From Myxococcota bacterium (lineage in GTDB: Bacteria; Myxococcota; Kuafuiibacteriia; Kuafuiibacteriales; Kuafuiibacteriaceae): a stretch of 64,000 nt of DNA. The stretch lies in assembly GCA_050331295.1 (NCBI GenBank), contig JBHJGZ010000003.1, positions 53,459-117,458 on the forward strand. Direction: 5' to 3'. The notes beneath the pieces are model-generated. The model saw nothing but the letters and a program-made list of their open reading frames with translations. It had not been told where the DNA came from and made no database searches. The translations under genes and the position numbers were made by a program. Position 1 is the stretch's first letter; every line of letters starts with the position of its first letter. Shown one piece after another: positions 1 through 64,000 of this stretch.

Positions 1-1235
1 GAGCCCACGAGGAGAAACGGGTACAGCGATTTGTCGGAGTATCCCGCTTGGTTGAAGAAGTACTCGGCACCGATGACCAGAAGCCCTCCCGTCGAGTCGG
101 TCTTGAAGGGAAACTCGACCCCCACCAAAGCTTGGACGAATGCGCGATTGGACCGATCGACGGCGTCCGGAAACTCGAGGGGTTGCGTCGAGAAGTTGCC
201 TTCGAAGAACGGGGTCTCATCTCCTACCGTTACGGCGATCTCGGAGCGGACATCGAGCCGCCATAATGCAGAGGAGACATCGACCCCCCCGCGAAAGCCC
301 AACTCGTCCTCGAACGCTACGGTGACCGCGACCTCTGTTTGGCCACGAGCGATCTCCGCCCGAAGCGCGCCACCCAGATCAGAGACCGACGCGACGTCTT
401 CGAAATCCAGAATTCCATAAAGATTGATGCCCTGTGCCTCGAGCGGGACGTGCACCTTCAAGAGGCCGATACCCACCCGCTGATCGAGAAGGGCAACCGG
501 GTTCACTCGTTGCGGATTGAGAAAGTCGGTGGGATTGTAAAATCTTCCGGAGCCCCATCGGAGTCGTTGTTGACCGAGAGTTATGAAGACCCGGCGCGCG
601 AGGTCGAACTTGAGCCACAGCTGGTCGAGGATCGCCGAAGTATCGGTGATTCCGAAAGAGAAGAGGTTCACGGAGCCCAGTCCGGGGAGCCCATCCTCGC
701 TAAACGCGAAGTCGGTCTGGATCCGTCCTTGCGCGAACACGCGCAGGCGGTCGGACGGCCGAGCATCCAGGTAGATCTCCAGAAAACTCGGCGCCGTAAA
801 CGCGTAGTCATCAAACGACTGTTCCAGCAGCCCGGTGACCAAGGTCTGTAGGAACAGTCGCCCACCCAGGGAGAGGACATCTTCTCGGGCGTCCAGCTTC
901 TCGCGCAGTCTGTCTACCAAACCAGGGCCGGCGGGCCGGTCTTGAATCTGCGTGTCGGGATCTCGTACCCGCCGCGGACGAGCCGAGGCAGCCGCTGACG
1001 ACGTCTCCACGCCTCCGAAGAGGGCTCGCTCCCGCTCATCTATCGCATCGCCCGGCGTTGTTTGCGCGGGTTCCGGCGGTGCGCCGAACATCTCCTGCTC
1101 GCGAGCAGCCTCCTCATCATTTTCCTGTGCTTGGACGTCGAATGCGAAGAGCACTGCGATGACAGTCGCCACGTGCGTCCACGGCGACTTGGTGAGAAGA
1201 GAAGAGCGTCGCGACACGCCCCCGCACTTTGGCAT
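1..1235 (-). CDS. Outer-membrane beta-barrel-like protein of the ABC/LolA-like cluster (3' end outside window)
   Basis: Not in the ORF track. Manual translation from ATG 1235 gives MPKCGGVSRRSSLLTKSPWTHVATVIAVLFAFDVQAQ (signal-like), then amphipathic strands (LDQLWLKFD, GQQRLRWGSGRFYNPTDFLN). Frame stays open to the window edge and starts 4 bp after the upstream stop. Confidence 0.8.
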   Translation of the reverse strand, partial: MPKCGGVSRRSSLLTKSPWTHVATVIAVLFAFDVQAQENDEEAAREQEMFGAPPEPAQTTPGDAIDERERALFGGVETSSAAASARPRRVRDPDTQIQDRPAGPGLVDRLREKLDAREDVLSLGGRLFLQTLVTGLLEQSFDDYAFTAPSFLEIYLDARPSDRLRVFAQGRIQTDFAFSEDGLPGLGSVNLFSFGITDTSAILDQLWLKFDLARRVFITLGQQRLRWGSGRFYNPTDFLNPQRVNPVALLDQRVGIGLLKVHVPLEAQGINLYGILDFEDVASVSDLGGALRAEIARGQTEVAVTVAFEDELGFRGGVDVSSALWRLDVRSEIAVTVGDETPFFEGNFSTQPLEFPDAVDRSNRAFVQALVGVEFPFKTDSTGGLLVIGAEYFFNQAGYSDKSLYPFLLVG

Positions 1236-1239
1236 GCAG

Positions 1240-2004
1240 CTATCGGCTCTTACTCTCCAACCAGGCTTTCGTGAAGATATTGGAGTCGAGGTCGGCGAAA
1301 TCCATCTTGGTCACCACCATCGTGGTGCGGTTTCCCTTCTCGATCTCGTCGTAAACACGAATCTCCTCCGGGAAAAACACCGGTGCACCTTTCTTGGCGC
1401 TGAACACCTTCTTCCAGCGGGGATAGTAAGTGGTTCGCATCAAACGACCAGACAGGGCAAAGTCTTGCCGTTTCAGGACGTTTTTGGTCTCCACATCCAC
1501 CCAGAGATGCATGCTGGGATAAGCGACGTCCGCAGACTCCTGTTGTTCCAGGATGAGGTGGTGGACCGGAAAGCGGCCCAGCATCTCTCGGCCCCCGTAG
1601 GTGGCGTCGTACTCTTGAGCCAAACGAGACTCGTCGAAGTCAGCCCTTCGCGTGTCGGTTCCGAGAATCCGCTCGCGCTCCGTGCGGCGCTCCCACTTCC
1701 CGACCGTCGGATCGTACAGGAAGAGATTGTCTTCCATCCGCAAGTAACCTTTACCAGCCTCGGACTTCGGCTTGAGAAACATGATCAGCAACTTGTCGTC
1801 TTCATCTCGCCGATAGACCACGGATTGATACACCAGATCATTCTTGTCCTTCTCCTTCTGCTCGATGAGCACCAGCGTCTTGAAGTCACCGGCGGTTCGT
1901 TGCTTCTCATCGAGCAGCTCCAACATCTGATCCGCCTCGTCGTCGGTGAGCGGAGTCTGAGTTGCGGAGATAAAGAGACTTGCTAAACAAATTTGAAGAA
2001 TCAT
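1240..2004 (-). CDS. Outer-membrane lipoprotein-sorting (LolA-like) protein
   Basis: Signal peptide; FLKPKSEAGKGYL..DNLFLYDP motif typical of LolA-like sorting proteins; in an operon with ABC permeases. Confidence 0.85.
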   Translation of the reverse strand: MILQICLASLFISATQTPLTDDEADQMLELLDEKQRTAGDFKTLVLIEQKEKDKNDLVYQSVVYRRDEDDKLLIMFLKPKSEAGKGYLRMEDNLFLYDPTVGKWERRTERERILGTDTRRADFDESRLAQEYDATYGGREMLGRFPVHHLILEQQESADVAYPSMHLWVDVETKNVLKRQDFALSGRLMRTTYYPRWKKVFSAKKGAPVFFPEEIRVYDEIEKGNRTTMVVTKMDFADLDSNIFTKAWLESKSR

Positions 2005-2008
2005 GTTC

Positions 2009-3346
2009 TTAGCCTATGTGATGGATTGCAGTAATTGGTTCGAGTCGTGAGGCGCGATATGCTGGAAGCAAAGCAGCAAGGACCGCCAAAAGGGTGAATG
2101 CGCCTACAGCCGCGAGCATCTGCGTCGGCCTGACCACCATGTGTAAGTGTTCGCTCATGAGGATGGCCTGAATCGCGTCACTCGGAATCCGCGGAGACCA
2201 GAGGTCCAGCCCCGTGGCCACGAGGCCGCCCGCAAAAGCGCCCACCGACGTGGAAAAAGCTCCCAACAGAACCGCCTCGATGACGAACATTCCGAGGACC
2301 GAAGATCTTCCCATGCCAATGGCCCGAAGAGTTCCGATCTCCGCGGTTCGTTCCCGCACGCTGATCCACATGCTGTTCATGACGCCAATCCCGATCAAAA
2401 CGACCAGGATACTGACCAAGGCGAACGAAACGGTATCGACTGCGGTCAGGACCCACGTGAGAAAGAGGACTTCATCCTTCCACGTGCTGAGGTCGAGTTT
2501 CTGTCCGGTCCAGCCCTGACCCGATATCGGACCGAACTTCGTGAAGAACGGAACGGGCTCATGGGCCATCACGTCATAGCCTTTCCGACGCAAGCCATCC
2601 CGTATTACCTCCATGACCTCGACGCTGTCTCGGTGGTCGCTCAAATAGACCTGGAAGACGCCGGTCACGTCGTCATCGAGGGCGTAGACCTCTCGGACCA
2701 CGTCTTCGTGAACGAAGATGCTGAAGTTAGAGAGAAAACCGATGTCCTTCGCCACGGCAACCACCGTGATATCCGCAGAGTTGCGGGCTCCCTGGGGCGT
2801 CTCTGCAACCACGGTCAGACGATCGCCGACGCGCACACCGAGCCGTTTCGCCTGAGCCGAGAACAAGAGCGCGCTCCGCGGCTCGTCGAGGCGCGCCACG
2901 TCACCCTCGAACTCGTCCGGGCCTCCGTCTCTGTACTCACTCACCGGCGCCAACCGGATACGGTCGACGAAAGCTCGCTCTTGGGCGACGTCGATGCCCG
3001 TCATGCCGACCTGGATGGACGTCGTCGGGCTTATGATTCGACCGAACCCGCGAGTCCGAGATGCGACACGGGCCCCCGGCGGAATCAGGCTGTTCACGTC
3101 CGCTGCAAGCCGCTTGGCGTCTTTGACCACCGGCGCAACATCCGAAGGTTTCGCTTTGAAGAAGCCGCCCACGTTGACGTGGCCGGTCGACAAGATCGTG
3201 ACCGACCGGATCATGGTGTCGGAGATGCCCGCCGACAGAGCAAGGAGCAACACCAAGAGCATCGTCACCATGGCGAGCGCGAACGCCAACACCGCAGTCC
3301 GTCTCCGTGCCTGAATCAAGTTCCGGAGCGCGATCGTAAAGAACAT
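2009..3346 (-). CDS. ABC transporter permease, FtsX/MacB/LolE family
   Basis: Start MFFTIALRNL overlaps the upstream stop (TGATG); ERTAEIGTLRAIG motif; TM1, periplasmic domain, three C-terminal TMs. Confidence 0.9.
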   Translation of the reverse strand: MFFTIALRNLIQARRRTAVLAFALAMVTMLLVLLLALSAGISDTMIRSVTILSTGHVNVGGFFKAKPSDVAPVVKDAKRLAADVNSLIPPGARVASRTRGFGRIISPTTSIQVGMTGIDVAQERAFVDRIRLAPVSEYRDGGPDEFEGDVARLDEPRSALLFSAQAKRLGVRVGDRLTVVAETPQGARNSADITVVAVAKDIGFLSNFSIFVHEDVVREVYALDDDVTGVFQVYLSDHRDSVEVMEVIRDGLRRKGYDVMAHEPVPFFTKFGPISGQGWTGQKLDLSTWKDEVLFLTWVLTAVDTVSFALVSILVVLIGIGVMNSMWISVRERTAEIGTLRAIGMGRSSVLGMFVIEAVLLGAFSTSVGAFAGGLVATGLDLWSPRIPSDAIQAILMSEHLHMVVRPTQMLAAVGAFTLLAVLAALLPAYRASRLEPITAIHHIG

Positions 3347-5451
3347 CAGTCTTCGTCCCTCATCGCCTCGATCGGTTGGACATTCGCGGCCAGATACGCC
3401 GGGTACAGCGCTGACATCGAGGCCACTCCGGTCACGGCAAGGAATGACAGGAGCACCTGGGTCATTCCAAAAGTCGGATACAGCCGGGGGCCCCCGAACA
3501 GAAAGAACAGGACCTGGTGCCAAGCCGGGATACCGGTGTGTCCCAGGACCAGGAGCACCGCACCGCCGACGACGATGCCGACGATGCCAGCGAGGAGGGA
3601 AAGAGCCAGCGTTTCTGCAAAGAACAAACCCAAGACGGTGCTCCGCTGTGCGCCTATCGCTCGCATCGTCCCGATCTCCGAGATGCGTTCCAGGGTCGCG
3701 GTGAGGGTACTGTTGTTGATGATGACCAAAGCCACCGTGAAGATGATGGCGAGGGCGATATAGAGGACGACGCGAATCACGACAATGAACTGACCGACGA
3801 TGCCAGCCGCCTGCTGCCAGGTGACGACCTTGAACGGCAGGCCATCTCGTGCCAGCGCACGAGCGATGGCCGTCTTGGCCCTGGCGGGTGAAGCCCCTTC
3901 CTCCAGCGTAACGGCGAGGTTCAGGGCCATTCCGCCATCGATGTCGGACTGGAGAAAGTTCTCGTCGAAAACGACTTCCGACCGGCCCCGAAGCTGTGAG
4001 AAGTCAATCTCTGCAAACTCGTCGAAGGCACCATAAAGTCCCTGAGCATCGCCTCGCGCTTCCTCGGCTCGGCCGGATCCGAACAGTGCTTCTTCGGCGT
4101 CGGCGCGACCGATGTCCTCAACGCCGACTTCGCGTCTCATATCGTCCAGCTCGCGAAGCCGCTTCGGCGTCATCAGGCCGTACAACTCTCGGAAGGTCAT
4201 CAGGTCCATTAGATTGTGGGACCCAGCCAGGTCAGAACCGTCGAGACCTTCGAATTTGAAGACTCCAAAGAAACGTACGTTCACTGCCTTCAGGAAACCG
4301 GACCGAGTGAAAGTCCGAATGGTAACCGTCTCGCCGATGTCGACGTCGTAAAGGTCGATGAGTGGAGCGACGTGCTCGTAGAACCACTCGTACCGTGAAA
4401 CGACGTTGCTGTCGTCGACGGTCAACATGGCTTTCAGGAGGGCGGGAAGTTCGGGCCTGGTCTCGGGAAGCAGTCGCTTCAGCTCGGGAATCAGCTGCGC
4501 CCTTTCTTCAGATGTGAGGTCCAACGCGACCCTCCGCCACTGGGTGCTCATCCGGCCGGCTAGGGTTTTGAGGAGGTCATCCTCAGCCAAACTCAACTCC
4601 TGCTCGACCACCATTCGGTGCACGCGGTCGAACAGGCGGGCGACATGATGTTTGACTTGCTGCTCGTAGAATTTCTCGTTGAACATCAAACCTCGGGTCA
4701 AAGGGGGGATCGTCTCGCCCTTGACCAGACGGAACCGATCGAAGTTTTCGATGAAGCGAGGCACATCGGTACCGAGGTAGCGAAAGTAGATGATCTGCCC
4801 TTCCATCGACTCGGGCGCCACCCGAGTGTCCAGGTACTCGAGCTTCTCGAGGGGTCGAGCCTCGAACTCTTCCCAGAACGTATCCGTCTGCGCGTGGAGC
4901 ACCGCCTCCAGGGCCTGGTCGAGCCGAGCCCGGTCGCCCGAGATCTCTCGGCGCCGCATGAGCTCATCTGACACGTCGCGAACCAGTTCCCTCACCCGCT
5001 GGCTCCCCTCTCGGACGGCTCTTTCGTCGCCCTCGTAGACCGCTGATCGAAGTTCCTGTAGGGCGGCATCCATGACACCCGGGTTGCTGATGGCGGCAAA
5101 ATCCAGCCCCATCGGGACGACGGCTTCAACCCCCGGTACGTCGAGGATCACGCGTGTCGCGTCATCGATGTGGTCTACCCGACCGATGTCATCACTCCCC
5201 ATCAGGCCGCCGCCGAACAGCGACAGCTCGTCTCGACCCTCCGACGAGTAGACCTGCAGTTGTCCCGCCAGGCTCTCGGTGATCGAGGCCGACATGGAAC
5301 GCTCGATGCTGTCCAAGAGCGAAAGCCCGACCAGCACCAAGGCGGTGCCGAGAGCCAGAATGGATCCCACCAAGACGCTTCGCTGGCGATGACCCACGAG
5401 GTTTCGGAGCGCGAGGGCCAAGACCAGGCCCGCTTTACGAATCGTCCGCAT
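3346..5451 (-). CDS. ABC transporter permease, FtsX/MacB/LolE family, with enlarged periplasmic domain
   Basis: LALRNL N-terminus; ERISEIGTMRAIG; PIEAMR C-terminus. Start taken at MRTIRK. Confidence 0.9.
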   Translation of the reverse strand: MRTIRKAGLVLALALRNLVGHRQRSVLVGSILALGTALVLVGLSLLDSIERSMSASITESLAGQLQVYSSEGRDELSLFGGGLMGSDDIGRVDHIDDATRVILDVPGVEAVVPMGLDFAAISNPGVMDAALQELRSAVYEGDERAVREGSQRVRELVRDVSDELMRRREISGDRARLDQALEAVLHAQTDTFWEEFEARPLEKLEYLDTRVAPESMEGQIIYFRYLGTDVPRFIENFDRFRLVKGETIPPLTRGLMFNEKFYEQQVKHHVARLFDRVHRMVVEQELSLAEDDLLKTLAGRMSTQWRRVALDLTSEERAQLIPELKRLLPETRPELPALLKAMLTVDDSNVVSRYEWFYEHVAPLIDLYDVDIGETVTIRTFTRSGFLKAVNVRFFGVFKFEGLDGSDLAGSHNLMDLMTFRELYGLMTPKRLRELDDMRREVGVEDIGRADAEEALFGSGRAEEARGDAQGLYGAFDEFAEIDFSQLRGRSEVVFDENFLQSDIDGGMALNLAVTLEEGASPARAKTAIARALARDGLPFKVVTWQQAAGIVGQFIVVIRVVLYIALAIIFTVALVIINNSTLTATLERISEIGTMRAIGAQRSTVLGLFFAETLALSLLAGIVGIVVGGAVLLVLGHTGIPAWHQVLFFLFGGPRLYPTFGMTQVLLSFLAVTGVASMSALYPAYLAANVQPIEAMRDED

Positions 5452-5458
5452 GAAAACG

Positions 5459-6190
5459 CTAGCCGGCTCGGGCAGACCGCGTCGAGTCAGCACGGACCAG
5501 GTTCAACCCGTCGTCCTGTATCACCCCGTCCACCAGCCGGATGACCCGGTGGGCCTGGCTCATCACGGAGTGGTCGTGCGTGCTGAAAATGAATGTGGTG
5601 TTTGCAGACCGGTTGAGCTCCTTCATCAGGGCGATGATGGAGGCACCGGTCACGCTGTCGAGGTTCGCGGTGGGTTCGTCGGCGAGGACGATGGCCGGCC
5701 TCGTCACCAGCGCCCTCGCGATGGCCACACGCTGACGCTGTCCCCCCGAAAGCTCATTGGGTCTCTGGTTAATCTGCGGAGTGAGCCCGACGCGGTCGAT
5801 GATGTCATGAACCCGAGCCTTCCGTTCCCGTCGTGACAGCCGCCCTTGAAGCAAGAGCGGAAACTCGACGTTCTGGAACACGTCGAGGACCGGCACGAGG
5901 TTGAAGCTCTGAAAAATGAATCCGAGCTTTTCGAGGCGACAACGGGTCCGGTCTCGTTCCGACAATCGACCGATCGAAGCGCCGTCGATGACGACCTCAC
6001 CGGTGGTGGGGACGTCCACGCACCCGATCAGGTTCAAGAGCGTCGTCTTGCCGCTCCCGGAAGGGCCGGCGATGGTGGCGAATTCGCCCGAATCGATCGT
6101 CAAGTCGATGCCGCGAAGCGCCCGTACCAAGGTTGATCCTAAGGGATAATCCTTGGTGACGGAATCGATGACGACGAGTGGCCCGGTCAT
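5459..6190 (-). CDS. ABC transporter ATP-binding protein (LolD/MacB-like)
   Basis: Walker A GPSGSGKT, signature LSGGQ, Walker B/D-loop LADEPTANLD. Start taken at MTGPLV. Confidence 0.95.
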   Translation of the reverse strand: MTGPLVVIDSVTKDYPLGSTLVRALRGIDLTIDSGEFATIAGPSGSGKTTLLNLIGCVDVPTTGEVVIDGASIGRLSERDRTRCRLEKLGFIFQSFNLVPVLDVFQNVEFPLLLQGRLSRRERKARVHDIIDRVGLTPQINQRPNELSGGQRQRVAIARALVTRPAIVLADEPTANLDSVTGASIIALMKELNRSANTTFIFSTHDHSVMSQAHRVIRLVDGVIQDDGLNLVRADSTRSARAG

Positions 6191-6288
6191 GGCGTGCAGT
6201 GTGGGTAGGCCCGCCAGAGCGTCAAGCAGAGGCCACAATTCGATTCCCCGGAAGCCCAAAGACGCGAAGGTCTTCCGCCACAGGTTTC

Positions 6289-7551
6289 ATGCCTCGCGCA
6301 CGGGTTCGTTTTACGGCAGCATTGCTGCTATCTTGGCGCTTCGCCGTGGAACGTTGGGCCGATGCCGCAGATGGTCGCCGCCGGCCGGCACCTCCACCTG
6401 GCTGGTCAGCGGTATTCATATCCGCCCAAATCGTCCTCGGCCTGAGCGTGCCGGCGGCTCGCGCTCAACCCGCAGAACCCGCCTCGGACGACGAACAAGA
6501 CCGGACCGAATCGTCTTCGCGCGACGCCGCGACCGACAAGCGTGACTCGACCGCCTCGATGGGTGCAGGCAATCCGTTGAGCGTTTCGGAAGAGGATGAG
6601 AAACGTTGGACCCTCGCGGGCTCGGTGGAGGTCGACGTCGGTTCCTCGATCCTCGCCACCGACGATGCGTTCGTCGCGCTCGCCTTCAATGCGCAAGGCT
6701 TCTATCGCCTCAGTAAGCTATGGGAAGGACAGGTCGACGCGGTGCTCCAGCTCGGCGGAACCCAGCGACTGGATGCATCGGTGCGCGACGGACTGGGCGG
6801 GACCGCGCCGCAGCAGTTCTTCTTCTCGGACATCGTTGTCGGGTTCCTCGGCCGCCGGCTGTTTCTGGAAGACAAGACCGGCATCTCATTTGGCGCCAAC
6901 ACGCTGTTTCGCCTGCCGACGTCAGACGCGGCCCGGGCGTTCGACCGAAGACTCCGCTGGGATAACACCCTCAATGCGGCCCGGTCGTTTGGAAACGTGG
7001 GTCCTGGTACCGCGATCTTCGTCCTCAGGGGAACCTTTCGGAAAGACTTTGCCCCGGACAATCCGTCCCTCGATGACAACGAAGCTCCGAGCATCGTCGC
7101 CGGCGTGTGTTCGGCTGGAGCGACCCGGGCTGACGGAACATGCGCCAGCGACCAAGCCAACCTCGACTGGGGATTCATCAGCTCGATCACGGCGAGATAC
7201 CTGACCCGGGTCGGTCTCAATTTCTCGACTTCATTCAGCATCTTCTACAATCGCTTCAGTGACATCGGAGGGGGAGAGGACCCAGAGACCCTCGTCGCCG
7301 GCGACGGACTGGAAGTCGGTTCCAGCCCGAACAGCGTTTCGGGGCCCGCGAGCACTCTGTCATTCTTCACCGCGTTCAGTATCCAATACGTCTTCAATCC
7401 GTATCTTTCTGCCAGCACCGGGATTCAGACGCTCCAGAACGCCTTCGTATTCGAAGGCGACAGCAATCGAAGCGTTTCAAATCCGTTCTTTGCAGAAGAT
7501 GCTGCTGATAATTCGACGTCATTCTTCTTCAATGTTGCTGCGAACTACTAG
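6289..7551 (+). CDS. Putative outer-membrane beta-barrel protein
   Basis: Signal-like segment ending AARA-Q; alternating hydrophobic strands; C-terminal FFFNVAANY resembles a BamA beta-signal. Start uncertain. Confidence 0.7.
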   Translation: MPRARVRFTAALLLSWRFAVERWADAADGRRRPAPPPGWSAVFISAQIVLGLSVPAARAQPAEPASDDEQDRTESSSRDAATDKRDSTASMGAGNPLSVSEEDEKRWTLAGSVEVDVGSSILATDDAFVALAFNAQGFYRLSKLWEGQVDAVLQLGGTQRLDASVRDGLGGTAPQQFFFSDIVVGFLGRRLFLEDKTGISFGANTLFRLPTSDAARAFDRRLRWDNTLNAARSFGNVGPGTAIFVLRGTFRKDFAPDNPSLDDNEAPSIVAGVCSAGATRADGTCASDQANLDWGFISSITARYLTRVGLNFSTSFSIFYNRFSDIGGGEDPETLVAGDGLEVGSSPNSVSGPASTLSFFTAFSIQYVFNPYLSASTGIQTLQNAFVFEGDSNRSVSNPFFAEDAADNSTSFFFNVAANY

Positions 7552-8792
7552 AGGAGGCTGAGAAGCCACGCGATCACCAGGAGCAGGAAGACCGCGAAGA
7601 GCCCCCCGACCGCCCTCGGCCATCGCTTCTGCTGCCGATTCTCCTCGAGAGCTTCGATACCCGCCTCAGCTTTCATGAATACTTCTCGGCTGGCCGATGG
7701 AAGGTCGGACCGTTCTTCAGAGGTGTCGAATGCCGCACCATCCAGCGGAGCCGACCCGCGCATTCGCCCGTGCACCGGTGACAGGCTCGCGGGAACCGCG
7801 GGCCCAGAAGACGGCGTTGTAACCGGTCCTTCGTTCGAAGCAGTCGGGGACGTCAGCGACAGGACCGAATCGAGGAATCGTTCGACCGCACGGTGTTCGT
7901 CTGTCTTTCCAGCTTGCGCAAGGGCTCTCTCCAAAGCCTTCCGCAGAGCCGAAGCGGTTTCGAAGCGCTGGCCGGCGTCGGGGTGCAGAGCGATCTCCAG
8001 TGCTTCTGACATCGCGGTCCACCGAAACGGGAGCAGGCGCTCCACCGGGGGCCGTTCGCGGTTCAAGATCGCCCGCATGGTCTCCTCACGAGAAGATCTT
8101 CCGTAGATCTGCTTTCCAATCATGAGTTCCAAGACCAGGAGTGCGACGCCGTACAGGTCGGCGCGCGGTCCTACCGTCTTCTTCGCTTGAAACTGTTCGG
8201 GCGAAGCATAGGGAAGCGACGCCGAGGGCACGCGAGGCGAAGCAAAACTGACGGCCGTGTGACCGAAATGCGCCACGAAGACGCGGCCGGTCGAAGCGAC
8301 GTACACCGCGTCCGGAGAGACGTTCTGATGAAGAAAACCGGCTTCGTGCGCGAAGCCCAGCCCATCCAGGACACGCAGGCCGATCGTCGTCGCGACGTCG
8401 ACCGGTGCTGGCATCCGAAGGGACCACAGACGCCTCATCAGCGGCATCAGCCGCACGCCATGATGGTACTCATAAACAATGGCTGGTCGATCTTCGACCT
8501 GTATCGACTGCAGGGCTCGGAGAATGTTGGGGTGACGGAGCCGGAGAGCCATCTCCGCGCTGCCTAGAAAAAACGGCCGAAAGCGAGGCGTCTGCCAAGC
8601 TCGTGGCGACGGGCACTCCAAGAGCACGAGTTTGGTGGGGCCCGTCGATTGGTCCTCTCCGGTGTAGAGGGTAGAGAAGTCGGTCGAGCCCTCGATCCGC
8701 ACGATTCGATATGGACCGTAGGTCCGACCTAGACACTGCAGATCAGCCGAACTCTGCCCCTCGAAGGGCTGGGGCTCCGACTGCCAGGGCAT
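7548..8792 (-). CDS. Membrane-anchored Ser/Thr kinase-like protein, probable pseudokinase
   Basis: Kinase fold (LRHPNI, YASPEQ, ADLYG), but VAIK>VLLE, HRD>HQN and DFG>HFG; C-terminal TM. Confidence 0.85.
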   Translation of the reverse strand: MPWQSEPQPFEGQSSADLQCLGRTYGPYRIVRIEGSTDFSTLYTGEDQSTGPTKLVLLECPSPRAWQTPRFRPFFLGSAEMALRLRHPNILRALQSIQVEDRPAIVYEYHHGVRLMPLMRRLWSLRMPAPVDVATTIGLRVLDGLGFAHEAGFLHQNVSPDAVYVASTGRVFVAHFGHTAVSFASPRVPSASLPYASPEQFQAKKTVGPRADLYGVALLVLELMIGKQIYGRSSREETMRAILNRERPPVERLLPFRWTAMSEALEIALHPDAGQRFETASALRKALERALAQAGKTDEHRAVERFLDSVLSLTSPTASNEGPVTTPSSGPAVPASLSPVHGRMRGSAPLDGAAFDTSEERSDLPSASREVFMKAEAGIEALEENRQQKRWPRAVGGLFAVFLLLVIAWLLSLL

Positions 8793-8907
8793 CGCCCGAA
8801 TCTAACGCAGCGAGCCTTCTGATTCACGGCCACCTCTCCCCCGTTCGTGGGTTGGTGTCGGCACGAGTTTCAGAGTCGCGACGCGGCGTCCGGGCACGTC
8901 TTCTGCG

Positions 8908-10758
8908 TCACAGACCGTCGGCTTGTTGCCCGGTTAGAGCTGCCTTGATGGACGTGTTCATACGACGCGCGGCGAACTCGGCCGAGGCCTGGTCCAGAGC
9001 TTCGATACGCTCCCGGATCAGTTGCGGGTTGGCGGCGGACATCGCTTCCTGAAGCTCTTCCCTTTTGGCCTCGAGTTCCTGCCGCTCATCTGGAGCCAGG
9101 AGGTGACCATCGTTTCGAAGCGCCTTCTCCAGCGCAACCAGGATCTGCTCGCCGTCGACCCGTGCCTCAACCAGTACCCGATGGCGAACGTCGCCCTCGG
9201 CGAACTCGAAGGACTCCATGATCATTCGCTCGATCTCGCCGTCATCCAGACCATACGAAGGTTTGACTTCGATGGACGCGCGCTCCCCGGTGGTTTGCTC
9301 GATGGCAGATACGTTGAGCAGACCATCCGCATCCACCGAGAACGTGACCAGTACCTTGGCCATACCCGCCCCCATTGGGGGCAGATTGGAAAGCTTGAAC
9401 CGGGCGAGGGAACGACAATCCGATGCCATCTCTCGCTCACCCTGGACCACGTGAAGGTCGATTGCGGTTTGCCCGTCGACGTAGGTTGTGAACTCCTGCG
9501 CCGCCTCGGCGGGTATGGTCTGATTTCGGTGCAGGAGCTTTGCAGCTGCTCCTCCCATCGTTTCGATTCCCAACGACAGCGGCAAGACGTCCAGGAGGAC
9601 CACGTCTTCCCGTGGTCCCCGACCTGCCAGCAGGTCGGCCTGCACCGCCGCCCCGAGAGCCACGACTTGGTCGGGGTCGAGGTCACACAATGGTTGTTGC
9701 CCGAAGAGTTCGGCCACGAAGCCACGAACCCTCGGTACGCGCGTCGACCCGCCGACCAACACGACGCCGTCGAGCTCCTCGCCATCCAAACCGGTGTCCT
9801 TGAGCACCCGCCGGATCGGAGGCAGGGTCCGTTTGAGGATCGGCTCTATCAGGTCGTCAAACTCCGTACGACGGAGCGAAAAGCTCTCGCCGCCGATCTC
9901 GATGGTCGTCAGCTCCTGCTCCGTCAACGATTCCTTGGCCTGTCGAGCGGCGGCCAAAGCCTCAGCCGCCGTCTTTGGATCCGCATGCCTCGGGTCTTGA
10001 CCGCATCGAGCGAGAAAGTGCTCAGCCACCGCTCGGTCGAAGTCGTCTCCGCCTAAACGAGCGTCTCCGCCGGTGGTCAGGACGTGGAACACGCCGTCTT
10101 CCAGGCGGAGCACGGAGATGTCGAAAGTCCCCCCGCCGAGGTCGAAGACCGCGAACATCCCTTCCTTCTTTTTGTCGAGGCCATAGGCCAATGCAGCGGC
10201 GGTCGGCTCATTGAGCAGCCTGAGGACCTGAAGCCCAGCAACCCGAGCGGCATCTTTGGTGGCCTGGCGCTGCGCATCGTCGAAATACGCCGGTACGGTG
10301 ATGACCACGCCTTCCAGCGGGCCCCCCAACGCCGCTTCGGCCCGGGCTTTGAGGGCTGCCAAGATCCGAGCCGAGACCTCGATCGGTGTCACGCTGTCGC
10401 CGTGGCCGAGGTCGAAATAGACAACCGGCCCATCCGAGCGTGAGGTGAAGCGGAACGGAGAGAGCTCGGTCTGGGCCTGGGCTTCGGCCTGGCTCCTTCC
10501 CATGAAACGCTTGGCCGAAGCGATGGTCCGGTGGGCGCGCTCGCCCGCCCGACTCTTCGCTTCGTATCCGACCTCAACCGTGGCGTCGGTCCCGAAGTGT
10601 ACGACCGACGGAAGCGTGGCTCTCCCCTGGGCGTCGAGCAGGACCCGCGGCGAGCCGTCATCCATGACCGCAACCAGAGAAAAAGTCGTACCGAGATCGA
10701 TGCCGGCAACGAGCCCGGCGCATCGTTCTTTATTTTGTCCAATCTGTAGTAGTGACAT
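8908..10758 (-). CDS. hscA: Fe-S assembly chaperone HscA (Hsp70)
   Basis: [21 protein letters not shown] motifs; 616 aa; follows hscB in the isc operon. Confidence 0.95.
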
Positions 10759-10767
10759 CGTCTGCTT

Positions 10768-11367
10768 TCAACCGGTCTCCGCCGCGGAGTCGGCTCGGAC
10801 CGCCACCCCTTCTCTCAGCCGCTCCAGGTACCTGACCCGTTCCAGGCGCGAAGCGACTTCATCGAGTCCGCCCTCCTGACGGTCGAAGAATGCTTCGGCC
10901 GCCGAAAGCTCGGCCTGGATCGCCGCCTTCAATTCGCGGTCGAGGTCATCGAGCTCTGCATCGGCCGTAGAGTCCAGCCGCTCCCGCAGACTCATCATCT
11001 CCATCAGAAGCTCCGGATCATCGGTTCGACTCGATTCGGAAGACAGATCTCGCCCGAGAAGCTCGAGCAGGTACTGCGCACGACGAGCTGGACGCTTGAC
11101 GACCTCATAGGCATCATTGAGCGCCGTGGTGTGCTGGACGGCCAGCCTCCTCTCGATGCTCGAGCGGCCGGAAAAGCGGTCCGGATGAACACGCTTGGAC
11201 CGGGCTCGGAACGCTCGGTCGACCTCGCGTCGATCAAGGCCCATCCGGCGAGGAAGACCAAGGGCCTGAAAGTGATCCGACGGCTGATGTGCAACCAGCG
11301 CGCCGCAGGATGAACATGTGATGTCTTCACCCGGTGCGGCGCCGCAGGACCAGCATCCATCCTTCAT
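10768..11367 (-). CDS. hscB: Fe-S assembly co-chaperone HscB with N-terminal tetracysteine motif
   Basis: J-domain HPD, RAQYLL and LMEMM motifs; CWSC-x9-CSSC at the N-terminus. Confidence 0.92.
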   Translation of the reverse strand: MKDGCWSCGAAPGEDITCSSCGALVAHQPSDHFQALGLPRRMGLDRREVDRAFRARSKRVHPDRFSGRSSIERRLAVQHTTALNDAYEVVKRPARRAQYLLELLGRDLSSESSRTDDPELLMEMMSLRERLDSTADAELDDLDRELKAAIQAELSAAEAFFDRQEGGLDEVASRLERVRYLERLREGVAVRADSAAETG

Positions 11368-11735
11368 CGCGGCGTGAACGACTCTCCGCAGCCGCAGCCC
11401 TTACCCGCCTGCGGATTGATGAACTTGAAGCCGGACTCCATGAGCCCCTTCACGTAGTCGAGGGTGGAGCCCTGCAGAAACACCATGCTCTTCGGGTCGA
11501 TGTAAACGTGCACGCCATCTTGCACGATGACGTGATCGGTCGTCTTGGGGCTGTCCTCGACGTCCAGAAAGTACTGAAGCCCGCTGCAGCCGCCGCCTCG
11601 AACCCCGACCCGGAGACCCGCACCCTCGGACGCAGCATGCTCCTTCAGATATTTGGCGATGGCCGCGGCGGCCGACGCGGTCACCTCCAATGTTCCGGTA
11701 GCGGCCGGCCGAGGCTGGAGGACGGAAAGAGGCAT
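11364..11735 (-). CDS. iscA: A-type Fe-S carrier IscA
   Basis: GGGCSG and CGCGESF motifs. Confidence 0.93.
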   Translation of the reverse strand: MPLSVLQPRPAATGTLEVTASAAAAIAKYLKEHAASEGAGLRVGVRGGGCSGLQYFLDVEDSPKTTDHVIVQDGVHVYIDPKSMVFLQGSTLDYVKGLMESGFKFINPQAGKGCGCGESFTPR

Positions 11736-11738
11736 GGT

Positions 11739-12143
11739 TCACTTCTCCTCGGCGGACGCCTTGGCGGTCTTCTTCTTCTTCCAGTCGGCCACCGCCGCCT
11801 TGATGGCGTCTTCCGCCAACACGGAGCAGTGCACCTTGACGGGCGGGAGAGCCAGTTCTTCCACAATCGTGGTATTTCGCAGGGTCTCGGCGAAGTCTAG
11901 CGACTTTCCTTTCACCCACTCGGTCACCAGCGAAGAGGACGCGATGGCGGACCCGCATCCGAAGGTCTTGAACTTCGCATCTTCGATGATGCCGTTTTCG
12001 TTCACGCGAATCTGGAGGCGCATCACGTCTCCACAAGCCGGTGCGCCCACCAGGCCCGTTCCGACCGACGGATCCTCCTTGTCCAAGGTGCCGACGTTCC
12101 GGGGGTTCTCGTAGTGGTCGATGACTTTGTCGTTGTAGGCCAT
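11739..12143 (-). CDS. iscU: Fe-S scaffold IscU
   Basis: MAYNDKVIDHYENPRNVG, APACGD, FGCGSAIASSS, LPPVKVHC; AAGGAG SD upstream. Confidence 0.97.
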   Translation of the reverse strand: MAYNDKVIDHYENPRNVGTLDKEDPSVGTGLVGAPACGDVMRLQIRVNENGIIEDAKFKTFGCGSAIASSSLVTEWVKGKSLDFAETLRNTTIVEELALPPVKVHCSVLAEDAIKAAVADWKKKKTAKASAEEK

Positions 12144-12172
12144 TCTGATCTTCTCCTTATCGTTAATCGTGC

Positions 12173-13537
12173 TCAGTGAGCAGCCCATTCAATGGAATTG
12201 AGGTCTATGCCGTCTTTGTGCATTTCGTACAGAGGCGACATCTCGCGGAGTTTCTTGACGCGACTTATGACGAGATCGGCGACGTAGTCGACTTCTTCCT
12301 CGGTGGTGAAACGACCCATGCCGAAGCGAATCGAGCTGTGGCCGAGGTCGTCCCCGACGCCGAGGGCCCTGAGGACGTAGCTCGGTTCCAAGGAGGCCGA
12401 TGTGCATGCAGAGCCGGAGGATACCGCGACGTCCTTGATGGCCATCATCATCGCCTCTCCTTCCACGAAGGCGAACGAGACGTTGATGTTTCCCGGGAGC
12501 CTGCTCTCCGGATGCCCGTTGACGAAGATTTCGTCCAAAGACGCGGACAGCCGATTCCAGAAGCGCTGGCGAAGCGCAGTCAAGCGTTGCGCTTCCTCCG
12601 CCATCTCGCGTTCGCAGATCTCGGCCGCGGCTCCAAGGCCTACAATGCCGGCAACGTTGAGGGTGCCACTCCGCATGCCTCGCTCATGACCTCCGCCGTC
12701 GATGACCGCCTCGAGGCGAACCCGCGGCTTCTTGCGTCGAACAAACAGCGCGCCCACCCCTTTGGGTCCGTACATCTTGTGCCCCGAGATGCACAGCAGG
12801 TCGATGTTCATCTCGTTCACGTCGACCGGAACCTTTCCAACCGCCTGCACCGCGTCGGTGTGGAAGAGTACTCCGTGCTCGCGACAGATCGCCCCGATCT
12901 CTTTGATCGGTTGAATGACACCGATCTCGTTGTTGGCGAACATGATGGAGACCAGGATGGTCTTGTCGGTAATGGCCGCCTTCAAATCTTCGAGCCGGAT
13001 CAACCCGTCCTTCTGCACCGGGAGGTAGGTGACTCGATATCCTTCTTTCTCCAGTCGCTTTGCGCTATCCAGAACCGCTTTGTGCTCGGTGACCGCCGTG
13101 ATGATGTGGTCTCCCCGCTTCTTGAAGTAATTCTGCGCGCCTTCCTGGGCGATGGCTTCGAGATCGAGGGACCCAAACTTACCTGGGACCAACGTTTCGG
13201 CGTTGGGAATCGTGCCCGATGCATGGCCCTTCGCCAACGCGTCCAGCATCAGCTTTTCGGCCTCGGTCATCCCGTACATGTGGGCGACACCCTTGAGGGC
13301 GAGGTTGTCGCCTTCGGTTGCGCCGCTGGTGAAGATGATCTCTTGCGGCGTCGCACCGATCAGCCGAGCGACCTGCTCTCTTGCCCGTTCCACGGCCTCT
13401 TCGGCGACCCATCCGAACTGATGGGACCGACTGGCGGCGTTGCCGAACTGAACGGTCTCGTACGGCGCCATGGCTTCCCGAACGCGGGGGTCCAAGGGCG
13501 TCGTTGAGTTGTAATCCATATATATTGGGGTCTTCAC
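12173..13537 (-). CDS. iscS: Cysteine desulfurase IscS with a 50-aa insertion
   Basis: GTG start; [21 protein letters not shown] (PLP Lys), SSGSACTS (catalytic Cys), SPLYEM; 454 aa. Confidence 0.96.
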
Positions 13538-13541
13538 ACTT

Positions 13542-14060
13542 TCACCTTTGCTCGCCGTTTCGATGAATGCCGGCGATGAGCACCGGCTGGGATATGCTGT
13601 GGGGTTGCTCGCAGGAACGGCAGCCATCGAGTCCCGAGTGTTCGGCACAGCTGTGGCAGGATTCCAGGTACGACAATCCGGCTTGCAGCTCGTGCTCGAG
13701 AGAAGAAAGCTCTCGAAGCTGTCTTCGCACCTGCTGCAGTTTTTCCACGAACAGTCCTCGGACCTGGATCATCGCGGATGGTCCAGACCCGGCATTTTCC
13801 AGCTGCTCGAGGAAGGCTCGGATGTCCGGGAGGGAAAGACCGAGGAGCTGAAGCCGGTCTATCCACTGAAGGCGAAGGAGCGCATCCCCGGAGTACAGGC
13901 GATGCCCGCCCTCGGTCCGTACCGCCGGACCCAGAAGCTGCATGTCCTCATAAAGGCGAAGCGCTCTCGGGCTTTTCCCGGATCGCCGCGCCAGATCGCC
14001 GATCTTCAGGGTCGCGGGGGCTTCGGCCCGCTGGAACTGAATGTCGATCGACTCGCTCAT
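13542..14060 (-). CDS. MerR-family transcriptional regulator with C-terminal CxxC-x8-CxxC
   Basis: [26 protein letters not shown] wHTH; coiled coil; [16 protein letters not shown]; ends 4 bp before iscS. Confidence 0.92.
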
Positions 14061-14067
14061 GCCTCAA

Positions 14068-14095
14068 AATCTGACCTTAACGTTAACGTCAGATT
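14068..14095. promoter_or_regulatory. 28-bp palindromic operator, probable MerR-family site
   Basis: AATCTGAC-C-TTAACGTTAA-C-GTCAGATT, 13 of 14 positions symmetric, 7 bp upstream of the merR ATG. Confidence 0.8.
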
Positions 14096-14101
14096 GTCCT
14101 G

Positions 14102-14130
14102 GTTCTGCGCTCCTTCGCCCTCCTCGTCAA
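14102..14130 (-). promoter_or_regulatory. Candidate sigma70 promoter of the merR-isc operon
   Basis: Minus strand TTGACG-N17-CAGAAC; predicted +1 near 14095, at the edge of the palindrome. Confidence 0.45.
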
Positions 14131-14192
14131 GCAAGGAAGGTCCCTTTCGACTCGATTGCCTCGGGTGGCGGCCTCTCGAAGCGTCTCCGGCG

Positions 14193-15239
14193 TCAATCCT
14201 TGGCTTGACCTAGGCGTTCACCCTTATACCGCGACGCGTGAATCGCCTCCCACCACGCCCGGTGCTCGAGATACCACCGCACCGTCTTCTCCAGGCCTGA
14301 GGCGAAGGTCTCCTCGGGTTTCCACCCTAGCTCCCGGCCGACCTTCCCGGCGTCGATGGCATACCGTTTGTCGTGCCCCGGTCGATCCTTCACGAAGGTC
14401 ACGAGCTCACGGCGAGGGCCTTCGGGCCGGGGCTCCACTCTGTCCAATAGATCGCAGACCGCGTACACCACGTCGAGATTGGGGACTTCGTTGTGTCCTC
14501 CGATGTTGTAGACCTCGCCCGGAGATCCTTGCGTCAACACGAGGTGCAGCGCGCGGGCGTGATCTTCGACGTGAAGCCAATCTCGGACGTTGTCTCCCTT
14601 TCCGTAGACCGGGAGCGGCTGGCCCAGCAGACCGTTGATGATCATCAGCGGAATCAGCTTCTCGGGGAACTGGAACGGGCCATAGTTGTTCGAGCAGTTG
14701 CTCGTCACCGTCGGGAGACCAAAGGTGTGGTACCAAGCCCGAACCAGGTGGTCCGAGCCGGCCTTCGACGCCGAATAGGGGGAGTTTGGCGCATATGGCG
14801 TGTTCTCCGTGAACAGCCCCTCGGAGCCCAGCGAACCGTAGACCTCGTCCGTCGACACGTGATGGAATCGAAAATTCGAGCGATCCTCGAGCGATCGATA
14901 ATACTCGAGAGAGGCTTCGAGCATCGTATACGTACCGACTACGTTGGTTTGGATGAACACCGCGGGGCTATCGATGCTGCGGTCCACGTGAGATTCGGCT
15001 GCGAGGTGCATCACGGCGTCCGGTCGATGCTCTCGAAAGATGCGACGAACAGACGCCCCGTCGCAGATGTCCACCTTCTCGAACCGATAACGCTCGTCCC
15101 CGGCCACGGCGTCGAGAGCTCCCGGCGTGGCGGCGTAGGTCATCTTGTCGACGTTGACGACCGAGACCGACTGACCGATGAGATGACGAATCACGGCGGA
15201 TCCGATGAAGCCGCATCCACCGGTGACGAGTACTTTCAT
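14193..15239 (-). CDS. rfbB: dTDP-glucose 4,6-dehydratase
   Basis: [43 protein letters not shown]. Confidence 0.96.
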
Positions 15240-16071
15240 GTCTGAGCCATTAACGACCAACGACCCCCAAAACAAGGATGCCCTCCTCGAGGCCGTGGCT
15301 TCCCTCACCGAGGAGGCGGGCCACGCCATCATGGAGGTCTACGGCACAACCATCCAGACCGAGGCCAAGTCGGATGGCTCACCGATCACCGAAGCAGACC
15401 TTCGGTCTCAGACCATTCTGGCCGAGGCGCTCCCCCGTCTCCTGCCCGTTCCGCTCCTTTCGGAAGAGCAAGAAGCCGTGCCGATCGAGGCCCGAAGATC
15501 GTGGAACCGCTTTTGGCTGGTGGACCCGCTGGACGGAACCAAGGACTTCGTCCAGCGCACGGGAGACTTCTCGGTGTGCGTGGCGCTGATCGAGGAGGGC
15601 CAGCCGGTGTTGGGCGTGATCCACGGACCCGTCTCGGGGACCACGTGGATGGCTCGCCTCGGCTCCGGCGTTCGGCGCCGCTCGATCGGCGCCGAAACGG
15701 TGCCGGTGCCTCCCCCTTCCCCTTCGGAACCACCCAAAGTGGGTCTGGTCAGTCGCTTTCATCGGGCCGGCGGCGGCACCGATGCCTACCTTGCGCGTCT
15801 CGGTATCGAACGCACCGAGCCGGTGGGCTCGGCCCTCAAGTTCTGTCGGATGGCCGAAGGCTGGGCCGACATCTACGTTCGTCTCGGTCCCACGATGGAG
15901 TGGGACGTGGGGGCTGGGGACATCATCGTGCGCGAGGCGGGCCTGGAACTGGTCTCCATCCCCGAAGGCGCCCGCTTGGCCTACAACACCGAAACCCTAA
16001 GAAACCCGCACTTCATGGTGCGCCGTCCCTCGGCGACACCTCCCCTTGCCCCTGAACCGCCTGATCGATGA
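15238..16071 (+). CDS. cysQ: 3'(2'),5'-bisphosphate nucleotidase CysQ
   Basis: [42 protein letters not shown]. Start at ATG 15238 or a later GTG. Confidence 0.92.
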
Positions 16072-17278
16072 GCTTCCTCAGTCTCCGCAATTCTTCCGGA
16101 CGGGAGACGAGGGCTGGATTGAGTTCGAGGTAGGCGACGTCCTGCTCGGCTCGGCGTAGGTCACCCAGTTTCAGGGCACACTCGGCCCGGAATCTCCGTG
16201 CCTCGTGACCGACCACGGTGCTGGCACCGAACATGATCGAGGCCGAATAGTGCGGTATCGCCGAGCGACAATCGCCCAGCTTCCGAAACAGCGTCGCCAG
16301 GGTGAAGTGAACCGAACGACCTCTTTCTCCCTCGACGTTGGAAAGAAGTCGCCGACACGCGGCAACCGCGTCGACATATGCCTGGGCCGCGATCAAGGCA
16401 TTGCATTCAAGATCCTGGGCCAGAAACAGCTCGTGGCGCGTGCGGGCCCGCTCCCGGGCCTTCCGAGCGTGTTCCGCCCCCCGAAGCGGATGCCCCTCCA
16501 CCACGAAAGCTCGACGGGCCATCTCCAGGTGCGTCATGAACGACGAGGCCGGCTTCCGGATCCGGACCTCCACCTCCCCCATCGTCGACGACCGGTCCGC
16601 GACGTTCGGTCGAACAGGAGCGCGCGCTCGAGTCGGAGCCGGCGCAGCGCGTGGCTTTTTCGAGACCGTCTGGGTGCTCGCAGGTGGGGATAGGGGGGGA
16701 GGCTGCGCGGGCCTTCGAGTGGGCTGCCCGGCATGGTTCGACGCGTCCGCGGCCGTACGGTCGAAGCGCGAGGCGGCGAAGACCAGGCCCGACGCCTCCG
16801 CCCAGCGAAATGGCTCCGGCTCAGGGTCGACGAAGGCGAACCCCTCTCGAACCCCATCCCCGAGGTCATCCGGCGTACACTGCAGCGGCTTCGCGGGCAC
16901 GAAGCGCTGGATCCAGCCGGTGGCGAGGGCTTCGTCTGCGTTCGCCTCGGTCGAGGTCACGCGGGCACGGTGAACGATCCACCCTGCGGGCGCCGACACG
17001 AGGACCGCGGCCACCACCGCCCATCCTCCCACACCCTTTCGCCGGCGCCCCTGGTCGGTCCGCGCACGGCTCCATCGGTCCAGCGTCTTGATCTCGAGGC
17101 GGCGAGCCGACAGCTCATCGATGGACGTGGCATCCACGAATAGGCCGGATATCTGAGCAATCCGGGCCTTGTCGGCGCGACACGATCTGCACGCATCGAG
17201 GTGTCTCTGCTCCGCGGAGGTCGGGACCGCGTTCTGAGCCAACTCCGCGAGCCGACCGGGTTGGACATGTCCCCGCAC
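16013..17278 (-). CDS. zf-HC2 (anti-sigma-like) membrane protein with C-terminal TPR-like repeats
   Basis: N-terminal H..HLDACRSC zinc motif; one TM; Pro-rich linker; TPR-like helices; GGAG upstream of the GTG. Confidence 0.65.
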   Translation of the reverse strand: MRGHVQPGRLAELAQNAVPTSAEQRHLDACRSCRADKARIAQISGLFVDATSIDELSARRLEIKTLDRWSRARTDQGRRRKGVGGWAVVAAVLVSAPAGWIVHRARVTSTEANADEALATGWIQRFVPAKPLQCTPDDLGDGVREGFAFVDPEPEPFRWAEASGLVFAASRFDRTAADASNHAGQPTRRPAQPPPLSPPASTQTVSKKPRAAPAPTRARAPVRPNVADRSSTMGEVEVRIRKPASSFMTHLEMARRAFVVEGHPLRGAEHARKARERARTRHELFLAQDLECNALIAAQAYVDAVAACRRLLSNVEGERGRSVHFTLATLFRKLGDCRSAIPHYSASIMFGASTVVGHEARRFRAECALKLGDLRRAEQDVAYLELNPALVSRPEELRRLRKLIDQAVQGQGEVSPRDGAP

Positions 17279-17351
17279 TCCTTTCTCCGTGCCTTCATGG
17301 CGCTGAGATGTTCACGGTTCGGCGCACGAAATGCTGAAAACGTCTCGGCCG

Positions 17352-17987
17352 TCAGCCCTGCGCACCGCGCACGCCCCTTCGCGGGGCCCCGGCGCGTCGG
17401 CGGGACCTCGGATTGCACGTCAGGAAGCGGAATGTGACGTTGATGCGTTCGGTCGTCACGGTGCTTTGTCGCGGCACCCCGTGGCGCCATCCATGTTGGG
17501 TACTTCCACCCATGACCAGGAGACTGCCTGGTTCGAGCCAAACGGTGCGTCGATCCCGACCACGCTTCGGCGCCAACACGAATCGACGTCGGGCGCCCAG
17601 GGACACCGCTGCGATGCTCGGGCATCGACCAAGCTCGGGTTCGTCGTCGGCGTGCATCCCCATATGGTCCTGTCCATCGCGGTAGCGGTTCAAAAGCGCA
17701 TGGTTGTAAAGCACGCCGGTTCGGAGGACGACGCGGTGGAGGAGTTCGTTCAGACTCCGCGTCCAAGGACGCGGCTCCAGTGTCTGTCCCGAGTATCGAT
17801 AGGGCAGGCCACCGGCCCAGTCGATCAAGCGAGGCTGCATGACGTCTCGACCGAAGACCTGGATGGCCCGGGCCTGCCAACACTGTTCCCGGATCAATCG
17901 GTCGAGCCAGGTATCCGGCTCATCCAACCACTCCAGGTACATGTCGAGATAGGCACCACGACCGAGCTCGGTTCGAATCCGGTGCAT
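17352..17987 (-). CDS. AlkB-family 2OG-Fe(II) dioxygenase (ALKBH2/3-like)
   Basis: YRYSG, LLNRYRDG, HADDE (HxD), WRHGVP, RINVTFR. Confidence 0.92.
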   Translation of the reverse strand: MHRIRTELGRGAYLDMYLEWLDEPDTWLDRLIREQCWQARAIQVFGRDVMQPRLIDWAGGLPYRYSGQTLEPRPWTRSLNELLHRVVLRTGVLYNHALLNRYRDGQDHMGMHADDEPELGRCPSIAAVSLGARRRFVLAPKRGRDRRTVWLEPGSLLVMGGSTQHGWRHGVPRQSTVTTERINVTFRFLTCNPRSRRRAGAPRRGVRGAQG

Positions 17988-18030
17988 GGCGTCGGCGGCG
18001 CTACCACGACGCCTGCATTCCGGCCAAGGC

Positions 18031-19581
18031 ATGAGCCTGATAGGCTTCGGGAAACGGATGCGCCCCGCCCCTCCAGTCGAGCTTCCGAAACCCTTCGGAC
18101 GCTATGTACTCGAGCGCCTCCTCTCCCGGGGCGGCATGGGAGACGTGTACACCGCCATCGCGCGGGGCGTGCACAAGCGATGCGTTCTCAAGACGATTCG
18201 ACCCGACCTCATCGGCGAAGCCGAATTCATCGGCCGCTTCACGGACGAAGCGAAGATCATGGTTCGAATGGACCACCCGAACGTGATTCGGGTCTTCGAT
18301 TGCGGCAAATTCAAGGATGAGTACTACATCGCGATGGAATACGTGCACGGCCGGGACCTCGGCGATGTCCTCGACCGCGCATATGAACGCGCCGAACGAC
18401 TTCCGGTTTCCGTCGGCCTGTACCTCGCAGAGCAGATTGCGCTCGGGCTCACCCATGTGCACGGCCTCAAAGACGAGCAGGGGCGACACATGGGGCTCGT
18501 GCACAGAGACGTCTCTCCTCAGAACATCCTGGTCGGCTTCGACGGAAGCGTACAGCTGATCGATTTCGGCTTGGCCCGGACCGACCTCCTTCCCAATCGA
18601 ACGCAGGGTGCGCTCGCCGTCGGCAAGTTCGGGTACATGAGTCCGGAGCAGGCCCGACACCAAACCATCGATGGTCGTGCCGATGTGTATGCGGCCGGGG
18701 TCACACTGTTCGAAGTCTTCACGGGAGAACGGTTGGTCGACGAGAGTGACCAGAAGACGCTTTGGAAGCGGGTTCTCGCCCCTCAGCATCGAAAACCAAG
18801 CTCCGTGGTCCCCACCCTCCCCCGGGCTGTGGACGAGCTCATCGAAACCGCGGTCGCCGTCCTGCCGGGGGAGCGATTTGCAACCGCCGAGCACATGGCG
18901 TCTTTCGCGCGCCATGCTCAGATTCATCCCAAACCGCAGGCTCTGTTGATGGAGTGTCTCCGTCACCTCTATCCAGGGATCGACCCGAAGCCTCCGCCAA
19001 TTCCGAGCCTGAGTTCAGACCTACCCGCCGACGTCTCGCTGATCATCGCGAGCTCGCGGGAAAGGCAGCTTTCCGTATTCGGCCGGGGCGCGCTCCCGGT
19101 GGAAGGCACCTTGGACTTCGAGGCGCATCACGTACCGAGGCTTCAGAGCGACAGCACCGACACCGGACACTGGAGTGAGCCTCGACCCGCCAGTTTGTCC
19201 TCTTCGTTCGATCTGGCGGACCCCACCGAAACCCAGCTGGAGCCCCCGCCGATGGCGGAACACGAGACGACCTCGGACGGCTTCGACGACGCCGAGACGC
19301 TGGTCTCCCGCGCCCCGCCCTCACCGGGGTCACCCACCTCCCCCGTCCCGCCCCTACCCGAGTCACCCCGCTTCGTGCCCCGGAGTGGGGCCAAGGTGAC
19401 TGCGGTGAAGCGGACCATCCGGGAACGACGAGCGCCCCAGGTGGCTGCGAACCTCGGGCAGGCCGCTCCGGACGCGACCTCGACGGATGCCCAAGGCACG
19501 CGTTGGGACGCACGCCGCACGCTCACCGCCCTGCTCTTGGGCGCCGTGCTGGGAGCGCTCGCGGCGTCTTGGGTCTTTTGA
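18031..19581 (+). CDS. Ser/Thr protein kinase with C-terminal TM
   Basis: GGMGDVY, VLK, HRDVSPQN, DFG, YMSPEQ all intact. Start uncertain (17986/18031/18058). Confidence 0.92.
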   Translation: MSLIGFGKRMRPAPPVELPKPFGRYVLERLLSRGGMGDVYTAIARGVHKRCVLKTIRPDLIGEAEFIGRFTDEAKIMVRMDHPNVIRVFDCGKFKDEYYIAMEYVHGRDLGDVLDRAYERAERLPVSVGLYLAEQIALGLTHVHGLKDEQGRHMGLVHRDVSPQNILVGFDGSVQLIDFGLARTDLLPNRTQGALAVGKFGYMSPEQARHQTIDGRADVYAAGVTLFEVFTGERLVDESDQKTLWKRVLAPQHRKPSSVVPTLPRAVDELIETAVAVLPGERFATAEHMASFARHAQIHPKPQALLMECLRHLYPGIDPKPPPIPSLSSDLPADVSLIIASSRERQLSVFGRGALPVEGTLDFEAHHVPRLQSDSTDTGHWSEPRPASLSSSFDLADPTETQLEPPPMAEHETTSDGFDDAETLVSRAPPSPGSPTSPVPPLPESPRFVPRSGAKVTAVKRTIRERRAPQVAANLGQAAPDATSTDAQGTRWDARRTLTALLLGAVLGALAASWVF

Positions 19582-19598
19582 ACCGAAGCGTCCGCGAC

Positions 19599-20819
19599 TC
19601 AACCACCGAACAGAGCGAGCTGTTCGGGCCGCACCAAGGAATGCACCCGGATCCCCCTCGTGCGAAGCGCATCGGCCAGATCTTCGTCCGGAGCGTGGGT
19701 GAGATAAACCTCTTCCGGTCCGCAGGAGGTGACGAATTCCAGAAGCTCCTTGTGGTCGGCGGCTTCGGCCAACGGGAACGCTGCATCCACTCGAGTACGG
19801 TAAGCGAATCCGGGCTCTAGCGCTCGACCCGAAATGAGGGCCAATCGGTGGTTCTTGATGTTTCGAACCGTGGTGTCGTGACGCAGAATCGGTGGGACCA
19901 CGATGACTTCGTCCCGAGCCGGATGCCCTTGCAAACGCTTCACACCCAAGAGGTTGCAGCCGAGCTGAATGTAGGCACGGCCCACGTCGTAGATGGACCG
20001 ATGCGCTCTCAGGCGGTAACCCCGCTTTCCGAGGAGGTACATGAGCTCCTGAGCGGGCCCCATCGGTGGGACCAACAGCACCGGCACGCCTTTGTTCTCC
20101 AGCGTATCGTCGATGAAGCTCAGAATCTTTTCCAAGACCTCTTCTCGCTCCGGGAATCGGAAATGACGGCTCCCGAATGTCGCTGGCAGCGCGACGGCGT
20201 CGCACTCCACCGGTCGGGCGCGCTCGGCAGTGGACAGGCGCTGGGAAAGGAAATCGTTTGTGTAGAGCAGTCGGCGCTCGCCGCGAGTCACCCGAAGCTG
20301 CGCAGCGCCCAGCATCCGTCCGGCCGGAAACATCTCGAGTTCCAGCGCGCCGAGGACGAAGGGCCTCCGATAAGGGCTGGTCAGCGCGTCGACCCGTCCG
20401 CTGCCTCGGGTGAGGATTCGAACCGTCTCTTCCGTGGCCAGGATGCGTCGATGTTTTCCGATGAAATCGGCATGGGCGCTGGAAATGAACGCCATGTCTC
20501 GCCGTCGGTCGGCGTCGAACCACAGGACGGAATCCGTCAAATGGACCCCGCCCGACCATTCGAATTCTCGCCACGGCATGCCGAAGTACCGGCCGCTCGC
20601 CCCGGTTCTCGGCTCCGCAGGCCCGCCGGCTCCTTCCCTCGCCACCATCGGTACCGGCCGAAGGGCGCGGGTGCCCGAAGCGCTCCGCTCTCCCAGGCTC
20701 GCGGATGGAACTCTCGGTGCGGGCTCTGCTTTCCCAGCGGGCGGCTCGGGGGCGAAAAAATCTAGATTGCGGCCGACGCTCGAGAAGCGCGGGTGCGGAG
20801 GCGTGCGTCGGGGCTCCAT
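19599..20819 (-). CDS. Metallo-beta-lactamase/beta-CASP fold protein with degenerate metal ligands
   Basis: Resembles ligase-associated/RNA-processing MBL exonucleases (FISSAHADF, PAGRMLG, LYTND, ATFG, VYLTH). Alternative start 20579. Confidence 0.8.
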   Translation of the reverse strand: MEPRRTPPHPRFSSVGRNLDFFAPEPPAGKAEPAPRVPSASLGERSASGTRALRPVPMVAREGAGGPAEPRTGASGRYFGMPWREFEWSGGVHLTDSVLWFDADRRRDMAFISSAHADFIGKHRRILATEETVRILTRGSGRVDALTSPYRRPFVLGALELEMFPAGRMLGAAQLRVTRGERRLLYTNDFLSQRLSTAERARPVECDAVALPATFGSRHFRFPEREEVLEKILSFIDDTLENKGVPVLLVPPMGPAQELMYLLGKRGYRLRAHRSIYDVGRAYIQLGCNLLGVKRLQGHPARDEVIVVPPILRHDTTVRNIKNHRLALISGRALEPGFAYRTRVDAAFPLAEAADHKELLEFVTSCGPEEVYLTHAPDEDLADALRTRGIRVHSLVRPEQLALFGG

Positions 20820-20908
20820 GGGGCGATCCCCAGAAAACGTATGAACACGAGCATCCGGGATCAAGTTTTGACGCCGCGCCTCCGCGGGATGTGGCAACGT
20901 TTCACGTG

Positions 20909-21133
20909 ATGACCACGGACGAGGTGAAGGCCCTGATCGAACAGGGGGTGCCCAACGCTGAGGCGACGGTGACGGATCTGACCGGAACCGGCGACCACTT
21001 CCGAGCCGATGTCGTCTCGGAAGCGTTTCGCGGCCTGTCGCCCATCGAACAACACAAGCTGGTCTATGGCGCCCTCGGAACCCTGGTCGGGGGCCCGATC
21101 CACGCCCTTCAACTGTTCACCAAGACACCGTAG
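20909..21133 (+). CDS. bolA: BolA family protein
   Basis: GDHF..VVSEAFRGL..IEQHKLVY..IHALQL. Confidence 0.9.
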   Translation: MTTDEVKALIEQGVPNAEATVTDLTGTGDHFRADVVSEAFRGLSPIEQHKLVYGALGTLVGGPIHALQLFTKTP

Positions 21134-21144
21134 GCCAGTTCGGC

Positions 21145-22284
21145 TTAGGCCAGTTCTTCGAGCATCGCTTCCCGCTCGCGAACAACCGCTTCCCGCTCCG
21201 CTTCCAGGTGCCGGGCGATCAGATCATGAACCCGTGGGTCGCGAACGTAGTGGGCCGAGTGCATCAGCGTGGGCTCGAAACCTCTGACCCGCTTGTGCTC
21301 CCCTCCGGCGCCGGGCTCGAAAACGTCCAATCCCTTTTCCAGACATTCCTGGACTCCATGATAGTAGCACACGTTGAAGTGAAGATGCCGCAGCTCTCGA
21401 AAGCATCCCCAGTAACGTCCATACAAACGTGAGCCTTTCTCGAAGTTCACCGCCCCGGCCACAACCTCGCCCGACGCGGTCTCGGCGACCACCAGCCGCA
21501 GGGTGTCTTGCAGCTCCTGTGTCCAGACCTCGAAGGCTTTCTCGGTCAGATAGCGACGCCCCCAAAAGAACTTGTCGACGGTCGAGCGGTAGAGTCGAAA
21601 GGCGAGGCGTGCCTTACCGCAAAGCGCTTCACCACCGAGCGTTCTGATCGTCACCCCTTGCTTTTCGAGCTCGCGTCGTTCTCGCTTCAGTTGATTGCGA
21701 CGCTTGCTGTTGAAACGACCCAAGTACTCGTCGAAGGAGGTCTGACCCTGCCGACTCCAGTGGTACTGAAGTCCGAATCGCCGCATGAAACCTGCTTCCG
21801 CCAGGGCGTCGGCCTCCTCCGGACTGGTGAAATTCACATGGACGCTGCTGAGCTCCATGGCGCGGCACATCTCCATGAGGACTTCGGCCAAGGAACGCCG
21901 CAGGGCGACCGGATCTTCGTCCGGATGCACCAGGAGTCGAGGCCCGGTCACCGGTGTGAAGGGCACGCCCACCAAAAGCTTTGGATAGTACTCGATGCCC
22001 AGGCGATGACAGAGATCCGCCCACGCGAAGTCGAAAACGAACTCGCCCTGACTGTGCAGCTTGATGTAGGCCGGCGCGGCGGCGATGACCTTCGGCCCGC
22101 GTTTCACCACCGGAAATCTCGGAATCCAGCCGGTCTGCGCCTGGATGGTGCCTGCGCGCTCGAGGCTCTGAAGAAACCGCCACTCCACGAAGGGAGACGC
22201 ATCTTCGGCACCGACCAACGGGTCCCAGTCTTGCGGGTCCACCTCGGAGGCGCCCTCGACCACCTCGACCGTCAGCGTATCCAC
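21145..22284 (-). CDS. GNAT/FemAB-like acyltransferase (DUF482 type)
   Basis: KLHSQGEFVFDFAWA, YYPKL..PFTPVTG, LYGRYWG, LHFNVCYY, GAGGEHK. GTG start inferred. Confidence 0.9.
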   Translation of the reverse strand: MDTLTVEVVEGASEVDPQDWDPLVGAEDASPFVEWRFLQSLERAGTIQAQTGWIPRFPVVKRGPKVIAAAPAYIKLHSQGEFVFDFAWADLCHRLGIEYYPKLLVGVPFTPVTGPRLLVHPDEDPVALRRSLAEVLMEMCRAMELSSVHVNFTSPEEADALAEAGFMRRFGLQYHWSRQGQTSFDEYLGRFNSKRRNQLKRERRELEKQGVTIRTLGGEALCGKARLAFRLYRSTVDKFFWGRRYLTEKAFEVWTQELQDTLRLVVAETASGEVVAGAVNFEKGSRLYGRYWGCFRELRHLHFNVCYYHGVQECLEKGLDVFEPGAGGEHKRVRGFEPTLMHSAHYVRDPRVHDLIARHLEAEREAVVREREAMLEELA

Positions 22285-22706
22285 TCGTGCGAGCCTATCC
22301 GCAGCGCTCCCCGGACCGGAGGATTTTCGACGGGTCGAGCAGAAACCTCCAAAAAGCGGAGAAGTTCCACATGGTGCAGACAACGCCACGAGGAGCACGA
22401 ACCCACGTAGGCGCATCCACGTGGGTCCGGCTGCGGAGCCCTGCGCTCGAGCGACCGAGCGTGACCGAACGCGCGTGACCAGAAGAATGGGCAAGCGAGC
22501 TTGCCGGATTGGATGAGACCATCGTTGCCGGTTTTCGGAGCGCATCCGATGTCGGCTGAAGTGGGGGAATGCACATCCAGGGCGGTGGAATGAAGGCCGA
22601 GAGCCTAGTGGGGACTGCCGCCGCCATCCTGGCCGTCTCGATCCCCGAATTGAATCCAGACGACGAGGGGCTTCTCGGGGGCATCCGACTTGCACCCTTC
22701 GACTTC

Positions 22707-23324
22707 ATGCAGAAAAGAAGGCCGTCGTTTTCATTCGGCGGCGCAGGCCTGCACGTCGCCGTTGTGATGGGAGCCATGACGGTCGCCGTGCCGGCGGATG
22801 GGACCGTCCTCGCGGATGTGCCGATGCCCACGATGGCGGTTCAGGCTGAAACGATTGTCCGCGGCGTGGTCCAGCAAGTCGGAGCTCGAATCGTGGTCCT
22901 CCGCTCTGGGCATCGCGTCGAAACGCGAACCCGCATCAGCGTTCAATCGTGCTGGAAGGGAGACTGCGGGACGGCTGTGACCGTGGTCGAACCGGGCGGA
23001 GAGACGCCGTACGGTCGTGCGGTGACCCACGGGGCGCCTCGGTACGCGGTCGGCGAAGAGGTGGTGGTGTTTCTGGAGCGCGGCCGAGGGGGCGAGCTTC
23101 ACACCTACGGCATGGCGCTGGGGCGATTTCAGGTGCACCGCGACGCCGAGGGAGGTGCGTGGGCGATCCGCGACCTCTCCGACGTCGTGCTGGCAAGAGA
23201 CGTGGGCTCGCGCATGACCCTCGCCGAGGGGAGCGCACTCGAGGTCCTTCCGTTGTCCGACCTCTCGGAGATGGTCCGAAGAGCGTGGCCTCCCCAGTCC
23301 AGGCCCGAAGGCATTCCTCGATGA
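22707..23324 (+). CDS. Secreted hypothetical protein, partner of the downstream metalloprotease
   Basis: Signal-like N-terminus; IVRGVV..PGG..GEEVVVFL pattern; ATGA overlap with the next gene. Confidence 0.7.
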   Translation: MQKRRPSFSFGGAGLHVAVVMGAMTVAVPADGTVLADVPMPTMAVQAETIVRGVVQQVGARIVVLRSGHRVETRTRISVQSCWKGDCGTAVTVVEPGGETPYGRAVTHGAPRYAVGEEVVVFLERGRGGELHTYGMALGRFQVHRDAEGGAWAIRDLSDVVLARDVGSRMTLAEGSALEVLPLSDLSEMVRRAWPPQSRPEGIPR

Positions 23325-24679
23325 GGAGGCTCAGGGTCTCGTTGCTCACGTTCCTCCTGGTCGCAGGCACGGAGGGTTCTTCTTCGGCGTGGTCCGGCAT
23401 CGGCGCGACGTGGCCTCGAGGAACGCCTGCCTATCGATTCGAGCAGAGCGGTTCGGATGACCTGGGAGACCTCAGCGAACCTCTCACCCGGGAAGGCATG
23501 GAGGTTTGGTCCACACTTCCATGTACCGGCTATCAGCCGGTGTACGAAGGCGTGACCCCAGTGGAGCCGGGAACGTACGAAGGGGTCAACGTCGTGGGCT
23601 GGATCGAGCAGGGCTGGACCCGTGGAAGCGGCGTGATCGGAACGACGTCCACGCGCATCGGCGGGTCCGGCATCGTCGAGGCCGACATCGCGCTGAACGG
23701 TGAGGACTGGACCTGGGTCACGGGAGATGGGTCCACGTCGAATCGAACTTGCAACGCGTTCACCATCATCGCCCACGAAGCCGGTCACTTCGCCGGTCTC
23801 GGTCACTCGAACGCGAGCGTGACCATCATGCGGTCGTCCTACAGCGGCGGAACCGGTTTCCTTTCAGAAGACGATGAAGAGGGGATCTGCACCCTCTATC
23901 CGGTCCCCGAGCCGCCCATGCCGTGTTCGCAAACCGGGTGTCCGGCGGGACAGGAGTGCGTCGATGAAGCCTGTATGACCTCCTTGGAGATCCTGTGCGC
24001 TCCCTGCAGCCAGGGCGCGGACTGTGGTGGTCCCGATGACCAATGTCTTCGATATCCCGACGGCTATAGCGGGTGTGCCGTCGCATGCGATGCAGACGAC
24101 GATTGTGGAGACGAAGCCTATGACTGTCTTCGGGTCCGGGGCGCGGACCGCCGCCAGTGTGTTCGCCGGGTCGACGGGGTGGAGGGATGCTTCGACCTTC
24201 CTCCCGCAGCGCCCCCCGCTCCGCCGAGTCCTCCTCCTCCCGACCCAGCGCCCCCTCCCGCTCCCGAACCGCCACTCCCCATGCCTCCGGAACCCGACGA
24301 GCCGCCCCTGCCGCCGGGCGATGCCGCGTTGGGCAGCATCTGCCTCGACGGAAGCGACTGCGCGTCCGGCGTCTGCGTCACGAACAATGGCGACAGCTTC
24401 TGCAGTCAGCCTTGCGGAGAGACGTGCCCCGTCGATTTCGAATGCGTTCGAACCGGGTCCCTCGACTTTTGCCAACCCGTCGCGCTGGGGGAGGAAGACC
24501 CCCCTGGGACCGACTCGGTTCCAGGGCAGAGCGGCTCCGAACCCGACATTCCGGTCCATGGCGGCTGCACCAGTACCGGACCTCGGCAGCCGGGACCGGT
24601 GCACTTCGCCTTGGGAGCCCTGCTCGCGGCGGCGCTGCGCCGAAGGCGAAGGCGTCGTCACCCCAGCTGTCTTTCATAG
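23321..24679 (+). CDS. Matrixin-like (metzincin) metalloprotease with Cys-rich repeats and MYXO-CTERM-like tail
   Basis: Signal peptide; HEAGHFAGLGH and Met-turn; Cys-rich modules; Pro linker; GGC..hydrophobic helix..RRRRRR. Confidence 0.88.
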   Translation: MRRLRVSLLTFLLVAGTEGSSSAWSGIGATWPRGTPAYRFEQSGSDDLGDLSEPLTREGMEVWSTLPCTGYQPVYEGVTPVEPGTYEGVNVVGWIEQGWTRGSGVIGTTSTRIGGSGIVEADIALNGEDWTWVTGDGSTSNRTCNAFTIIAHEAGHFAGLGHSNASVTIMRSSYSGGTGFLSEDDEEGICTLYPVPEPPMPCSQTGCPAGQECVDEACMTSLEILCAPCSQGADCGGPDDQCLRYPDGYSGCAVACDADDDCGDEAYDCLRVRGADRRQCVRRVDGVEGCFDLPPAAPPAPPSPPPPDPAPPPAPEPPLPMPPEPDEPPLPPGDAALGSICLDGSDCASGVCVTNNGDSFCSQPCGETCPVDFECVRTGSLDFCQPVALGEEDPPGTDSVPGQSGSEPDIPVHGGCTSTGPRQPGPVHFALGALLAAALRRRRRRRHPSCLS

Positions 24680-24726
24680 CGCCGCCCGATCTCGACGTCT
24701 CGGTGCACTCGGTTTAGCCAGTCGGT

Positions 24727-25167
24727 GTGCAATACCTCCACACCATGGTCCGCGTCTCAGACCTCGACAGATCCCTGGATTTCTATTGCTCGAAGCTCGG
24801 AATGGTCGAGATCCGCCGAACGGAGCATGAGAAGGGCCGCTTCACGTTGGTCTTCCTCGTCGCCCCAGGAGACGAAGCACGCGCGAAGACCGACCAATCG
24901 CCGATGGTAGAGCTGACGTACAATTGGGATCCCGAACCCCTCCCCGGAGGCCGCAACTTTGGCCACCTCGCTTATCGGGTGGACGACATCTACCAAGTCT
25001 GCGCGAAGCTTCGTGAGCGCGGCGTGACCATCAATCGGCCGCCCCGGGACGGCCGCATGGCGTTCATCCGAAGCCCGGACGGAATCTCGATCGAATTGCT
25101 CCAGGCGGGCGAACCTAAGGAGCCACAGGAACCGTGGGCCTCGATGCCCAACGTCGGTTCATGGTGA
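24727..25167 (+). CDS. gloA: Lactoylglutathione lyase (glyoxalase I, VOC family)
   Basis: [30 protein letters not shown]. Confidence 0.9.
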
Positions 25168-25430
25168 CGACAAACCGTACCGGACCTTCCTTCATGAGTG
25201 ACCAAACGCTCTTCGAATGCCGTCCCGACGGCACCAGCGGGCCTCGGGCCGGCGAGGAGGCGGAGGTCGGCCTCGACTATATCGAGGTTCGGGTGAAGTA
25301 CCGCGCGACGCCTTGAAGAAATCCTCTCCCATTTGGAGAGGATGCCGTTGCAGGCACTGCTCGCCGGGGACCTACATCGGGGTCCGGTGGGACCTTGATT
25401 CCCTTCACAGCCAAGGCGTTCGATCTCGGC

Positions 25431-26522
25431 ATGGTTCGGATGACCGGGGTCTTGCTCCTTGCATTGTTGATCGCGCACTGCGGAGCAGAGCTTGGGTCTC
25501 CGAATCCCACGGTCGGGGCGTTCGCTCCCGGATCGAATGAAGATTCAGGTGAAGAGGGCTCCGGCTCCGCGACCAGCCCAACCGACCCCACCAACCCAAC
25601 CAGCCCAACGGACCCCACCGACCCGACCGATCTGACCGGCGGCTCGCCCGACTTGGGTGCATCAGCCGACATCGGCAGCGACCCTGTCCCCGAACCACGG
25701 GATGCCGGTGAGGGCACCGGGATGGATGCGGGGGCACCGCCCATCGCGCCTCCCGATTTGGATCTGGGCGCCGGCCCGCCCGACGCCAGCGCTCCTGGGC
25801 CGGATCAAGGACCCGGCTCTGAGGACGCCGGTGCACCTTCCCCCGCGGCGACGTTCGTCGAGCAGGAGGGAGAGGTGATCATGGAAATGGAGTCGGCCAC
25901 CATCCCTGCCGGCTCGGAGTGGACGATGCAGTCCGAGTTGTCCGGACATACCGGGACCGGATATCTGCAGTTTCGGGGGAATGGGGTCTGCAACGGACCT
26001 GCCAACGACCCGGTGGACTTTTCGTTCGAGTTGACGACGCAAGCCAGGTTTCGACTCCATCTTCGCGCGGCCCGCTTTCATCACTGCGTGAGGGGGCAGC
26101 CCCACGGAAGCAACAATCGCTGCGAAGAAAATGACCGCACCTGCAACAGTTTGGGCTACCCGTCTGGAAACCAGTGTCCTGAATCGAATCAGTGTATTCG
26201 CACCGACATCTCGAATGATGCCTTCGTTCAGATCCGAACCGAAGGAGGAGACTACGTTCCTTTCGTGGATCAGCCGTCGGGCTCGGTCGGCAACGGCATC
26301 AAGCTGTTTGGAGGCGGCAACAACAGCTGGAGCTGGACCGGCAACAATGCCCTGGATACCAACGGTCGAAAGTGGGCGGCCGAGTGGGACCTCTCCCCCG
26401 GAGTCTACCGGCTGGTGATTCACGGTCGCTCCCAGGACTTTCGCATCGACCGGGTCCTTCTTTACGACGTGGAGCGCGGAGGTACGCAGGGCGCCGCGGA
26501 CCGCCCAGAAACGCGTCCGTAA
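25431..26522 (+). CDS. Putative lipoprotein with low-complexity linker and carbohydrate-binding-like beta-sandwich
   Basis: Lipobox-like LLIAHC; PT(D/N/S) repeats; C-terminal domain FVEQEGEVIMEME..FRIDRVLLY with a Cys-rich insert. Confidence 0.7.
   Translation: MVRMTGVLLLALLIAHCGAELGSPNPTVGAFAPGSNEDSGEEGSGSATSPTDPTNPTSPTDPTDPTDLTGGSPDLGASADIGSDPVPEPRDAGEGTGMDAGAPPIAPPDLDLGAGPPDASAPGPDQGPGSEDAGAPSPAATFVEQEGEVIMEMESATIPAGSEWTMQSELSGHTGTGYLQFRGNGVCNGPANDPVDFSFELTTQARFRLHLRAARFHHCVRGQPHGSNNRCEENDRTCNSLGYPSGNQCPESNQCIRTDISNDAFVQIRTEGGDYVPFVDQPSGSVGNGIKLFGGGNNSWSWTGNNALDTNGRKWAAEWDLSPGVYRLVIHGRSQDFRIDRVLLYDVERGGTQGAADRPETRP
25574..25632 (+). repeat. Imperfect 9-bp tandem repeat encoding (P-T-D/N/S)x6
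   Basis: AGC CCAACCGAC CCCACCAAC CCAACCAGC CCAACGGAC CCCACCGAC CCGACCGAT. Confidence 0.7.
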
Positions 26523-26691
26523 CCTCGAGATGCCGCCCCTCGACGTCCTTTAGGCCATTCGTTCCTGCAGCGTCGTTTCTTGACGGCGTGATGCCCGTGC
26601 TTACCTCTAGCTCTCGGAAGCGGGGCGAAAGGCTCGCTTTCTTGAATCCAATCTTGAGCGAAGGCGCGTCTAACGCGGGACGGAATTCTGC

Positions 26692-27596
<905 letters not shown>

Positions 27597-27600
<4 letters not shown>

Positions 27601-30600
27601 GCGCGTTCTGGTCATTGGTCCGCTTCGAGCTCCGATATCAGATGCGTGGCCCCACGTTCGCCGCGTCCTTCATCGTCTTCTTTCTCCTCGCCTTCTTCGC
27701 CACGGTATCCGACCGCGTCACCATCGGCGGCATCAGGTCCGTCGACATCAATGCGCCGAGTGCCGTCGCATTGAGCATCAGCGTTCTCTCGCTCTTCGCG
27801 TTGTTCATCCCCACCTCGATGCTGGCCGGAGGCGTCATTCGAGACGTCGAATACAAGACCGAGGAGCTCTTTCACGCCACGCCTCTCCGGCCATCGACCT
27901 TCATCCTCGGTCGGTTCACCGGCGGATTCTTGGCAAGCGTTCTTGCCTTTGCCAGCGTTCCGCTCGCCATCTATGTCGGATGCTTCATGCCTTGGCTGGA
28001 CCCGGAGAGGCTAGGCCCGATGGGCGCCGGCGGCTATCTTTATCTTTACGGCTGGATTGGCGGAGTCAACATGCTGGTCAGCGGACTGGTGTTCTTCACG
28101 GTTTCGAACCTGACCCGCTCGATGTTCGCGACCTATACCGCTCTGACCATCTTTCTCTTCTTTTACCTCACGGGAACCATCCTGCTGGATGAACCTCAGT
28201 ATCGAGACATGATCGCCACGTGGGACCCCATCGGCGTGAACACCCTCGTGGAGACGATGCGGTATTGGACGCCCGCCGAAAGAAACCTCGAGATCGTCCC
28301 CCTCCAGGGCACATTCTTGGTCAATCGGCTTCTGTGGGTCGGGATCGGCGTTCTGCTCTTGTTGATAAACGTCTTCACGTTCTCCTTCACGAGGCGATCA
28401 TCCGGCTTTCGCCGACCACGAGGACGGTCAACTGACCAAACACCGGACGCCGCGACGACCCGGCCATCGCAATCCGGCCTTCCTCGAGTCCAACCTGAAT
28501 CCCACCCTTCGTGGCGGCAGCTCGGGGAACGGGTCCGTTTCGAGGCGACGGCCGTCCTCAAGAACGTCGCCTTCTGGATCCTGCTGGCGGTGGGCGTCCT
28601 GAACACTCTCGGTTCGCTCTTGAACCTCGACGTTTTGTACGGAACCCCTTCCTATCCCATGACCCGAGTCATGTTGGAGTCGATCCGAGGTGCGTTCGGC
28701 ATCATTCCGCTGATCATCGCCGTCTACTATGCCTCGGAGCTCGTGTGGCGTGAACGCGCCGTGGGGGTCTCGGAGGTGGTCGATGCCACACCGACACCGA
28801 GTTGGGTATTCGTCCTTTCCAAGTTCCTCGCCCTCTCGATGGTCGTGGCGTCCCTGTTCCTGGTGGCCATCATGACCGCGGTCGTCGTGCAGCTGGTCAA
28901 TGGCTACTCGAACCTGGAACTCGATCAGTACGCGCTCCGTTTCGCGATGGAGTTCTTCTTGCCGTTCACCTTACTGTCGATTCTGAGTCTCTTCGTTCAA
29001 GTGCTCACGAACAATCGATGGCTCGGCGTACTGATGGTGGTGCTGTACATCGTCGCGACCCTCACCCTGGCCGACTTTGGATACGACCACAACCTGTTGA
29101 TTTTCGGGAGTACGCCCGCCACACCCTATTCGGATCTCAATGGCTATGGACACTTCCTCGCCATACGCGCCTGGTTCTTGATCTATTGGGGATTCTGGTC
29201 CGCCGTCCTGATGGTGTTGACATACCTCCTCTGGAATCGCGGATCACTTCGTTCTCTGCCGGCGCGCCTGCGCGGTCTTGGTTCCGCACCCGTTTCTGCC
29301 CGCCTCATCATCGCCACCAGCCTCATCGGTGCGACGGCCAGCGGCGCTTGGATCTTCTACAATACGAACATCCGAAATCAGTACATGAACAACATCCGTG
29401 TCGAGCTGCGGAGTCTGGACTACGAAGACCGGTATCGAACCCATGAGCTCCTTCCTCAACCAAAGATCGTAGCGGTGAACGCCACCGTCGACATGTACCC
29501 GCACCAGCGACGTACGGTTTCGAAAGGAACCTATGAGCTGGTCAATCGAACCGACGAGGCAGTCGACATGCTCCTCGTAGACTACGCCTACGGTCTGCAA
29601 GTACTGTCTCAATCCATCGATCGTGGTTCGATCCGGTCGAAGGATGATCGCCACAACACCGTACAGTTCGAGCTTGAACCGCCGATGGAACCCAACGAAA
29701 TGCGGACGTTTCACTTCGAAACCATCCGTACCAACCCGGGATTCAAGAACAGCGACAACCAGTCTCCCGTCGTAGACAATGGGAGCTTCCTCAACAATTT
29801 GGACATTTTTCCCCTGATCGGATTCAACCCTTTGAAGCTGCTTCAAGCGCGAGAGGATCGCCGTCGGTACGACCGAGAACCTCTTCCCCGCGCGCCGGAT
29901 TTGGAAGACGAGGTGCGATGGACGCAAAGCGTCTTGCGCTCAGATTCGGACTGGGTGGACTTTGAGGCGACTTTATCCACTGTCGACGACCAGGTGGCCA
30001 TTGCACCGGGATATCTTACCGCAGAATGGAAGGAGGGGGGTCGGCGCTACTTCCGATACGAGATGGACCGACCTATCATGAACTTCTTTTCATTCCAGTC
30101 CGCCAGGTACGAAGTTCAGGAAGAGAAGTGGCGAGATGTCGACCTTCAGGTCTTCTACCATCCCGAGCACGACTTCAACGTGGACCGCATGATGAGTTCG
30201 ATGCGGGCTTCGCTCGAGTATTTTACGGCGAATTTCTCACCCTTTCAGTACCGCCAGATGCGCATCTTGGAGTTTCCAGCCTATGAGCGCTTCGCGCAGT
30301 CCTTCCCGAACACCGTCCCGTATTCGGAGTCGATCGGATTCATCCTGGATCTCCGTGACGAGACGGACATCGATGCCGTCTTCTACGTCACCGCTCACGA
30401 AGTGGCTCACCAGTGGTGGGCGCATCAAGTCTGTCCAGCTTTTACCCAAGGCTGGACGATGGTGATCGAGACGTTTGCTCAATACAGTGCGCTGATGGTG
30501 ATGGAGAAGGCGTATGGGCATCATCATCTTCGTCGGTTCCTGAAATACGAGCTGGACCGATACCTCGCTGGCCGAGCCACTGAACCCGAAGCGGAGCGTC

Positions 30601-31190
30601 CTCTGTATCGCGTCGAAGACCAGGGCTACATTCATTATCGGAAAGGATCGCTCGTCATGTACGCGCTCAAGGACTATCTTGGAGAAGAGGTTGTGAATCG
30701 CAGCCTGGCTCGACTGATTCGCGAATACGGAGGCAGCATCGACCCCTATCCGCGCTCGGTCGATTTTCTCCGGATCCTCCGCGAGGAGGCTCCGGAGGAG
30801 TACGGCCCTTTGATCACCGACCTGTTCGAGAAGATCATTCTCTACGACCTCCGAGTCATCGAAGCCGATGTCGAGAAGCGAGACGACGGCCGGTTCGATG
30901 TGTCGATGACGGTCTCGGCGACCAAGCTGGAGAGCGACGAGAAGGGTCATGAGACGGAGCTAGAGTTGGACCTGCCGATCGACATCGGAGTCTTTTCAAA
31001 AGACCTTGAAAAGGTTTATGAGGGAACCGAACACATTCTCGTCTTTGAGAAGCATCGTATTCGAAGCGGAGAAACCTCCTTCGACTTCGTGGTCGACAGC
31101 GCCCCGGTGATGGTGGGCATCGACCCTTACAACAAGCTCATCGACCGGATTTCAGAAGACAACGTTCGGCGGGTCGAGGCGCCCCAATGA
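27597..31190 (+). CDS. ABC-2 permease fused to an M1 aminopeptidase domain
   Basis: Two multi-TM blocks, then FAQSFP, HEVAHQWW-x-E (HExxH-x18-E) and YRKG. Confidence 0.9.
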
Positions 31191-31204
31191 CCGGCGAACA
31201 TTCA

Positions 31205-31483
31205 TCATGAGGGTTTGGAGGCAAACCGATTGCGGGCTCGAGCCCGCGCCTTCTCCATTTCTTCCTGACGGTCTCGCGGAGGTACGCGGGTATGAAGCTT
31301 GCCGATGAGCTGCGCCGTCGCCCGAGCGACGGCTTCCACGGCCTCTTCGAACGCGGTTTCGTTGGCCCGGGAAGGCCTCGTGAAACCCGAGACCTTCCGC
31401 ACGTACTGAAGAGCCGCTGCCCGCATCTCTTCTTCCGTGGCGGGAGGGTCGAAGTTCGAAAGCCGACGAATGTTTCGGCACAT
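31205..31483 (-). CDS. DUF2277 family protein
   Basis: MCRNIRRLSNFDPPATEEEMRAAALQYVRKVSG. Confidence 0.85.
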   Translation of the reverse strand: MCRNIRRLSNFDPPATEEEMRAAALQYVRKVSGFTRPSRANETAFEEAVEAVARATAQLIGKLHTRVPPRDRQEEMEKARARARNRFASKPS

Positions 31484-31610
31484 GACCACCACTCTTGGCC
31501 TTCCACCGTCTCGGTCAAGTCCCCTCCACGCGGACTCGACCGTTCATTTCGTGGACTCGCCCTGACCGTTTGCGTTTCCGACGGACCGCGATGCATCGTG
31601 CGAGACGATC

Positions 31611-32507
31611 ATGGAGCGTGATCCGCGGGACACCATTACCGAGCAATCGTTTCGGGTCGATCCCGCGCTGCTGGGAACGGTCTTGGCTTCGCCCTGGCGA
31701 AGGCTCGCCGCCGTATCGTTGGATACGTTCATCGCCGCCATCTTCGCCAACATCGTGGGGGCGACGGTCATCAATTTGGCCATCTCCTACCTGTTGTTCC
31801 GCGGTGCCGCCCGCACGGAACCGGGACCGGGCTCCGGATGGAGAAAGTGGCTCCTGATCGGCTTCGGGGTCATCTTCCTCGCTGGGGCCGTCGCGTCGTG
31901 TACGTACAATCTCGATCTTTCGGACGACGAGCGCGCAGAATCGGAGCCGGCCGAGGAAACGGACAGTGAGGTCCCGAAGGTCGACGACGACGACGTTCGG
32001 GACATCATGGAAGCCATCCGCCTCGTTCAGGCGGTCACCGGTACCGAAGACGCCGTGACCTCCACCGACACCGAGGCTGCTGCCACCATGGTCGCAAGCA
32101 AGATGGACAACCTCATGGACGAGCTGGAAGAGGTCGAGGAAGCATCTCGCGCCTGCGCCGAAAATCAGTGGACCGTGAAGCGAGCGCTTCGTGTCTTGTT
32201 GGATACCGTCGGCCTGACCGTGGGCTGGATCGGACTGTACTTCACGGTGTTCTTGAGTTGGTGGAAAGGCCAAACGCCGGCGAAACGACTCCTCCGATTG
32301 AGAGTGGTTCGGCTGGACGGTAGTCCGATCACAGTGTGGCATTCTTTCAATCGATTCTCGGGATATTCCGCGGGGTTTGCCACGGGTCTTCTCGGCTTTG
32401 CCGAAGCGCTCTGGGACCAGAATCGACAAGCGATCCACGACCGGATCGCGGCGACCGTCGTCGTACGCACCGACCATCAGACCCGGCCCCCTTCAGAGCC
32501 GGAGTGA
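31611..32507 (+). CDS. RDD family membrane protein
   Basis: LASPWRRLAAVSLD, GQTPAKRLLRLRVV, QAIHDRIAAT. Confidence 0.85.
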   Translation: MERDPRDTITEQSFRVDPALLGTVLASPWRRLAAVSLDTFIAAIFANIVGATVINLAISYLLFRGAARTEPGPGSGWRKWLLIGFGVIFLAGAVASCTYNLDLSDDERAESEPAEETDSEVPKVDDDDVRDIMEAIRLVQAVTGTEDAVTSTDTEAAATMVASKMDNLMDELEEVEEASRACAENQWTVKRALRVLLDTVGLTVGWIGLYFTVFLSWWKGQTPAKRLLRLRVVRLDGSPITVWHSFNRFSGYSAGFATGLLGFAEALWDQNRQAIHDRIAATVVVRTDHQTRPPSEPE

Positions 32508-32529
32508 TGGAGAGTGGAGCCCTCCGGCT

Positions 32530-34005
32530 TCAGTGGTCGCAGCGAGACACGGGTGAGAGATCCGGATGGCGGAAAAGGAAGAGCTTCCGCTGCCAGAGCG
32601 GCGTGGGCTGGACAAATGCAGGATCATCACCGGCCCGCAGCACCTCGAACGTCTCCCCACCGAGTTGATACGTCACGGACGCATCAGGATGCCGATGCAT
32701 GAAGTCTCGGAACTCGAACCAGACCATCCCGCGTTCTGAGTCCCTCAGCCGCTCCAATTCTGGCTCGCTGCTTTCCACGATGCGGACAACCTTCGACTGA
32801 TAAGGCCAAAGATACAGGGGCTCCTGGACCACGTAGTGGTTGGTTCGGCCCTCCTCGGTGACGAGATTGCTGAACATGGACAACGCGAGCTCCGTCTTGC
32901 CGCCCAGGTACGGCAGTGTGCCGTTGAGAAAGAAAAGGGCGGGAATGGCCAATTGACGTCGCGGCACGCGAAGCAGATGCCATGCGGTGGGAGTCCTGAC
33001 CTGGAAGCGTTCGCGTTCCTGCCAGACGCCGAAGCCGACGAAAACGATGAACGCGAGACCGTAGCAGACCCAAAGCCCCACCGACGCCAGTCGGTAATAG
33101 CGGCTGTACTCTCCGAAGACACCTAGATAAGCGAGCACGTAGGCGAGCGAGAGCGCCGCGCCAAAGAAGATGAACCGACCGAACGGGTTCTCTTGCAGCC
33201 AGGCGAGAGGCCGGCGGACCAGGCCTTGCCAGCTCCGGCTCACATCATCGGGAGAGAGGTACAAAAAATATAAAGCTAATAATACTGATGAAAAATTGTA
33301 GTAAGGCTTGTACTCACTGAGTCCGATGATGAAGTGGAAGAAGGCTCCCACCAGCACGCCCATGGTCCGAGTCCTAGACCAGAGGAGCAGGACTGGAATC
33401 AGCGCTTCAACGAAGATCGTCATCCATATCGCGGCCCAGCGCACCCACAGATGGCCGGTGATGGCATCGGGAATGGGAAGGCCGAGGGCCGCCACGAGGT
33501 CGCCGGCACAGGACGCGTCGGGGTTGAAGAACCCCGCGTTGAGTTTGTGGAACACCGCCCAGAAGTAGAGAACCGGAACCAGAAGGCGCGCCGAGGCAGC
33601 AAAGCGGGCGAATATGCGCTCCCGGTTGAAGCTCCCTGACGGGATTTCGATCAGAGCCGAGCCGACCAAGATGAAGTTGGCCGTGGTAGCGAGCATCCAA
33701 TGATTCGACAGATAGGGTGCATAGATCATGACCTCCGTGATTTGGAGGCAAGCCAGAACCAACAGTCGATTGAGGGTGGGACGGGCCACGAAGAGACTTG
33801 CCGCGGTCAGGGTCAGGGCGAGTTGAACCGGCGTATTGGCCACGTGCTTCAACGAGACCTGATGGAAGATGACAGCACTCGCCCACAACAAACAGAATCC
33901 GTGAAACCAGAGCCGGTCTCGGTCATCACGGTCCGAAGAACCAGAAACCAGACCTGAGCCGAAGCCGCTCGTGGGGCCTTGGATCGTTTTGACCTGAGGG
34001 GTCAT
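32530..34005 (-). CDS. HTTM-like multi-pass membrane protein
   Basis: About 10 TMs; SNH, YFWAVFHKLN, FH and MFSNL motifs. Confidence 0.7.
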   Translation of the reverse strand: MTPQVKTIQGPTSGFGSGLVSGSSDRDDRDRLWFHGFCLLWASAVIFHQVSLKHVANTPVQLALTLTAASLFVARPTLNRLLVLACLQITEVMIYAPYLSNHWMLATTANFILVGSALIEIPSGSFNRERIFARFAASARLLVPVLYFWAVFHKLNAGFFNPDASCAGDLVAALGLPIPDAITGHLWVRWAAIWMTIFVEALIPVLLLWSRTRTMGVLVGAFFHFIIGLSEYKPYYNFSSVLLALYFLYLSPDDVSRSWQGLVRRPLAWLQENPFGRFIFFGAALSLAYVLAYLGVFGEYSRYYRLASVGLWVCYGLAFIVFVGFGVWQERERFQVRTPTAWHLLRVPRRQLAIPALFFLNGTLPYLGGKTELALSMFSNLVTEEGRTNHYVVQEPLYLWPYQSKVVRIVESSEPELERLRDSERGMVWFEFRDFMHRHPDASVTYQLGGETFEVLRAGDDPAFVQPTPLWQRKLFLFRHPDLSPVSRCDH

Positions 34006-34218
34006 GGGCTCGGTTCCGTTGGAGACGATCTACGTCGTCGGCCGCAAATGGGCAAGTTAGCCTGCCAAGTTTACGACAGGCCCGACCCCGCGATCTGTCC
34101 TACACTTCGCCACCCACCTCACCACGAACAAGCCGACGCGCCCAACCTGTCCTCGTCGCCAAAGGCTCGGTGTCGAACATCGATTGACGATGAGCGAAGG
34201 TCATGACGTCCACAACCG

Positions 34219-35079
34219 GTGATCGTCGCTGAAGGGCTCCTCTTCAGATATCCCTCGGCCGACAAGCCGGCCATCGCCGACCTGTCGTTCCGCATCGCCG
34301 AGGGCGAGGTCTTTGGATTTCTCGGACCGAGCGGAGCCGGCAAGTCGACGACACAGAAGATCCTCCTTCGGCTTCTCCGGGGCTGGCAGGGCCAAATCGA
34401 GATTCTAGGTCGCCGGCTTGAAGACTGGAACTCCGACTACTACCGGCACGTCGGCGTCGGATTCGAAGCGCCCAATCACTATTCCAAGCTCACGGCACGA
34501 GAAAACCTTCGGTACTTTGCGTCCTTGTATCGCGACGTGCCTCGGACCTTCGAGCCGTTGTTGACCTCGGTCGGTCTCGGACCTCATGCCGACCAGAGGG
34601 TCGCCACCTTCTCGAAAGGCATGAAGCATCGACTCAATCTGATTCGCGCCCTGATCCACCGGCCCCGACTGCTCTTTCTCGACGAGCCCACCGCAGGTCT
34701 CGACCCGGTGCACGCGCGGATGGTCCGAGATCTGATCGAAGCGCAAAGGCAGGATCAGGTGACCGTTTTCCTCACGACCCACGACATGCAGCTCGCCGAG
34801 GAACTCTGCGACCGAGTCGGATTCTTGGTGGATGGAAAGCTTTGGGCAGTGGACGCGCCCGCCGCACTTCGTGCAGCTCATGGTCGCCGTGCCGTCGAAG
34901 TGAAGGCCAGCGACGGTCGTCGCGGGCACTTCTCGCTCGATGACCTCGGGGACAACGGTGCGTTCATCGACTTCCTCCGAAGCGCCCGGGTGGAGACCAT
35001 CCACAGCATGGAAAGCTCTCTGGAAGATGTCTTCATCAAGGTGACGGGTCGGGAGCTGACCGGAGACGAATCTTCATGA
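34219..35079 (+). CDS. ABC exporter ATP-binding protein (fluoroquinolone/multidrug-export type)
   Basis: GPSGAGKSTTQK, FSKGMK, FLDEPTAGLDP, SLEDVFIKVTG. Confidence 0.92.
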   Translation: MIVAEGLLFRYPSADKPAIADLSFRIAEGEVFGFLGPSGAGKSTTQKILLRLLRGWQGQIEILGRRLEDWNSDYYRHVGVGFEAPNHYSKLTARENLRYFASLYRDVPRTFEPLLTSVGLGPHADQRVATFSKGMKHRLNLIRALIHRPRLLFLDEPTAGLDPVHARMVRDLIEAQRQDQVTVFLTTHDMQLAEELCDRVGFLVDGKLWAVDAPAALRAAHGRRAVEVKASDGRRGHFSLDDLGDNGAFIDFLRSARVETIHSMESSLEDVFIKVTGRELTGDESS

Positions 35080-35753
35080 TGGCGACCCTTCTCTTGGACA
35101 TCCGCCGACAGACACGGAGCGGGTTGTACGTGATCGGATTCGCGGTTTCGCTCGTCCTCGGCCTCGGTCTTCGAGCCACAGGCGCCTCGGATCCGGCGCT
35201 GCTGGCGGGAATCGCTCTGGTCTTCCTCGGCGGGACCACCTTCCTGTTCGCGGCATCGATGCTGCTCTCGGATCGGAGTGAAGGGACCCTGCACGCGTTA
35301 CGCACCAGCCCCCTGCGTCCTCGCATCTACCTCCTCTCCAAGATCATCTCGCTGACCGCGTTCTCGGCCATCGAGGCCTCCGTCATCGTGGTCGCCGGCG
35401 GGTTCGGATGGCCGACGCCGTCCTTCACCCTCGGAACCATCCTGCTCGGAGTCCCGTACGTCATGCTGGCCTTGGGCCAAGCGTCCGCCACGGACAGCAT
35501 GACGTCCTTCCTGTTTCCCACCGGCGTCACGACGTCCTTGACGATGCAGCTTCCGGTTCTCGGACTCATCGGCGTCGGGTGGGATGCCTTGTGGATGTGG
35601 ATTCCCTCTCAAGCCGCCGCCCATCTGATGGCGGGTTCGTACCGTGAACCCTTTGCCATCGCATCTTTCGCATGGTGGTGTCTGGCTTCGGCGGGCCTGT
35701 GGATATGGGCCCTTCGTCGCTTCGATGCTCGGCTGCAGTGGAGCGCACGCTAA
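35076..35753 (+). CDS. ABC exporter permease
   Basis: Six TMs; EGTLHALRTSPL..YLLSK; ATGA overlap. Confidence 0.85.
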   Translation: MMATLLLDIRRQTRSGLYVIGFAVSLVLGLGLRATGASDPALLAGIALVFLGGTTFLFAASMLLSDRSEGTLHALRTSPLRPRIYLLSKIISLTAFSAIEASVIVVAGGFGWPTPSFTLGTILLGVPYVMLALGQASATDSMTSFLFPTGVTTSLTMQLPVLGLIGVGWDALWMWIPSQAAAHLMAGSYREPFAIASFAWWCLASAGLWIWALRRFDARLQWSAR

Positions 35754-36470
35754 ATGATCAGCTGGATGCGCATCCTGGCCGGGGACGGTCTTCGCGTCTT
35801 GCGAGACCAGTTTCTGGTCGCGGCTCTCCTCTACGTGCTGGTCACCGCCGCTGCGATCGGGTTCTCGCTTTCGCCGCTACGCGATTGGGTCGAGCAACGA
35901 TACGCGTTTCCGCTAGAGGATCATTACCCGCTGTTCAGCGCCTACTTCGGCGCGACGCTGGGCGGACTGGCGGTCGGTTCGGTCGGCGGATTCCTCCTCG
36001 TGGAATCGAAGGTAGAGAGGGCCTTTGACGTCCTTCGTGTCAGCCAAATCGGCGTGGGTGCCCACCTGCTCGTGCAGTGCTCGGTCGCCTGGCTGATCGC
36101 GAGCCTCCTCATCCTCGTGCTCTCTTTTCTCGTGAGTCCCACGCTCCCGGGCACGACCGCATGGATCTTCGGTGCTGTCGTTTCGGCCCTTCTCGCACCG
36201 ACCACGATGTTGTTCATCGGTGCATTTGCCGAGGACCAGATGGAGGCCTTTGCGGCCGCGAAACTCGTCGGGCTCATCGGACTGGCTCCGGTCGCGGCCT
36301 GGTTCCTTCCGGAGCCCTGGAGCCTCGGGTTGGGTCTTCTTCCCCACGTTGGCGCCATCTATCCTTGGTGGGGCCTGAGCCTCTGGTGGTGCGTGCCTTC
36401 GCTGCTCGCGTTTCTGCTGGCCATCGAGGGTCTCCGACGAACGCTGCTTCACCGGATCCTGAGCCGCTAG
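35754..36470 (+). CDS. ABC exporter permease
   Basis: Multi-TM; abuts the previous gene; MEAFAAAK motif. Confidence 0.82.
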   Translation: MISWMRILAGDGLRVLRDQFLVAALLYVLVTAAAIGFSLSPLRDWVEQRYAFPLEDHYPLFSAYFGATLGGLAVGSVGGFLLVESKVERAFDVLRVSQIGVGAHLLVQCSVAWLIASLLILVLSFLVSPTLPGTTAWIFGAVVSALLAPTTMLFIGAFAEDQMEAFAAAKLVGLIGLAPVAAWFLPEPWSLGLGLLPHVGAIYPWWGLSLWWCVPSLLAFLLAIEGLRRTLLHRILSR

Positions 36471-36472
36471 TC

Positions 36473-37357
36473 TCACCAGGGAGGCGGGATCAAGCGCCTC
36501 CGAACCAGGGTCAGGAAGGCCCTCACGCGAGGTGCGATCCATTCGCGCGACGGATACAAAACCGCGATGACGCCGGCCTTTGAGGCTTCGTACCTCTCCA
36601 GGACACGAACGAGCCGACCGGAAGCCAGCGACGGGTTGACGAGCCAGCCCGGGAGCTGTGCCAATCCCAATCCAGCTTCTGCCGCTTGCCGAGCGAAGTC
36701 ACCGAAGTCCGTTCGAACACCTCGATAGACGCGAACCGTCCGCTGGCGACCCCGAAACGTCCACGTGTCGGCTTCACCCACAACGATGGTCCGGTGGTGG
36801 AGCAGGTCGCTCGGCTGACTCGGCTCTCCGTGGCGCTCGAGATAGCGCGGCGACGCGCACACCATCCGTCGCTCATCGGCGATCTTCAGGACCTGGAGTT
36901 CGGAGTCCGCCAAAGGTCCAATCCGCACTGCGAGATCGAGACCCGACGACACGAGGTCGAGGACCGTGTCGGTGAGCACCAGCTCGTAGCGAAGGTCAGG
37001 ATGCTGCTCGGAGAGTTCGTTGAGGATCGGCGCCAGGTAGAGACGGGCGAAGGTCGCGGAGGCGGTGAGCCGTAATGTGCCCGCAACCTTGTCCCGAACC
37101 CTCGACACGTCCCGCTCCGCTTCTTCTACTCCAGCGATCAGCTTTCGCGCATGAGGCCGGAGACGCTCCCCCTCCGCCGTCAACGCCACGCTTCGCGTGG
37201 AGCGATGGAACAGGCGCGCCCCAAGAGAGCTTTCCAATCGCGCGATGGACCGCGTGATCGCGCTCGGCGTCTGATTCAGCGTACGGGCGGCCCCACTGAA
37301 TCCACCTTCACGCCCGACGACTTCGAATGTGATGAGGTCCTCCATCCGCAGATTCAT
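36473..37357 (-). CDS. LysR-family transcriptional regulator
   Basis: GGFSGAARTL..PSAITRSIARLE..LFHRSTR HTH; DLAVRIG substrate domain. Confidence 0.95.
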   Translation of the reverse strand: MNLRMEDLITFEVVGREGGFSGAARTLNQTPSAITRSIARLESSLGARLFHRSTRSVALTAEGERLRPHARKLIAGVEEAERDVSRVRDKVAGTLRLTASATFARLYLAPILNELSEQHPDLRYELVLTDTVLDLVSSGLDLAVRIGPLADSELQVLKIADERRMVCASPRYLERHGEPSQPSDLLHHRTIVVGEADTWTFRGRQRTVRVYRGVRTDFGDFARQAAEAGLGLAQLPGWLVNPSLASGRLVRVLERYEASKAGVIAVLYPSREWIAPRVRAFLTLVRRRLIPPPW

Positions 37358-37449
37358 TTCCTCGATTTTCGCCGAAGTCTTCACCGAATCATATCTATTT
37401 TCGAGTGGCTCCTCCGGACGTAAACCATGGACCGAGAGGAGAGTTCGAG

Positions 37450-38310
37450 ATGACCACCGTTCACAGCTTCGACCACATTCATCGCCTCCGAGCTTCGACT
37501 CCACGGATGGACGAACTGGAGGCACGGCTTCGCTTTTTGCGACCGAACATCACGAGGCCAGTCGTCCACGTCCAAGACATCGCCTCGGGCAAGACCACCG
37601 GTCTTCCGCCGGACTGCTACGAGGAACGACGCGTGCCGATCGACAACGGAAGGAGCAAGGCCCTCTCGCTGGAGCGGGAGGGCGTGATCCTGATTCCTCA
37701 TCGCTCCCGCGTCGTGGACTGGTTCGACCCGGAGGAGGTGGAATCCGTGTACACCGGTGAAGTGGCCGAGCTGGTGAGGATACAGACCGGAGCAAGAGAG
37801 GTTCTGGTTTTCGACAAGACTGTCCGGGCTCAATCACCAGGTCTTCGAAACGCGATGCAGCTTCGAGAGCCGGTATCCTATGTACACGCCGACTACACCG
37901 AAACGTCTGGACCGCAACGGGTTCGAGATCTCTCGGGATTGCTCGCCGATGAGCGACTGGCTCGACCTTTCGCGTTCTATAATCTGTGGCGTCCACTCAA
38001 TGGACCCGTGGAATCGCGACCGTTGGCTTACATCGACGCCAGCTCGCTCAACCCTGACACGCTGGTGGAGACCGACCTCGTCTATACCGACCGGATCGGC
38101 CACATCTATAATCAGATCCACGATCCCCAGCATCGCTGGCTCACCTTTCCCGGGCAAGACACACGCGAAGTTGCGCTCTTCAAGACCTTTGACAGCCGAA
38201 AGCAACGCATCGCTCGGTTCGTGACCCATGGCGCGTTCGAGGATCCCGACGCCTCGCCTGCATCCCGTGAGAGGACGAGCCTCGAAGTCCGAACCATCGC
38301 GTTCTTCTAG
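37450..38310 (+). CDS. CmcJ/NvfI-like oxidoreductase
   Basis: VHADYT, YNLWRP, PLA, FKTFDS, HGAF, RTSLEVR; GAGGAG SD; divergent from the LysR gene. Confidence 0.85.
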   Translation: MTTVHSFDHIHRLRASTPRMDELEARLRFLRPNITRPVVHVQDIASGKTTGLPPDCYEERRVPIDNGRSKALSLEREGVILIPHRSRVVDWFDPEEVESVYTGEVAELVRIQTGAREVLVFDKTVRAQSPGLRNAMQLREPVSYVHADYTETSGPQRVRDLSGLLADERLARPFAFYNLWRPLNGPVESRPLAYIDASSLNPDTLVETDLVYTDRIGHIYNQIHDPQHRWLTFPGQDTREVALFKTFDSRKQRIARFVTHGAFEDPDASPASRERTSLEVRTIAFF

Positions 38311-38367
38311 TCTTTGCCCCGTTTCCCGTGATCTGCGGCTCCCCGCTCCCCGAGGCTCGAAACGAGC

Positions 38368-39732
38368 CTACTTCTGGCCGTTCTCGAGATCGATTCGATA
38401 GCGCTTGAGCCAGCGGTGGATCTGCATCCTCGCCTTTCCCATGTCCCGCGCCACTTGGCTGATGTTTCCATGATGGCGCTCCAACAGTTCCACCAGTCGC
38501 TGGCGTCGAGCTTCATCCTCTTCGGACAGCGGATGAACGCGCATCGGCCTCTCCTCCGACGGAGTGAACCGCCACTTGTCCGCGGCGAGTTTTCCGTCCG
38601 GAGCCAGCGTCAAGGCCAAGGTCACCGCCTTTTCCAGCTCCCGCACATTGTACCGCCAAAGCTGCAGCATCAGTTGTCTCGCCACGGTTCGAGGCAAAAC
38701 GATCGACGCGGGGTCTCGGCCGCTTCTTCGCACCAGCTCCCGAAAGAGCCGACCGATGTCTTCTCGACGGTCGCGGAGCGGTGGAATCTCCATGGTAAAG
38801 CCGGAGATTCGGGCCATCAGATCCTCTCGGAAACGTCCCGAGTCCACGAACTGGTTGAGGTCTCGATGGGTGGCCGTCACCAGGCGAAAGTCGACGGGAA
38901 TCGTCCGGTGACCTCCCACCGGAACCACCGTCCGCTCCTGCAAGACTCGCAAGAGCTTCACCTGCGCCGCGAGGGGCAGCTCTCCGATTTCGTCCAGGAA
39001 GAGCGTCCCGTGATTCGCCGCGCGAACCAGACCTTCCCGGTCTCGATCCGCTCCACTGAATGCACCCCGCTCTACGCCGAACAATTCCGATTCCACGAGG
39101 GCTTCTGGTAGGGCGCCGCAATTGACCGGCACGAAAGCCCCTTTCCGACCCGACTGCCGATGGACGAGGGATGCAGCCACTTCCTTCCCCACACCGCTTT
39201 CGCCGCGCACGGAAACCGGGACATCACTCGCCGCGACTTGGGCCAGCTGCATCAATTGCCCGGCCCATGGACCATGGAAGGTTCGAAGTTCACCGAGGCC
39301 CTGGGGGCCGTCGTCGTCGTGGACCCACGTGGGAGTCCGATCCCGGAACACGAAGAATGAGTGCCCCAGTTCGATGATGTCGCCGTCCCGAAGGCGTTGA
39401 GTGTCCGTCACCGGGATGCCGTTGACCAAGGACCCGTTCTTGGAACCCAAGTCCTGGAGGGCGAAGCCGCTCGCATCTTTTGCGATTTGCGCGTGATGGC
39501 GAGACATCCGGGAGTCCGGGAGGCCCACCTCCAGGGCACAGGAGTCTCGATGAAGGCGCAGCTGGCCACTCCGACCCCATCGAGACTTGAGGACCGGGTC
39601 GAGCCGTACCCGATAAGAAGCGAGGTCCATCCGGTCGGCACAGAACACGAACACCAAGTGCGGGCGAACCACGCTCCGAGGCCGGATGCCCGAATCGTCG
39701 ATCAAGGAGAGTGTCTGACTGAGGTCACGCAT
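38368..39732 (-). CDS. FHA-domain sigma54-dependent activator (AAA+, Fis HTH)
   Basis: FHA (GR..SRHHA..SKNGS), GESGVGKE, ESELFG, GAFSGA, FLDEIG, C-terminal HTH. Confidence 0.93.
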   Translation of the reverse strand: MRDLSQTLSLIDDSGIRPRSVVRPHLVFVFCADRMDLASYRVRLDPVLKSRWGRSGQLRLHRDSCALEVGLPDSRMSRHHAQIAKDASGFALQDLGSKNGSLVNGIPVTDTQRLRDGDIIELGHSFFVFRDRTPTWVHDDDGPQGLGELRTFHGPWAGQLMQLAQVAASDVPVSVRGESGVGKEVAASLVHRQSGRKGAFVPVNCGALPEALVESELFGVERGAFSGADRDREGLVRAANHGTLFLDEIGELPLAAQVKLLRVLQERTVVPVGGHRTIPVDFRLVTATHRDLNQFVDSGRFREDLMARISGFTMEIPPLRDRREDIGRLFRELVRRSGRDPASIVLPRTVARQLMLQLWRYNVRELEKAVTLALTLAPDGKLAADKWRFTPSEERPMRVHPLSEEDEARRQRLVELLERHHGNISQVARDMGKARMQIHRWLKRYRIDLENGQK

Positions 39733-39853
39733 GAAGTCGCTTCCCGGAGTCACAACCCATAGCACACCCCCAATTCATAAGCTGTCTGCCCCACCGCATC
39801 AGGGCTTTATGGCCTTCGACAAGACGGGTTGTGGTCACTACTTTGGAGAGGCT

Positions 39854-42688
39854 TTGAGTGAGGGGGACGACGGCGGAGACGACACCATCACGAGTCCCCA
39901 TCGGCCTTCGATCCAAAGGAGCCGACGACGGCCGCCAGCGGCGACCACCGACCCCGGAACGGAACTGCTCGGTCGGTATGTCCTCCTCGACGCCCTGGGG
40001 GAAGGGGGCGGGGGACAGGTGTTTCGTGCGTTTGATCGTCAATTGGAGCGTCAAGTTGCCATCAAGCGGCTGAAGGAGAAGACGCCCAGTCGATCCCACA
40101 GTTCCGCCATCCGCCTCCGCCGCGAAGCCCAAGCCAATGCCCTCCTTCAGCACCCCCACGTGGTGTCGGTGTTCGATGTCGGCGAGCAAGACGGCGACGT
40201 CTTCATCGCGATGGAGTACGTGGAAGGGACGTCTCTCAAAGACTGGCTGAAAGAGCCCAGGAGTCGGCGAGAGATTCTGCAGGTTTTCCTGCAGGCGGGT
40301 GAAGGCCTCTTCGCCGCCCACGAGAAAGGCATCATCCACCGAGACTTCAAGCCGTCCAATGTCTTGGTCGGTCGCGACAACCGAGCACGGGTCGCGGATT
40401 TTGGTCTCGCGCGGGCGGCAGGTGATACCTCCACGGACGGTCCGTCGTCCACACCTGCTCCGACGCTGGTGGACCAAAACCTCACGCGAACCGGGGCGCT
40501 CGTCGGAACACCGGCGTACATGGCACCGGAACAGTTTCTGGGCGGGCCCGTGGATCAACGGTCCGACCAGTTCGCGTTCTGCCTCGCCTTGGCGGAAGCT
40601 CTGACCGGAACCGCGGCACCGCGCGGACAGATCACGAACGAAGGTTGGGCGACATCGCCCGACGCCCTACCCAACTGGATTCGACGTGCGAAGCTTGCAA
40701 AGCCCCTGCGCAAAGCCTTGATCCGCGGCCTCGCCGACGAGCCGGACCAGCGCTTCGCCACCATGCGGCCGATTCTGGACGCCGTCCGAGCAGCCTCATC
40801 GGGACGGCGCATCGCGGGTCCCGCCGCGGCCATCGCGGCGGGGACCGCCGCATTGGTGGCGGCCGGACTCAGACTCTATCCAGGTCCGTGTGCCGCCACG
40901 GCATCCGCCTTGTCCGAAGTCTGGAGTCCGGAACGACGGGCCCAGATTCAGAGACGCCTCGAGATCGCATCTCCCGCTCCCTGGCGATCCGTCTGGTCTT
41001 CCTTGGACCGCTATGCTCAGCAGTGGCTGGAGGCCCGAACTCAGATCTGCGAAGCCACACGGGTCCGAGGCGATCAGTCGGAGAGTCTCATGGACATCCG
41101 GATGCAATGCCTCGACCGACGTCGCGAGGGCCTTCGCGTCTTCCTGGGTCTTCTCGAATCGGGCACCATCGGCAACGCCGCCCGAGCCTCGAACGCCGTT
41201 CTGCGCCTCGGGAGCCCGAAACTCTGTACCACCGTGCAGAGCATGCGGACCCTTGGACGGTCCTTGAGCCCAGCCGAGGCCGAAAGGGCCCGAGAACTGG
41301 AGGCCTTGTTCGCTCAACTCGAGGCGGCGGATGCCGCGGGCCTGGTCCCGTCTGGTTTGGCCTTGGCTCAGCGGGCGGTGGAGCTGGCCGACGCCATCCG
41401 TCGAACCGATTTGCAAACCTCCGCTCACAGATGGAGAGCCAAGCTCCGGGCGGCGGACGACCAGCGGGCCCAGGCCGTTTCGGACTGGGAGCGGGTGAGC
41501 GTCCTCGCCGACGCATCTGCAAACGATGCGGTACGCCTCGAGAGCTACGTCGAGCTGATACGCCTGGACCCAGGCGTTCCAGAGACCGCTCAAGTCTCCG
41601 ACGACCACGTCGAGCGAGCTCGAGCCGTTCTGGATCGACTGGGTGCGGGTCCCCGGTACAAGGCCCTCGTTTTCGGGGCCATGGGAGCCCTAAGTCTCCG
41701 GCGCGGTGACTTTCTCGGATGTCAGACCCACGGACAGGTGGCGATGCGCATGATCAACGAAGCGGAAGACGCGCCCTTGGACGAGCGGCTCGAGCTCTCG
41801 GAGGACCTCGCTCGCTGCCTGGAGCGCCAAGGCTCCAGGGTGCGGGCAGCGGAGGTCGTACGTTCATCCCTCGAGCTGGCGGAGAGGGAGCTTGGCCCGG
41901 AGCATCCTCGAATCGCCCGCCTTCTGGTCCAGCTTTCGAGAGCCCTCGACTTCTCTGGGAATGCGTCCGACGCGGAAAGTACGGCCCGGCGGAGCCTCCG
42001 CTTGGCGGCAAGCAGCTTTGGTGCGCAGCACAGTACCACCGCGCTCGCTCATCAGGCGGTGGCCAACGTGCTCTTCCGAAAGCGCGATTGGGAGGGAGCG
42101 CTTCAGCATTATCGCACCGCTCTGGACATCATGTCGGATGTGTACGGAGAACGAAGCCGGACCGCAGGCGGCCTTCAGTCCACCATCGCCCTGACCCTGG
42201 ACGAGATGGGCCATCATTCACGAGCTCAAAGCCTCCATGAAGCCGCGATCGAGACCCTGACCAAGACGGTGGGCCCCGCTCATCCCGAAACCGCGGCGGC
42301 GCGGACACGGTATGGATGGTCCCTCTCCAGGCAGGGGCAATGTCAAGCTGCTCTGCAGCACCATCGCAAGGCCCTCGCAGACCTCAGAAAGTCCGATCCT
42401 GAGCACGCTCGGATGTTGGACGTCATCCGAGGGATCGTGGAGTGCCTCATCAAACTCGGTCGTCCGCAGGACGGGGTCGCGTACATCGAAGAAGGGCTGC
42501 AGATCAGCGAACACCGAGACGAAGCACCGTTTTATACCGCGCAGCTCGAGTATCAAGCCGCCCAGGTGTTTTGGTCCCTCGGGCACCGAGAACGATCCAT
42601 GACCATGGCGCGTCGCGCCCATCGGCGTCTCTCGGGGTCGGATGAGCTTCGAGGAGAAATCGAGGCTTGGTCTTCCGAACGATTTTGA
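39854..42688 (+). CDS. Ser/Thr protein kinase with TM and TPR repeats
   Basis: GEGGGG, VAIK, HRDFKPSN, DFG, GTPAYMAPEQ; LGPEHP-type TPRs; TTG start after GGAGAGG. Confidence 0.92.
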   Translation: MSEGDDGGDDTITSPHRPSIQRSRRRPPAATTDPGTELLGRYVLLDALGEGGGGQVFRAFDRQLERQVAIKRLKEKTPSRSHSSAIRLRREAQANALLQHPHVVSVFDVGEQDGDVFIAMEYVEGTSLKDWLKEPRSRREILQVFLQAGEGLFAAHEKGIIHRDFKPSNVLVGRDNRARVADFGLARAAGDTSTDGPSSTPAPTLVDQNLTRTGALVGTPAYMAPEQFLGGPVDQRSDQFAFCLALAEALTGTAAPRGQITNEGWATSPDALPNWIRRAKLAKPLRKALIRGLADEPDQRFATMRPILDAVRAASSGRRIAGPAAAIAAGTAALVAAGLRLYPGPCAATASALSEVWSPERRAQIQRRLEIASPAPWRSVWSSLDRYAQQWLEARTQICEATRVRGDQSESLMDIRMQCLDRRREGLRVFLGLLESGTIGNAARASNAVLRLGSPKLCTTVQSMRTLGRSLSPAEAERARELEALFAQLEAADAAGLVPSGLALAQRAVELADAIRRTDLQTSAHRWRAKLRAADDQRAQAVSDWERVSVLADASANDAVRLESYVELIRLDPGVPETAQVSDDHVERARAVLDRLGAGPRYKALVFGAMGALSLRRGDFLGCQTHGQVAMRMINEAEDAPLDERLELSEDLARCLERQGSRVRAAEVVRSSLELAERELGPEHPRIARLLVQLSRALDFSGNASDAESTARRSLRLAASSFGAQHSTTALAHQAVANVLFRKRDWEGALQHYRTALDIMSDVYGERSRTAGGLQSTIALTLDEMGHHSRAQSLHEAAIETLTKTVGPAHPETAAARTRYGWSLSRQGQCQAALQHHRKALADLRKSDPEHARMLDVIRGIVECLIKLGRPQDGVAYIEEGLQISEHRDEAPFYTAQLEYQAAQVFWSLGHRERSMTMARRAHRRLSGSDELRGEIEAWSSERF

Positions 42689-42721
42689 GGGCTCGAAAGG
42701 GCCCTGTGCATGCATCGGGGG

Positions 42722-42750
42722 TTGACTTTGAGAATTATTCTCAATAATAA
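42722..42750 (+). promoter_or_regulatory. Sigma70-type promoter whose spacer is a Fur-family box
   Basis: TTGACT, then TTGAGAAT-T-ATTCTCAA (42728-42744, perfect 8-1-8 inverted repeat), then an AT-rich -10 region. Confidence 0.75.
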
Positions 42751-42754
42751 CGGG

Positions 42755-42846
42755 GCTGTGACCAGGCGGCGGGGCTGACTCTTTCCCCGTGACCTCTTCT
42801 CTCTTCGCTGATTGCACCTCTGCTCCGCCGCCGGTCGCAATTTCTC
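42755..42846 (+). ncRNA. Candidate Fur-regulated small RNA (or structured trxB leader)
   Basis: 18-bp stem (42757-42775 with 42822-42839; one bulge; two G-U pairs valid only on the + strand); 46-nt C/U-rich loop; short U tract after the stem. Confidence 0.5.
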
Positions 42847-42883
42847 GGGTCGCCGGATGCACCGGCGAATCGCCGTCCGTCGA

Positions 42884-42912
42884 TTGCATCGCCGGCGCAG
42901 GACGACTAGCCC
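42884..42912 (+). promoter_or_regulatory. Possible separate trxB promoter
   Basis: TTGCAT-N17-TAGCCC ending 8 nt before the ATG; no SD, consistent with a near-leaderless mRNA. Confidence 0.35.
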
Positions 42913-42920
42913 CGACCTCC

Positions 42921-43895
42921 ATGGAAAAGACCAAGGTGGTCATCATCGGCTCAGGTCCAGCAGGGTATACCGCGGCCCTCTACACCGCGCGCGCCGACCT
43001 GAGCCCGGTTCTGATCGAAGGCAGTTTCATTCCGGGGAACGCCTCCGTGCTTCCGGGTGGTCAGCTCATGATCACCACGGACGTCGAGAACTATCCCGGG
43101 TTTCCCGAAGGGATTCTGGGGCCCGACATGATGGAAAAGTTTCGGCATCAGGCCACCCGCTTCGGAACCGAGATCGTGCACGGGTTCGTCACGAACGTAG
43201 ATCTTTCGAAACGACCCTTCGCGGTGTCGGTGGAGAACGAGCCAAAGTACGAGGCCGAATCGCTGATCATCGCCACCGGCGCGGTGGCCAAATTGCTCGA
43301 AATCCCCGGGGAGCGAGAACTGATGGGTCACGGCGTGTCGGCGTGTGCAACCTGTGACGGGGCGTTCTTCAAAGACCGTCATGTCGTCGTCGTGGGTGGT
43401 GGCGACACCGCCATGGAGGAATCCTTGTTCCTCACCCGCTTCGCTTCCAAGGTCACCGTCATCCATCGCCGGGACGCCCTCCGCGCATCGAAGGTGATGG
43501 CAGACCGAGCTTTCAAGCATCCGAAGATCGAGTTCATCTGGAACACCGTCGTCACCGAGGTGGTCGGCCAGAAGCCCGCCGGTCCCGGTGCCCCGGGCGG
43601 CATCGAGGCCGTGAAGCTTCACAACGTCGAGACCGACGAGAAGAACGAACTGCCTTGCGATGGGTTTTTCGTCGCGATCGGCCACAAACCGAACACCGAT
43701 CTCTTCGAAGGCCAGCTGGACATGGATTCGGATGGCTACCTCAAGGTTCTGCCCGGGAGTGCAAAGACGAAGATCGAGGGCGTGTTCGCGTGCGGAGACG
43801 TCCAGGACAAGGTGTATCGGCAGGCGGTGACGGCGGCGGGAACCGGCTGCATGGCGGCCATCGATTGCGAGCGATTCCTCGATAGCTTGGAGTGA
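42921..43895 (+). CDS. trxB: Thioredoxin-disulfide reductase
   Basis: IIGSGPAGYTAA, VENYPGF, CATCDG, GGGDTA, FACGDV. Confidence 0.97.
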   Translation: MEKTKVVIIGSGPAGYTAALYTARADLSPVLIEGSFIPGNASVLPGGQLMITTDVENYPGFPEGILGPDMMEKFRHQATRFGTEIVHGFVTNVDLSKRPFAVSVENEPKYEAESLIIATGAVAKLLEIPGERELMGHGVSACATCDGAFFKDRHVVVVGGGDTAMEESLFLTRFASKVTVIHRRDALRASKVMADRAFKHPKIEFIWNTVVTEVVGQKPAGPGAPGGIEAVKLHNVETDEKNELPCDGFFVAIGHKPNTDLFEGQLDMDSDGYLKVLPGSAKTKIEGVFACGDVQDKVYRQAVTAAGTGCMAAIDCERFLDSLE

Positions 43896-43980
43896 CCGGC
43901 TCCAAGTGAAAGTCGCCTTCCGGAAACGGTCGCGCCGCTAGCGCTTGACGGGTGCCGGGACCGTCGGATGCAAACACAGT

Positions 43981-45144
43981 GTGGACGACCAGCTTTTCGA
44001 GACTCGCGCCATTCACGCCGGATGTGACCCCGAAACCGTCACGGGGTCGGTCAGTGTTCCCATCTTTCAAACCTCGACCTTCGCGCAGCAGGCGCCCGGA
44101 GAACACACCGGCTTCGAATATGCGCGTACTCGAAACCCCACGCGCGATGCGTTGGAGCGAAATCTAGCCTCTCTCGAGGGAGCGCGACACGGACTGTGCT
44201 TTTCATCGGGATGCGCGGCAACTGATGCGATTCTCCATTGTTTGAAGCCCGGTGATCATGTCGTCAGTGTCGATGACCTCTACGGCGGCACGTACCGGCT
44301 GTTCATGAGCCTGTATCGTCCCAAGGGTATCGACTTCACGTTCATTTCAGCCGACCAGCCCGAAGACTTGGACAACGCCATTTCGGACCGAACCAAGCTG
44401 ATCTGGGTCGAAACGCCCAGCAACCCTCTCCTGGTGGTGCTTCCCATCGCGACGCTCTGTGCGGTGGCAAAGCGGCGGGGCGTGCCGGTGGTCGTGGACA
44501 ACACGTTCGCCACCCCGTATCTGCAGCAGCCGCTGGCCCATGGCGCGACCCTCGTCCTTCACTCCGTGACCAAGTACCTCGGAGGACATTCCGATCTCAT
44601 CGGCGGCGCCGTCCTGACCAGCGACGACGAGTGGAGAGAACGACTCGCTTTCATCCAGAATGCGGCTGGCGCAGTCCCCGGACCCTTCGACTGTTTCCTG
44701 GCTCTTCGGGGCACGAAGACTCTACATGTGCGGATGGACCGGCATTGCGACAACGCAGAGGCCATCGCCGAATGGCTCGAGCACCAGCGGGGGGTCAAGT
44801 CGGTGATCTATCCAGGTCTTCGTTCTCACCGACAACACGACATCGCCCGCGAACAGATGCGCCGCTTCGGCGGGATGGTGAGCTTCGTCCTGGATGGAGA
44901 TCTCGCCAGCAGCCGGCGCTTTCTCTCGGGGATGGAAGTGTTCACGCTGGCTGAATCGCTCGGCGGCGTGGAGAGTCTGATCGAACATCCGGCGATCATG
45001 ACGCACGCATCGATACCGGCCGAGGAGCGGCACGCTCGCGGTATCGACGATGGCTTCATTCGACTGTCCGTCGGCATCGAGGCCCTGGAAGACTTGCGGA
45101 AGGACCTGGAAAGGGCCTTCGCACGCCTTGCATCCATCAATTGA
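43981..45144 (+). CDS. Cystathionine gamma-synthase/gamma-lyase (MetB/MccB-like)
   Basis: PIFQTSTF, YARTRNPT, ETPSNP, DNTF, SVTKYLGGHSD, AESLGGVESL. Confidence 0.93.
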   Translation: MDDQLFETRAIHAGCDPETVTGSVSVPIFQTSTFAQQAPGEHTGFEYARTRNPTRDALERNLASLEGARHGLCFSSGCAATDAILHCLKPGDHVVSVDDLYGGTYRLFMSLYRPKGIDFTFISADQPEDLDNAISDRTKLIWVETPSNPLLVVLPIATLCAVAKRRGVPVVVDNTFATPYLQQPLAHGATLVLHSVTKYLGGHSDLIGGAVLTSDDEWRERLAFIQNAAGAVPGPFDCFLALRGTKTLHVRMDRHCDNAEAIAEWLEHQRGVKSVIYPGLRSHRQHDIAREQMRRFGGMVSFVLDGDLASSRRFLSGMEVFTLAESLGGVESLIEHPAIMTHASIPAEERHARGIDDGFIRLSVGIEALEDLRKDLERAFARLASIN

Positions 45145-47602
45145 GCTGAACCACGGTCACGCCATCTCCGCCCTCGTCCTGTTCCCCAGGTCGCGACGTC
45201 CGCACGTACCCGGACCGACGCAGATGCTCACGAATGGCCTCCCGGAGGACACCCGTTCCATGACCGTGAATCACGCGAATCCGCCTGGCCTGTCGCCCAT
45301 AGTGATAATCGAGAAAGGCTTCCAGCCGCTCTATCGACTCTTCGACGGACTGCCCTCGAAGATCGATCTCATCGGGAACATCGACCGGGGCGTCGGTCTC
45401 CGCGACACGGCTCGTCTTTTGTTGGGCGCTTCGAGGTGGTGTGCTCTTGCTGGGCTTTGGGCCATCTGGCGCTCGAAGGGACTTGACCGGAACTCGCATC
45501 TTGATGGTGCCGACGGCGACCTGGGCCTCTCGGCCATCGAGCCCCACCACTTCCCCATCTCGACCCAGCTTCGAAACATGGACCCAATCGCCGACCTGAA
45601 CCACCTCCAGCGGCTCGCGCGAGGCGGTCTCGACCGGCGCCAAGTGCCTGGCCTCTTGCTCCTCTTGGAGCTGCCGTAGCTGATCGACGGTTCGATTGGC
45701 GGTCCGCATCGCATCGGCTGCCGATTGGTCCTGCGCCGCCCGCTGAAGCTCCGCGACCATCGCCCGGGCCTGGGAACGCGCACGCTCTATCTCTTCGAGC
45801 AACTCGGTCCTGGCCCGTTCTCGAACCTTTTCGATCTCGGCCTGGAGCTGCGCCTGTCGACGAATCAGTTCGGCCTTCTCGCGTTCGAGCTCCCGGCGCG
45901 CTTCTTGTTCTCGATTGCGCGCACGTTCCAGTTCCTGGGCCCTGGTCTGAACGGTCTCCATCAGCGACTGCAAAGACCCGGTTCCACTGCCCAGCAGGTC
46001 GCGGGCCCGGCTGACGACCGGCGTGGGAAGTCCCAACCCCGAAGCGATGTCCAAAGCGCTGGAGCTCTGAGGCACGTCCAGCGTCAGCTTGTAGGTCGGC
46101 CGGAGCGCGCGTTCGTCGAATCCTACGCCGGCGTTGCGGAAACGTTGGTCCTGAAAAGGGACCGCCTTCAGTCGTTCGAAGTGGGTCGTCACGATCAAGT
46201 GTGCACCTTGATCGGCGATTCTCTCCAGTACCGCTTGAGCGATGGCCTGGCCCTGAAGAGGATCGGTATCCGCAGCGATCTCATCGATCAACACGAGCGT
46301 GCCCTTGTCGGCCCTCTGAATGATGTTCAGCAACGCCTTCATGTGGGCGGCAAACGTGCTGAGCTTGGACTGAATCGACTGTTGATCCCCGATGATCCCA
46401 ACGATCGGAACGTACCATCCGATCTTGCTTTCGGGGGAGCACGGTAGATGAAGTCCACAGCGAACCATCAACGCCAGCAGCCCAATGGTCTTCATCGCCA
46501 CCGTCTTTCCGCCGGTGTTCGGTCCGGTGAGCACGAGGACCTGCTGGCCTTCCTCCAGTCCCATGTCGTTCGCGACCACGTGGAAGCGGGGATGATGCTT
46601 GTCGAATACCGGCTTTGGTTGGCCGTCCTCGACCGCCGCCGCCTCCGATTCGGTCAACGGTGCGACGGATTGAAGCACCAGGAGTGGATGCCGGGCTCGA
46701 ACCAGGTGAAAACCGATCTCGACATCCGGAAGGATGGGGGTCGCGTCCAGCTCCACGGAAAGCCGAGCCGCCGCATTGAGGAAGTCCACCTTGCCGAGGA
46801 CGAAGCAGCATGCCCGAACCCCATCTCCGTGCTGGGCCACGATGTGCGAGAGCCGCGAGAGGATTCGAGCCTCTTCTTCTTGCTGCTCGGACTGCGCAAT
46901 CTTGAGTCGATTGCCGAGATCGATCAGCGCCTGCGGTTCGATGTATACGGTCTGACCGGAGCCGGATGCGTCATGCACGATACCGGGGACGTGGTTCTTG
47001 TACGATGCCACCACCGGCAGGACGTGCCGGTCGCCTCGAATCGTGAAGTAGCGCTCCTGAAGGTACGGTTCGATGGACGGATCCGTCAGAAGACCGTTGA
47101 GCTTGTCATGAATGGAGTCCCGGAGCCCCCGAACCTTCTGGCGAAGCGGCCCGAGGTCGGGAGAGGCGTCGTCAGAGAGCTGTCCGTCGGGGTCGAAGCA
47201 CCGGCGAATGTCCTGAGCCGCTCGACTGAGGTCCGGCGCCGAAACCCCGAGGCCATACAGGCGCGGGCAATCCGGCTCTCTGGGCAGAAGATGTCGACGG
47301 AGCTCGTAACCCGCGTTCATGGTGGTGGCCACCGCGCGGAGCTGTCCCCCTTCAAGCATGAATCCCTTTTCGGCCAAGCCGACGAAAGCTTCGACCTCAT
47401 CGCCCCCAAACACGGGTGCGGTCTCGCCGGCTTCGAGGAGCGTTCGGGCTTCCTGCGTGGCCAGGATACGCTCGATGGCTTCCCCGCGATGGGCCAGGGG
47501 TGCCAAGTGGCTGACCTCCCTCACGCCGAGGGGGGTCCGAACCCGTTGTTTGAGGACCGCCTGGACCTCGTCCAGCTCGAGAAGGCTGGTAGCCAGCTCC
47601 AT
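45137..47602 (-). CDS. mutS2: Endonuclease MutS2
   Basis: VHDASGSGQTVYIEP, TGPNTGGKT, IGDQQSI..LSTF, TTHF, coiled coil, Smr domain (DLRG..IHGHGTG). Start at MELATSLLEL inferred. Confidence 0.95.
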   Translation of the reverse strand: MELATSLLELDEVQAVLKQRVRTPLGVREVSHLAPLAHRGEAIERILATQEARTLLEAGETAPVFGGDEVEAFVGLAEKGFMLEGGQLRAVATTMNAGYELRRHLLPREPDCPRLYGLGVSAPDLSRAAQDIRRCFDPDGQLSDDASPDLGPLRQKVRGLRDSIHDKLNGLLTDPSIEPYLQERYFTIRGDRHVLPVVASYKNHVPGIVHDASGSGQTVYIEPQALIDLGNRLKIAQSEQQEEEARILSRLSHIVAQHGDGVRACCFVLGKVDFLNAAARLSVELDATPILPDVEIGFHLVRARHPLLVLQSVAPLTESEAAAVEDGQPKPVFDKHHPRFHVVANDMGLEEGQQVLVLTGPNTGGKTVAMKTIGLLALMVRCGLHLPCSPESKIGWYVPIVGIIGDQQSIQSKLSTFAAHMKALLNIIQRADKGTLVLIDEIAADTDPLQGQAIAQAVLERIADQGAHLIVTTHFERLKAVPFQDQRFRNAGVGFDERALRPTYKLTLDVPQSSSALDIASGLGLPTPVVSRARDLLGSGTGSLQSLMETVQTRAQELERARNREQEARRELEREKAELIRRQAQLQAEIEKVRERARTELLEEIERARSQARAMVAELQRAAQDQSAADAMRTANRTVDQLRQLQEEQEARHLAPVETASREPLEVVQVGDWVHVSKLGRDGEVVGLDGREAQVAVGTIKMRVPVKSLRAPDGPKPSKSTPPRSAQQKTSRVAETDAPVDVPDEIDLRGQSVEESIERLEAFLDYHYGRQARRIRVIHGHGTGVLREAIREHLRRSGYVRTSRPGEQDEGGDGVTVVQLN

Positions 47603-47695
47603 CTGGACCTGCTCTACTTCGGCGCGGCCACGTCGAAAAGGAGAATTGCTGCCATCGTTCACCTCAGCATCATCAGCACGACCTTTGTCATCCAC

Positions 47696-48514
47696 TTGGG
47701 GTTCACCTTCGCGAATCCCGACAATGGTATCGGTCCCAAAGATCATCCCGACACCCGACTCGTTTCGCCCTCTCGGAACGTAGGCCCGAGAGCGTCGTGT
47801 CTGGACTATCCGCGCCTGGAGGCCAAGGACCTGCAAACGTCCGAAACCGCGGACCCGGTCCGAGCCGAGACGTTGTTCGAACGAGGTCAACGATTGCTGA
47901 GGGGCGCCGATTACGCGGCCGCACGGGAAGTCTTCGAAGCAGCCTTGGAGATCGACCCCAGTCTTGCGCTGGCCCATTTGGGGAAAGCAGAAGCGCACCT
48001 TCATACCGACGCCGATGCCGACGCCATGCTCTTTCACTTGGCGTCGGCCATCACCATTCGTCCCGACAATCCACGCGCTCACAGTCTGCTGGGGAGTGTT
48101 CTGGCGGACATCGGCGAGCGCCGACTCGCCGAGATCCACCTCGAGTGCGCATTGAACCTCCGTTCCGAGCTGCACGAGACCCGATACAGGCTGGCCGTGG
48201 TCCAGCTCGCGGCGGGTCGCTTGGAGCGGGCCGAATACACGCTGCGGGACCTGTTGGCGCGAGAGGGTCCCGAGAGCCGCACTCATGTTCTGCTCGGTCG
48301 GGTGTACGAAGCGATGGGTCGATTCGAGGAAGCGGCTTCTGCCGTCGAGCGGGCCGCCAATGGTGCTGGTCAGAATCCCGCTTTGCTCCGAAGAGCGGCG
48401 ACGCTCTACCGAAGGGCAGGTCTTTGGGACCGAGCCGAACAGTTGAAGGCTCAGGCGGACGCGATCGATCCTCCACCAGCTCAAAGGGATCTTCGCCCGC
48501 TCCGACGACGTTAG
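47696..48514 (+). CDS. Tetratricopeptide repeat protein
   Basis: Tandem TPRs (ALEIDPSLALAHLG, PDNPRAHSLLG, HVLLGRVYEAMG). Start uncertain. Confidence 0.8.
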   Translation: MGFTFANPDNGIGPKDHPDTRLVSPSRNVGPRASCLDYPRLEAKDLQTSETADPVRAETLFERGQRLLRGADYAAAREVFEAALEIDPSLALAHLGKAEAHLHTDADADAMLFHLASAITIRPDNPRAHSLLGSVLADIGERRLAEIHLECALNLRSELHETRYRLAVVQLAAGRLERAEYTLRDLLAREGPESRTHVLLGRVYEAMGRFEEAASAVERAANGAGQNPALLRRAATLYRRAGLWDRAEQLKAQADAIDPPPAQRDLRPLRRR

Positions 48515-50166
48515 CTCCGCGTGTGTAAGCTCCGCGAGTCGGCGTGTGGTTCATCGAAATGCCAGTCGGCCTGCACCCACGGCAGCTCAGACCGGCGCAA
48601 GCCCAGAGAGTGCTGCAGACTTCGAAGGATGATCTCCAGCATCTGGTCGCGGTCGATGAAGAGAGCATCATCCAGGTCCCTGCGGAGTGCATCGATGAGA
48701 GCAGCGCGCTCCGAAGGCTCGAGATGAAAACCGAGGGATTGAACCCAGGGATCCCGGCTGGGCCTCGACGAAGCGTCGAGATGAACCAAGACAGCGAGAG
48801 CTCCTGACCGTCCCATTCGTTCACGGGCACCCACGACCGACCAGTTCAAGGGCCCCGTTCCGCCGATCGGAATCGAGGGCACATCTTCCTTACCAGCTCG
48901 CGTGAGTCGGCCCTCCGTCCATTCGAAGATGGCCCCGTCTTCGGGGATCAGGATTCGTTCGGCGGGCATGCCCCAGCGGCGTGCGGTTTCCGCATGCGCT
49001 TCCATCATGACGCGGTCTCCATGAAACGGAACGAGGTACTGCGGACTCACCAGGTCCAGCAGCTCTCGATGTTCCTGCGCTTCTGCATGACCCGATGTGT
49101 GCAGCTCTGGTCGTTCCCGTGGACTTCGAACATGGATACCTCGGCCTACCAGCTGGTTCAGAATGGCGCGTACCGCCAGCTCGCGCCCCGGGATGGTCCG
49201 GCAGCTCAAGATCACGGTGTCGCCGGTCTCGATGAACACCGGTGATGAAGATCGACCGATCCGCGCCAAGGCTCCCTGAGGCTCGCCCTGGGTGCCGGTC
49301 GCAAGACACAACACCCGATCCGACGGCAAACGGTTGGCGACTTCTGAGGGAATGACTTCCAGGTCCCGAGGTAGAAAACCAAGCTTGCGTCCAGCTTCGA
49401 CGTTCTTGACCATGGACAGACCGAGAAGACACACCCGCCGCCCGGTCCGTCGTGCGATCTCGAAGAGCCCGGAAATCCGATGGACGTGTGACGCGAAGAG
49501 GGTCACGACAACCTTTCCCCGAGCCCGACGAATCTCATCCTCGAGTGCGTCGAGAACGGCTCGCTCCGAAATGGTGCGACCGCTCCGCTCGGCGTTGGTG
49601 GAGTCCGAAAGGAGGACATCGACGCCAGCTGCCCCGAGGGTCCGCAGCCTCTCCAAATCCGTGGTCTGGCCCACCGGATCTGAGTCCAGTTTGAAGTCTC
49701 CCGTATGCAGAAATCGAGCTTGGTCCGTCTTCAGGGAGACCATGCACGCGTCGGGGATCGAATGGGTCACGGAGAGCAGTTCGACCTCGAAGGGTCCCAA
49801 GCGAAAGGGCTTCCCTGGATCGACCGCCCGCAGGTCGGGCTGATGAAAACCGGCCTCGTTCAGGCGGGATCGCGTCAGCTCGAGTCCGAACGGTGCGCCG
49901 TAGACCGGAACACGGAGTGACCTCATCAGGTACGCGATCGCACCCAAATGGTCTTCGTGCCCATGCGTGAGCACGACTCCGTGCAGACGACGAGCGTTAC
50001 GGAAGAGTGGGCCGGGGTCGGGAACCACGCGGTTGATGCTCGGACGCGGGTCACCGAGATAGGCCCCGAAATCGAGAAGAACCGCTTCGTCCCCTTGCTG
50101 GTAGAGGGTCGCGTTCAGCCCCACTTCCCCCGCCCCGCCCATGAACAAAATCTGAGTCGGCTTCAT
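48511..50166 (-). CDS. rnj: Ribonuclease J
   Basis: GGAGEVGLN, THGHEDH, HSIPD, HTGDFK, SDSTN, TGTQGEP, HTSGH; ATGA overlap with the upstream gene. Confidence 0.93.
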   Translation of the reverse strand: MKPTQILFMGGAGEVGLNATLYQQGDEAVLLDFGAYLGDPRPSINRVVPDPGPLFRNARRLHGVVLTHGHEDHLGAIAYLMRSLRVPVYGAPFGLELTRSRLNEAGFHQPDLRAVDPGKPFRLGPFEVELLSVTHSIPDACMVSLKTDQARFLHTGDFKLDSDPVGQTTDLERLRTLGAAGVDVLLSDSTNAERSGRTISERAVLDALEDEIRRARGKVVVTLFASHVHRISGLFEIARRTGRRVCLLGLSMVKNVEAGRKLGFLPRDLEVIPSEVANRLPSDRVLCLATGTQGEPQGALARIGRSSSPVFIETGDTVILSCRTIPGRELAVRAILNQLVGRGIHVRSPRERPELHTSGHAEAQEHRELLDLVSPQYLVPFHGDRVMMEAHAETARRWGMPAERILIPEDGAIFEWTEGRLTRAGKEDVPSIPIGGTGPLNWSVVGARERMGRSGALAVLVHLDASSRPSRDPWVQSLGFHLEPSERAALIDALRRDLDDALFIDRDQMLEIILRSLQHSLGLRRSELPWVQADWHFDEPHADSRSLHTRS

Positions 50167-51137
50167 CTCTGCCGATTCATCCATTCGACGAACTTGGGCA
50201 CTCCATCCCGAATTGGAGTCCTCGGATGATACCCGAGTTCCGCTCGTGCTCGCTCGATGTCGGCAAACGTCCTGGGGACGTCACCGGGCTGTTCAGGCAG
50301 GCGCTCGACGACCGCTTGGCGACCCAAGGCATTCTCGATCACCTGGATGAGATCGGCCAAACTGGTCGTTTCGGAGCAGCCCAAGTTATATATTCGGTAG
50401 ATCGGTGGGCTCGCCTCGGCTGCTTTGTCGATGGCGGAAACAACCCCTTCGACGCAATCGTCGATGTACGTGTAGTCGCGGCTGGAACTTCCGTCTCCGT
50501 GAACCGGAATGGGTCGCCCGTCTCGGATCAAGCGCGCGAACTTATGGATGGCCATCTCGGGGCGCTGTCGGGGGCCGTATACCGTGAAGAAGCGCAGAGC
50601 GAGGAACGTGATGGCGTACAGATGATGCCACGTATAGCCGAGGAGCTCGCCGGCCTTCTTGGTGGCCGCGTATGGACTGACCGGATCGTCCACCGGGTCC
50701 GTCTCTCGAAAAGGGACCTCGGTGCGAGCGCCGTAGACCGAGGAACTCGAAGCGAAAACGAACGCCCGCACATCAAACCGCCGACAGAGGTCCATGAGTC
50801 GCATCGAGCCTTCGATATTGACGCTTTGATAGACGAAGGGCTTTTGAATCGAGGGCCGTACTCCAGCCCACGCAGCCAAGTGACACACAGCGTCCGGTCT
50901 GCGGGAAGGATCCCGAAAAATGCCCTCGATCTGGGCCTGATCGTACACGATGTCGGCTCTCACCATCTCGAACGGTCCCCCGACCGCCTCGATCTGGCGG
51001 ACGTTGTCTCGCTTGATGGCCGGGTCGTAGTACGGGTTGAAATTGTCGACACCGACGACCTGATCGCCACGACGAAGCAGCGCTTCTGTCACCCAAGACC
51101 CGATGAATCCGGCGGCACCGGTGACCAGTACACGCAT
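50163..51137 (-). CDS. NAD-dependent epimerase (UDP-glucuronate 4-epimerase-like)
   Basis: TGAAGFIG, HLAAWAGVRPS, ASSSSVYG, YAATKK, RFFTVYGP. Confidence 0.92.
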   Translation of the reverse strand: MRVLVTGAAGFIGSWVTEALLRRGDQVVGVDNFNPYYDPAIKRDNVRQIEAVGGPFEMVRADIVYDQAQIEGIFRDPSRRPDAVCHLAAWAGVRPSIQKPFVYQSVNIEGSMRLMDLCRRFDVRAFVFASSSSVYGARTEVPFRETDPVDDPVSPYAATKKAGELLGYTWHHLYAITFLALRFFTVYGPRQRPEMAIHKFARLIRDGRPIPVHGDGSSSRDYTYIDDCVEGVVSAIDKAAEASPPIYRIYNLGCSETTSLADLIQVIENALGRQAVVERLPEQPGDVPRTFADIERARAELGYHPRTPIRDGVPKFVEWMNRQR

Positions 51138-51232
51138 GCCGATGCCGTGCCCTCAACGCCCCTCAACGTCAACGCGAGACGCCTTACGGCCCGTTCCTTG
51201 ACACCCCCTCCGGACCGGGTGAGTTCTGCATC

Positions 51233-52135
51233 GTGGGCACGAGGTTCTGGCTTTGGGCCGCCGCCGCCTGCTTTCTTGCACCAGGATGGGCTCGCGCGGC
51301 CAGCCACGACATCAACCTCAACGGCACGTTCGAAGACGGAACGGGTATCCTGTTCTCCTGCACACCAGCGCCGTGTGAACCCGACAACGATGGCTTTCGA
51401 TCTCTGGCCACCGAGCTGGCCTATGTCGTGGCGCCACGAATCATCGCGCCCGCCAAAACCCTCGGACACGCCGGGTTCGATGTGGGTATCGCATGGGCAG
51501 GTTCGTTCGTTTCAGGCGATGACTTCTGGCTCCTTACGGAAGAAGGACAAGAAGATCGCCAGCCCACTGAGTTTCTCCAGACGCTGCAAGTCGAGTTTCG
51601 AAAGGGACTCCCCTTTTCCTTCGAGGTCGGGGCGAACGTTCAGTGGATCATCGACAGCGAGATGGTCGCGCCGGGGATCGACCTCCGATGGGCCTTCCAC
51701 GAGGGGTACGACTTCTTGCCCGACTTCGCCTTACGGGCGGCTGTCAACACCCTACTCGGTACACGCGATTTTGACCTCACCGTCGCGAGCTTCGACCTGA
51801 CGATTTCAGAGTCCTTCGTCGTCGGCGGACTCATCGAGCTCGCGCCCTACGTCAGTTGGGGGTTCTTGCTGATCCATGCGAGCACCGGCGTGGTGGACCC
51901 CACCCCCACAGAGTTCGTGCTCGAAGAGGGTGTCCTCCGCCCCGACGTGGAAAACGACATCGTCTTCGAGACCGTGAACGCGACCGACGACCTCAACGGT
52001 CGACTCACATTCGGTTTGCGCACCTTGTTTTCGATCGTTGAGCTCGCGGTCCAAGGAGAGCTTCAGATGTTCAGCCAAGGCGATGCGGTGGGGCCAGTAG
52101 CGACCATCGCCGCCCGCGTGGGGCTTCAGTATTGA
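51233..52135 (+). CDS. Putative outer-membrane beta-barrel protein
   Basis: Signal peptide; APAKTLGHAGFDVG; KGLPFSFEVG; amphipathic strands; terminal RVGLQY. Confidence 0.75.
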   Translation: MGTRFWLWAAAACFLAPGWARAASHDINLNGTFEDGTGILFSCTPAPCEPDNDGFRSLATELAYVVAPRIIAPAKTLGHAGFDVGIAWAGSFVSGDDFWLLTEEGQEDRQPTEFLQTLQVEFRKGLPFSFEVGANVQWIIDSEMVAPGIDLRWAFHEGYDFLPDFALRAAVNTLLGTRDFDLTVASFDLTISESFVVGGLIELAPYVSWGFLLIHASTGVVDPTPTEFVLEEGVLRPDVENDIVFETVNATDDLNGRLTFGLRTLFSIVELAVQGELQMFSQGDAVGPVATIAARVGLQY

Positions 52136-52172
52136 AGCCGAGGAGGCGCGCGAACTCGCCGAAATCGGGGGC

Positions 52173-52406
52173 TCAGGCGGATTTCTTTTCCTCGCGGTCT
52201 TCGTCCGGCTGCGGCTCCTCCGATTCTCCGGGCTCGACCTGAGCCTTGGCAGTCACGTCGATCTCGTCGTCGCCAGTCAGGCTCGTTTTGAAGTTGCGGA
52301 TGGACTTTCCCAGCGCTCCGCCCAGCTGTGGGAGTCGGCTCGCTCCGAAGACGAGGGCGAGGATGCCGATGACGATGATGCTTTCTTGAAGGCTTGGGCA
52401 GCCCAT
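52173..52406 (-). CDS. tatA: Twin-arginine translocase TatA/E
   Basis: TM, FG hinge, RLPQLGGALGKSIRNFK amphipathic helix, acidic tail. Confidence 0.9.
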   Translation of the reverse strand: MGCPSLQESIIVIGILALVFGASRLPQLGGALGKSIRNFKTSLTGDDEIDVTAKAQVEPGESEEPQPDEDREEKKSA

Positions 52407-52416
52407 GCGCCTGCCC

Positions 52417-53820
52417 TTAGCGCGACGACGGCGGTGCGTCCACGACGTCTTGAGGAATCACGTCGGGCGGTCCGTAGAGCACCTCAAACTCGAGCTCCTC
52501 CGGGGGAACCTCGAGAGCATGGACCACCGCCACGAATCGAGAACGCTGGGCAGCCGGGACGCTGGGCGCACCCTGCCCCGCGATGAAGCGAGCCGTGGAG
52601 GCCGGGCCGGCGGCGAGCACGTCGGTGGGGATCGCAAGGCCCAGGAACGTTTCGGCACGGGCCACGGGCGTGTCGGCCCGCTTGAACACGACGCGAACCC
52701 TGACCCCCTCCGGATGCGGCCTCGCTCGGGTCTCTGCTCGCCCAGACACGATCCAAAGGGATGGTTCGGAGGCCAAACCATAAGGGCGCACCTTGAGGTC
52801 CACCGTCTTTACGTCCTCCAGCCCGTGCGCCCGCCGGGCGAGGTCGAACCCTAAATCGGGTGTCCAAAAGATGGCGGCGCACAAGCCGAGGGCAAGGCCG
52901 AGCCACGGCGGCCATCGAAGAGATGCGACCGGCGGTGGAGGCGCGGGCTCCGGCAACGACGTCGGGTCTCGGGGTGTCGGGACGCGCTGCGGTCGGCCAG
53001 TGGTGCGGCCGGCACGTGCGAAGAAGGACGACCCTCGGGTCGGCGGAGGGAGTGAGAGGGGGACCGAACCCGAGCTGGGTCTCGGGGGAATCGGTCCTCC
53101 CGTCAGCGGGGCAAAGGGCGAGTCGGTCAACGCCGCCGGGGCAGGACGGGCTTGGGTTTCCGTGAAGGGGTCGGAATCGAAGGCCCCATCCGGTGCGTGA
53201 TGGAGGCTATCCCACCCGGCGTTCGGGAGTGCCTCGTCGGCCGCCGGATGGCCCAAGTCGTTCGTCAACGCAGGTGGAGGCGGGAATCGAACACCCGACT
53301 CCGAGTCGTCGGGCAGATCCTGCGAGAGGTCCTGGGAGAAGGGCAAAGGAGGAGAAGCCAGTGCGTTGGGAAGGGGCGGTGGGCTGGGCGGAAGAGGCGG
53401 CGGTCCACGGGTCGACCCCAAGATGGCGGAAGCGGGTGGAGAAGGATGCGACTCGAGGTCTCGGGTCAAGGCACGTGGTGGTCCCGACAACGTGAGATCC
53501 GCCGAAACGACCTTGGTGGCCTGCGACGCAGGGTCCGGCTGTCCAGGGGGCCGGGCGCCCGGTTCGGGGTCGTGGGCGGAAGGAGAAGAGGCACTCGCGC
53601 CATCGGAGCCCGACACTTCGGGGCGCCTCTGTTCCACGGGGTTGGGCCGGGCCGAAGCCGAGGGCGGCTGCGCAAAGCCTTCGGGCAGCGTGGGGTCCGG
53701 GTCCTTCCGGACAATGAACAGGTGGGCGCACCGACTGCATCGCACCTTGACCCCCGCTTTCGCGACCTTGGACTCGGCGACGCGGAACTTCGTCTCGCAC
53801 TTGGGGCATTGGATGATCAC
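52417..53820 (-). CDS. Zinc-ribbon (MJ0042-type) membrane protein with Pro-rich linker and periplasmic domain
   Basis: CPKC..KVRCSRC; long Pro-rich region; one TM; DUF3426-like C-terminus. Confidence 0.82.
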   Translation of the reverse strand: MIIQCPKCETKFRVAESKVAKAGVKVRCSRCAHLFIVRKDPDPTLPEGFAQPPSASARPNPVEQRRPEVSGSDGASASSPSAHDPEPGARPPGQPDPASQATKVVSADLTLSGPPRALTRDLESHPSPPASAILGSTRGPPPLPPSPPPLPNALASPPLPFSQDLSQDLPDDSESGVRFPPPPALTNDLGHPAADEALPNAGWDSLHHAPDGAFDSDPFTETQARPAPAALTDSPFAPLTGGPIPPRPSSGSVPLSLPPPTRGSSFFARAGRTTGRPQRVPTPRDPTSLPEPAPPPPVASLRWPPWLGLALGLCAAIFWTPDLGFDLARRAHGLEDVKTVDLKVRPYGLASEPSLWIVSGRAETRARPHPEGVRVRVVFKRADTPVARAETFLGLAIPTDVLAAGPASTARFIAGQGAPSVPAAQRSRFVAVVHALEVPPEELEFEVLYGPPDVIPQDVVDAPPSSR

Positions 53821-53931
53821 CGGGGCGCCGAGAGCTTAGGTGGGGTCCAGGGTGCCCGCAAGATTGTGAATCCCGGTGTCGGAGCAGACCTTGCCCCTCC
53901 GTGAGAAACCAGGTTGTGTCGACCGCCACCT

Positions 53932-54774
53932 ATGAGCACCCAGCCCGCAGCCAAAGACGACGCGCAGACACCTAAAGGTCCAAAGATCGTCAAGCGGTAC
54001 TCGAACCGCAAGCTCTATGACACCGACCGAAGTCGCTACGTGACGCTCGACGAGATCGCAAAGATGATCAAGGTGGGCGAAGAAGTGACCATCATCGATA
54101 ACGAGAGCAAAGAAGATCTCACATCGGTGACGCTGACCCAGATTATCTACGAAGAAGAAAAGCGCGAAAGCCGAATGCCGTTGGCGATGCTGCGGAACCT
54201 GATTCAAACCGGCGGGACGACGCTGCAGGATTTTTTCGACAAGCAGGTGAAGGCCCCGGTCGGACAGATGCGCGACTCGGCGCAAAAAAGCGTCGATGAA
54301 CTTCGGCAAAGCGCCGAGCAAATCCGGGAGGCGGCAACGCGTGGCGTCAGTGAGTTGACCGACTCAGCGCGTCGTTTGTTCAGCCGCGAGGAACGGCGAG
54401 CCGAGGAGTTTCGTGGCGCGTTCATTCACCTGTTCGACGCCCTCGAGGACCAGATCGAGAGCCGGATTCAGGACGTCAAGGACGCATATTCGGCTTTCGA
54501 GGCCCATGCCGCAGACCCGAACACCGACAATGCTTCACCCAAGCAAGCCAAGGACAGCATCAAGACGGAAGCCCACATCGCCGCCATCCGGGAACGCCTC
54601 GAAGGTTTGACGGAGCTCGTTGGTCGATTCGAGGCGACACTGCGCGAGCACGAAGCCAAGGCGGTCGCAGCCATGGAGCGAAGCCAGGAAGCGCATGCAG
54701 CGAACGCCGCCGAACAAGAAAATGCGGCGCAGCCATCGGAGGACCGAGAGGCCGGCACCGAAACCCAAACCTGA
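53932..54774 (+). CDS. PhaR-like (PHA regulator DNA-binding domain) protein with coiled-coil tail
   Basis: IVKRYSNRKLYDT..SRYVTL..EDLT..TLTQIIYEEE. Confidence 0.88.
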   Translation: MSTQPAAKDDAQTPKGPKIVKRYSNRKLYDTDRSRYVTLDEIAKMIKVGEEVTIIDNESKEDLTSVTLTQIIYEEEKRESRMPLAMLRNLIQTGGTTLQDFFDKQVKAPVGQMRDSAQKSVDELRQSAEQIREAATRGVSELTDSARRLFSREERRAEEFRGAFIHLFDALEDQIESRIQDVKDAYSAFEAHAADPNTDNASPKQAKDSIKTEAHIAAIRERLEGLTELVGRFEATLREHEAKAVAAMERSQEAHAANAAEQENAAQPSEDREAGTETQT

Positions 54775-54799
54775 GGGGCCACTGACGGGCCGCGCCCAT

Positions 54800-55417
54800 T
54801 CAGGCCGTCATGTTGTTCGCCATTCCTGGCGCCGCCAGCCCCCGAAGAAGAAGATCGAGCCCGGTGGCGAGGAACTCGGACACCTCCAAGGGATACTCCA
54901 GGGCGTAAAGGCCTTCGAGTCCATCCAAGAGAGCCTTCAGCATTGCAGCAACCACTCGGGCGTTCACGTCTCGCAGAACCCCTTCTTCAATACCTTGCTC
55001 CAAAAGACGCGCTATCGTGTCGATGAACGTAGTTTGCATTTCCAACAAACGCGCCGCGACCTTTTCATCTCGTAGCGACATTTCACCCATCACAATGAAG
55101 AATCGCGGGGCATCGGGTGCTGTACTGAAGTAGTCCAGATAGTGGTGACCGATACGTTGCATTTTGGCCCCGATGGACTCGTCCCCACCGAGAACCTCCT
55201 GCAGAAACTTCATCGAACGCCCGTATTCCTCTTCAACCAGGCACTCGAACACTTCCTGTTTGGACTTGAAGTGGAAGTACACGCCCCCCTTGGAGAGCTC
55301 CGCCGAGCGCGCGATATCATCCATCCGAGTCGGATGATATCCATTATCGATGAAGCACCGCCGGGCGGCTGCAAGGATCTGCTCCCGGCGAGCTTGCTCC
55401 GGCAGGTGTCGGGTCAT
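54800..55417 (-). CDS. TetR/AcrR-family regulator
   Basis: RREQILAAA..TRMDDIA..LSKGGVYFHFKSK. Alternative start 55462. Confidence 0.93.
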   Translation of the reverse strand: MTRHLPEQARREQILAAARRCFIDNGYHPTRMDDIARSAELSKGGVYFHFKSKQEVFECLVEEEYGRSMKFLQEVLGGDESIGAKMQRIGHHYLDYFSTAPDAPRFFIVMGEMSLRDEKVAARLLEMQTTFIDTIARLLEQGIEEGVLRDVNARVVAAMLKALLDGLEGLYALEYPLEVSEFLATGLDLLLRGLAAPGMANNMTA

Positions 55418-55464
55418 CTCGGGATGACTTTTCCGTAGATCACGCCCGGGGTAAAGTCGCATGA

Positions 55465-56649
55465 CTACACGTCGCCCTCATCCCCTCCCGTCAGCTCCGA
55501 ACTCGTCGAGGCTTCGGGTCGCTTCCCGAGAAACCTCGCAAGGATGATCCCGATCTCATAGAAGATGATAAGCGGTCCGGCCATCATCAACTGACTGAGG
55601 GGATCCGCGGGCGTGAGGAATGCTCCCGCCACGAAGGCGATCACAATCGCGTATCGCCGTCCCTTGCGGAGGGACGCTGCGCTGACGACACCGATCATGG
55701 CCAACAGGGCCAAGGCCAACGGGAGCTCGAACACGATACCAAACGCGACGGTGAGCCGGAGCATCAAGCTCAAGTAGTTGTCGACCGTGAAAGATGCCGA
55801 CAAAGTGTCTGGCAACATCTGGTTCACGAGAAAATCAAACATGAGCGGGAACATCAGATAATAAGCAAATAGGCCCCCGCTGATAAAGAGAATCGATCCA
55901 CTCATGACGACCGGCAAGACGACCGTCTTTTCGCTCGCATATAGACCGGGCGCGACGAAAGCCCAGGATTGGTAAAGCCAAAAGGGCGATGCGGCAAACA
56001 ATCCGCAGATCAGCGCGATCTTGAGATACGCGAAGAAGATATCGAGAGGGCTCAGCACGACCAGCTTGTCGGGATTCGCGTTCTTGCCTGCGGCCGCAGC
56101 TGCACGACGGGTAATGCGTTTGATCACTGCGGGACGGAGTGGTTCGAGCAAGACCACCGCTCCGTCCAGCATCAGTTGCTGGACCTCGGGGGCATCTTTG
56201 TCGTCGACGAGATACGCAACGAACGGCGTCGGTTCGACCCCCTCCAAGACGTCGGACACGTAGGCGCCATCTGCGTCGATGGTCTCCGATGACACCAAGA
56301 CCAAGTCGACGGGCCGTCGAGACGAAGCAGCGGCGCGAATCCGTTGGGAAAGAGCCCCCAAATCGGAAAGGCTGTCTCTCAAACGGAGTCGCTCTTCGTT
56401 GCGAATCGACGCTTCCAGTTGGACCAGTTGATCAGGATCGGAATGGACGACGATCGTTTCTACGCGTGCGTTGTCCTTCAGAACGTTCCGAAGCGGTTCG
56501 ATCGCGGCATCGAAGATGGGCGCAGCGAAGACAGCGCATACACTGGTGGTCAACGTAACGGCGAGTAGGGCGAAGAGCAGTCGACCCCGAAGTTCCGTCA
56601 GATGTTCAGTCAGCGTACGCGGGGTGTCGTCGATGTCTTTGACGACCAT
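55465..56649 (-). CDS. tatC: Twin-arginine translocase TatC with inserted receiver-like domain
   Basis: LTEHLTELRGRL, YQSWAFVAPGLY..EK, FGIVFELP, AFLTPADP, YEIGI; 394 aa because of an insert of about 130 aa after TM1. Confidence 0.93.
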   Translation of the reverse strand: MVVKDIDDTPRTLTEHLTELRGRLLFALLAVTLTTSVCAVFAAPIFDAAIEPLRNVLKDNARVETIVVHSDPDQLVQLEASIRNEERLRLRDSLSDLGALSQRIRAAASSRRPVDLVLVSSETIDADGAYVSDVLEGVEPTPFVAYLVDDKDAPEVQQLMLDGAVVLLEPLRPAVIKRITRRAAAAAGKNANPDKLVVLSPLDIFFAYLKIALICGLFAASPFWLYQSWAFVAPGLYASEKTVVLPVVMSGSILFISGGLFAYYLMFPLMFDFLVNQMLPDTLSASFTVDNYLSLMLRLTVAFGIVFELPLALALLAMIGVVSAASLRKGRRYAIVIAFVAGAFLTPADPLSQLMMAGPLIIFYEIGIILARFLGKRPEASTSSELTGGDEGDV

Positions 56650-56661
56650 TGTGGCGGTTGC

Positions 56662-57099
56662 TTACGCCGAGCGGGGCTCGGGCGCATCCGCTTTGACGGG
56701 CTCTGCCGTGACTTCAGGCTCTACCGACACCCGGGTCGTGGCGCCGGCCGCGTCGGCGGGTTGGGCCTCGTCCTTGGTGGCCGCCGAGTCGTCCGCCCCG
56801 GCGGCCGCGACCGAGGCGTCGGCCGGGGAAGCTTCCTTCGACATTTTGCTCTCTTGGGTCGAGGTGCTCGCGGCGGGTTGAGCCTGGACCGCTTCTTTGG
56901 GTTGAGCGAGCCGTGGCTTTTTGGTGTCGGTTTGGTTCATCTCTTCTTCGATCGTCGACTTGAAATCCTCCGTGGCCTTCCGGAACTCCCGAATGCCTTT
57001 GCCGAGGCTGCGAGCCATCTCTGGCAGTTTGGTGGGACCCAAGATCAGCAGTGCGACGCCGAGGACGATGGCGATTTCCCAGAAGCTGAGACCGAACAT
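56662..57099 (-). CDS. tatB: Twin-arginine translocase TatB
   Basis: MFGLSFWEI..LILGPTKLP; long tail; directly upstream of tatC. Confidence 0.88.
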   Translation of the reverse strand: MFGLSFWEIAIVLGVALLILGPTKLPEMARSLGKGIREFRKATEDFKSTIEEEMNQTDTKKPRLAQPKEAVQAQPAASTSTQESKMSKEASPADASVAAAGADDSAATKDEAQPADAAGATTRVSVEPEVTAEPVKADAPEPRSA

Positions 57100-57188
57100 C
57101 GGCTCGGACCTTCGATCGCTCCGCCGAGAAAGTCGAGCGTAGACATCGCAAAGCTTGACGGCCGGAATCGCTTGGGCTCCTTCGGGGC

Positions 57189-58553
57189 ATGTCGGCGCTT
57201 CGGACCGACCTCTATCAGCTGACGATGGCCGCCGGATACGTGCGGCAAGGACTTCACCGAAAGCGCGTGAGTTTCGAACTCTTCGTCCGGAGCCTCCCTG
57301 AATCCCGACGGTTTCTCATTTTCTCGGGACTGCATCGCATCGTCCAATTCCTTTTGGAGCTGAGATTCACCGACGAGGACATCGATTTCCTCCGGGAAGT
57401 ACCGGCCATCAAGCCGGCGTGGAGCCCGTCCTTCGAACGGCACCTTCGCACCTTCCGCTTCCGAGGAGACGTGACCGCGATGGCGGAAGGTACCCCGTTT
57501 TTCCCCGGTGAGCCGGTGCTTCGGGTCACCGGTGGCCTCCTGGAAGCGCAATTGGTGGAGACCTTTCTCCTTTCCGTGGTCAACAGCGAGAGCCTGGTCG
57601 CGTCCAAGGCGGCCCGCATCCGAGCCGCCTCCGGCGACAGCAAGATCCTGGAGTTCGGGAGTCGTCGCACTTCCCCCGACGAGGCCGTCTTCAGTGCCCG
57701 CGCGGCATTCATCGGGGGATTCGATGCGACGTCCAATCTGGAGGCCGGCCGTCGGTTCGGGATTCCGGTGGAGGGAACGGCCGCCCACTCCTGGGTGATG
57801 GCCCACCGCTCCGAGCGCGCAGCCTTCAAAGCCTTCTTCGAGGCATACGGCGAAAAGGCCATCCTGTTGGTGGACACCTACGACACCCTCGGCGGCGTGA
57901 AGACCGCACTCGAAGTGGCCGGCCCTCGACTCGGGGGCGTGCGCCTGGACTCCGGCGATATCGAGTCGTTGTCCCGAGCCGCACGAGCCGCTCTGGATGC
58001 CGCCGGAGCCCATCAAGCCATCATCGTCGCATCCGGCGATCTCAACGAACACGCCATCAGAGACCTGCGCGCTCGAGGAGCGCCCATCGACGCCTGGGGC
58101 GTAGGCACCGAGTTGGTCCGTTCGGCCGATGCTCCGCACCTGTCGGGTGTCTACAAGTTGGTCTTCGACCACGACGAAGACCGACCGGTCCTCAAGCTGT
58201 CATCCGACAAGCACACCAATCCAGGTGCACACCAAGTGCTTCGATTCGAATCCGACGGATTCGCGGTCCGGGATGAAGTCGTCCTCCAGGGCGAGTCCAG
58301 CTCGGGGGTCGGACGACCCCTTTTGAAACCTGTCCTGCAACAGGGTGAACTCATCGAAGCGCTACCCGACACCCACGAAGTCCGCGCCTGGGCTCGCACT
58401 CAGATGGAGCTGCTCCCCGATTCGGTCCGCTCTCTCGAGCCAGGCCCGAGCGGCTACGAAGTCGTGATCAGCCCGCAGACCCGAGCGCTGCGCGACCTGG
58501 CCGAGGAGGCGCTGAGGCGCTCCGAGGTTTCGTTGAAGGGGAGCGCCTCTTGA
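57189..58553 (+). CDS. pncB: Nicotinate phosphoribosyltransferase
   Basis: TDLYQLTM, EFGSRR, ATSN, GTAAHS, LVDTYD, RLDSGD, GVGT. Confidence 0.95.
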   Translation: MSALRTDLYQLTMAAGYVRQGLHRKRVSFELFVRSLPESRRFLIFSGLHRIVQFLLELRFTDEDIDFLREVPAIKPAWSPSFERHLRTFRFRGDVTAMAEGTPFFPGEPVLRVTGGLLEAQLVETFLLSVVNSESLVASKAARIRAASGDSKILEFGSRRTSPDEAVFSARAAFIGGFDATSNLEAGRRFGIPVEGTAAHSWVMAHRSERAAFKAFFEAYGEKAILLVDTYDTLGGVKTALEVAGPRLGGVRLDSGDIESLSRAARAALDAAGAHQAIIVASGDLNEHAIRDLRARGAPIDAWGVGTELVRSADAPHLSGVYKLVFDHDEDRPVLKLSSDKHTNPGAHQVLRFESDGFAVRDEVVLQGESSSGVGRPLLKPVLQQGELIEALPDTHEVRAWARTQMELLPDSVRSLEPGPSGYEVVISPQTRALRDLAEEALRRSEVSLKGSAS

Positions 58554-60235
58554 GGGTCGCGCTGTGCCAAACCAACTCCACCGTCGGCGACCTGCCGGGA
58601 AACATGGAGCGCATACGCCGGGCAGCCTACGAAGCGTCGGACAACGGCGCACACCTCGCGGTTTTCCCGGAGCTCGTCCTGACTGGATATCCGCCATTGG
58701 ATCTCTTGGAACGCCCGACGTTCATCGAGGACGCCCGCCGTGCGTGCGCTCAGCTCGTCGACGCATTGCCCGAAGGCCTGACGGTGGTGTTTGGGACGGT
58801 TCGGCGCCGGCCAACCCCTCCCGTGGTCGGGCGCGCGCTTCAGAACATCGCGGTCATCGCCCAGCGAGGCTCGGTCCTCGGAACCGTCGTCAAGTCTCTC
58901 CTTCCCACCTACGACGTCTTCCACGAAGCGCGGTATTTCTCTCCAGCCGGTGCCCCTTCGCCCGTCTTCGAGGTCGCCGGCCGGCGGGTCGGCGTCACGA
59001 TTTGCGAAGACATCTGGAACGACGACGAAATGTGGCAAAACGATGATCTCTGGCGGGACAAGGCCCCCGGAAGTCACCGAATCTACGACCGCGACCCGCT
59101 GGCGGAGCTCGTGCGCCAACACGCACCGGACATCGTGGTGAATCTGTCTGCGTCACCTTGGTCTTGGGGCAAGGAGCAGGCGCGGCGCCGTCTGCTGAAA
59201 CACGTCGCGCGCCGCCACCGGATCTGGATGCTGTACGCCAATCTGGTCGGAGCAAACGATGGACTGATCTTCGACGGAAACAGCATGGCCTATGACCCGG
59301 CTGGGGTACACGTCGGCACCGGTCCGAGCTGGACCGAAGGTTCATTGTTGGTCGACCTGGAAGCCTCGTCGATGCGCATCGAACCGACCCGCGATGAGAG
59401 TCGAGAGATCCGCGCGGCGCTCAGCCTCGGGATTCGAGACTACCTCGAAAAGAGCGGGATTCCGCGGGCGATCATCGGTCTTTCGGGCGGGATCGATTCG
59501 GCGGTCACCGCGACCCTCGCAGTTCATGCTCTGGGTTCGGAGCGGGTCTTGGGGGTCGCGATGCCGAGTCGCGTCTCCAGCGAAGGTTCGGTTGCCGACG
59601 CCGCGGCGCTGGCCGGCAACCTCGGTATCCAAATGCATCAGGTGCCCATCGAACCGATCAATCAGGCGTTTCTCGAGGGTTTGGGCCCGCTCTTTGGCGA
59701 CCGACCCACCGACGTCACCGAAGAGAATCTCCAGAGTCGGATTCGCGGCGTGATCCTCATGGCCGTGAGCAACAAGTTCGGCGGCGTGGTCTTGAATACC
59801 GGCAACAAGAGCGAGGCCGCCGTCGGATACGCCACCATTTACGGCGACGCCATCGGTGCCCTTTCGGTACTCGGCGACCTCTACAAGCACCAGGTTTATC
59901 AACAGGCAGAGCTGGCCAACGAGGATGAGGAAGTCATTCCACGCTCGACGATCCGAAAGCCCCCTTCGGCTGAGCTACGACCCGACCAAAGGGATGAGGA
60001 TTCGCTTCCTCCGTATGACGTCCTCGATCCAATGCTTCGAATGTTTCTGGAGGCTCGCGCGACCCCCGAGGAGATCGCAACTGCGCTTTCGTTGGCCCCG
60101 AAGGAGGTCGACCAAGTCGTTCGGCTGGTGTACCAAGCCGAGTACAAGCGAAAGCAGTTTCCCCCCACTCTTCGGGTCAGCCGCAAAGCCTGGGTCGGTC
60201 GCCTCTTCCCCATCGTCAATCGCTTTCGACGGTGA
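58550..60235 (+). CDS. nadE: Glutamine-dependent NAD+ synthetase
   Basis: Nitrilase domain (FPEL..GYPP, ICED) plus GLSGGIDS, ENLQSR, TGNKSE, PSAEL. Confidence 0.96.
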   Translation: MRVALCQTNSTVGDLPGNMERIRRAAYEASDNGAHLAVFPELVLTGYPPLDLLERPTFIEDARRACAQLVDALPEGLTVVFGTVRRRPTPPVVGRALQNIAVIAQRGSVLGTVVKSLLPTYDVFHEARYFSPAGAPSPVFEVAGRRVGVTICEDIWNDDEMWQNDDLWRDKAPGSHRIYDRDPLAELVRQHAPDIVVNLSASPWSWGKEQARRRLLKHVARRHRIWMLYANLVGANDGLIFDGNSMAYDPAGVHVGTGPSWTEGSLLVDLEASSMRIEPTRDESREIRAALSLGIRDYLEKSGIPRAIIGLSGGIDSAVTATLAVHALGSERVLGVAMPSRVSSEGSVADAAALAGNLGIQMHQVPIEPINQAFLEGLGPLFGDRPTDVTEENLQSRIRGVILMAVSNKFGGVVLNTGNKSEAAVGYATIYGDAIGALSVLGDLYKHQVYQQAELANEDEEVIPRSTIRKPPSAELRPDQRDEDSLPPYDVLDPMLRMFLEARATPEEIATALSLAPKEVDQVVRLVYQAEYKRKQFPPTLRVSRKAWVGRLFPIVNRFRR

Positions 60236-60321
60236 GGTATCGCCCATCATCGATTTGCCGTTCTGAGGACCGATGACCCGTTTCGCTGGTCGCGAAGGAT
60301 CCGGGTTGAAAGTCTAAGTAT

Positions 60322-62619
60322 GTGGAAACCAAGCCTTCACTGAACGATCCGGCCCTCCTTCCATACCTACCTCTCGTCTACGTCGCTTGGGCCGACGGCG
60401 ACCTTACGGCGGATGAGCTGTCCACCATCCAAGGACGGATGCAGGCCGTCAACGACTTGGATCCTTCCGCTAAAGCGCTCCTCTGCGGATGGCTCGACCC
60501 CGACCATCCTCCGAGTGCGAGCGACATCTATCGATTGTTGGCCACCATTCAAGACCGGGCCACCGATCTGGGACAAAAGGAGCGGTGTTCGCTGTCGGAG
60601 CTCGGACAACGTTTGGGCAAGCCGGCCGGGCCCGAAGCACGTGCTCTCGAGGAGCTCGAGGCGGCCCTCGGGTTGGACGAGCCAGGTGCCGGTCTTCGGT
60701 TGCTCAGCCCATTCCGGCCCCGTTCTCCGGCACCCGTCGTCGAAAAGCCTCGTTTCGATGTCACTGCTTTGGCTCGCCATCTTGATGGCGAGCATCGCGC
60801 AATTCGGGAGGAGATTCGAAGCATCCTCAGCACCGATGAATTCACTCATGCCTACGATCTGAGTCGCGACGCCTTCCGCGAACGCGTCCTGAGATGGGTC
60901 AAGTCACTCGCCGCACGGGGCTACGGCGCCCTGTCCTTTCCCGAAGAGGCCGGTGGCTCCAATGACATCGCGGCTTTCGTAGCGGTGTTCGAAACCCTCT
61001 CGCACCACGACCTCAGCCTGACGGTCAAATTCGGGGTCCAGTTCGGTTTGTTTGGGGGCAGCATTCTCAATCTCGGCACCGAGAAGCACATCGGACTACT
61101 CAAAAGAGCCGGAACCCTCGAGCTCCCAGGATGCTTTGCCATGACCGAGATCGGGCACGGATCCAACGTTCGCGAGATCGAGACGACCGCCACCTACGAC
61201 CCGAGCACCGAAGAGTTCATCATCCACTCTCCCAGCGTGACGGCTGGAAAGAACTGGGTCGGGAACGCCGCAAAGCACGGTCAGATGGCCACCGTTTTCG
61301 CACAACTCCATGTCGCTGGGGAAAAGCATGGCGTCCACGCTCTGATGGTTCCCATCCGAGACGAAGATGGCAGAGAACGGCCGGGTGTCCGGACGGCCGA
61401 CAACGGACCCAAGATGGGTCTCGAGGGCGTGGATAACGGCCGTATCTGGTTCGATCAGGTCAGAGTGCCTAGAGCCGCTCTCCTCGATCGCTTTGCTCGG
61501 GTGACACGGGATGGCGTCTACGAAAGTCCGATCCCGAGTGAAACGAAGCGGTTCTTCACGATGGTCGGAACCCTCGTCGGCGGTCGGATCAGCATCGGAA
61601 CCTCCGGCGTGAGCGTCGCCAAGAATGCCCTCACCATCGCGATTCGGTACGCGGTGGCCCGCCGGCAATTCGGCGCACCGGGCGAGTCCGAGCTGAAAAT
61701 CATGGACTACCAGACCCACCAGCTCCGGTTGCTTCCGCTCCTGGCGAGAACGTATGCACTCCACTTTGCGATGCGCAAGGTGCTGGACATGTTCGTTCGG
61801 GCACGGGCCGCGCAAGATGATCTTCAGCCGGTTGAGGCGCTCGCGGCGGGCTTGAAGGCCTACGCCACGTGGCACGGTCGGGACACGATTCAGGTCGCGC
61901 GGGAGTGTTGCGGAGGTGAAGGCTTTGCCAGCGTGAATCGCTTGGGCGCCCTCAAGAGCGATTTCGAGATCTTCACGACCTTCGAGGGAGACAACACCGT
62001 TCTGGTCCAGCTTCTCACCCGGAGTCTGTTGTCGGGATACAAACGGCAGTTCGAAAACATGGATTTCTTGGGGCTCGTTCGTTTCGCGGGACAGTGGGCA
62101 TCGAAAGCGGCCGCACGACTGGACCCCACCGCAGGGCGAACCACCGATTCGAAGCAGCTCAGGTCGCGGGAGCATCACCTTCACGTCCTGCAGGTCCGCG
62201 AGCAGGACCTGCTCTCCTCGGTGGCCCGACGATTCAAGCAGCGGGTGGATGCCGGTCTCGATCCTTTTCATGCATTGAACCAGGTCCAGGACCACGTGGT
62301 CTCCACCGGGCTCGCCCACGTGGAGCGGGTCACCTACGAAGCCTTTTGCGCCGGCGTCGACGCATGCGAAGACCCTTCGCTCGAGGAGCCTTTGGACCGG
62401 CTGAGGGCCTTGTACGGGCTCCACTGTCTCATGGAGCACCGGGCGTGGTTCCTCGAGAATGGCTACTTCCAAGGGCCGCAAAGCCGGGCGCTCCGCGACG
62501 AAATGGCGGCGTTGTGCCTCGAGGTTCGAGAGGACGCGGTCGCCCTGGTCGACGCGTTCGGGATCCCGGATGCCATTCTCGGTGCCCCCATTGCCACCAC
62601 GCCGGAGGCGCGAAGTTGA
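60322..62619 (+). CDS. Acyl-CoA oxidase/dehydrogenase with N-terminal TerB-like extension
   Basis: GCFAMTEIGHGSN, KMGLEGVDNG, RRQFG, RECCGGEG, TFEGDNTVL; N-terminal YVAWADGDL. Confidence 0.88.
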   Translation: METKPSLNDPALLPYLPLVYVAWADGDLTADELSTIQGRMQAVNDLDPSAKALLCGWLDPDHPPSASDIYRLLATIQDRATDLGQKERCSLSELGQRLGKPAGPEARALEELEAALGLDEPGAGLRLLSPFRPRSPAPVVEKPRFDVTALARHLDGEHRAIREEIRSILSTDEFTHAYDLSRDAFRERVLRWVKSLAARGYGALSFPEEAGGSNDIAAFVAVFETLSHHDLSLTVKFGVQFGLFGGSILNLGTEKHIGLLKRAGTLELPGCFAMTEIGHGSNVREIETTATYDPSTEEFIIHSPSVTAGKNWVGNAAKHGQMATVFAQLHVAGEKHGVHALMVPIRDEDGRERPGVRTADNGPKMGLEGVDNGRIWFDQVRVPRAALLDRFARVTRDGVYESPIPSETKRFFTMVGTLVGGRISIGTSGVSVAKNALTIAIRYAVARRQFGAPGESELKIMDYQTHQLRLLPLLARTYALHFAMRKVLDMFVRARAAQDDLQPVEALAAGLKAYATWHGRDTIQVARECCGGEGFASVNRLGALKSDFEIFTTFEGDNTVLVQLLTRSLLSGYKRQFENMDFLGLVRFAGQWASKAAARLDPTAGRTTDSKQLRSREHHLHVLQVREQDLLSSVARRFKQRVDAGLDPFHALNQVQDHVVSTGLAHVERVTYEAFCAGVDACEDPSLEEPLDRLRALYGLHCLMEHRAWFLENGYFQGPQSRALRDEMAALCLEVREDAVALVDAFGIPDAILGAPIATTPEARS

Positions 62620-62759
62620 CAGCGGCGCCTGACCGTTCGCGGGCGGCCAGCCCTGACATCGGGCGAAAACCCTTAACCGGTCTCTTGCCTCGGGACCGAG
62701 TGCGAGGGCGCGATCCGGACTTGGCTTCAAGCCACGAGGCCGGGTTACAATTAGCTGCT

Positions 62760-63839
62760 GTGACAACACCCCGGCTCACGCTCGACGTGAACCTTCTTGC
62801 TCCAGCTGGTCGGATCCAAGGACCCGTCGATGGACTCCTGCTGCGGGTCCTCAAGGAGGAGCGAGATCTGACGGTCTTGCGCCTTTGGTTGGCCATGGCG
62901 CTGATTTACGTCCCCACCGGCGTCCTGCTCTTCGCCTGGGGCGACCCACCGCTGTGGGCCCACGCGGCGTACCTCGTTCTCACCTTCTACTTCGCCATAC
63001 CGCACATCCTGGCCATGCACGTGGCCGGTCATCGAGGTATCTTCAAGCCGCGCTATCGCTGGATGTACGACGCCGTCGTTTGGTTCATCGGGCCCTTCGC
63101 CGGTCAGTCTCCTGAAACCTATCGCGTTCACCACATGGGAATGCATCACCGGGAAGAGAACCTCGAAGGTGACTTGTCTTCGACCATGCTCTACCAGCGC
63201 GACCGTCTCTGCCACTTCGTGCACTACGTCCTTCGTTTCCTCATCTTCGGACTGGTCGATCTGGGCCGGTATCATCACAAGCGCGGGCATCGAAAAATGC
63301 TGCAGCGAATGGCCGCCGGAGAAGCGTACTACGTCGTCGTAGTGGGCACGGCGCTTTGGTTCAATCCCCCCGTCGCCTTGACCGTATTCATTCTTCCCCT
63401 GCTGGCGGCCCGGATCGGAATGATGTGTGGCAATTGGGCCCAGCACGCTTTTGTGGACGCCGAAGACCCAGCGTCGCCCTACAAGAGCAGCATCACCTGC
63501 ATCGACAACGGATACAATCGCCGCTGCTTCAACGACGGTTTTCACATCGGACACCACGTTCGGCCAAACCGGCACTGGTCGGAGATGCCCACGGACTTCC
63601 TCGACAATCTCGACGTCTATTCGAGGGAGGGCGCCGTCGTGTTTCGGGGTCTGGACTACTTTTGGGTTTGGCTGTTCCTGATGTTGCGGTGGCATCGCAA
63701 ACTCGCCGAGCATCTCGTCGACTTGCCGGGTCAGAACCAGAGCCTCGAGGAAAAGGTCGAGTTGCTTCGAAGTCGCTTGAGGCCGATCCACCGGGAGAAT
63801 GCGGCATTGTCCCTGGATGCCGACGGAGTCCGGGCGTGA
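62760..63839 (+). CDS. Fatty acid desaturase-family membrane protein
   Basis: His boxes HVAGH, HHMGMHH and HIGHH; NWAQHAF. GTG start inferred. Confidence 0.88.
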   Translation: MTTPRLTLDVNLLAPAGRIQGPVDGLLLRVLKEERDLTVLRLWLAMALIYVPTGVLLFAWGDPPLWAHAAYLVLTFYFAIPHILAMHVAGHRGIFKPRYRWMYDAVVWFIGPFAGQSPETYRVHHMGMHHREENLEGDLSSTMLYQRDRLCHFVHYVLRFLIFGLVDLGRYHHKRGHRKMLQRMAAGEAYYVVVVGTALWFNPPVALTVFILPLLAARIGMMCGNWAQHAFVDAEDPASPYKSSITCIDNGYNRRCFNDGFHIGHHVRPNRHWSEMPTDFLDNLDVYSREGAVVFRGLDYFWVWLFLMLRWHRKLAEHLVDLPGQNQSLEEKVELLRSRLRPIHRENAALSLDADGVRA

Positions 63840-64000
63840 CGGCCTCGATGTGGCGCAAGTGTTCGACCTGTAAAAGCCCCATCCTGACCGGCGAAATTCA
63901 CTTCGTGTGCAGCGTGAGCACGTGCACGCGACGAGGCACTGACTTCGTCTTCTGTAGCGTCAACTGCTGGGACGCTCACGTACCGATGATGCGGCACAAA
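63836..64000 (+). CDS. Cys-rich zinc-finger protein, probable N-terminus of a ZZ-type bacterial histone (truncated by window)
   Basis: GTG overlaps the desaturase stop (or ATG 63848): MWRKCSTCKSPILTGEIHFVCSVSTCTRRGTDFVFCSVNCWDAHVPMMRHK. Confidence 0.7.
   Translation, partial: MTASMWRKCSTCKSPILTGEIHFVCSVSTCTRRGTDFVFCSVNCWDAHVPMMRHK

Follow-up and report, generated by a model that had tools for sequence, protein, structure and literature searches.

Organization of the isc Operon

An operon for iron–sulfur (Fe-S) cluster assembly of the ISC type, headed by a gene for a MerR-family regulator, was found on the minus strand of the 64-kb stretch of DNA analyzed here (hereafter, the window). Its genes and the features of the regulator gene, in order of increasing coordinates, were as follows:

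8908..10758, minus strand: hscA, chaperone, the last Fe-S gene of the operon (NF003520, 831 bits versus a cut-off of 620)
10768..11367, minus strand: hscB, co-chaperone (TIGR00714, 69.3 bits versus a cut-off of 46.75)
11364..11735, minus strand: gene for an IscA-type Fe-S carrier (TIGR00049, 117 bits versus a cut-off of 58.8)
11739..12188, minus strand: iscU, scaffold, with the likely start at the internal ATG at 12143 (TIGR01999)
12173..13537, minus strand: iscS, cysteine desulfurase (NF010611); its 454 aa include an insertion of roughly 48 aa
13542..14060, minus strand: merR-family regulator gene, 172 aa (open reading frame; Pfam MerR_1, MerR, and MerR-DNA-bind)
13599..13658, minus strand: candidate sensor module C135-x2-C138-x8-C147-x2-C150-x3-H154, right behind the dimerization helix (alignment)
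13659..13784, minus strand: long dimerization helix, residues 93–134 (AF2 helix, pLDDT 92–98)
13803..14006, minus strand: Pfam MerR_1 region, residues 19–86 (Pfam; AF2 pLDDT 90–97)
14074..14095, no strand assigned: 22-bp palindromic candidate operator, read on the minus strand as AATCTGACGTTAACGTTAAGGT; the ATG follows after 13 nt

IscS matched its model with 683 bits (cut-off 548), the match being split into two stretches, and IscU with 222.9 bits (cut-off 192.4) over residues 18–140. The start of iscS is the GTG at 13537 (V-K-T-P-I-Y-M-D-Y) and the regulator gene ends at 13542, leaving a gap of 4 nt; a Shine–Dalgarno-like AAGGTGA sits within the 3′ end of merR. The N-terminus of HscB carries a C5-x2-C8-x9-C18-x2-C21 pattern. 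Neither a ferredoxin open reading frame nor a tRNA gene was found downstream of hscA.

The genome that contains the window is 4.97 Mb in length, consists of 14 contigs and is 98.25% complete. No match for SufB was found in it; therefore, ISC is the one system for Fe-S assembly that it was found to encode. No Rrf2 gene was present in the window, and the regulator itself had no Pfam match to the Rrf2 domain. The sole PF02082 match of the whole genome was weak (38.7 bits), was located on another contig, and was rejected as a true regulator, since it falls within the C-terminal portion of an open reading frame of 456 aa that resembles a membrane protein. Thus, the isc operon of this genome has no attached regulator gene other than merR. 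These data agree with a preliminary description of the locus, in which an operon devoid of an Rrf2 gene, with 4 bp between the regulator gene and iscS, had been reported. The interval given there, 13542–14130, holds as coding sequence up to 14060; positions 14061–14130 are upstream DNA with the candidate operator and do not belong to the gene.

The Regulator Is a Member of the MerR Family

The 172-aa protein matched Pfam MerR_1 (PF13411) with 54.9 bits against a cut-off of 21.6 (E 9.8e-15), and it also passed the cut-offs of PF00376 (46.5 versus 28.2 bits) and PF09278 (40.3 versus 25.4 bits). In an alignment with 20 close homologs, residues I20, G21, D22, L23, A24, R32, A33, R35, L36, Y37, and E38 of the MerR_1 region were invariant, as were Y131 and L132 at the end of the dimerization helix. 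Pfam and alignment thus agree with the earlier claim that the first gene of the operon encodes a MerR protein with a C-terminal cysteine motif. The AF2 model had a mean pLDDT of 85.5 and contained a 42-residue helix (93–134), followed at once by the cysteine region. Dimerization is a textbook trait of the MerR family.

All NCBIfam equivalog cut-offs were missed by the protein, each by more than 75 bits. The best matches were ZntR (NF007069, 66.4 bits versus a cut-off of 143) and CueR (TIGR02044, 63.7 versus 147.4), both far under the cut-off; CadR-PbrR (TIGR02047, 51.8 versus 151.45) and MerR (TIGR02051, 50.5 versus 150.85) came next. Identity with SoxR (TIGR01950) was rejected: it scored 41.1 bits where 116.9 are required, over residues 18–127, short of the cysteine region. 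For all these models (ZntR, CueR, CadR/PbrR, MerR, and SoxR), similarity was confined to residues 18–137.

A sequence search of the PDB retrieved MerR (4ua1, 7e-21), PbrR (5gpe, 7e-18), CueR and CadR (both about 1e-15), and SoxR (4.4e-9); the matches covered the DNA-binding and helix parts, and all of them stopped near profile position 122. A fold search returned only whole-protein relatives from the MerR family (CadR, BmrR, NmlR, SoxR, and CueR), and here, too, the DNA-binding and helix parts were what matched. Judged by these scores, the protein belongs to the MerR family but not to SoxR, ZntR, CueR, CadR, or MerR proper. It is nearer by sequence to the metal-ion sensors than to SoxR, an observation that speaks against an Fe-S cofactor.

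Conserved Cysteine Module behind the Dimerization Helix

Residues C135, C138, C147, and C150 were invariant in 20/20 close homologs, and H154 was conserved in at least 90% of them. The tail that follows the module was also conserved (P-x-L-[IV]-x-G-[IL]-H), with P159 and L161 invariant among the same 20 sequences. When 1.84 billion cluster representatives were searched with a profile, 159 clusters were retrieved at E ≤ 1e-30. The motif C-x2-3-C-x6-12-C-x2-C was present in 119 of the best 150 of these 159 representatives, with spacings of 2/8 (n = 58), 3/8 (n = 26), and 2/9 (n = 21) predominating; the other 31 of the best 150 were mostly truncated, frame-shifted into iscS, or slightly different in spacing. 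A paralogous clade with the same cysteine spacing also exists.

The cysteine region was modeled with moderate confidence (pLDDT 72–79). No solved structure matching the module was found by sequence in the PDB. In an Atlas search with residues 126–172, all scores were below 0.9; a SoxR-family fragment cluster, scoring 0.84, is a lead only. A conserved G-P-x-A-M stands at the start of the dimerization helix, where MerR, ZntR, and PbrR carry the cysteine that serves the partner chain; M97 is nearly invariant. Directly behind this helix, SoxR holds its [2Fe-2S] cluster, and MerR, ZntR, CueR, and CadR hold their metal. The cysteine module lies at this effector position of the family and would act as the sensor. 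As a separate observation, which does not favor the Fe-S reading, the CxxC…CxxC arrangement is also typical of structural zinc sites.

Linkage to Fe-S Assembly Genes

Forty related genomes were searched, and orthologs (E ≤ 1e-30) were found in 20 of them, in addition to the genome of the window. In 20/20 loci (L002–L021, L002 being that of the window) and in genome G022, the ortholog immediately preceded iscS-iscU in the same orientation; it heads isc in 21/21 related genomes that bear it. These counts overstate independence because the related genomes are kin.

Public genome contigs were then scanned, and the best 80 of 121 relatives were examined. According to their titles, nearly all of them were metagenome-assembled Myxococcota, Nannocystaceae, or “Deltaproteobacteria”, some of these labels being plainly wrong. 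Among the best 80 of the 121 loci, merR was followed by iscS in 75, with a median gap of 13 nt, and then by iscU-iscA-hscB-hscA where the contig reaches. In four more of these 80 loci, merR preceded suf genes. These four loci and a further one of the same 80 were arranged as follows:

L099: merR, then an IscA-like (sufA-like) gene, sufC, sufB, sufD, sufS, and sufU
L087: suf layout like that of L099, by tblastn
L096: merR, then sufB at the contig end
L097: only an IscA-like gene downstream of merR
L101: merR with the operator, no adjacent Fe-S genes; genes for an ECF sigma factor and QueG downstream

No genes of metal efflux or uptake were found at the best 80 of the 121 loci.

A maximum-likelihood tree was built from 85 sequences; one of the 80 was left out, its frame reading through to more than 300 aa. 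The suf-linked members occurred in two places, three of them as a clade and one nested among isc-linked Myxococcota, and two context changes were required in all bootstrap trees. One diverged member, L150 of genome G025, heads isc and has neither cysteines nor an operator; it looks degenerate rather than typical, since the operator has been lost too and its branch is very long.

A search for four-cysteine MerR proteins beside iscS or suf genes, proposed in the preliminary description, thus retrieved both the linkage and the invariant cysteines across related and public loci, and the linkage that its reading called for is conserved: to isc in all 21 genomes and to isc or suf in 79 of the best 80 of 121 public loci. 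The connection with two non-homologous systems is the strongest argument for a role in Fe-S biogenesis itself. The MerR-type protein is very probably a dedicated regulator of Fe-S assembly.

Candidate Operator and Promoter Region

A palindrome with the consensus ACCCTnACGTnnACGTnAGGGT, comprising 18 specified positions, was matched at 14/18 positions or more upstream of merR in 74/81 loci, including all four suf-linked ones and L101. In coding-region controls of equal length, the best match was 12/18, and 0/154 reached 13/18. The palindrome is weakly and symmetrically extended to 28 bp, the added pairs being C −3/G +24 and A −1/T +22.

A position weight matrix (PWM) was constructed from the 61 best homologous sites, and the whole genome of the window was scanned with it. 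The site upstream of merR scored 30.0 bits, and a second register 6 nt away scored 22.8 bits. The next independent match in the genome had 12.7 bits; maxima in shuffled genomes were 14.7 to 21.4 bits. A wider regulon in this genome was therefore dropped from consideration, no second site standing above noise. As there is one strong palindrome in the genome, the regulator seems to have a single target, its own operon. This single strong site points to autoregulation of the merR-isc operon, in which the MerR-type protein would bind upstream of its own gene.

A consensus scan of positions 8000–14400 found no sigma-70-like promoter. Base frequencies in the 74 loci, taken over the 15 nt that precede the operator and the 30 nt that follow it, revealed no conserved −35 or −10 elements and showed the extension of the palindrome only. 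In the MerR family, operators lie between −35 and −10 hexamers spaced 19–20 bp apart; no such layout emerged from these two analyses. The candidate promoter of the window, AGGACA-20 nt-TCAGAT, is weak and would put the transcription start on the ATG or beside it. Public sequencing runs listed no RNA data set covering this DNA. The first in-frame ATG was located 8–18 nt past the operator in 26/74 loci and at a longer distance in the others; the short spacing would suit an overlapping promoter that yields leaderless transcripts.

Distribution in Relation to the Rrf2-sufB Arrangement

In Myxococcus xanthus, according to the accessible text of PMC9973013, the Rrf2 protein RisR, whose gene lies upstream of suf (sufB), carries an Fe-S cluster and acts as a repressor of isc as well as suf; the same text describes the isc operon of this bacterium as having no leading regulator gene. 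A census was performed for 41 genomes of the phylum with the same ortholog threshold (E ≤ 1e-30); adjacency of Rrf2 and sufB genes was derived from coordinates and confirmed by tblastn in eight genomes. The genomes fell into three groups:

MerR ortholog present, 21 genomes: SufB in 0/21, no Rrf2 gene directly upstream of sufB
SufB present, 14 genomes: Rrf2 gene directly upstream of sufB in 13/14, MerR ortholog in 0/14
Neither MerR ortholog nor SufB, 6 genomes: no Rrf2-sufB arrangement

Within the window's own family, the only genomes devoid of the MerR ortholog, G011 and G013, were the only ones with SufB and the Rrf2-sufB arrangement. A strict exclusion between MerR and any Rrf2 protein was rejected: Rrf2 proteins were encoded in 13 MerR-bearing genomes, and the Rrf2-sufB arrangement alone is exclusive. 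In these 13 genomes, the best-scoring Rrf2 locus of each, the copy to which this statement applies, was not adjacent to isc or suf.

The genomes of the census are relatives, and the pattern may for this reason rest on few evolutionary events. The observed mutual exclusion fits the replacement of a RisR-type regulator in this lineage, and the MerR-type protein probably does the job of IscR or RisR. The preliminary description had proposed a non-homologous replacement of IscR; the exclusion fits a replacement as such, but a regulator of the RisR type is a likelier predecessor in this phylum than IscR.

Comparison with Known Regulators

To our knowledge, SoxR is the only established MerR protein that holds an Fe-S cluster. 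The window protein is similar to SoxR (TIGR01950; PDB 2zhg) in the fold, a winged helix-turn-helix with a coiled coil, and in the four cysteines right behind the dimerization helix. The cysteine motif of SoxR is compact, whereas that of the window protein is spaced as C-x2-C-x8-C-x2-C(-x3-H); this difference had been pointed out previously, and the TIGR01950 match stops before the cysteine region. The two proteins also differ in their targets, which are soxS and efflux genes for SoxR and, putatively, the protein's own Fe-S assembly operon for the window protein, and the operator consensus of SoxR is unlike ACCCTnACGTnnACGTnAGGGT.

IscR, an Rrf2 protein with a [2Fe-2S] cluster, resembles the window protein in being encoded by the first gene of an isc operon and in the presumed feedback control of Fe-S assembly; however, the two are non-homologous, the window protein has no Rrf2 domain, and the operators differ. 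The cluster ligands of IscR are three cysteines and one histidine in a different fold, as stated in the accessible part of PMC11672702. RisR of M. xanthus (Rrf2 subgroup IS6 in the accessible text of PMC9973013) comes from the same phylum and is likewise dedicated to Fe-S genes. In contrast to the window protein, it is of Rrf2 rather than MerR type and is encoded at suf rather than isc, and the MerR-bearing genomes (21 searched) are devoid of SufB.

The nearest solved relatives, ZntR, CadR, PbrR, CueR, and MerR, share with the window protein a 22-bp palindromic operator and an effector site behind the coiled coil, but differ in the cysteine pattern and in the cysteine at the helix start that acts in trans, which the window protein lacks. 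MliR of Bizionia argentinensis is an iron-responsive, MerR-like regulator with a role in iron homeostasis; it was rejected as a described relative, having, in the accessible part of PMC9478572, no effector domain, no cysteines, and no place at an isc or suf operon. By these comparisons, the window protein is IscR- or RisR-like in position and presumed task and may be SoxR-like in the placement of its cofactor.

Nature of the Signal

Among possible ligands of the four cysteines, we favor an Fe-S cluster over a zinc thiol switch or a metal ion, at a probability close to, and at best reaching, an even balance. A Zn(Cys)4 thiol switch, in which oxidants, persulfides, or electrophiles would oxidize the thiols, release zinc, and turn isc on through a change of shape, is unlikely; such a protein would sense oxidative stress and not Fe-S supply. 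Two CxxC pairs eight residues apart are a common zinc-knuckle layout, and the N-terminal C-x2-C-x9-C-x2-C of HscB, encoded in the same operon, is comparable and resembles the zinc site of eukaryotic HscB; linkage and operator evidence suits zinc and Fe-S equally well. However, the module is looser than most zinc knuckles, since the first pair is C-x3-C in 26/119 representatives and the distance between the pairs varies from 6 to 12, and the near-invariant histidine four residues past the last cysteine, together with the invariant tail, suggests more than a plain zinc site. The exclusion in relation to the arrangement with RisR, which holds an Fe-S cluster, best suits a like-for-like sensor. 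A classical metal-ion sensor, whose Cys4(His) loop would bind Fe(II) or one of the thiophilic metals toxic to Fe-S clusters (Cu, Cd, Co, or Zn) and whose metal form would activate isc or suf, appears quite improbable. The closest solved neighbors in sequence and fold are indeed metal-ion sensors (MerR, PbrR, CueR, and CadR), ZntR and CueR head the NCBIfam matches, albeit far under their cut-offs, and the 22-bp palindrome resembles the ZntR, CadR, and PbrR operators in length and outline. Yet the genes adjoining merR are those of Fe-S assembly in 79 of the best 80 of the 121 loci and those of metal transport in none, the helix-start cysteine of MerR, ZntR, and PbrR is replaced by the conserved G-P-x-A-M, and the protein falls over 75 bits short of each equivalog cut-off.

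It is very unlikely that the cysteines are structural only, for example as a zinc clasp stabilizing the dimer of a plain autoregulator or of a protein that answers another signal. The pLDDT of only 72–79 in the cysteine region is compatible with such a role, and so is the diverged L150, which stays in front of isc without any cysteines; but L150 has no operator either and sits on a very long branch, and the module stands precisely where MerR-family proteins hold their effector. The chance that the neighborhood is fortuitous, with the MerR protein merely adjoining isc and regulating something else, is minimal. L101, one of the best 80 of the 121 loci, does combine the gene and the operator without adjoining Fe-S genes; against this stand 79 of the same 80 loci linked to two non-homologous Fe-S systems, the tight intergenic gaps (median 13 nt), and the genome of the window, in which there is no second operator.

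Proposed Mechanism

With an Fe-S cluster as the favored ligand, the following mode of action can be proposed. A dimer of the MerR-type protein would bind its own promoter at the 22-bp palindrome and thereby autoregulate merR-iscS-iscU-iscA-hscB-hscA. The C-x2-C-x8-C-x2-C-x3-H module would receive its cluster from the ISC machinery under its control, or elsewhere from the SUF machinery. Both the cluster-bearing and the cluster-free forms would remain on the operator, as other MerR proteins do. The cluster-bearing form would hold the promoter off, and loss or oxidation of the cluster would turn it on through the DNA-twist change usual for the family; since cluster loss would switch the promoter, the output of the operon would track Fe-S demand or damage. 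In its lineage, the protein would replace a regulator of the Rrf2 type (RisR or IscR).

We consider the whole chain, from the dimer on its own operator through the cluster on the cysteine module to the off state with cluster and the on state upon its loss, to be on balance somewhat probable. Family membership, position in the operon, linkage to isc and suf, the conserved operator, the invariant cysteines, and the distribution complementary to Rrf2-sufB were observed; from them we infer binding to the palindrome, autoregulation, what the cofactor is, and which way the switch works. The apo form of SoxR is inactive; therefore, a switch that is on in the apo form would be unusual for the MerR family.

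Significance

A full-text literature search turned up no publication in which a MerR-family protein regulates isc or suf. The accessible part of a 2024 review of bacterial metal sensing names no such MerR protein, and the text of PMC9973013, its supplementary Rrf2 census and gene contexts apart, does not contain the word “MerR”. The protein may thus be regarded, as initially suggested, as a candidate undescribed regulator, the literature search having given no description of it. New are the distribution exclusive of Rrf2-sufB, the single-site regulon, the two recruitments to suf, the paralogous clade, and the degenerate member without cysteines and operator.

The control of Fe-S assembly is understood almost wholly through Rrf2 proteins (IscR, RisR, and RirA) and SufR. 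It is conceivable, with a probability somewhat below even, that a further class of Fe-S regulator exists beside IscR/RisR and SufR: a MerR protein bearing its cluster on a C-x2-C-x8-C-x2-C(-H) module, which would have displaced the RisR-type regulator in those Myxococcota that have ISC alone and would have been recruited to SUF on two or more occasions. Annotation would improve as well: the genes are now called just “MerR family transcriptional regulator”, a generic name given because no NCBIfam model reaches its cut-off.

The system offers a clean test case, with one operator, one operon, and four cysteines, and with a sister lineage of the phylum that uses RisR. If its cofactor is an Fe-S cluster, the protein would be the second natural example of a cofactor-bearing MerR protein beside SoxR. 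MerR proteins twist DNA while staying bound rather than coming off, and, if the proposed role is true, a second, unrelated DNA-binding scaffold would have been recruited to the control of isc and suf.

MerR homologs and paralogs

The features concerned, in fetched loci of related genomes of the phylum, were as follows:
L150, 4964-5317, minus strand: diverged MerR homolog, genome G025
L153, 6140-6631, plus strand: paralogous MerR gene
L154, 3546-3941, minus strand: paralogous MerR gene
L151, 2300-2818, plus strand: paralogous MerR gene

The iscS-iscU-iscA-hscB-hscA operon of G025 (locus L150) was headed by a diverged MerR homolog, the C-terminus of which contained no cysteines; in the tree, this protein was placed on a very long branch. 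No recognizable operator was found at this locus (best PWM score of -3.2).

A paralogous MerR clade shared the C-x2-C-x8-C-x2-C spacing with the regulator heading the isc operon and was set apart in the tree by a long, well-supported branch. In genome G038, the paralogous gene was located at the isc operon's 3' end, behind a Fer2 ferredoxin gene and a 135-aa ORF; in G029 it was also located downstream of hscA, and in G025 it was found at another place, behind UDG and LOG-family genes. The ACCCT...AGGGT operator was not found near the paralogous MerR genes of G038, G029, and G025.

Operator registers

Window, 14068-14095: 28-bp palindrome including the operator
L154 (G029), 9594-9672: two full operators upstream of merR

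Within the 28-bp palindrome of the window, the operator could be read in two overlapping registers of 22 bp, offset by 6 nt, with scores of 30.0 and 22.8 bits. A GTnAGG half-site was repeated at 6-nt phasing in many loci. Upstream of merR in G029, two full operators were identified 57 nt apart (30.6 and 27.1 bits).

Rrf2-like sequences

L001 (own genome, another contig), 511-1881, plus strand: 456-aa ORF with an Rrf2-like C-terminal part

The sole Rrf2-like match in the own genome of the window was the C-terminal part of this membrane-protein-like ORF. Similarly weak Rrf2 matches within open frames of 430-670 aa recurred in about a dozen related genomes, pointing to a wHTH-like domain fused to a membrane protein in a conserved manner.

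Genes of the isc operon and the ORF after it

Window, 7548-8792, minus strand: 414-aa ORF, 115 nt after hscA
Window, 10768-11367, minus strand: hscB, Cys motif at residues 5-21
Window, 12173-13537, minus strand: iscS, insertion at residues about 77-125

The 414-aa ORF follows hscA in the window, whereas the isc operon of M. xanthus ends in a ferredoxin gene (PMC9973013), as does that of G038.

HscB opened with C5-x2-C8-x9-C18-x2-C21, preceding the J domain (Pfam DnaJ from residue 31). This spacing was nearly equal to that in the module of the MerR regulator. The HscB motif is probably conserved, since tblastn matches started at residue 5 in most loci.

Compared with family models, which aligned in two stretches, IscS of the window carried an insertion of ~48 aa. 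The protein was about 454 aa long in the closest loci versus about 405 aa in more distant ones; thus, the insertion seems to be specific to the family of the window.

Follow-up and report, generated by a model that had tools for sequence, protein, structure and literature searches.

A candidate Fur-repressed small RNA with a clamped, pyrimidine-rich loop encoded upstream of trxB in a Myxococcota genome

A promoter whose spacer is a palindromic Fur box, followed by a long G+C-rich hairpin with a large C/U-rich loop, was found in a 64,000-nt stretch of a Myxococcota genome (GCA_050331295.1, JBHJGZ010000003.1:53459-117458; hereafter the window). On balance, the locus is probably the gene of a Fur-repressed small regulatory RNA, about 85-95 nt long, which acts against ribosome-binding sites, probably independently of Hfq. 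The first-pass annotation had read the locus as a Fur-controlled sRNA, and this reading was supported in the computational tests. The box is a motif that marks a regulon, the architecture is conserved at non-syntenic sites in related genomes, and the complementarity between the loop and the ribosome-binding site of the mRNA for HiPIP, a Tat-exported 4Fe-4S electron carrier, is also conserved. A wider proposal is advanced more tentatively, at slightly less than an even chance. According to this proposal, the RNA would represent an undescribed Hfq-independent "clamped-loop" family of Fur-controlled sRNAs in an uncultured class of Myxococcota, the loop would co-evolve with the ribosome-binding site of the respiratory HiPIP, and iron sparing by RNA would be widespread in the phylum with several origins.

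The predicted mode of action is as follows. Under iron-replete conditions, Fur dimers bound to the palindrome that separates TTGACT from TAATAA would obstruct RNA polymerase. Under iron scarcity, Fur would leave the operator and transcription would begin a few bases from the foot of the stem. The RNA would probably end at the stem or shortly past it, with some read-through toward trxB possible. The G+C clamp is expected to hold a C/U-rich loop of 26-58 nt (the range across the copies described below) open and single-stranded, and the stretches of the loop that resemble the anti-Shine-Dalgarno sequence may then base-pair with ribosome-binding sites rich in purines and so prevent translation. 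Hfq is probably uninvolved in this loop pairing, because no Hfq gene (PF17209) was found in the source genome, which is 98.25% complete; control genomes gave matches. The synthesis of HiPIP would probably be shut down under iron shortage, and with HiPIP as a target the RNA would be an iron-sparing regulator.

The features of the locus are summarized in Table 1. The source genome is designated G000, G001-G004 belong to the same genus, and G010 belongs to another genus; the class of G000 comprises 20 genomes, and this set is identical at the family, order, and class levels. The -35 hexamer and TAATAA are separated by exactly 17 nt, and the whole of this spacer is the palindrome. Both TTGACT and the perfect palindrome that directly follows it, as described in the first-pass annotation, were read in the sequence at the positions given in Table 1. 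TTGAC(T/A/G) occupies the -35 position at the equivalent place 5' of the box in all relatives that carry the module, which is defined here as a Fur-box promoter, 10-18 nt, a long stem, and a C/U-rich loop. The placement of the hexamers suggests that transcription starts, and the RNA 5' end lies, at approximately 42756-42759. Among sequencing runs, 41800-43800 was matched in six DNA runs from two studies and in no RNA run. A consensus promoter scanner did not flag a promoter at 42722-42750. The scanner demands T at position 6 of the -10 hexamer, and TAATAA was missed because its position 6 is not T. As a -10 hexamer, TAATAA appears to be a weak match, which speaks against a textbook promoter.

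The closing stem is G+C-rich and consists of 17 pairs with one bulged A. Two of the pairs are G.U and become A-C mismatches if read on the opposite strand. A stem with strand-specific G-U pairs and a 46-nt pyrimidine-rich loop had been described at first sight of the sequence, and both are present in the form given here. The loop contains 18 C, 18 U, 6 G, and 4 A and is built of three UGA-led units. The fold of the 97-nt RNA has an energy of -42.0 kcal/mol (z = -3.38), and 0 of 200 shuffled sequences were as stable; the fold of the antisense strand gave z = -0.96. The three UGA-led C/U units, the U tract, and the second hairpin named in the first-pass annotation are all present in G000, but neither the units nor the second hairpin were seen in the relatives. 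The units and the second hairpin were rejected as conserved features, since they have no equivalents in the relatives and are specific to G000. A consensus terminator scanner, which looks for loops of 3-8 nt and a subsequent run of five or more T, did not flag a terminator at the locus, and this speaks against a textbook terminator. The tail AAUUUCUC is weak, and a terminator with a loop of 26-58 nt would be atypical.

Table 1. Positions of the features of the candidate RNA locus in the window, and positions of the predicted loop-HiPIP helices relative to the start codon.
Feature	Position	Strand	Basis
-35 hexamer TTGACT	42722-42727	+	Read from sequence
Fur box, 17-nt perfect palindrome TTGAGAAT-T-ATTCTCAA	42728-42744	.	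Read from sequence
7-1-7 core TGAGAATTATTCTCA of the palindrome	42729-42743		Read from sequence
-10-like hexamer TAATAA	42745-42750	+	Spacing read from sequence
5' arm of closing stem, 18 nt, A42764 bulged	42758-42775	+	Minimum-free-energy and centroid structures
C/U-rich loop, 46 nt, 78% pyrimidine, presumed seed region	42776-42821	+	Sequence and composition count
Loop segment CCUCUUCUCU, 3-nt gap, CGCUGAUUG, complementary to HiPIP ribosome-binding site	42793-42814	+	
3' arm of closing stem	42822-42838	+	Minimum-free-energy and centroid structures
Weak U-rich tail AAUUUCUC, possible 3' end	42839-42846	+	Read from sequence
Second small hairpin, 7 bp, doubtful part of the element	42850-42868	+	Sequence and fold
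trxB promoter, TTGCAT (42884-42889), 17 nt, TAGCCC (42907-42912)	42884-42912	+	Same layout in 6/6 genomes
trxB, thioredoxin reductase, 324 aa, ATG at 42921	42921-43895	+	Pyr_redox_2, E = 3e-56
G000 loop-HiPIP helix, 10 bp (+9)	-15 to -6, -27 to -19 of start codon		
G001 loop-HiPIP helix, 11 bp, GUCGUUUCCUC with GAGGAGACGAC	-12 to -2		
G002 loop-HiPIP helix, 7 bp, weak	-15 to -9		
G004 loop-HiPIP helix, 13 bp including 2 G.U	-9 to +3, through AUG		
G010 loop-HiPIP helix, 11 bp, GUCCGUCUCCU with AGGAGACGGAC	-14 to -4		

The window contains a single exact copy of the box. In the 4.97-Mb genome of G000, the specific box with up to two mismatches was found at 10 sites versus 0 for the reversed control, and the general box TGANAATNATTNTCA with up to two mismatches was found at 32 sites versus 2 for the control, including three exact sites and two with one mismatch. 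The best of the G000 sites adjoin genes with Pfam matches to a ferritin-like protein (E = 3e-37), a TonB-receptor Plug (E = 4.6e-15), and DUF4856 (E = 3e-8). In the relatives, the promoter and box lie 5' of ORFs that were named by eye as flavodoxin-like, Bfd-like, and TonB-dependent receptor-like. The excess over the control and the adjoining iron-uptake and iron-storage genes bear out the earlier identification of the palindrome as a Fur box. These sequence comparisons indicate that the box is a marker of an iron regulon, and because its neighbours form such a regulon, the predicted operator points to Fur rather than PerR.

We also considered an operator for PerR or another member of the Fur family that would place trxB under oxidative-stress control, with the hairpin being incidental. 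TrxB is an oxidative-stress enzyme, the 7-1-7 layout is common to PerR, Fur, and Zur boxes, G000 carries four Fur-family genes, and one of the sites lies beside a ferritin/Dps-like gene. The four Fur-family genes of G000 are at C12:79725, C7:344697, C9:391665, and C2:121005. The same motif, however, occurs at the TonB-receptor Plug and DUF4856 genes and at the iron-uptake ORFs (named by eye) of the relatives. Furthermore, no box-like site with up to three mismatches was found in the 420 nt 5' of trxB in G003 and G004, and no box was visible in the 120 nt 5' of trxB in G001, G002, and G010. We regard PerR-type control of trxB as very unlikely.

Seven copies of the module were found in 6 of the 20 genomes of the class (one each in G000, G001, G002, G004, and G010, and two in G003), and every genome of the genus (5/5) carries at least one copy. 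For the other 14 genomes of the class, the result "not found" is based on patterns alone. When 42690-42925 was searched as DNA against 61 genomes, the sole match was the promoter and box of G002 (E = 1.3e-5, query 30-64). The RNA body was not matched in any of these 61 genomes, and thus the structure is kept and the sequence is not. The stem sequences differ between the copies, with an identity of 8-67% between 5' arms anchored at one end or the other, and the sites are non-syntenic. The distance from box to stem is 10-18 nt in all copies. The copy in G002 consists of TTGACT, the box, 18 nt, a perfect 15-bp stem, and a 35-nt C/U-rich loop, followed by GCCUUUUCAUUU. The two copies in G003 were found by examining all boxes of that genome, in which the box has one mismatch; the first pattern missed both. 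In one of them, a stem of 13 bp that includes two G.U pairs closes a 37-nt loop containing CUUUCUCCCUC; the other is a hairpin that runs into a very C-rich tail.

The search was extended beyond these genomes with the following results. A pattern match in G008 was rejected as a copy of the module, since it is the start of an ORF. In G018, G016, G005, G019, and G014, a DNA search with the G010 module matched nothing but Fur boxes, the new boxes lacked the hairpin, and the module was absent at all 11 boxes of G018 within one mismatch. In regards to metagenomes, a scan of at least 118 loci left eight that passed a crude filter, with no G+C-rich relative among the matches listed.

The loops of the first five copies (all except those of G003) contain 152 pyrimidines in 208 nt and 15 A (binomial p ~1e-11). 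The sense folds of these five copies gave z values of -3.4, -7.3, -6.1, -4.5, and -1.6, and the antisense folds gave -1.0, -5.5, -3.5, -0.9, and 0.0; the sense value was lower in 5/5. The G003 copies, folded in windows of 120-130 nt, were no better than shuffled sequences (z = -0.4 and -0.8). Runs of 3-4 U lie directly 3' of the stem in three of the first five copies (G000, G002, and G004), and no U run was present in the other two.

The first-pass annotation had named covariation in relatives as a check. In a model-fitted alignment of five hairpins, 95.5% of the cells were paired, versus 64% in shuffles and 43-53% with the partner slid. Both sides had changed in 14 of 17 pairs, which 0 of 500 shuffles matched, but the alignment was fitted to the structure of the window hairpin and contains 5 sense and 4 antisense rows; the covariation figure is indicative only. 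MAFFT alignments of the hairpins failed to align the arms. A single-sequence covariance model of the hairpin was too weak, giving the relatives E = 0.04-0.4 in 13.7 kb, and its alignment mixes strands.

The neighbours of the hairpin differ from genome to genome. In G000, a co-directional kinase gene that ends at 42688 lies upstream and trxB lies downstream. The neighbours in G002 are a DUF1552 protein gene and a co-directional 2Fe-2S ferredoxin-like (Fer2) ORF approximately 60 nt 3' of the stem. The neighbour is mfd in G001, kynureninase in G010, and the divergent Fur-box promoter of a small conserved protein in G004. In G001, G004, and G010, a convergent ORF lies 20-200 nt 3' of the stem; these ORFs gave no Pfam match and were called by their length and third-position G+C (0.80 in G010 and 0.87 in G001).

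These surroundings bear on whether the hairpin has a dedicated function at all. A G+C-rich hairpin such as a terminator or a repeat-like palindrome could lie by chance near the Fur box of another promoter. In three genomes a convergent ORF ends 20-200 nt away from the hairpin, which could act as the terminator of that ORF. A palindromic box is usable in either direction, and divergent genes are present in G010 and G004. Moreover, the folds in G010 (z = -1.6) and G003 (z = -0.4 and -0.8) are not distinguished from those of shuffles. Against this, the -35 is always directed at the hairpin with the constant spacing described above, the loops greatly exceed those of terminators in size and are pyrimidine-rich on the promoter strand in every copy, and the sense folds beat the antisense folds in all five comparisons. 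The upstream gene in G000 is co-directional, and the box there therefore serves no divergent gene. Among the 32 box sites of G000, the full architecture was found at this site alone, with one other being ambiguous. A chance juxtaposition is, in our judgement, quite unlikely.

A Fur-controlled small protein or leader peptide would be another way to use such a promoter, and ORFs of 27-34 codons are present in the region in G002 and G004. This possibility has almost nothing to recommend it, since G000, G001, and G010 have no ORF of at least 9 codons closing within the segment, and the existing ORFs share no frame, position, or ribosome-binding site. No conserved small ORF was found inside the element in G000, G001, G002, G004, and G010. 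We return to the reading of the element as a regulatory RNA and to its possible targets.

To rank potential targets, duplex energies were calculated for 28-nt windows at 16,752 candidate starts in G000. The real loop gave 1312 duplexes with energies of -20 kcal/mol or lower, versus 1425-2351 for six controls (five shuffled and one reversed). The energy ranking was dropped as target evidence, since strong duplexes were fewer with the real loop than with the controls; a full-length duplex scan gave inflated energies. Gene calls in G000 were made with a crude G+C-by-position filter, which gave 3845 ORFs. A BLAST search of the loop complement against G000 gave best matches that include two ribosome-binding sites, those of rpsO and HiPIP. 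The second site belongs to a 148-aa Tat-signal lipoprotein identified as HiPIP (PF01355, E = 3.9e-6, above cut-off). The site lies at G000:C1:263714-263735, at -27 to -6 of the ATG, and the loop matches it in 19 of 22 bp, as helices of 10 and 9 bp on either side of a 3 x 3 loop.

The HiPIP site as a lone BLAST match was not significant (E = 2.8), and the pairing was therefore tested in the relatives. HiPIP had been chosen among approximately 56 candidate ORFs prior to this test, and orthologues were found in G001, G002, G004, and G010. Four of the five cognate pairs retain the pairing between the loop and the ribosome-binding site of HiPIP (Table 1), and for four of the five HiPIP targets the cognate loop ranks first among the five. 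The pairing reaches past the generic Shine-Dalgarno core into gene-specific flanks. Relative to G001, an extra C in the G010 RNA pairs with an extra G in the G010 HiPIP target. At the Shine-Dalgarno-bearing starts of G000, the background frequencies were 0.0078 for the G001 loop (at least 11 bp), 0.0051 for the G004 loop (at least 12 bp), and 0.0161 for the G010 loop (at least 11 bp). These frequencies suggest that three such helices are unlikely to have arisen by chance, even allowing for the choice among the approximately 56 ORFs; the pairings in G001 and G010 may be non-independent of each other.

Two other targets, which serve as controls for HiPIP, and a stricter form of the association were rejected. 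The rpsO site pairs in 14/14 bp in G000, and this pairing is not kept (cognate helices of 14, 7, 8, 6, and 10 bp); nor is the 12-bp pairing with the mRNA of the Rieske protein in G000 (cognate helices of 12, 8, and 7 bp). An orthologue of ThiC was found only in G002, in two pieces that lie at the ends of two contigs. The genes with the 40 best helices at ribosome-binding sites of G000, assigned with Pfam, were mixed and showed no clear excess of iron proteins; they include those of the ribosomal proteins L7/L12 and L6, HU, FtsH, ThiC, Rieske, and cytochrome P460. HiPIP was found in 10 of the 20 genomes of the class. It was not found in G003 with a protein query and the family model, and strict co-occurrence of the RNA and HiPIP failed, since G003 has the RNA without a detectable HiPIP. 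G018, in which the module was absent from the 11 boxes, and G010 have almost identical HiPIP ribosome-binding sites. HiPIP mRNA is the sole candidate target with comparative support. The suggestion in the first-pass annotation that a C/U-rich RNA would act on ribosome-binding sites agrees with the pyrimidine content of the loops and with the pairing kept at HiPIP.

The remaining question is whether the element is a gene in its own right or the leader of trxB, whose start lies 83 nt 3' of the hairpin stem in G000. The TrxB orthologues in G001-G004 and G010 are 76-80% identical to that of G000 and are encoded at other loci; the closest named match to TrxB is from a MAG labelled Myxococcota (73% identity). 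In 6/6 genomes, a TTGnnT and TA(G/C)nnn pair separated by 17-18 nt ends 7-9 nt 5' of the trxB start codon (8 nt 5' of the ATG in G000). No Shine-Dalgarno sequence was found in the trxB start regions of the six genomes. A promoter that abuts the start codon in this manner, together with the lack of a Shine-Dalgarno sequence, fits a leaderless or near-leaderless trxB mRNA made from a conserved promoter. That trxB seems to have its own promoter had been noted from the window, and the equivalent pair at the same place in all six genomes corroborates it.

Alternatively, the element might be a 5' leader or attenuator through which Fur controls the downstream gene, trxB in G000 and the 2Fe-2S ferredoxin-like ORF in G002, with the hairpin modulating read-through and without a trans-acting RNA. 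The next gene is both co-directional and close in these two genomes (83 nt and approximately 60 nt, respectively). The tail in G000 is a poor terminator, so read-through into trxB is plausible, and trxB would thereby respond to iron. We nevertheless consider a leader unlikely. The hairpin element is linked to trxB in one of the six genomes (G000 only), and trxB has its own conserved promoter in all six. The downstream ORF is convergent in G001, G004, and G010, and no co-directional ORF follows one of the G003 copies in the approximately 480 nt up to the contig end. Furthermore, a leader fails to explain the upkeep of a C/U-rich loop or the tracking of the HiPIP ribosome-binding site. The presence of the module at other loci in five further genomes, in three of which it faces a convergent ORF, fits the separate sRNA that the first-pass annotation had favoured. 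The comparison of these genomes supports the element as an independent RNA gene rather than a trxB leader. The annotation of the locus is corrected in that its adjacency to trxB is accidental.

Fur-repressed iron-sparing sRNAs have been described in Proteobacteria, Firmicutes, Actinobacteria, and cyanobacteria; they share no sequence relationship, and each must therefore be sought anew. A search of 42000-43500 with 4227 Rfam models, including those of RyhB, PrrF, FsrA, and IsrR, gave no match near the gathering score; five matches were obtained at E ≤10, the best being RF03536 on the minus strand with 24.9 bits versus a gathering score of 46.5 bits. The seven related loci gave 0 matches at E ≤0.1. 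This search, which had been recommended in the first-pass annotation, places neither the locus nor its relatives in a described family. A full-text literature search found no Fur-regulated sRNA from Myxococcota, in line with the first-pass annotation. The accessible text of PMC9973013 mentions RyhB for E. coli only.

The closest analogies, in logic, appear to be IsrR of Staphylococcus aureus and FsrA of Bacillus subtilis. According to the accessible text of PMC9410917, both have a Fur box over the promoter and single-stranded C-rich regions, some of them in hairpin loops, that pair with the Shine-Dalgarno sequences of iron-enzyme mRNAs; IsrR acts without Hfq, and FsrA requires the FbpABC chaperones. 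The candidate RNA is similar in its Fur-box promoter, its C/U-rich loops, the lack of a detected Hfq gene, and an Fe-S protein mRNA as its candidate target. In contrast, it has no sequence or Rfam relationship to either. IsrR, as described in the same accessible text, has three stem-loops, a canonical terminator, and three separate C-rich regions, whereas the candidate has one long G+C clamp, a single giant loop, and a weak or absent U tract.

RyhB of enterobacteria and PrrF1/PrrF2 of Pseudomonas are likewise Fur-repressed and repress the mRNAs of non-essential iron proteins, and paralogous copies such as the PrrF tandem occur in some genomes, as far as the available portions of PMC7948967 and PMC9410917 describe them. 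G003 likewise carries two copies of the module. RyhB and PrrF are Hfq-dependent and are not C-rich loop RNAs according to the accessible text of PMC9410917, whereas no Hfq gene is detectable here, and the locus has no Rfam match to RyhB or PrrF. The features of Hfq-dependent sRNAs are lacking, in that no Hfq gene was found and the U tails are short or absent. Pxr of Myxococcus xanthus is a characterised trans-acting sRNA that gates fruiting-body development, and the accessible text of the sources describes no iron or Fur control of it (PMC10217877, PMC5568312); it was the only characterised Myxococcota sRNA found in the texts accessible to the literature search. Pxr belongs to the same phylum as the candidate RNA, and the locus gave no Rfam match of any kind near the gathering score. 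The candidate would thus be a new, non-homologous member of the class of Fur-repressed sRNAs, with an unusual design of a single clamp and a single large loop.

If this reading is true, the RNA would be the first iron riboregulator for Myxococcota, its design of one clamp, one large seed loop, and no Hfq would be unusually simple, and HiPIP would be indicated as a dispensable iron sink. The order of Fur box, long stem, and pyrimidine-rich loop also provides a search recipe, which already yields candidates in lineages with 9-13-Mb genomes, likely to be cultured-type myxobacteria. Fur-box RNAs that are non-homologous to the one described here were observed in other Myxococcota lineages, among them cultured-type Myxococcaceae, and under the wider proposal they suggest that RNA-based iron sparing arose repeatedly in the phylum. 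In G121 such RNAs form a tandem pair that has canonical terminators, and a genus with 10-Mb genomes has a conserved RNA of approximately 175 nt.

In the window and in five further loci (L098–L102), 6/6 genomes in all, a −35/−10-like pair is conserved whose end lies 7–9 nt upstream of the ATG or GTG of trxB, and no Shine-Dalgarno sequence precedes the gene in any of the six. From these sequences, the trxB mRNA appears to be leaderless. The coordinates of this promoter, of the genes flanking the sRNA and trxB, and of the other features described here are summarized in the table.

Coordinates of the promoters, genes and candidate RNA features
Feature	Location	Position	Strand	Remark
Ser/Thr protein kinase with TPR repeats, 985 aa	window	39731-42688		ends 34 nt before the −35 of the sRNA
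Rfam match, flavivirus xrRNA model	window	42735-42841	minus	sub-threshold
−35/−10-like pair to start codon of trxB	window	42884-42921		
Cys/Met-metabolism PLP enzyme	window	43945-45144		downstream of trxB
Possible second RNA copy	G000:C10	6840-7001	minus	weak box
Second G003 copy (L318)	G003:C22	51336 onward		
First Fur box of tandem	L088 (G121:C44)	1501		
Second Fur box of tandem	L088 (G121:C44)	1867		
Small conserved protein	L010 (G000:C14:26945)	1494-1778		
Small conserved protein	L077	1107-1421	minus	

The Rfam match opposite the sRNA, to a flavivirus xrRNA model (E = 0.0088), reached 24.9 bits, below the gathering score of 46.5. It is interpreted as noise arising from the long hairpin.

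On contig C10 of the window's genome, a weak box with 2 mismatches lies ahead of a 10-bp helix that closes a 39-nt loop of 77% pyrimidine (UCUCUUUUCCUCUCUU). This site may be a second, degenerate copy of the window's RNA or just the region upstream of the divergent gene. The second copy in G003, a genome of the same genus, carries the C-rich stretch CUUUCCCCCUCCCCCCCAAUCCCCCUUU, which is similar to the loop in the RNA from G002 and is located 3′ of the hairpin, outside the loop; the seed therefore does not have a fixed position with respect to the clamp. Locus L208 lies on a 356-kb metagenome contig from an organism with A+T-rich DNA. Its Fur box precedes an 11-bp stem closing a 40-nt loop (72% pyrimidine), and UCUUUUUUCUUU comes after the hairpin. 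This layout is analogous to that of the window's RNA in an unrelated background.

Locus L088, from a member of another Myxococcota family (G121), contains two near-identical Fur-box units in tandem, 366 bp apart. Each consists of TTGACTA and the box, plus a CGUUCCUCCUAG motif, and the first copy has a canonical terminator followed by an 8-T run. The units show no homology with the RNA of the window, and an Rfam search of the locus gave no match; they look like a tandem sRNA pair in the style of PrrF1/PrrF2. A further unit of ~175 nt is conserved 3′ of the Fur box at L079–L082, in four species of one genus with 10-Mb genomes (G325, G183, G373, and G240). It contains a UAUUUCUUCCCC stretch and ends in a strong hairpin (GGCCCGGAGCCGC...GCGGUCCGGGCC). 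An Rfam search with two of these loci gave no match, and the unit is a candidate Fur-controlled RNA of cultured-type myxobacteria.

A Fur box also directly precedes the start of a conserved protein of 94–104 aa, in the window's genome and at L077. The protein, for which no Pfam family was found, has the motif CPRTL...EV(T/S)(D/E)CG(V/I)RE...F(E/D)E..FEEF...LQQA. In G004, its promoter and that of the sRNA are back to back.
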